DNA of 29,437 bases from Tubiluchus corallicola (lineage: Eukaryota; Animalia; Priapulida). The translations under genes were made by a program, and so were the position numbers. Under the pieces are notes generated by a model. It was not told the DNA's origin, ran no database searches, and was given only the letters and a program-made list of their open reading frames with translations. Positions 1 through 29,437 of the stretch are shown here, piece after piece. The stretch spans positions 1 through 29,437 of the forward strand of contig JAQGDQ010001687.1 of assembly GCA_030141605.1 (NCBI GenBank), read 5' to 3'. The stretch's first letter is position 1; each line of letters opens with the position of its first letter.

Positions 1-305
1 TGTAAAAGTAAAAATACAAGACAACAGTACCCAATACAATCATTTCCTTTCCTTTAAAAATATCTACCAAACAATATAAGATATTTTTACTTAGTAAATA
101 TTCATTGGCGTAGAAAACCAGAGGTTTTTCTCTTTTTTGTGCACGTGTGTCTTTTTGCACTAATGTTTTTCTTTTACTAATTGGTACCATTACGACCTTT
201 GTTACTTTATTAGTAAAAGTATAAATCAATTTAAATGAAATTATTCATTCATCGCAGCCTATATCATTATCGTAATTACATATTATGTATTCCTTATGTT
301 TTTTT

Positions 306-493
306 TTGTCATTATCGTCCATTTGACTTCGTACAACATTATTTTCATCAACGCACAAAGTTCCATAATTTTTTCATCTATTATAGTGATCTAGTGATCT
401 AGACTCCAGATCAAATTTCTTGACTGACGAGTCTGTCAAAAATTTGCCAGTGAGCAGGTGCCCGGCCTCGTCCTTACTTTGACAACAAGTACC

Positions 494-496
<3 letters not shown>
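306..496 (+). repeat. ~190-bp dispersed repeat, copy A (inverted copy at 5971-6153)
   Basis: cattatcgtccatttgacttcgtac...cttgactgacgagtctgt...ctcgtccttactttgacaacaagtaccctt matches the reverse complement of 5971-6153 with scattered mismatches. Confidence 0.9.
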
Positions 497-535
<39 letters not shown>

Positions 536-595
536 CACTCACTCACTTACTTACTTACTTACTTACTTACGTACTTACTTACTTACTTACTTACT
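494..595. repeat. (ACTT)n microsatellite
   Basis: Direct reading; a few ACTC/ACGT variants. Confidence 0.97.
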
Positions 596-1156
596 ATTTG
601 CTACTAGATGATATATTTGCGTGCATAAGGTGCTTTAAATTTTGGAAATAATAAAGAAAAAAATGGCGTTACACACGCAGTTTATATAATTTTATATAAA
701 CGTAGAAAAAGCAAATTACTTTATAAATGTTTTTAACGACGAAGAAGATCAACCCAAAACTAATCAGATCTAAAAAACACAACAAAAGGTAGTTGAAAGT
801 CGCGAAAATATCACAATATGCAGAAAGTGTTCAGCCCAGTTGAGAGTTCTTCTGTTTAAGTCCAGGCTGGGCTTGAGAAATACGCTTGCAGTCCAGACTA
901 GGCTTGAGCATGGCTTGAGTGATACTTCCTGGACACGCAGTTTTAAATAACTCTAATGAACTTGATTTGACCTTGCACGACTTGAAAAATCAGGCACAGC
1001 AGCGGTCATGACCGCTTGCAGTTCTTCCGTAGGCCGGCAGCAATGTAACAACGATAAACACCAACCCAAAACTAGTCAGCATGGTTATAGAGAGAAACCT
1101 TTTATTATAAATGTAACAACATGGGTAAGATGCGTATGAAGCATATATACAGGCAG

Positions 1157-1191
1157 ACTAGAATTCACTAATGAAGTGCGCCCGTGGGCGC
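1157..1191 (-). mobile_element. Possible Helitron 3' terminus
   Basis: Minus strand reads GCGCCC-AC-GGGCGC hairpin, 16 nt, then CTAG followed by T; 5' end not identified. Confidence 0.4.
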
Positions 1192-1260
1192 CAGGAACTG
1201 CACTCACGGTTTTGGCTCACGGTCCGGGTTCGAGGTTGATTACCAGGATGTGATTAACGC

Positions 1261-1354
1261 CATTGTTATGAGAATCTAAGCATTGTTAAGAGAATCTAAG
1301 CATTGTTATGAGAATCTATGGATTGTTATGAGAATCTAAGCATTGTTATGAGAA
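1261..1354. repeat. 20-bp tandem repeat (CATTGTTATGAGAATCTAAG), about 4.7 copies
   Basis: Direct reading. Confidence 0.95.
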
Positions 1355-1814
1355 AATGCAGTGGCGTCGGTTACATGTTTAGACAGATCAATGAAAAACT
1401 TAATTAGAAGAATCAGCTTGAGTAGGGAGGATTTCATGGCTGTTTGATCACGATACTGAATACTTACTGACCAAAGTTAAGGAAAAACGGGCACCTAGTT
1501 AGTAAATGGATGATTGATCATAAAAATCACTTCACTAACTAAGTAAAAATTTGATTTACTGTATCTTGTCAATAAGATTTTTCGTGAGTCAGTGGTGCAT
1601 ACTGGGCAGGCGGGTCAATGACATTTTGCGAGTTGGCCATTTTCAATTATTGAGAATTTTTTCTAGTAACATAATTTCAAGCTGGTAAGTACTTAGTGAT
1701 ACAATTCTGTGTGGAAAGTTTTTTGGGGCGTACTTGCATTTTCTTCCCCTTTATCTTACAAACAACCTTCAAAATGAATATAAAATTAAGACCAGACTCA
1801 TGTATTTTACACAG

Positions 1815-2048
1815 GGCGTCTCTATCGTTGACATTAAGCTTGAACTTGGAGAGGAAACAGCTTTTCAGTTATGCACGAGATTCGGCGCAGGAAAAGCCAT
1901 CTTCATCAAAACCGATGTCACCAACGATTCTGAACTCAGGACAGCCTTTCAAAAAACACTTGAAGAATTTGGTAGGCTGGACATCGTATCATGTACAGCG
2001 GGAGTTGTGGACGAAATCAATTATAAACTGATGGTGGATATTAACCTA
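1815..2048 (+). CDS. HPGD: 15-hydroxyprostaglandin dehydrogenase-like SDR, internal coding exon (first one in the window)
   Basis: ttttacacag|GGC...CTA|gtgagt; 234 nt, phase 0/0; GVSIVDI...FIKTDVTN...FGRLDIVSCTAGVVDEINYKLMVDINL aligns by eye to HPGD KVALVD...FIQCDV...[27 protein letters not shown]. Confidence 0.92.
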
Positions 2049-2138
2049 GTGAGTTTTTATTGCATAAGAATAGAAATTGAAAGTTAGTAAATTGAAATTG
2101 AGTTGAAATTGATATTGTGTTCTCGAATGGTTACTCTA

Positions 2139-2775
2139 GGCTTTACATGTCAAATGTAGACCTGCGTTAATTCAAATGTAGATTTAGGTAATTCAAATGT
2201 GTCTTGGTAACTCAAATGTAGACTTAGCTAGTTCAAATGTGTTAACAATGGTTTTCAAGAAATCATAAGCGTTTTTGGTAAGTCAAATGTAGACACATGT
2301 CAAGTCAAATGTGACATTGGTATCTCAAATGTGGATAGGTGGTAAAGTTTAAGGATGTTAAATTTAATCTTCTTTAATTTCAATTTAATAATTGCTCTTA
2401 AGTTAAAATAACAACGTTATAGGTTCACTAATATTCTGCAAACTTTACGTACCATTGGAACTGTTAGAGAAAACAATACATTCTTAAAATATACAATGTT
2501 TCTCGAGAGAAACTAATCCATTAATGCAGTGCTAATGCATTACTTAAAAAACTAATTAGTGATTCACTGTTCATTGGGAAGTGGGAACCGATTTATTCTT
2601 TTTTGCCGACATTTTTGTAAAACGTTGACAAATAAAATGCAGAATTCTATGACTACATTTGACTTACCTAAGTCACATTTGAGTTACCAAAACACATTCG
2701 AAATTCCTATGTCTACATTTGACTTACCTAAGTCACATTTGAACTTTCCTGTATCTACATTTGACGTGTAAAACC
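2139..2775. mobile_element. MITE with ~23-bp TIRs, TA flanks and 20-21-bp subterminal repeats
   Basis: ta|ggctttacatgtcaaatgtaga ... tctacatttgacgtgtaaaacc|ta; repeated TCAAATGT(AGAC) motifs mirror each other at the two ends. Confidence 0.85.
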
Positions 2776-3730
2776 TACAAATGAAATAAAATGTTGAAAA
2801 TATGAAGCGTGTTCATCCAACTGACTCTCATGAGTAAATGACCACTGGTCGTATTCCTCAAACTGATCATATGGGCCTACACATTTGATTGTAACCTAGT
2901 CGCTGTTAACTAAAATAATGGCGACTCTGTGGCAGTTAATATGCAACAAACTTGATTCAACTGAATAAGAAAACAAACTAACTGAATGTAACAGCAAGTT
3001 CACACTAGCGACTTTTCTCGCCAAGCAAATCTGTAAGTAACTTGCAAGCGTGATCAGACTGGAGAGCAAAACAAGTTACTCTCCAACAGTTAGCGCGGAG
3101 CTAACACTCACTTCTTGATCTCCTGCAAGAAGTCCCGAGAGTAACTCGCCGAGACAATCCCGAGGTCAACAATTCACAAGAGAGACCGGTCAACAATTTC
3201 ACAAGAGCAACTAAATAATTTGGCGATGCTATTAATAGAAAATGACATTACAAAAACCATTGTGTTTGATATGATTTTAAAAAAATTCTCGGATAAAAAT
3301 GTCTGAAAAATAATGTTTTTAGAAGATGTATGCACAAACAGTATGCCAGTAATTATCTTTACTTGTAATAAAACATTAAAACTTTCATATAGCTTTTCAA
3401 TTTTAAATACATCATTGTGGCTAATGCTTGAATCTCAAGCTCTCAACACTTTTTGGCAAAAACTGACATACTACATGTGACACAAAACATAAAGTCTTCA
3501 GCTTCTGAAGGGTAGAGGGCCTCAATAACAATTTTCTAGTTGGGCCCCACGCTTCCTAGCACCTGCCCTGGGAAAGGTACTAGCTAAATGGACAAACATT
3601 GAACAAAAAAATGCCAAGAAAGCACAGCTATTTAGCAATGTAGAACCTGTGAGTCAAATGCTTTAAGCACCTATCAAACTGAGTTAAATGAAAATTTAAG
3701 ATGCTCAACTAGAATAATTGCTTCTGGAAC

Positions 3731-4282
3731 TTTGTTGTTGTTGTTGGCATCCTTCTGTCTCGGAAGACAATGGAGTGTGCGCCAAGAGAGTCAGTTATTG
3801 ATCACATTGATAGGGCTGTAGCGTCGACTGTGGCTGAGCAATCCGATCCTTGAACATCTCCAGGGCGCACGCCTGGTCAAGGTGTACGGAGAACCTGAGT
3901 TGCCCAGACAACAGGAACCCCCTCTCTTCCTCCCTGGTGTAGTCCAAAGGAAAGCGGAGCGATACGTTTGGCGCCAGGTTGGCTGCAGGAGCTGCCGGAG
4001 TCGAGCATGCTGCACTGGTCCGCCTTTGGGCTCCCCTCCTGATTTGGAAGCTTTACTCCTCTACACATGGCCGTTGGGTCACTTGACCTCCTCCGCCCTC
4101 TAGCCGTTGGCTGCTTGTGCAGCTCTTCCGCCTAGTATCGAGATACAGTGTGGGCATCCCGCAAGCCTACAGCACCTGGTATTCCTAGGTGGTCACCCTT
4201 TCAAGTACTAACCAGGCTCTACGTTGCTTAACTTCGGTGATCAGACGAGAACCGGTGTTTTCAACGTGATATGGCCGTAGTT
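3731..4282 (-). mobile_element. 5S rRNA-headed SINE (SINE3-type) with RTE-like body and (CAA)n tail
   Basis: 9-bp TSD TTCTGGAAC (3722-3730, 4283-4291); 5S head 4163-4280; body 3731-4160 ends CCATTGTCTTCCGAGACAGAAGGATGC(CAA)n; body repeated at 18533-18963. Confidence 0.85.
4163..4280 (-). pseudogene. 5S rRNA-derived segment (118 nt, SINE head rather than a functional 5S gene)
   Basis: CTACGGCCATATCACGTTGAAAACACCGGTTCTCGTCTGATCACCGAAGTTAAGCAACGT...GGAATACCAGGTGCTGTAGGCTT; lacks first 2 nt, C-box region GGATGGG changed to GAAAGGG, no oligo-T terminator. Confidence 0.93.
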
Positions 4283-4518
4283 TTCTGGAACAATGAGATT
4301 TAAAAAAACTATTTACGATATATAATTGGATATATGTACAGTAATGAATTGTAATTTAATTACTCACATAAGAATTATGGTCAAATAAAATTGAACAATT
4401 TTAAAATAATTAATTTTAATAATTTTTGTTCGAAACGTTTTTCATTTTAAATTTTATGTGCACTTTAACTTATATGCAATAATATATAAGTTCATTAAAC
4501 CGTTTTATCATTACGCAG

Positions 4519-4603
4519 GTGTCAGTAATATCAGGAACCTACCTTGCTTACGAGTACATGAAAGACCAAGAAGGCGTGATTGTTCACACGGCATCAGCTG
4601 CAG
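4519..4603 (+). CDS. HPGD: HPGD-like SDR coding exon (catalytic Ser region)
   Basis: ttacgcag|GTG...GCAG|gtatga; VSVISGTYLAYEYMKDQEGVIVHTASAAG vs HPGD VSVISGTYLGLDYM...GIIINMSSLAG; 85 nt, phase 0/1. Confidence 0.93.
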
Positions 4604-4643
4604 GTATGATTACAAGTTATTACACGTAAACACTTAGCCATAG

Positions 4644-5013
4644 TGTTGTGGAGATCGCTATCTATTAGAATTATATAGAACATTGTAGAATGTTCCGTTA
4701 GAATAATCGTCTTACCGTGTAAGAATGTTCTTTAACAAAACTTATGGAAGCTTCTCGGGCGCGCTATATAAGGCGAAGCAGGCCGCTGAGCGAGGCACGC
4801 ATATTCACACGGACGCCACTTACACATTCTCTTGTATACTTGCATTTTCAGATACACTTAAACGTTTTCCAGATTTTCACGTTTAGTGTAATCATTTCGT
4901 TCGCGTTCCTTCATACTTTTGTGTTGTAGAATTCTCGCTTAATAAACTAGTTAATTTGATGAAGTGTTTTCTGGTTTTCTCCACGAGCCTTCCGAGAGAA
5001 ACAAAACACATCA
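4644..5013 (+). mobile_element. Solo LTR (370 bp)
   Basis: TGTTGTG...CACATCA termini, 5-bp TSD CATAG (4639-4643, 5014-5018), TATATAA at 4765-4771, AATAAA at 4941-4946. Confidence 0.85.
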
Positions 5014-5089
5014 CATAGACTGAAATTATCAAAATACTAGCTTCAGAGTTCGCTGTTTCTTTCCGTCTTCCAAAGTCATCGATGCTGAT

Positions 5090-5220
5090 ACAGATTCAGA
5101 TGAATTTATTTATCTCTTGTAATACACGAAAATATCAAGTACATAGCAAAATAAGTTATGAGTAGTTGGAGAAAGGTAGGTGAAAAATCCTAAATGTTAG
5201 CAAACCAGCCACCCTTTAGT
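5090..5220 (-). mobile_element. Possible non-LTR retrotransposon 3' end remnant
   Basis: Minus strand AAAGGGTGGC...CCTTTCTCC stem, then GAGATAAATAAA and a short repeat tail; same layout at 17881-18072. Confidence 0.35.
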
Positions 5221-5773
5221 TAAAGTTAGTAGAAGAAAATCTAGCGATTTAAGCCGGGATAAAACAAAGAAAATCTTGTCAAACTGAAAACATTTATAAT
5301 AATGAAAAAATGAATGAAGCTAGTTTTAAGCGGCAAAACAATACGTAAAAATAAGAAAACAATACATAAGCGAAACAGATTGAGAAGCAAAACAAAAGCT
5401 ATCAGAAGTGGATGAGCATATAACGCTACATGAATAGTAACGGATATAAAAATAAGCATACATAAAAACCAAAAGCAAAACTTAAAACTGAAATAAACAC
5501 TGAAAACATAAACTGAAGGAATCAACTCAGTAAAAAATGATAATGTATGTAAAACTGAACTAAGCATACAATGAGAAAATCAAAATCAAAAGACACTTTG
5601 CTCTATACTTCATTGTTTATACTGTTTATAATTTGTACATAAGTATATGTAGTATACGTTTTTATAGCGTTATATATGTACGTATTTATATCTTTGTAAA
5701 CTGTGCGTGTATTGTGTGAATTGTAATTGTAATTACCCTATAAAATATGTTAAATATAATCGCATAATTTTAG

Positions 5774-5856
5774 GTCTGCAAACTTGTCCTCTGTTCCTCG
5801 AAGCGTATTGTGCAACTAAATTTGGTGTGGTTGGATTTGTAAAAACTACTTCTCAG
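5774..5856 (+). CDS. HPGD: HPGD-like SDR coding exon (YxxxK active site)
   Basis: aattttag|GT CTG...TCT CAG|gtgaga; LQTCPLFLEAYCATKFGVVGFVKTTSQ; 83 nt, phase 1/0. Confidence 0.93.
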
Positions 5857-5970
5857 GTGAGAGCACAGAAATTCAATAGGCCTATTTTTCACTGACAGGT
5901 AAGGAGCACAGTAATCATAAGAGCAGTTGCTTAAGATGTTGTACAGAATGTCACTACAATAATGATTGAT

Positions 5971-6153
5971 AAGGGTATTTGTTGTCAAAGTAAGGACGAG
6001 ACCGAGTTCCTGCTCACTGGCAAATTTTTAACAGACTCGTCAGTCAAGAAATTTGCTCTAGAGTCTAGGTCACTATGATAGATGAAAAAATCATGGAACT
6101 TTCAGCGTTGATGAAAATAATGATGTACGAAGTCAAATGGACGATAATGGCAA
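5971..6153 (-). repeat. ~190-bp dispersed repeat, copy B (inverted relative to 306-496)
   Basis: Reverse-complement match to 306-496. Confidence 0.9.
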
Positions 6154-6182
6154 CAATAATCATTATTCTGGTGATTGTTTCC

Positions 6183-6606
<424 letters not shown>

Positions 6607-6999
6607 CGTAATAATAGTAAACACGAAGCCGTAAATGTGCTCAGAAGACAATTATATACTAGTGAACTATTAGTTTAGAAATTTTTCTTCCTAGATTCAT
6701 TGTGTGTAACCCGTTTAGATGTTGTTACTATGCATTCGAATACGCTGGCTGTCTTTTATTGCGTATTTGCATGTGATCCATTATAATTTGTAACTATGTC
6801 TATTGTATATGATCGTTGTCTTTCATTGTGTGTAATGCGTTTCAAAATTCTAAAATTATATCTGTGGCAATGTGTTTAATGCTTTGTAAATGCTTTTAGC
6901 AAATTTAAAACATATCCCTGTAAATGGAGGGAATTGATATTGTTTTTTTAATAAAGTAATATAATAATAATAAATTCCTGGATTTTTATGTAAATTTAG

Positions 7000-7166
7000 G
7001 TAGCTGCAGTGCCAAATGTCCCAGGACGTAGTATCAGGGTTAATGCAGTTTGTCCATATTTCGTGGACACTGGTCTGTTAACTGAAATGAAGCTCAAGCC
7101 GCACTTTGAAAAGCAGGGAATAGATGCGGTCAATGAATGGCGGAAAAATACGGCTGAAACACTGAC
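7000..7166 (+). CDS. HPGD: HPGD-like SDR coding exon
   Basis: aatttag|GTA...CTG AC|gtaagt; VAAVPNVPGRSIRVNAVCPYFVDTGLL... vs HPGD GVRLNAICPGFVNTAIL; 167 nt, phase 0/2. Confidence 0.92.
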
Positions 7167-7177
7167 GTAAGTACTGT

Positions 7178-7755
7178 CTTCTTCTTCTTCTTCTTCTTCT
7201 TCTTCTTCCCAGCTTTTCCCTGTGCGGGGTCGCCGTTGTGAATGAGTCTTCTCCACGCATTCCTGTTGTTGACCATCTCTTCATTTATGTTCTTCTCTCT
7301 AAGGTCTCCTTTAATTCAATCCATCTCCGCTTGGGTCCCACTTCCATTTCCATGACCTCCCTTCCCACATGATCTTCACCGCCTCTTCTTTTCAGGTGTC
7401 CATACCATCGCAATCTTGCGAGGCTTCCACTACTTTTACTGTTCCTCTGATATTATTATTTCTAATTTTATCTCTTCTTGTTATTCCCACCATCCATCTC
7501 AACATCCTCATCTCCACCACATCCATTTTCTTCTCTTCGGTCTTCTTTAGAGAAGCTGCTTCCAGCCCATAGATTAGAGCGGGTCTGACCACTTCTTTGT
7601 GGGCTTTATCTTTAAGTCTCACCGACTCATTCATAGAAGGTTTTGGCGCAGTTTTTACAGGCGGATGCCCTTCCTGACCCTAACCCTCCCTATTTATCCG
7701 GGCTTGGGACCGGCACTGAGTTGGGCTGGCTTGCCCCAACCCCAGTGGCTAGGTT
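7178..7755 (-). mobile_element. Non-autonomous, internally deleted RTE-clade retroposon (5' UTR fused to RT C-terminal remnant, (GAA)n tail)
   Basis: 17-bp TSD ACTGACGTAAGTACTGT (7161-7177, 7756-7772); remnant VVRPALIYGLEA...EMRMLRWMVGITRRDKIRN typical of the RTE RT C-terminus; GGAAGGGCATCCGCCTGTAAAA 5' UTR motif. Confidence 0.92.
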
Positions 7756-7758
7756 ACT
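7679..7758 (-). ncRNA. Twister ribozyme (P1-type with P3 hairpin) at the retroposon 5' end
   Basis: U^AA CCUA GCC [P3 hairpin] G CCGG UCCCAAGC CCGG AUAAA UAGG GAGGG; P2 CCUA/UAGG, P4 CCGG/CCGG; core GCCGGUCCCAAGCCCGGAUAAA matches the rice Osa-1-4 twister as I recall it. Confidence 0.9.
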
Positions 7759-7986
7759 GACGTAAGTACTGTATGTTCTAAAAAACCACATTCGAGTTTG
7801 TTGTCTTGCAAAAACTAAAATTATTAGCTCACCTGTCTGAATAATAATTGGTCATTTTCTTAATTTCGAAATTTCCAGTCGCACTGAAGTATTAAAAAAT
7901 TCACAAACAGTTCAGCTTCGTTATGAGATGATTTTTTCGAATTTTTGTTTCAATTCATTAAATTGATTCAGAGTTTTCATTTTCAG

Positions 7987-8122
7987 ACCGGTAGATGTCG
8001 CAAGTGCATTTATTCGATTAGTAGAAGATGATAGTCTCAATGGTGTTTGTGTTGAGATTAAAACAAATGAACACATTGATCATCTCAATACTCTTACTGG
8101 TTATAAAGAAGAGAAAGAATAA
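7987..8122 (+). CDS. HPGD: HPGD-like SDR terminal coding exon
   Basis: ttttcag|A CCG...GAA TAA; PVDVASAFIRLVEDDSLNGVCVEIKT... vs HPGD [25 protein letters not shown]; stop at 8120-8122. Confidence 0.92.
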
Positions 8123-8260
8123 TGAGTGTGGCTGAACTAACTTTGACTCCATCATTAATGTCTAATGGATGTGACTACGATATTTATGTGCAAAACTGGA
8201 TTAAGGGTTTCGCGGATCTAGGATTATCAGCAAACGAATGGCTTCAATCCTACCTTCTAC

Positions 8261-8449
8261 TCTTTTTAAAGAGTTATAAATTTCTCTCAACGACCGCAAC
8301 CAAGTGTCAGAAAACATTAACAACGGCAGGCGAAAAATCTCCAAAAATAGTCATTTTTGCTCATTCGAGAAACATCTAGTAGAAAAAGCGTCCTAGCGGA
8401 GAAAGGAGGAAGCATTCCGAAGAAGAAAATTTATAGCTCTTTAAAAAGA
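8261..8449. mobile_element. Small MITE-like foldback (~25-bp inverted arms) in the presumed 3' UTR
   Basis: tctttttaaagagttataaatttct (8261-8285) vs agaaaatttatagctctttaaaaaga (8424-8449). Confidence 0.65.
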
Positions 8450-8741
8450 CGGTAAATCAGGCTACAGAACAATGTAGTTTTCTTTTACAAGTGCCTCTAT
8501 TTGGACGAAGGAGTACAAGTTAATTTGGGGAACATTTTTTGAAGGGGCATGTATATATTCAATGTGTTGAACTGTTAAATTTATTAGTTAATACGTTTAT
8601 TGACGAACAACACAATACATTATAAAGAAACACACGCCACACAAAAACATCCCAACACTTGGATATAATCGTTTTGTTGAAACAGTAGAGGCTAAACGGC
8701 CTACAATATTTAGTATATTTGTCTTCACTAGTTTCAGTTTT

Positions 8742-8747
8742 AATAAA
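8742..8747 (+). terminator. Candidate polyadenylation signal of the HPGD-like gene
   Basis: First AATAAA I see after the stop codon; AT-rich context makes it weak evidence. Confidence 0.3.
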
Positions 8748-8848
8748 TTTGTTACCTCGTTTACTAAATAACATTATCTCGCTTTAATTTGTCATCGGTC
8801 TCAGCACACTGAGGGCCTATCAAAATTTAGGGCCTAGGCTACAGCCTG

Positions 8849-9617
8849 AGGTCCATTTCACAGTGAGGGCGCACATCAAAACGCCTCGAGGAGAAATTCC
8901 TTGCGTCATTCTTCAAGGAAATAGAAGACATTGTTGTCTGTGGCCCACTTCACTGTGAGGACGCGCAGCAAAATTCCTCGTGCAATTCCTCGTGAGGAAT
9001 TCTACTGACAGCTAGAAGCTATGCGTCCTCCTAATGAGGAATTTTCTCGTATGGTAGAAATACTGCATGTTTCACTTTCGTGAGGAATCCTCGCGGAATA
9101 TAGTTTTAAGTTTAACGGCTCAATTACCTCTTTCTTATTTAACGAACAACAATTAACACATTCAGCATAAAATTATAAGATACAGTCTCTCTTAACAGAC
9201 GATTTTGTGCTTTATTAATGCAACATCAAAGGCCATATTCGCGAAAAAGAATAATAACGCACATATATGTTTATTCTATTAAATTATGTATGTTTTCATA
9301 TATTGAACTGGTTAGTAGAACTTTTCTAAAAAGCAAACAGGTCTGACATTACACTGACTAACATTATTTAATTGTACTTTGTATATGGTAATATGGTATG
9401 GTATATTGTAAGTACAACTTAGCTTAGGCATAATTACGCTGTAAAAAAACTTGCAAAGTAACTGCAGCTAACTGGACGTGTGGTTTCACTGTTAAATGAA
9501 CTTTCTTGCTGCCATGGGATTTCAAGAAAAAAATTTAAAGTTTCAAAAAAATTTCGGTTTTTTTGACAGCAATTCTGTGCGTAAATTTTCCTTGCATCCT
9601 CACTGTGAAATGGGCCT
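8849..9617. mobile_element. Non-autonomous TIR DNA transposon (possibly PIF/Harbinger-like), copy 1
   Basis: TIRs aggtccatttcacagtgagg / cctcactgtgaaatgggcct; internal AATTCCTC-GAGGAATT palindromes; second full copy at 26644-27554. Confidence 0.9.
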
Positions 9618-9688
9618 TATTTGCCTAATGGTTAATCAGCCCCTGGTTATGTGTAATGTTGGTTATTTCCAACACGGTATATTATGCA

Positions 9689-9703
9689 TGTATACATACA
9701 TGC

Positions 9704-9733
<30 letters not shown>
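9689..9733. repeat. (TACA)n/(TA)n microsatellite
   Basis: Direct reading. Confidence 0.9.
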
Positions 9734-9734
<1 letters not shown>

Positions 9735-10190
9735 CCCTTTGTAAAACGTTACGATCAAATTAAGAGTATTCTAAAGAGCTTTCAATTTATAACAGTGACC
9801 TAAAACTTTAATAACATTTGAAGCTTAACAGTGTGATAGACAATCCCAAATGTAACGAAGCGACTACAAAAGAAAATTTACAAATATTCATTATACGACA
9901 CTTAACGTGGCTGTTGAATATTAGCTGATATTGTTTCAGCGTTTAATTTTGAAACATGTATAAAAACCTCCCAGCCATAACTTAAAAACCTCTAAACCTG
10001 TAAACTTGTAACTTGCGCAACCGAAAGCCAACGTATCGCAAAACCATTTTGTGAATTTTGACTTTTACCGTACCATTTTGGTCAATACCATTTTGACTTC
10101 GCTTGCTTCTAATAATCTTGTAATCAAATCTTCGGAGCATTTTTTCTGCGTCTCCCAATATAATAACTAAATTATAGTAAAGAACGAGTC

Positions 10191-10310
10191 AGTAAGTAAG
10201 TAAGTAATTAAGTAAGTAAGTAAGTAAGCAAGCAAGCAAGCAAAGTAAGTAAGCAAGCAAGCAAGCAAGCAAAGTAAGTAAGCAAGCAAGCAAGCATAGT
10301 AAGTAAGTAC
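10191..10310. repeat. (AAGT)n/(AAGC)n compound microsatellite
   Basis: Direct reading. Confidence 0.95.
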
Positions 10311-11961
10311 TGATTATTAAAGGATAAACGCTGACACCCTCGCGTTGAAGACAGCTGCAAGCCAGTCAGTTTCAATTGGATCTCTGTCAAATCTGTGAAG
10401 CACTTTTTAATCTTATGCAGTGAGGGTATTTTTGCGGTAAGTACTAACTATAGATAGGTAATCTGTCACATAAAATCTGAATCTCGGAGACTTCGAAATT
10501 CTCATTCATGAATAATAAAAACCAACTAAAAACCATTAAAGAACAATGAGAAACAATTGATTTTACACTGACACAAGAGCCACCTGTACACTCTGTGATT
10601 GTTGAGACATGATAATGAAAACTAAAAAAACCGAATTGAGTATTCAATGCCATAAGATTGCAGTTATGGAGTACACGTGTTTCTGCTCGGTCATCTAGAC
10701 CTCTTTGATATCAAACTGCCTTAAAACTGTCAGCCTGGCTCGTAACGAAAAAACTAAATTAATCTGCGTATAGCTACTGCAGTAAGAAAAAATTATTGTT
10801 TAATGGAAAAATCAATCCTTGCAAAACATTCATTGTGTTTCAAAAACGTACATTTAAAAATATTGAAATTAACACATGATGTACACGAACGTTCGATGCT
10901 CACCCCCAGTATGTACGTACACAAAATGAAAGTTGTTATAACTAAGCCATGTAATGGCCTTCATCAATGTCTCTTATATCACGCAAAATGAACTTAAAGT
11001 CAAATGTCATTGTCGTCAATAGTTTAATCTGTTATAAATGGGGTGTTTACATGATTTCACCTCCATCTCATTTCTGCACTTACAAAACTGGCTTCCACAA
11101 AAGATAATTGAATGCAAACGCTGCCGACCATTTCTGTTAATCTCATTTTATGAAAGATTTGGCAACTTATATATAGATAACTTGTCAGACTTTATTGCCA
11201 GACATCCTAAAAGCAAGAAGAGCATATTCAAGGAACCAGGGGATTAAATTTGGTAATGAACAAATGCTACCATAACACTTCAGCTTTTTTTGGAGATGTA
11301 TGGTTGTTTCTTAAAGATTTTAATAATGTCAAATTTCCACGGTAATAAGCGGTATTGTTTGCTTTGAAAGCTTTCTACCAGATTAAAAATAAACTGGAAC
11401 TGAATTGAAAGCAAGTATCTGTCATTCTATGAGTGTAAGATTTACGGTTCACCCCCAAGCTGAGTGGTTTATTCTGTTTCCGGAATATCATCACATATCA
11501 ACCCGCAGAGTCGGAATGACAAAAACATATCAAATTCTAATATGGTTTTGCAACGTTTACCAATTTTTAAATAAATATTATAGAAATTTGTGTGCCAATA
11601 TTGTTAAAAAAGTTTACTGGGTTTTAGCTATAATTTTAAAATATTTCGTTAGGTCTATTTTTAGGCGCAATTAACTTAGTACAGGTGTTCTTCGGCTGAT
11701 GCACAGAAGGAAGCTGCGCGGTTGTAGTTAACTTTTCAGTTAGTTCACAAGAAGTAAAGGTTAATGCTAGAGAAGCAAAGTTGACTGGATGGATAAGAAG
11801 ATTTTGCTTATATGAGTGATTTTTGATATAATTGTTTAGATGCGTTTATGGGAGTTTGTGATATCATGTCGAGAATCGCAAACGGAAACTAATGGGAGTA
11901 ACTCGTTAACACTTTATTAAGAACAGTACAGAAGAACTGCTGGCCTACAGTAATTTTCAGA

Positions 11962-12024
11962 ATGGTTCAGCAATATGAGTCGCCTATACGGGTGTACAAA
12001 TACCCTTTTGAGCTTGTTATGGCG
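11962..12024 (+). CDS. SEC14L1: SEC14-like protein 1 / real-time, first coding exon (PRELI/MSF1 domain)
   Basis: ttttcag a ATG...GCG|gtaagt; [21 protein letters not shown] vs human [21 protein letters not shown]. Confidence 0.95.
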
Positions 12025-12650
12025 GTAAGTTACGGCAAAAGCGAACTTTCGATAATAATTAATGTTCGCCTGTTAAGTAAAGTTGCAAGCAAAGTGACTA
12101 TAGATAGATAATTATAATTATGACATATGAAATACTGCTTTATAATCTATAATACTATTTTCTATAACTAAGGCATTTACAAATTTGTATCTTTAAAGAT
12201 TTATTGAGTCAGACTACCTTTTCTCCAAACTTATGTGTTATAATCAGTAAATTTGCCATGAAATCCTGAACATCGTCATTATACACAAAATCAGTTGTGT
12301 TGCATTGTATCCAAAACCATATTAATCATTGTTCTTTGTTGCAGCAAATTTAAGTAATCATAACATTAGTGTTATTGCCTCAAGTGTGAAGTTGACGGTG
12401 ATGTCAAGCTGTCAAACACGTTCTTCTTTTCTTATTGCTTAATCTTTTAGTGGGATAATTTATAAAAGCAGTGGTTTCAGTGCTTATCACAATATCATTA
12501 AATAGTAGGCCTACACAGTAATTCTCTCCCCCTCAATGATTGCACAGGGTTGCGGGGACAAAAAGGCTATGGTACCATTCCTTAACGTAATACACAGAAA
12601 TTACATATATATGGTTACACGAAAGAGCACGCTTCTAGGAATCCCAAAGC

Positions 12651-13121
12651 GAGCTACTGAAGCCATTATTATACTGTAAATCAAGCCAAAAAGAAGAATA
12701 AATAATACATTAATGATACAAAGGCACAAACTGAAACTGCAAAACAACAGATTAAAATTTAACTTGTCAAAATGAACTGGGTTATAATGGGAGAAATTGC
12801 AGAAAAATGTTGTGAATTGTGCAAAATATAGATGTTGTGTTTTATTCTTATAATGCCTACTGCTGTGGTTCTTCGTTATGTAGACTTGGATTAATTGTTT
12901 CCTGTTGTCTTCTTTTTTGGTTCTCATGTGTTAGGTAAAAATTTTATACATTTCTCTGCAATTTCTTCCATTAAAGCCTAGTTTGTTTTGATAAGATAAA
13001 TTTTAATCTGTTGTTTTGTAGTTTTAGTTTTTATCTTTGTATCATTAATGCATTATTCTTTTTGGCTTAATTCATAGTTTGATAATGGCTTCGGTAGCCG
13101 AAACGATTGTCGCTCAATAAA
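12651..13121. mobile_element. Inverted repeat pair (~160-bp arms), probable Penelope-like element remnant
   Basis: 12651-12810 is the diverged reverse complement of about 12948-13099; right arm ends in a hammerhead-like core followed by AATAAA. Confidence 0.6.
13076..13114 (+). ncRNA. Minimal type I hammerhead ribozyme-like motif
   Basis: AGU UUGAUAA U GGCU-UCGGU-AGCC GAAAC-GAUU-GUC^GCU; U3-A8 replaces C3-G8; 3-bp stem I, 4-bp stem II, 2-bp stem III. Confidence 0.6.
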
Positions 13122-13378
13122 CATGCACATATGTATGTATGTTAATCCTTAATGCATGTGTATGTGGTATAGTTCTTTACTTCAGTTACTTTAGCGTATT
13201 TTAGACTAACTGTTATACTCTCGAGGATTTCGGTTAGTTTAGTCCTACTTATTTTAGAAAGTACATTTAATTCGGTTACTTTCTCGCCACTTTGTGATTT
13301 GTATATGTGAGTGCAGATATAACCTGCCTGTGTTAACCCTGTTTTGTGTTTATGCAGGGTGTGAATAATGCAATTTTG

Positions 13379-13713
13379 GCCCAGTGTCTATGTTTTTGTA
13401 ATAGTCTTTCAGTTGGTCATTTTGCACTTTGAAGTATATCAGTAATTGCTAAAGTTAATATTGGCGGGGTGTAAAAAGTACTCTCATCAGTGTCACATCC
13501 CCTCAAAATGCCAGAAAAGATCTTTTTTAAAACTATGCCTGCAAATAAAAGTTTATGATTCCAAGATTTGTAAAAACACTTAAATATTTATTTGTTTCCA
13601 CAAAAATAAGCTTGCGTAGAAGAAAAAGCTGTTTTAAACTGCTGTTAGATGCCTCTAAAACATCTTCGAATCCTGCTTATTGGGCCCTTGTGTAAAATAC
13701 CCCTTCCAGTCAA
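13379..13713 (+). repeat. ~340-bp dispersed repeat, copy 1 (copy 2 at 20933-21277)
   Basis: Highly similar direct copies gcccagtgtctatgtttt...aaaataccccttccagtcaa. Confidence 0.92.
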
Positions 13714-14655
13714 CCCTGTCACTTTGATTCTGATTTTGACTAATTAGAGTCTAATTAAATTCTTTATTTATAAAGCATGATTAATTGTCAGATTTTGTTT
13801 GTTAGTGGCTATGCTGTCAAAAGCTCACTGTAGGGGCTACATATACCGCATAGCTATATATATGTCATAATTGTATCCAAAGGCTCCATAAAAAGTGATA
13901 CAACAGAACTGTTGACAAGCAAAAGCAACCCCTATTGAATTTTGCATGTAAAAATATCGAAATACTAATCACCACTTGTTTTTATTCAAACTTATTTATG
14001 TCATATGGCTCATTTCACCTTTTTAAAATCGTTTGTTTACTGCGTGAGAGAATGCAAAGGTATAAATCTAGTATCAATTAACATGGAAGCATCCCCTACC
14101 CCTCCTCGTTGTAACCCAGGAATGCAGCCCTATGTGATTTGGCATTTAGATCTATGCTTCGTGGACAATCAGAGATTAATTGAAACTACATTGTAAACAG
14201 TATAGTTTTGTGTTTAAGCAGGGTGTGAATAATGGAATTTTGGCCCTTTCTAAGCAAAATTTGAAGGGGGCAAAAATATACATTGCCCCATCTTCCGAAT
14301 GGGGCATCTGCCTTGTTTCCCTTGCCCTGTTGTTTGCGCACACTGGATTTCACCCGTGTGGTTCTCCACTCTTGACCGGCATTGTTTCTTTATGCTTCGT
14401 GGGAGTCATAGGTCACAGAATATTTAATTGTGAATTATCAGGAAATATGCAATTTGTTTCAGTAGAAATTGGAGCTCATTTTTTTCATTAATTTATTCAG
14501 ATTAGATTGCACTTGTCATTTTTTCTTTGTACAGATGTATTAAATGTTTACTACATTTTTACACTTAATTTTTTTGTTATAAAAGGATAGTTTGGTGTAG
14601 AATGCTTTTCATACAATGTATGACGACGGATTACGTGAAGTAAAAATTGCCATAA

Positions 14656-14820
<165 letters not shown>

Positions 14821-14933
14821 TGAGCTACAACTTGCATTTATGTAAGAAAACACCATAAAATGAGGCAAGTGCACAAAGCTGGTTCATGTAGATTGTCTTT
14901 AAAAGCCGCAATGTTTCAGTGATAATCCCAGCA

Positions 14934-15151
14934 AGTGTGTATGCGTGTGCATGTGTGCGCGTGCATGCGTATGCTTGTGTGTGTGTGGGTGTGTGCGGGC
15001 AGGCAGGCATGTGTGCGCATGTATGCTTGCGTGTGTATGCGTGTGAATGTGTGTGTGCATGCATGCGTGCGCACGTATGCTAGTGTGTGTGTGTGTGTGC
15101 GTGCGTGCGGGCGGTCAGGCGTGTGTGTGCATGTGTGCGCATGCTTGTGTG
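14934..15151. repeat. Degenerate (TG)n / alternating purine-pyrimidine tract
   Basis: Direct reading; explains His/Thr/Cys/Val-rich ORFs. Confidence 0.93.
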
Positions 15152-15601
15152 GGATGTAATTAGTTATCTTGATACCAGGGATGTTATGGAAACTGAATTT
15201 ACAAAACGAAAAATAGGAAATCGATACCGAACCAAAACATTTTTGCAAAACTAACTACTATTAAATCAGAAAAAAGAAAATTTTAAAATACGTAAAATAT
15301 TTTGTTTTTTGTTTGTTTGCTTTTATTTGCTGTGATGCAAAATTACTGATAAAAATTCTAATATAAAAAGGACAAGGATGTTTTATAGTTAAGAACCACA
15401 AGTTTGGTGGAGTGACTTACCTTAGAAAATGTGTTATAATGTTTTTGCATTTAAGTATCCATAATGATTAATGTTTAAAATATTTGGGAAGGGGGGTCAC
15501 TGGGCATTGTAAGCCTTAAGACCTGTACAATGAATGAAGTTAAACATATATAACATTATCTATCTTATTTACTTTGTGAAAGTTGATTGGATCAAACAGC
15601 A

Positions 15602-15777
15602 GGAATCCAGTTAAAAAGTTACAGGTAAAAAAGTCACAGGAAAAAAGACGAAGCCCAACCCTAAACACTAACCCTAGACAAAGTTAATTGTGACTTTTTT
15701 CCTGTGTCATTTTAACCTAGCCAAAATTGTGATTTTTTTCTGTGACTATTTCCTGTAACTTCATTATCGGTCCCCCG
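15602..15777. mobile_element. Short foldback MITE-like element with central telomere-like CCCTAA units
   Basis: AAAAGTYACAGG motifs on the left mirrored by CCTGTRACT on the right; ACAGCA on both flanks (15596-15601, 15778-15783). Confidence 0.6.
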
Positions 15778-17880
15778 ACAGCACAGATAAAAAGTATTCC
15801 AGTTTACTGTCTCCACCTCCCGCCTAAACAAAACGACTGTATTCGCTGGTTGTTAATTAAGTTTTTTGGCGATTATTATAATATAATGTTTTGGTGATTA
15901 TTTTGTCAGAAATACCATCACTAGAGATATTATTATAGGTAATAAAATTTACCATAACTACACAATAAGTTATGCAATTGTGTTGCGCGAAAGAAAATTA
16001 ATACTGTCTTAAATGTAAATGGCAGCCATGGCTGCATATTTCCAAATTGATCTTCAAAGCTTTCAATCGTTATTTGTCAATGAGCAACAAATGCAAATTG
16101 AAATGTCTTAATTCATTCCTCTTGCTGCATTATCTATAGACCCTTGAGATATTTCAAAGTTTGGAATTTATGGTTGTGCAACTTCTCTGAAAGTAGACAT
16201 AAATTGAGCTGAATGTGTATCTTTCAGCTTCTTCCTGAAAGATTATCCCCACGTCTTCTGAAAAAGCTGTAAAGTGAAGATAACTTGATGATGCAAAGCC
16301 TGTCCAGTAAACTATTAAACATTACCTGTTTTTACAATGACTTTTTTTGCAAAAGTCCAAGCAAAACCGGACCCAATGTTAAACTGTAGGTCAAAACAAC
16401 TTATTCTTTAAAATATTGAAAGGAAAAATACTATTTTCTAACGAATGCCTTAAGTTTGAGAATTATTAGCACACTTACGCAATTTCGCATTCATGCCACT
16501 AGTTCTTCGCTGTTACATGCATTTTGCCATTCGCTAGTTAGACGGGCATTAGCGCCTGTATTTCGGAAATGCATTGCACAAAAACAGGTGCTCTACCTCG
16601 CAATTCAGATGTGTCAGTTTGTGACGAACTACACACGTTCGACAGTTCATACACGAGCACAGCGGTAAATTTGAAATTTGATTTTTTTCCTGAAACATGG
16701 CTGGTTTTAGTACAACACACTGAATGTCTTACTGTAGTACTGTACTTCAATTTTCGCTTTTGCAAATGCGTGCAACGCGCTCGTGGAATGTTTTTGATGT
16801 AGAAAATTATGTTAGTTTGTGATGTCATCGCTAGTTTGGCTCGCCCACCATTAATTAAGATTTTAATTTATTATTTACTTATCAGAAATGCTTTTGCTGT
16901 ATTAATTGTGTTAAAATGTATACTTTTTAGCATACTTGAAAATGGAGGTAGTATATGAAAAATCGTCGTCTTCCTTGCATTTTGCAAGTCGAATTCTTGA
17001 ACGAAAGCGCTCAGCTATGGCGAACAGTTTACGATATTATACAAGCAGTCACTCTTGTCACAATATGCTTTTCCAAGACTTTGTATCTTTTGTCATAATT
17101 ACTATTAATATTTACTCAATGTCGCAATTAAGCTGGGTAGATATGGTTATGCTCATAGCGCTGCAAAGCATTGTTAATTTGTAATTCTACAACTTGTATT
17201 TTGTTGTATTGCGCTAAATGGTTGAATACATAAATCTAAACCTATTCGTTTAAAAGACAAAAATATTAAAATTCTCAGTACATAAAATGTAACTGCATTA
17301 ATGAAGAAAGGGTTTTGAGTTTTCAGCACGCAAAGTGTAACTAATAAATTGGGGAGTCTGTTCAAGGAGATTATGTCAAAACTGCGTTAATTAACGAACA
17401 GCCAATCTTTAATTTTGCGCTTTATGGTTAACTGGGCAGTAACTAGTTGTTAGTGTAATTATCTACAGTCGTTCTATTTGCATTGTATCTGCCTTCAATG
17501 AACGCTTTCAAGGTTGTACGGTCTTTGGAGTATTTTTCTCTATTGTTAAGTAGGTTTTTACTGTGAGCAGAAAGTGTGCAAGACACTGTAGTCATTGTTA
17601 CGCCTGTCCAAACTGCCTCCGGGGGAATGTACACTGCTCTTCAATGGCCTGTTTATTTTTCAGCTGTTTGTGTTTGGTTCTCATTATGTTTAAGTAGGGA
17701 TTGGTACAGCAATTATTTTACCTCTTCGTGTAATTACTGAAACTGGTTTAACTGGAATGTATTTAAAATTTCAAACGATAGTAATTTTAAATCAGATTTG
17801 AAATTTTAGACATAGACATATTTGTTATCCACTTCAGTATGACAGAAAAATTACATTATAATAATTTCGCTATTATTCCA

Positions 17881-18072
17881 GAACATAGACATAGAATAGA
17901 CATAGACATTTTTATTTATCTCCTCATTTACACCTGTATACAAATTGGCTATTATTTTTATAGTTATTGATTAAAAAGGATAAATTAAGCATAAAGGAAA
18001 GAGTTGGGGGGGGGGTGCAGGAGAAAGGGCAGCGAAAGACCAATTGGTCATCATGTCGGCTACCCTTCTCAG
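17881..18072 (-). mobile_element. Possible non-LTR retrotransposon 3' end remnant with (ATGTCT)n tail
   Basis: Minus strand AGAAGGGTAGC...GCTGCCCTTTCT stem, then GAGATAAATAAA and ATGTCT repeats. Confidence 0.4.
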
Positions 18073-18532
18073 GTTAGTGTAAATTGTAAAAAATTGTAGT
18101 GCTGCTGTTAACATGAATTTATGGGGGGGATACATTAAACATGAAAGCGAAATAACTAAGTAAGCTATGCAACAAAGAAATAAAATGAAAAATATGAAAT
18201 GATGATTAACAAAATATGTAAAGCATTCAACTAACCGATTAAAACATAAAACAAAGTAGAAAAAAGTCAAACAAAATATAATGAAACAAAGATATGCAAC
18301 CGTGTCAAATTATGTTAAGCATAATTATGTACATTATAATTAGAGAAAAGAAAAACTTGCAAATAAATGACACGATTGTTCAGCTATCAGAAATAGATGC
18401 TGCATGGCAGTAATGAAGCTTATGAACCCGCCATTTAAAAAGGGGCAAACATTTGATAAGTTCTTAAAAGAGAAGGAATTTATAGAAAAATAAAGATTAA
18501 CAATGATAGCTAGATATTGTATTTAACATAAT

Positions 18533-18963
18533 GGTTGTTGTTGGTTGGCATCCTGTCACGGAAGACAATGGAATGTGCGCCAAGAGAATCAGCTATTGAT
18601 CACATTGATGGAGCTGCAGCATCGACTGTGGCTGAGCAGTCCGATCTTTGAACGTCTCCAGGGCGCACACCTGGGCAAGGTGTATGGAGATCCTGAGTTG
18701 CCCAGACAACAGGAACCCCCTCTCGTCCTCGCTGGTGTAGTCCAAAGGAAAGCGGAGCAATACGTTTGGCACCAGGTTGGCTGCAGGAGCTACCGGAGTC
18801 AGTGAGCATGCTGCACTGGTCCGCCTTCGGGGCTCCACTTTTGATTTGGAAGGTTTACTCCTCTACACATGCCCGTTGGGTCACTTGACCTCCTCCGCCC
18901 TCTTGCTGTTGGCTGCCTTTTGCAGCTCCTCCGCCTAGTGTCGAGATACAGTGTGGGCATCCC
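18533..18963 (-). mobile_element. Headless copy of the RTE-like SINE body at 3731-4160
   Basis: 13-bp TSD TATTTAACATAAT (18520-18532, 18964-18976); colinear with 3731-4160; starts GGGATGCCC, ends in CAA repeats. Confidence 0.92.
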
Positions 18964-19244
18964 TATTTAACATAATACCAGGTGATATTTCTAAGCAAGA
19001 AGACACATTGAAGATTTTAATTTTCTTTTTCTGCTATCCTGGGTTTTAACATTTATAGTGGATGAATTTTCATCATCACCCAGAGGGGAAGAAAGGAGAA
19101 TATTAAAGTACATCGAAAAAAAAATTCCACATAAAGTTATATTACTTAGCACTATGCTTACCTGCTTGAAAGACTGTTGACACAAGAAAAGAACGTTGTT
19201 TGTAGTGTAAAATTACTGATAAGATGTCACTGACCTCCCAGGAT

Positions 19245-19490
19245 CCATCACTGACTCATCAAAGACATGTTACTAAGTGTATTGGCAAGATACAGTAATT
19301 TATACTTTTGCGTAGTTAATGAAGTGTGTGCTACGAGTGCTCTGGTTATTTTTTCAAGACAATATTGTGTGAATTAGTTTCATACGACTTACCATAAAAA
19401 TGGCTGCACCTAACTGTCGTCGCAGGAGTTTAAATTATAAGTTTTATACAGCGTTACTGCCGACACAAGCCCTGTATGCAAAAGACAGCA
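19245..19490 (+). repeat. Old diverged dispersed repeat, copy 1 (copy 2 at about 21715-21969)
   Basis: Shared blocks gctacgartgctctgrttattttttcaa, aggagtttaaatt, cgttactgc, ctgtatgcaa, agacagcac in the same order. Confidence 0.8.
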
Positions 19491-19574
19491 CGTAAGTGGT
19501 ATAAAATTCCAAGGTGAAGCTTTATGTAAGTGGAGGATTTTCTTGTGCTTTAATTAGCAAGTTTCGCAAGTTGT

Positions 19575-19941
19575 CATTTGAACTACCTAAGTCTACATTC
19601 GAACTACCTAAGTCTACATTTGAACTACCTAAGTCTACATTTGAACTACCTAAGTCTACATTCGAACTACCTAAGTCTACATTTGAACTACCTAAGTCTA
19701 CATTTGAACTACCTAGGTCTACATTTGAACTACCTAAGTCTACATTTGAACTACCTAAGTCTACATTTGAACTACCTAAGTCTACATTTGAACTACCTAA
19801 GTCTACATTTGAACTACCTAAGTCTACATTTGAACTACCTAAGTCTACATTTGAACTACCTAGGTCTACATTTGAACTACCTAAGTCTACATTTGAATCT
19901 ACATTTGAGTTAACGTAGGTCTACATTTGACATGTGAAACC
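19575..19941 (-). repeat. 21-bp minisatellite (CATTTGAACTACCTAAGTCTA x15) attached to one TIR of the 2139-2775 MITE family
   Basis: Array ends in gttaacgtaggtctacatttgacatgtgaaacc|ta, the reverse complement of the MITE left end. Confidence 0.93.
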
Positions 19942-20932
19942 TATAGTTATTAATGTATGGAAGTTTTACTATCATAAACGTTACACACGTGTATAGGCCA
20001 AATAATTAGGTATTTAATCGCGATAAAAATATTATTTAAACTTCGAATTTTTTGCCAGAACGTTTCGATAAAATTTATAGAGTTTAGTGAGTCTCTTATT
20101 TGGATCTGCATATTTAGAAGCCTGATGCACAAGTGCTAGGATATCAACAGCAAAAGCAACTTTTTGTTCTGGTCGTTTTCAATCAGGCTTTTTGTGCAGT
20201 AACACAGTATGTACGTGATACTAAATTTTAAACAGTTTTTTTTAGCTTTGTCTAAGTAAAGGATTTCCTTGTGCTTTAAATGATGCAAGTTTTTTGTATA
20301 CGGGCCTAGACAGAAATGAAAATATGAATACAATAAAAATTTTATTTTTATACTTAGTTAACGTCTGATCTACACAAGGCCTCTTTTATCACAACTTTAA
20401 TGGAACTAGTCTCAGGACCTGTCATTATTGGTTCTTATAGAAACACAGTTTAGTCACAAAACTTGTTTTCTGGCTACCTTTTGTACTTTTACTCTGGATA
20501 TTATACGAAATATCTGCTAATGAATCCAATTTGTTCCTTCGGGCCTCTTATTTGTGGAATTCTCTATCAGACATTGTTTACTTGTTAATAGCAGTGCCAC
20601 ACGCATCAAGAAGAATGTTAACTAGTACCACGTATCACTAGCATAATAGTCTAGGATTGTATTCTTCGGAGCATTTTGATATCTTTCCCTGAGTGGTCGC
20701 TGGTCATCTTTGATTTGTGTAAAAAAGTTTTATTTAAAGGAAAGTACAAGTCACCAAGCATGCTGGGTTTATTTTACTGTTATCACTTTACATTTGGTGT
20801 CAGTATTTCATTATGACTCGTTGAAGTCATTAAATAAACTAATAGTGATGGGCCTTTTTTAACATAGTAACTGGGTGGGGTATACTCTTACAAACGTCCC
20901 TTATACCCCCTCCAGACCCTCCCCATTAGCCC

Positions 20933-21277
20933 GCCCAGTGTCTATGTTTTCGTAATAGTCTTTCAGTTGGTCATTTTGCACTTTGAAGTATATCAGTAAT
21001 TGCTAAAGTTAATATTGGAGGGGTATAAAAAGTGCTCTCATCAGTGTTATATGCCCTCAAAGTGCCACGCAATGCAGAAACGATCTTTTTTTAAAACTAT
21101 ACCTGCAAAGAAAAGTTTATGATTCCAAGATTTGTAAAAACACTTAAATATTTATTCGTTTCCACAAAAATAAGCTTGTGTAGAAGAAAAAGCTGCCTTA
21201 AACTGCTGTTAGATGCCTCTAAAACGCCTTCGAATCCTGCTTGTTGGGCCCTTGTGTAAAATACCCCTTCCAGTCAA
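20933..21277 (+). repeat. ~340-bp dispersed repeat, copy 2
   Basis: Direct match to 13379-13713. Confidence 0.92.
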
Positions 21278-21714
21278 GTCGTAATTTCTTAATGAGGGCA
21301 TCGCAGGATGGTGTTGATATATTTGCATCAGACGTCCGTATTTTGCTTGTAAACTTATGCTTGAGATTTTCCTTACGTTTGTTGCTATAGCAACAGATCT
21401 ATGTCATGCTTCCTGGCATTTCTTATGTATTACTCATGCCTCATATTCATAAATATTTTGTACTCCTACATGTGTGATTTAAGTCTGTATAATAACTATG
21501 TGGCAAGTCACAAGAGCATGAAACTGAGTAGGACTTATAGGGCAAGAAAAGGGAATTTTGAAGTACATCCCAGGGAATTTTCCGTACAAAGTTAAATGAT
21601 TTAACATTACTTACCTGTTTGAAAGACTTACGTAATTTGAAAGAAACTTCCTAATAATTTAAAATATTCGTGCCACGTGGTAAAACATTACTGTATCGTC
21701 TTTCCAGTGGTGCA

Positions 21715-21969
21715 TACCATTGATTCACCACAATAACACGTTATTGACATTAAAGGCAGTATAAGTAACTTAAACTTTTGCTTGGGTAACAAGGAGTGCG
21801 CTACGAATGCTCTGATTATTTTTTCAAACGTACAGAAAATCCTATGTAAACTTGTTTCAAATGAATTACTGTCAAAATAACTGCAGCTAACGGTCATTGT
21901 AGGAGTTTAAATTGTCGAGTTTATACATCGTTACTGCTAACGCAAGCTCTGTATGCAATGAGACAGCAC
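21715..21969 (+). repeat. Old diverged dispersed repeat, copy 2
   Basis: Colinear with 19245-19490. Confidence 0.8.
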
Positions 21970-22907
21970 TATCTGTGAACTACCTGACAAGAGCATAAAA
22001 TCTCTAGCTACCGAGCTAAGGAAGTCTTTACGCAGGATTTTAGAGATCACATGCATCTCATATTCGACTATGACTCATCGTATCTCTGGAATCTTACCAT
22101 TTAATGTTTTAATAGCAAAACAAATTCAAAAGTTGTACAGCCATGTAAAATATATGCAAGACAACGAGATTATGAGATGCCTGCCTTTCCTAAATCATAA
22201 TACAACCGTAACGACAATGAGCAAGAATCGTGTGATCATATATTCAACAAGGTTAATAAATGGAATGGTTTTAATGGTTTAATGGAACTTTTTGTGTTAC
22301 GAGCTTTTTTGGCCACTTAATGGTGATTAGACGCTTTTCCAGTGATGAAGTGAAAGAGGTGTTACTATACTTGTTAATTAATTAACTAAATGTTGTAGCA
22401 AATGTATAATATTCAACAAAACTAATGTTATACTGTTTAATACTAATCAATTTTATTGATGTAAATATTGTAATGTTTAATTAATGTATGATTGAAATGT
22501 AACACTTACTTGCAAAATAAATAATATGTATATGATACTAAGGATTTTTATTCTCTTTTACATCATTTTTACATCATGGCTGCCCCTACAGTTACGCCTG
22601 ATCAAGTTCAATTGATAATTTTAAAAATAGTCTGAAAACTGATTATTTCAATGAAGCCTTCTGTGGTTGAGCTAGTCTTGTATTTTTTACGATTGTGTAT
22701 GTTTAATGGCATTGCTTTTATTATTTTACTAAATTTTCTGTGCTTTTATTAGTTTTCCTTTTGTGTCATATTCAAAGTACTTTTAATCAATCAGTGTGCC
22801 GTTGTCTTAAATATCTTATGAATTAATTTTTTTAGTAATTTTGATGATCTTTTATTTGTAAGATGCATTTGATCATCATGCAAAATGCATTAAAAATGTT
22901 CAATAAA

Positions 22908-23187
<280 letters not shown>

Positions 23188-23310
23188 TTTCCAAAACTAA
23201 CTGCCTTGTTCGTGTTATAGTATATATTATATATTCATATTGTCTTTTCATTTTTCTAATTCTGTCATCAGTATTGATGAAATGATGAAATTTGTGTCAT
23301 TTTTTTGTAG

Positions 23311-23442
23311 ATCGTGGGCGTGGAGTTTGTTTATTTTATCCAGAAGAACTCCCTGGACCGTCGTGCAAGGACATTGAAGATTCAAGCTCACAACGAAAGC
23401 TTCAGCAGTAGAATTATCATCAGGGAAGATTGTCTTTATTCA
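23311..23442 (+). CDS. SEC14L1: SEC14L1 third coding exon
   Basis: tttttgtag|ATC...TCA|gtaagt; IVGVEFVYFIQKNSLDRRARTLKIQAHNESFSSRIIIREDCLYS; 132 nt, phase 0/0; next exon not found in the window. Confidence 0.95.
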
Positions 23443-23478
23443 GTAAGTGACTGTTTTCATTCCCCAAGAAGTATTTTC

Positions 23479-24407
23479 ACTTTTCAGCGTAGATCAACAA
23501 TAGTTGTTTTGGTTGTACTTTTCATCATAGATCAACAATAGTTGTTTTGGTTGTACTTTTCATCATAGATCAACAATAGTTGTTTTGCTTGTACTTTTCA
23601 CCATAGATCAACAATAGTTGTTTTGCTTGTACTTTTCATCGAGGATCAACAATAGTTGTTTTGCTTGTACTTTTCATCACGGATCAGGAATAGTTGTTTT
23701 GCTTGTACTTTTCATCGTGGATCAACAATAGTTGTTTTGCTTGTACTTTTCATCATGAATCAACAATAGTTGTTTTGCTTGTACTTTTCATCACGGATCA
23801 ACAATAGTTGTTTTGCTTATACTTTTCATCATGGATCAACAATAGTTGTTTTGCTTGTGCTTTTCATCATGAATCAACAATAGTTGTTTTGCTTGTACTT
23901 TTCATCACGGATCAGCAATAGTTGTTTTGCTTGTACTTTTCATCACGGATCAACAATAGTTGTTTTGCTTGTACTTTTCATCATGGATCAACAATAGTTG
24001 TTTTGCTTGTACTTTTCATCACGGATCAACAATAGTTGTTTTGCTTGTACTTTTCATCGTGGATCAACAATAGTTGTTTCGCTTGTACTTTTCATCGTAG
24101 ATCAACAATAGTTGTTTTGTTTGTACTTTTCATCATGGATCAACAATAGTTGTTTCGCTTGTACTTTTCATCGTAGATCAACAATAGTTGTTTTGTTTGT
24201 ACTTTTCATCATGGATCAACAATAGTTGTTTTGCTTGTACTTTTCATCGTGGATCAACAATAGTTGTTTCGCTTGTACTTTTCATCGTAGATCAACAATA
24301 GTTGTTTTGTTTGTACTTTTCATCATGGATCAACAATAGTTGTTTTGCTTGTACTTTTCAGCGTGGATCAACAATAGTTGTTTTGCTTGTACTTTTCATC
24401 ACGGATC
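23479..24407. repeat. 38-bp minisatellite, about 24 copies
   Basis: Unit GATCAACAATAGTTGTTTTGCTTGTACTTTTCATCAYG, head to tail, no spacers. Confidence 0.97.
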
Positions 24408-25181
24408 TAGATTCGAAAATTCCGAAATGACTTTCGGTTTGATCTAAGATTGAGAGTCAGAAATTCATTTCGATTTGAATTCGCTTTCTAGTAGAGAATG
24501 CTCATACTTTGTTACAAGCGTGTTTGAGCAAGGTCATAAATTACACAGAGTGCATCGTTATGATGGTCAACCTTTCATTTATTGTGAGCTTAAAACAATA
24601 AACTAACTATAGACAAGGTTGTTTCAGCACCTGTTACAAGGTAAGATTAACAAATAACGTTTGCTGGGGTTAGCGGTCAATGGATGTCCTTGTGGTTGCT
24701 TGTGTCGAAAACATTCTAATCTCAAATGCAAATGTTTGACGGAAGAAAGAGTGCAGTTCAAAAACTTTGTACAGATGTTCTTATCACTACTCAGAGATCA
24801 TGGATGCTGATGATTTGCTACCGTGGATAAAATACGAGTCAAATCGATGCTTAAAATTTCGATTTCGAACTAAATTCGAATTTGATTTTAACACTTTTTC
24901 CAATCAATTTTGAATCCTTAATGGAATTTATTGTATGAATTACCTTAGTGGAAAAGTTGAAGAGCTCTATAATTGGGTTGATACAATAGTATCAGTGAAA
25001 TGCTAGATCCTTCAATTGTCAGATGGAATTAACGTCTTTTTCTAAAAACTAAATCTTAAGTAGTTCCAAAAAAAGCTACCAAATAATATTTTCATGCTCA
25101 ATTATATAATTTATTATTGTTCAAAATTTTGCCCTTTTTGAAACTAAATACGGTTTCTCATGTGGTTTTCATGAAACTTGC

Positions 25182-25858
25182 AACTTTAGTATTATCAGTT
25201 ACCTCTAAAGTTAAATTTTAATTGAGTTTCTAAATCTAGCAACTTGATTATAGACTTTCAATAAGCCTTTTCACAGTTTCGCTATGTTCACACGTAGTTG
25301 CAGTACGTCATTAGTAACTTCAGTATTATCAGTTACCATTAAAAGTTAAATTTTAATTGAGTTTCTAAATCTAGCAACTTGATTATAGACTTTCAATAAG
25401 CCTTTTCACAGTTTCGCTATGTTCACACGTAGTTGCAGTACGTCATTAGTAACTTCAGTATTATCAGTTACCATTAAAAGTTAAATTTTAATTGAGTTTC
25501 TAAATCTAGCAACTTGATTATAGACTTTCAATAAGCCTTTTCACAGTTTCGCTATGTTCACACGTAGTTGCAGTACGTCATTAGTAACTTCAGTATTATC
25601 AGTTACCATTAAAAGTTAAATTTTAATTGAGTTTCTAAATCTAGCAACTTGATTATAGACTTTCAATAAGCCTTTTCACAGTTTCGCTATGTTCACACGT
25701 AGTTGCAGTACGTCATTAGTAACTTCAGTATTATCAGTTACCATTAAAAGTTAAATTTTAATTGAGTTTCTAAATTTAGAAACTTGATTATAGACTTTCA
25801 ATAAGCCTTTTCACAGTTTCGCTATGTTCACACGCAGTTGCAGTACGTCATTAGTAAC
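25182..25858. repeat. 135-bp tandem repeat, 5 copies
   Basis: Units start at 25182, 25316, 25451, 25586, 25721; inner copies appear identical. Confidence 0.97.
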
Positions 25859-26643
25859 CACTGTTGTTTTGCGTGAACTTTACTTAATTATGCATTAGTC
25901 TGTTCGCAGAGTGATTAACTAGCAGGTTCTTGCTTGGTAGTGAACAAGAAAAAATGAGCTAGGTAAGGTTCTAGCTAGCTGTTAAAGCTGTTACTATTAC
26001 AGTAGCAATGTAGGGCTGCGAGGCATTGTCCAAGTGTACGCAAATGCGTTTTCTGATGACCTTTGACCTTTTCACGATCATCGGCAATCGCTGGAACTGT
26101 GAAAAGGCTTATTGGTATGTTCAGAGAATGAAGTCGTTTGCTGCCTGGTGGAAAATGTGTCATATCCAGGTAAGGTAAATGTGGTAGGTTAGCTGAGCCA
26201 GTGAACGTCGCTTGATTGATTTTTTCCATACATGAATACACGGCGTGATCGATTAGCTAAAGTAACTCTTTGTTGGTAACAAATACTGAATGAATTACGT
26301 TTTACCAGTTTGCGGCATGAATGGCAGCGAATATTGACAGATTGAGCTGCATCTGAGGCTCGGTAGGTTTGCTAATGTTTGTACAACATCTGACAGCAAA
26401 TATTAGTACAGCTTCAGTACATGAACGATGTATTACAGTTATGTGTGGTCGAAGTAATAGTTCTTGTGAATGGGTAGAATTGACACATGAAATGATTGTG
26501 TGAATGGGTATGTGACAGAAGAAATAAGTGGAATAAATGTTACATGGCAGATGAAATAATTTATGTAAGATTAGACAAACAGTGCATGTTTCTCCACTTA
26601 GGCAAACCAGGTTGAGGCTTTTTACCCAATTTGGCATTCCCTA

Positions 26644-27554
26644 AGGGTCATTTCACAGTGAGGACGCGCGGCAAAAAGCCTCAAGCGGAAATACCTTGCG
26701 GCATTCCTCACTAAAATGCAACACATTGTTGTCTGTGTCCCATTTCACGTGAGGACGCATGACAAAATTCCTCGTGCAATTCCTCTGAGGAATTCTGCTG
26801 CCAGCTAGAAGCTATGCATCCTCCTTGTGAGGAATTTTGCCGCATAATAGAAATACTGCATGTTACACTTTCGTGAAGAATCCTCGCTGAATTGAGTTTT
26901 AAGTTTAACTACTCAATTACCTCTTTCTTATTTAATGAACAAAAATTAACACGTTCAGCATAAAATTGTAAGATTCAGTCTCTCTTTTAACAGACTGACG
27001 ATTTTAAGTTTTATTAATGCAACATCGATGGCTATATTCATGAAAAAGAAAAATATCGCACGCATATATTTATTTTATATGTATGTATATTTTCAGATTT
27101 TGAAGTGGTTAGTAGAACTTTACTAAAAAAAACAAAGAAATCTGACATTACATTGACAACATTATTAATTGTACTTTGTATTTGAGAAGTATGGCAAGTA
27201 TAACTCAATTTAGACATAATTATACAGACTAACATTATTAATTGTACTTTGTATTTGAGAAGTACAGCAAGTATAACTCAATTTTGACTTAATTATACAG
27301 ACTAACATTATTAATTGTACTTTGTATTTGAGAAGTATGGCAAGTATAACTCAATTTAGACATAATTATACAGTATAATATTCGCAAAGTAGCTGCAGCT
27401 AACTGGATGCACGGAAAAAAAGCCGCGCGGTTTCTGAACTTTCTTGTTGCATTTGATTTCGAAAAAAATTGGAAATTTTTAGAAAATTTTCTGATTTTCT
27501 GACAGCACTTTTGTGTGTCTTTTTTTCCTTGCGTCCTCGCTATAAAATGGGCCT
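26644..27554. mobile_element. Non-autonomous TIR DNA transposon, copy 2, with internal 73-bp triplication
   Basis: ta|agggtcatttcacagtgaggacgc ... gcgtcctcgctataaaatgggcct|ta; colinear with 8849-9617; 73-bp units at 27158, 27231, 27304. Confidence 0.9.
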
Positions 27555-28143
27555 TAGAGATCCAATAAAAATACATGGAGCAATATCCCAATTGCATAGT
27601 TTAAGAATTTGTGATACATTTTCAGTGGATCTTTTGAAATATTGATTGATTACTTTTGCAGCGTTAGCTTTTCAGAAAAATGCTGGTAACATTGATTTGC
27701 AACTGTTGACTATACATAACTTGTACGACTTGTGAAAATTATTATGTAGCTTATAAAATATTTAATATATGAAATTTCACAAACTATTTATTTATATTTT
27801 TAGCTTAAATATTATTAAAATGAAATGAAATGGTGCATTTTATGGCCATTCAGTTTTTTGGCAGATTATGTAGTATTTGTGCACGATGAATTTTCAGATG
27901 TGGTCTGGTTTCTTTTGAGCTCTTGCCCTAAACGCTCACCGAAAATGAACTTTAGGATTAATCTTTATTATTCTTTTCATATTTGGGCGTTGTAGATCTA
28001 AGCCTGCAATCAATTTCACATTTGTAGAGCAAAGTACAAGATTAGTCTATTCTACAATGGTTCTGCAAACAAAATAAAATATGAACTAATATTAAGTGGA
28101 AGGCCTGTTTAATGGTTGTTGTCAAGAATGATACTTAGTTTAT

Positions 28144-28486
28144 GTCCTAGGATCTAGGGTGGATCCACGATTGGTACTAGATGCCGAGGTCTTCTGCAGT
28201 GTTCTAGGGTCTAGGGTGGATCCATGATTGGTACTAGATGCAGAGGTCTTCCGCAGTGTTCTAGGGTCTAGGGTGGATCCACGATTGGTACTAGATGCAG
28301 AGGTCTTCCTCGGTGTCCTAGGATCTAGGGTGGATCCACGATTGGTACTAGATGCGGAGGTCTTCCTCAGTGTCCTAGGACTAGGTTGGATCCACGATTG
28401 GTACTAGATGCAGAGGTCTTCCTCAGTGTCCTAGGATCTAGGGTGGATCCACGACTGGTACTAGATGCAGAGGTCTTCCTCAGTGT
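28144..28486. repeat. 57-bp palindrome-rich tandem repeat, 6 copies
   Basis: Unit GTCCTAGGATCTAGGGTGGATCCACGATTGGTACTAGATGCAGAGGTCTTCCTCAGT. Confidence 0.96.
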
Positions 28487-28829
28487 TGTCACGGAAATGC
28501 GAGGGCAGCTCAATAATCATCTGTTAACTTGCATTTCGTGCGTCAAATATACCCTGGATTATATAATGACATTTTTCGATTTCTGCATTTTATATAGAAT
28601 TTCATTTTTTCTACTTTCTGTAATTTCACTTGTCCTCCTACTGATTTGTTGAAAATTGAGCTCATTACTTGGCTACACTGAGCAGGCAGGGTTATAAATA
28701 ATGACTTGGCTTCTTTCCCACCTGGTTTACCTTTACCAGGGGTTTCGCTTAAATTGTCGGCAAAAAGTTTGCGATGTTTTTCAGGAAAACGTATTTCTAG
28801 GAGAATAGGAGAAGTAAAGAGAATTTTAA

Positions 28830-29287
28830 CCCTTTCAGTCCCAAATTATTTTTTTAATAAGAAATTTTTTTGCCTTGGTACTTTTGTTCACTCTGTCCAT
28901 CTTGTTTACACATAATAATTATTTTTTTCTACCTGTGCCCGCGTGCTAAATATAGCCTGAATCCCACGGGATACATTGGGGTTCAATTGAAGCATCAAAT
29001 GTGCTTCATTTTGCAACTGCTGATAATTTTTTAAAGTATTTAAGACATTTAGTATGCATGCTATGCTGATCTGTACAAAGTCGTCTCTAAAGTACTGTAC
29101 CTTGCGCAGTTTTTTATGCTATGTAGATTTTCTAGTTTGCCATTTTATCACTATTTTTAGTCTATTGTTATTGGATTAAATCAAAGTAACTATTAACAGA
29201 TCAAATAACTCTCAGTTTTAAAATTTTATTAATTTTAAAGGCAGAAAATATTCTCGTATCCCACGGGATACAACGGGTATGAAAGGG
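28830..29287. mobile_element. piggyBac-type MITE (458 bp)
   Basis: TTAA|CCCTTTCAGTCCC ... GGGTATGAAAGGG|TTAA; internal ATCCCACGGGAT palindrome twice. Confidence 0.88.
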
Positions 29288-29437
29288 TTAATGTACATCC
29301 CTAAAAACTTTTCATGCAAAGCTGTGTTGCTTGACATTACGTTTACCTGTTTCAACTTAATGTGAATACCATTTCCATTCCTATTTATGTAAATAGGAAA
29401 AGAAATTTTTTAGTAAATTAAAATGTTCAATTTATAC

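What the first reader, a model, noticed from the sequence alone, without database searches (positions are those of the whole stretch)
7679..7758. Twister ribozyme whose cleavage site is the exact element 5' end, with the U supplied by the target site
Seen: minus strand ...GUCAG U^AA CCUA GCC ACUGGGGUUGGG-loop-CCCAACUCAGU G CCGG UCCCAAGC CCGG AUAAA UAGG GAGGG UU. The TSD ends at the U (7756) and the element begins at the A (7755), so the inserted RNA looks like the 3' cleavage product. Host bases restore the U and a 2-bp P1 (G-U, A-U). Known: twister cleaves at U^A, tolerates a short P1, and marks 5' ends of Schistosoma Perere-3 RTE elements. Inference: this copy may still be active, and target sequence may determine which copies can re-mobilise. 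It is antisense to the host gene, so the pre-mRNA is not cut.
Basis: partly seen in the sequence, partly recalled or inferred. Interest (0 to 1): 0.8.

Follow-up and report, generated by a model that had tools for sequence, protein, structure and literature searches.

The report
Twister-headed shortened RTE retrotransposon copy
This is one copy of an abundant 578-base jumping element made of the two ends of a longer retrotransposon; its copies begin at the base where a predicted self-cutting "twister" RNA would cut, so they likely trim themselves out of host transcripts, an arrangement already published for a blood-fluke retrotransposon.

Summary
Observation confirmed. Minus-strand 7680-7760 matches Rfam twister-P1 (59.3 bits, E 7e-13; below the 67.2 gathering score). 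A perfect 17-bp target-site duplication ends at U7756 and the element starts at A7755. The element is a 578-nt internally deleted RTE-like retroposon: twister, 5'UTR stub, C-terminal ORF remnant, (GAA)10 tail. Sequencing contigs show an abundant family whose 5' junctions pile up at this base (36 of 41 listed junction contigs in one run stop at 7755 or 7756, the other five within 4 bases). The U is not needed at the junction: 17 of 41 junctions have it (32% expected, p 0.15), and published work shows C, G or A at -1 also cleave and P1 is dispensable. The -1 table cannot test it. This copy is antisense in an intron of a 15-PGDH-like gene, so it is an unlikely source copy, and it duplicated the exon's splice donor. 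The scan has noted four twister-headed mini-RTEs in other genomes (unchecked notes). New member of a known kind; cleavage itself is untested.

The parts
7756..7772 (-). 5' copy of the 17-bp target-site duplication; its last base (7756) is U-1 of the twister, 7757-7758 give the 2-bp P1
7680..7760 (-). Type-P1 twister ribozyme match; predicted cut between 7756 and 7755; P2 7753-7750 with 7692-7689; long P3 hairpin; L1 3' strand 7688-7684 whose first G (7688) is the likely general base (position by analogy, recalled)
   Evidence: Rfam RF03160 59.3 bits, E 7.3e-13; pairs listed
7621..7679 (-). 5'UTR stub shared with a full-length APE+RT element (L002); ends in an ATG (7634-7632) in frame with the ORF remnant; internal-deletion breakpoint at about 7621/7620
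   Evidence: blastn 82% over 96 nt to L002; frame; breakpoint table 7 (X3 row 7620)
7226..7620 (-). Broken remnant of the C-terminal ~145 codons of an RTE-like ORF, in three frames (breaks near 7420 and 7320, a 7-codon gap near 7340)
   Evidence: tblastn 37-41% to L002 ORF residues 843-954, E 4e-12; 52/43/36% to catfish proteins, E 3e-24
7178..7208 (-). (GAA)10 microsatellite tail, 3' end of the element
7161..7177 (-). 3' copy of the TSD; on the + strand it holds the last 6 exon bases and the splice donor (GT at 7167-7168)
7000..7166 (+). Host exon of a short-chain dehydrogenase, 15-hydroxyprostaglandin dehydrogenase-like; exon limits read from AG/GT and frame, no RNA evidence
   Evidence: Pfam adh_short_C2 E 8e-4; tblastn with P0001; P0001 vs PDB 15-PGDH E 6e-52
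7762..7767 (+). Duplicated splice donor, 595 nt downstream of the real one, created by the TSD
7979..8083 (+). Next (likely last coding) host exon; shows the element lies in an intron
   Evidence: tblastn 63%, E 9e-11

Best explanation
This is a copy of an abundant, internally deleted RTE-like retroposon whose 5' end coincides with the predicted cut site of a type-P1 twister ribozyme, and that end was likely made by self-cleavage of the parent RNA. Shown: twister match, 17-bp TSD ending at -1, two-part anatomy, family junctions clustered at A+1 with unrelated upstream sequence, contigs bridging the internal deletion, and one contig in which the ORF continues past the deletion point. Inferred: a parent copy was read through from a host promoter; the twister cut the co-transcript before the AA; the protein of a full-length RTE reverse-transcribed it from the (GAA)n end at a nick 11 bases into this intron; the second nick, 17 bases away, set the bases that now stand in for U-1 and the P1 5' strand. 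Those bases are whatever the target offers. This copy would probably self-cleave in vitro but is an unlikely source of new copies, being antisense to the host gene.
For: Rfam match with every upper-case consensus position matched. TSD. Junction contigs whose alignment ends behind 7755/7756/7757-7760: 24/12/5 in X2; 14/8/2 plus one at 7754 and one at 7764 in X1 (same sample as X2); 4/3/2 in X3 (another study); upstream consensus agreement 0.45-0.63 in the pooled rows, i.e. no shared upstream sequence (18 of 20 rows shown). Contigs span 7534-7671 across the deletion point (table 8). One X3 contig leaves at 7620 and its loose letters read, by hand, as 9 codons with 7 identical to L002 ORF 834-842. 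L002 is a full-length twister-headed element with a 998-aa APE+RT ORF; L001, a short twister-headed element, has a 13-bp TSD ending directly before its AA. Same layout and in vitro cleavage for Perere-3 (PMC8501958).
Against: No cleavage assay and no stranded RNA reads. Score is below the Rfam gathering threshold. Nearest-neighbour folding does not return the twister fold: MFE z -0.63, P2 probability 0.001 and a 12.6 kcal/mol gap to a fold compatible with the active state; that model omits both pseudoknots and had no active-ribozyme control. Junction counts come from the contigs that could be laid on a 75-base stretch (113, 66 and 37 records), which under-samples copies truncated further inside. 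No TSD was found at the twister in L002 or L003 (L003's contig ends inside the element). RTE clade was not shown by a tree.
Confidence: 0.85

Rival explanations
1. The sharp 5' end is a transcription start from an internal promoter in the RTE 5'UTR, or a stop point for reverse transcription at the folded head; the twister is a passenger or serves only translation of the parent LINE.
For: Sequence data cannot tell a cut from a start; folding models give no support for the active fold in this context; PMC5786205 discusses regulatory function for the conserved RTE 5'UTR (passages).
Against: The end falls exactly on the scissile bond here, across the family and in L001; the catalytic core is unchanged; homologous heads cleave in vitro and in reporters (PMC8501958).
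Confidence: 0.08
2. One reading: U-1 and a target-made P1 are needed for cleavage, so the target site gates which copies can re-mobilise, and this copy is one of the live ones.
For: U at -1 is somewhat above background: 22 of 50 junctions in X2+X3 against 32% (p 0.059). Perere-3 variants differ in rate with their P1 (PMC8501958 sections 19, 21).
Against: C, G and A at -1 also cleave; P1 is dispensable; the native flank is unremarkable in the folding model (76% of 400 random flanks give a smaller gap; mean gap by -1 base 11.3-12.1 kcal/mol); the copy is antisense to the host gene and has its own indels. A U excess among inserted copies would reflect integration, not parent fitness.
Confidence: 0.12
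3. The copy matters mainly through the host gene: the duplicated splice donor gives an alternative 595-nt-longer exon with an immediate stop codon that lowers enzyme output.
For: The TSD copies 6 exon and 11 intron bases of the donor; read-through meets TAA at once.
Against: No RNA evidence was available; the proximal donor is intact; the insertion junction is present in a second study's contig whose flank differs at 10 of 261 bases, so it is tolerated.
Confidence: 0.07

Closest known systems
T-variant twister ribozymes at the 5' end of Perere-3 (RTE clade), Schistosoma mansoni; PMC8501958 (read: abstract, passages, sections 19, 21, 22, one supplement search)
   Same: Type-P1 twister head, TSD directly before the AA, TSD supplies the P1 5' strand, non-specific target, short-repeat tail; model that the target sets later activity is stated there. 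Its supplement lists a channel catfish T-variant that by eye closely resembles this head, including the P3 loop and the downstream UTR start.
   Different: Non-autonomous 578-nt internally deleted element rather than a full-length LINE; (GAA)n rather than GTAA tail; another animal; longer P3.
Bipartite non-autonomous RTE elements (Bov-A, RTESINE1/2, WALLSI3, MAR4_MD); PMC5786205 and PMC7245038 (read: passages)
   Same: Only the 5' and 3' ends of an RTE kept after internal deletion; PMC5786205 notes they usually keep the LINE's 5' end and links this to 5' ribozymes.
   Different: The passages seen cite Ruminski 2011 ribozymes and do not name twister; here the 3' part includes about 145 codons of ORF.
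Truncated twisters at RTE 5' ends, de la Pena review PMC7761336 (read: passages)
   Same: States that truncated but catalytically competent twisters are conserved at the 5' end of RTE-superfamily retrotransposons.
   Different: Given as 'in preparation'; I found no full paper.
R2 elements and R2 SIDEs with HDV-like 5' ribozymes (seen only as cited)
   Same: Ribozyme frees the element from a host co-transcript; internally deleted derivatives keep it.
   Different: Different ribozyme class, site-specific rDNA target, restriction-like endonuclease.

Membership tests
Twister ribozyme, type P1 (RF03160) | Covariance-model match over the whole model | tested here: met
   59.3 bits, E 7.3e-13, model 1-68
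Twister ribozyme, type P1 (RF03160) | Score at or above Rfam gathering threshold (67.2) | tested here: not met
   the P1 mismatch and long P3 insert are the visible departures
Twister ribozyme, type P1 (RF03160) | Conserved L1, L2, L4 nucleotides and stems P2, P4; bases for pseudoknots T1 and T2 | tested here: met
   all upper-case consensus positions matched, no non-standard pair in P2-P4; P2 pairs
Twister ribozyme, type P1 (RF03160) | Four-pair P1 stem | tested here: not met
   2 contiguous pairs, a mismatch, one wobble; P1 is dispensable per PMC5408937, so this lowers 'canonical P1', not 'works like twister'
Twister ribozyme, type P1 (RF03160) | Self-cleavage before the AA | not testable with these tools
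   indirect only: junction pile-up; folding model inconclusive
T-variant/Perere-3-type arrangement | TSD directly adjacent to the AA at the cleavage site | tested here: met
   family junctions; L001
T-variant/Perere-3-type arrangement | Intact APE+RT ORF downstream | tested here: not met
   only a broken C-terminal remnant; met in L002
Bipartite non-autonomous RTE | 5' and 3' ends of a LINE joined by internal deletion | tested here: met
   5' 104 nt align to L002 head, 3' part to L002 ORF end
Bipartite non-autonomous RTE | Deleted form is itself multi-copy | tested here: met
   several differing contigs bridge 7620 in X1, X2, X3, X4 (table 8); depth continuous across it
Bipartite non-autonomous RTE | Parent LINE belongs to the RTE clade | tested here: inconclusive
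   single ~1000-aa APE+RT ORF in L002 fits the RTE description in PMC8501958; none of the 120 listed homologues is named RTE; no tree built
Bipartite non-autonomous RTE | Autonomous partner in the same genome | tested here: inconclusive
   one X3 contig continues into ORF sequence past 7620 (table 7); no genome held

The most novel reading that the evidence does not exclude
In this genome a large family of promoterless, protein-free twister-headed retroposons rebuilds its own substrate strand from each new target, so flank sequence and host transcription together pick the few source copies; the family is a ready natural library (hundreds or more -1/P1 variants on one core) for testing that gate, and the mild U excess at -1 would record an untemplated or microhomology step at 5' junction formation.
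Probability: 0.15. Interest if true: 0.5.

Novelty: new member of a known kind. Interest (0 to 1): 0.22.

Why it matters
It extends the Perere-3 twister arrangement to a non-autonomous, internally deleted family in another animal, and gives a first rough count showing that the base before the cut site is close to random (about 4 in 10 U). That argues that 5' ends are set by the ribozyme and not by a U in the target. As a principle it is already in print; its value is as a further example with an intact catalytic core and as material for testing the published target-gating model.

Tried and rejected
Whole-genome table of copies: no genome is held, so junctions were counted from sequencing contigs. 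Rfam at gathering threshold misses the motif. No second twister core in the window by motif search or blastn. Pattern scan of viral contigs: 0 matches. Thermodynamic folding as a test of activity: uncalibrated and without pseudoknots, so no verdict. TSD search at L002 and L003: none at the twister. Naming the RTE clade from homologue names or from the supplement of PMC5786205 (0 occurrences of two motifs; figures may not be held as text) failed. A full paper on truncated RTE twisters was not found (subscription journals are not covered; bioRxiv supplements closed). Full-text motif search gave two unrelated papers; PMC10085705 passages were irrelevant. An empty (pre-insertion) allele was not among the 15 of 40 joints shown, and the tail region was skipped as repeat: no conclusion. 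Summed contig depth was not used as copy number. The -1 base table as a test of 're-mobilisation gating' was rejected on logic: it reports new targets, not parents. The X1 row at 7754 was left out of the -1 count (25 of 26).

Full report
Observation. Rfam twister-P1 matches 7680-7760(-) over the full model at 59.3 bits, E 7.3e-13, below the gathering score of 67.2, so the whole-window gathering scan lists only a 5S rRNA gene. All upper-case consensus positions are matched and stems P2-P4 have no non-standard pair; P1 has G:U and A-U, then a mismatch. A perfect 17-bp direct repeat lies at 7161-7177 and 7756-7772; the next best is 8 bp and chance is about 2e-6. The 5' repeat ends at U7756; the element starts at A7755 and is 578 nt long.

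Anatomy. After the twister come about 60 nt of 5'UTR, then at about 7620 a jump into the last ~145 codons of a LINE ORF, broken in three frames, and a (GAA)10 tail. A metagenome pattern scan for twister core plus UTR motif gave 3 loci, all with twister-P1 matches of 40-42 bits. L002 is a full-length element with one 998-aa ORF carrying endonuclease and RT domains; its head is 82% identical to ours over 96 nt and its C-terminus matches our remnant (E 4e-12). L003 is another internally deleted element. L001 is a short element whose 13-bp TSD also ends directly before the AA. Best protein matches to the remnant are catfish proteins at 52%; 113 of 120 listed homologues hit it. None is named RTE, so the clade rests on the single APE+RT ORF as described for RTE in PMC8501958, not on a tree.

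Family. No genome is held. Contigs of four runs (two samples) were laid on 7000-8000 and three on 7716-7790. Different contigs bridge the deletion point, so the short form is itself multi-copy. One X3 contig leaves at 7620 and continues, by my hand translation, in ORF sequence (7 of 9 residues as in L002 834-842), a hint of the longer parent. In one search (18 of 20 loose-end rows shown) junction contigs stop behind 7755, 7756 or later in 24, 12 and 5 cases (X2), 14, 8 and 3 cases plus one at 7754 (X1, same sample), and 4, 3 and 2 cases (X3). Their upstream letters share no consensus. The element therefore begins at A+1. Counting a stop at 7756 or later as U at -1 gives 17 of 41, 11 of 25 and 5 of 9, against 32% background; X2+X3 22 of 50, p 0.059. 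A mild excess is possible; a requirement is excluded. The short stretch under-samples copies truncated further inside.

Host context. A 258-aa homologue (P0001), closest to 15-hydroxyprostaglandin dehydrogenase in the PDB (E 6e-52), maps to five + strand exons between 1809 and 8083. The element is antisense in the intron after exon 7000-7166, so the pre-mRNA carries the reverse complement of the twister. The TSD spans the exon end, so the donor now occurs twice (7167 and 7762). The 5' junction is also in an X3 contig whose flank differs at 10 of 261 bases, so the insertion is shared between samples.

Mechanism. Most likely (0.85): read-through transcript of a parent copy, twister cleavage before the AA, reverse transcription in trans from the tail, and a second nick that fixes which host bases sit at -1 to -5. 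Junction positions and anatomy are shown; cleavage and trans-mobilisation are inferred. Against: no assay; nearest-neighbour folding does not give the twister fold (z -0.63; P2 probability 0.001), though it omits pseudoknots and had no control. In the same model the native flank is ordinary (76% of 400 random flanks give a smaller gap).

Known work. PMC8501958 (abstract, passages, sections 19, 21, 22) reports TSDs next to the AA, TSD-made P1, cleavage with any base at -1, and the model that the target sets later activity; its supplement lists a catfish head that by eye closely resembles ours. PMC7761336 (passages) states that truncated twisters are conserved at RTE 5' ends. PMC5786205 and PMC7245038 (passages) describe bipartite non-autonomous RTEs as common. 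PMC5408937 (passages) reports near wild-type cleavage without P1. PMC6765202 (passages) covers ribozymes freeing elements from co-transcripts. I found no paper on twister heads in bipartite RTE families specifically. The scan's own unchecked notes describe four such elements in other genomes; none by sequence.

Verdict. Real, well supported, and a new member of a known kind. Interest 0.22.

Noticed in passing
window 7161-7177 and 7756-7772 (+): The TSD duplicates the host exon's splice donor; use of the second donor would add 595 nt and meet a stop codon at once.
   Followed up: partly
window 7734-7743: The P3 5' strand here has two T's inside a G run that pair with two A's on the 3' strand; contigs at this same locus in X2 and X3, and most family contigs, show an unbroken G run of variable length. 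Allelic change, hairpin-templated correction or sequencing artefact: unexplained.
   Followed up: partly
window 7634-7632 (-): An ATG at about the position of the L002 start codon is in frame with the first ORF remnant (one chance in three); L003 shows no such ATG.
   Followed up: partly
L001 about 3977-4290: A ~290-nt twister-headed element with a (GT)n tail, no ORF remnant seen and a 13-bp TSD; nine bases of that TSD equal bases +2 to +10 of the window's element, probably coincidence.
   Followed up: partly
L002 174-3297 (-): Full-length twister-headed APE+RT element with an open 998-aa ORF; its twister has a damaged 5' edge (no AA) and no TSD was found.
   Followed up: partly
window 4164-4282 (-): 5S rRNA gene copy (107 bits) inside a host intron; its flank 3755-4002 recurs at 18553-18800 (92%), and a related stretch lies near 18955.
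   Followed up: no
window 296-497 and 5970-6163: Inverted repeat arms of about 200 nt, 90-92% complementary, 5.5 kb apart, next to microsatellites.
   Followed up: no
window 12653-13098: Inverted repeat of 110 nt plus 47 nt arms around a 137-nt spacer, MITE-like.
   Followed up: no
window 19505-19960, 23365-24538, 25072-25881, 27158-27382, 28151-28486: Tandem arrays with units of 21, 38, 135, 73 and 57 nt; the 21-nt unit also appears at 2133-2765 in both orientations.
   Followed up: no
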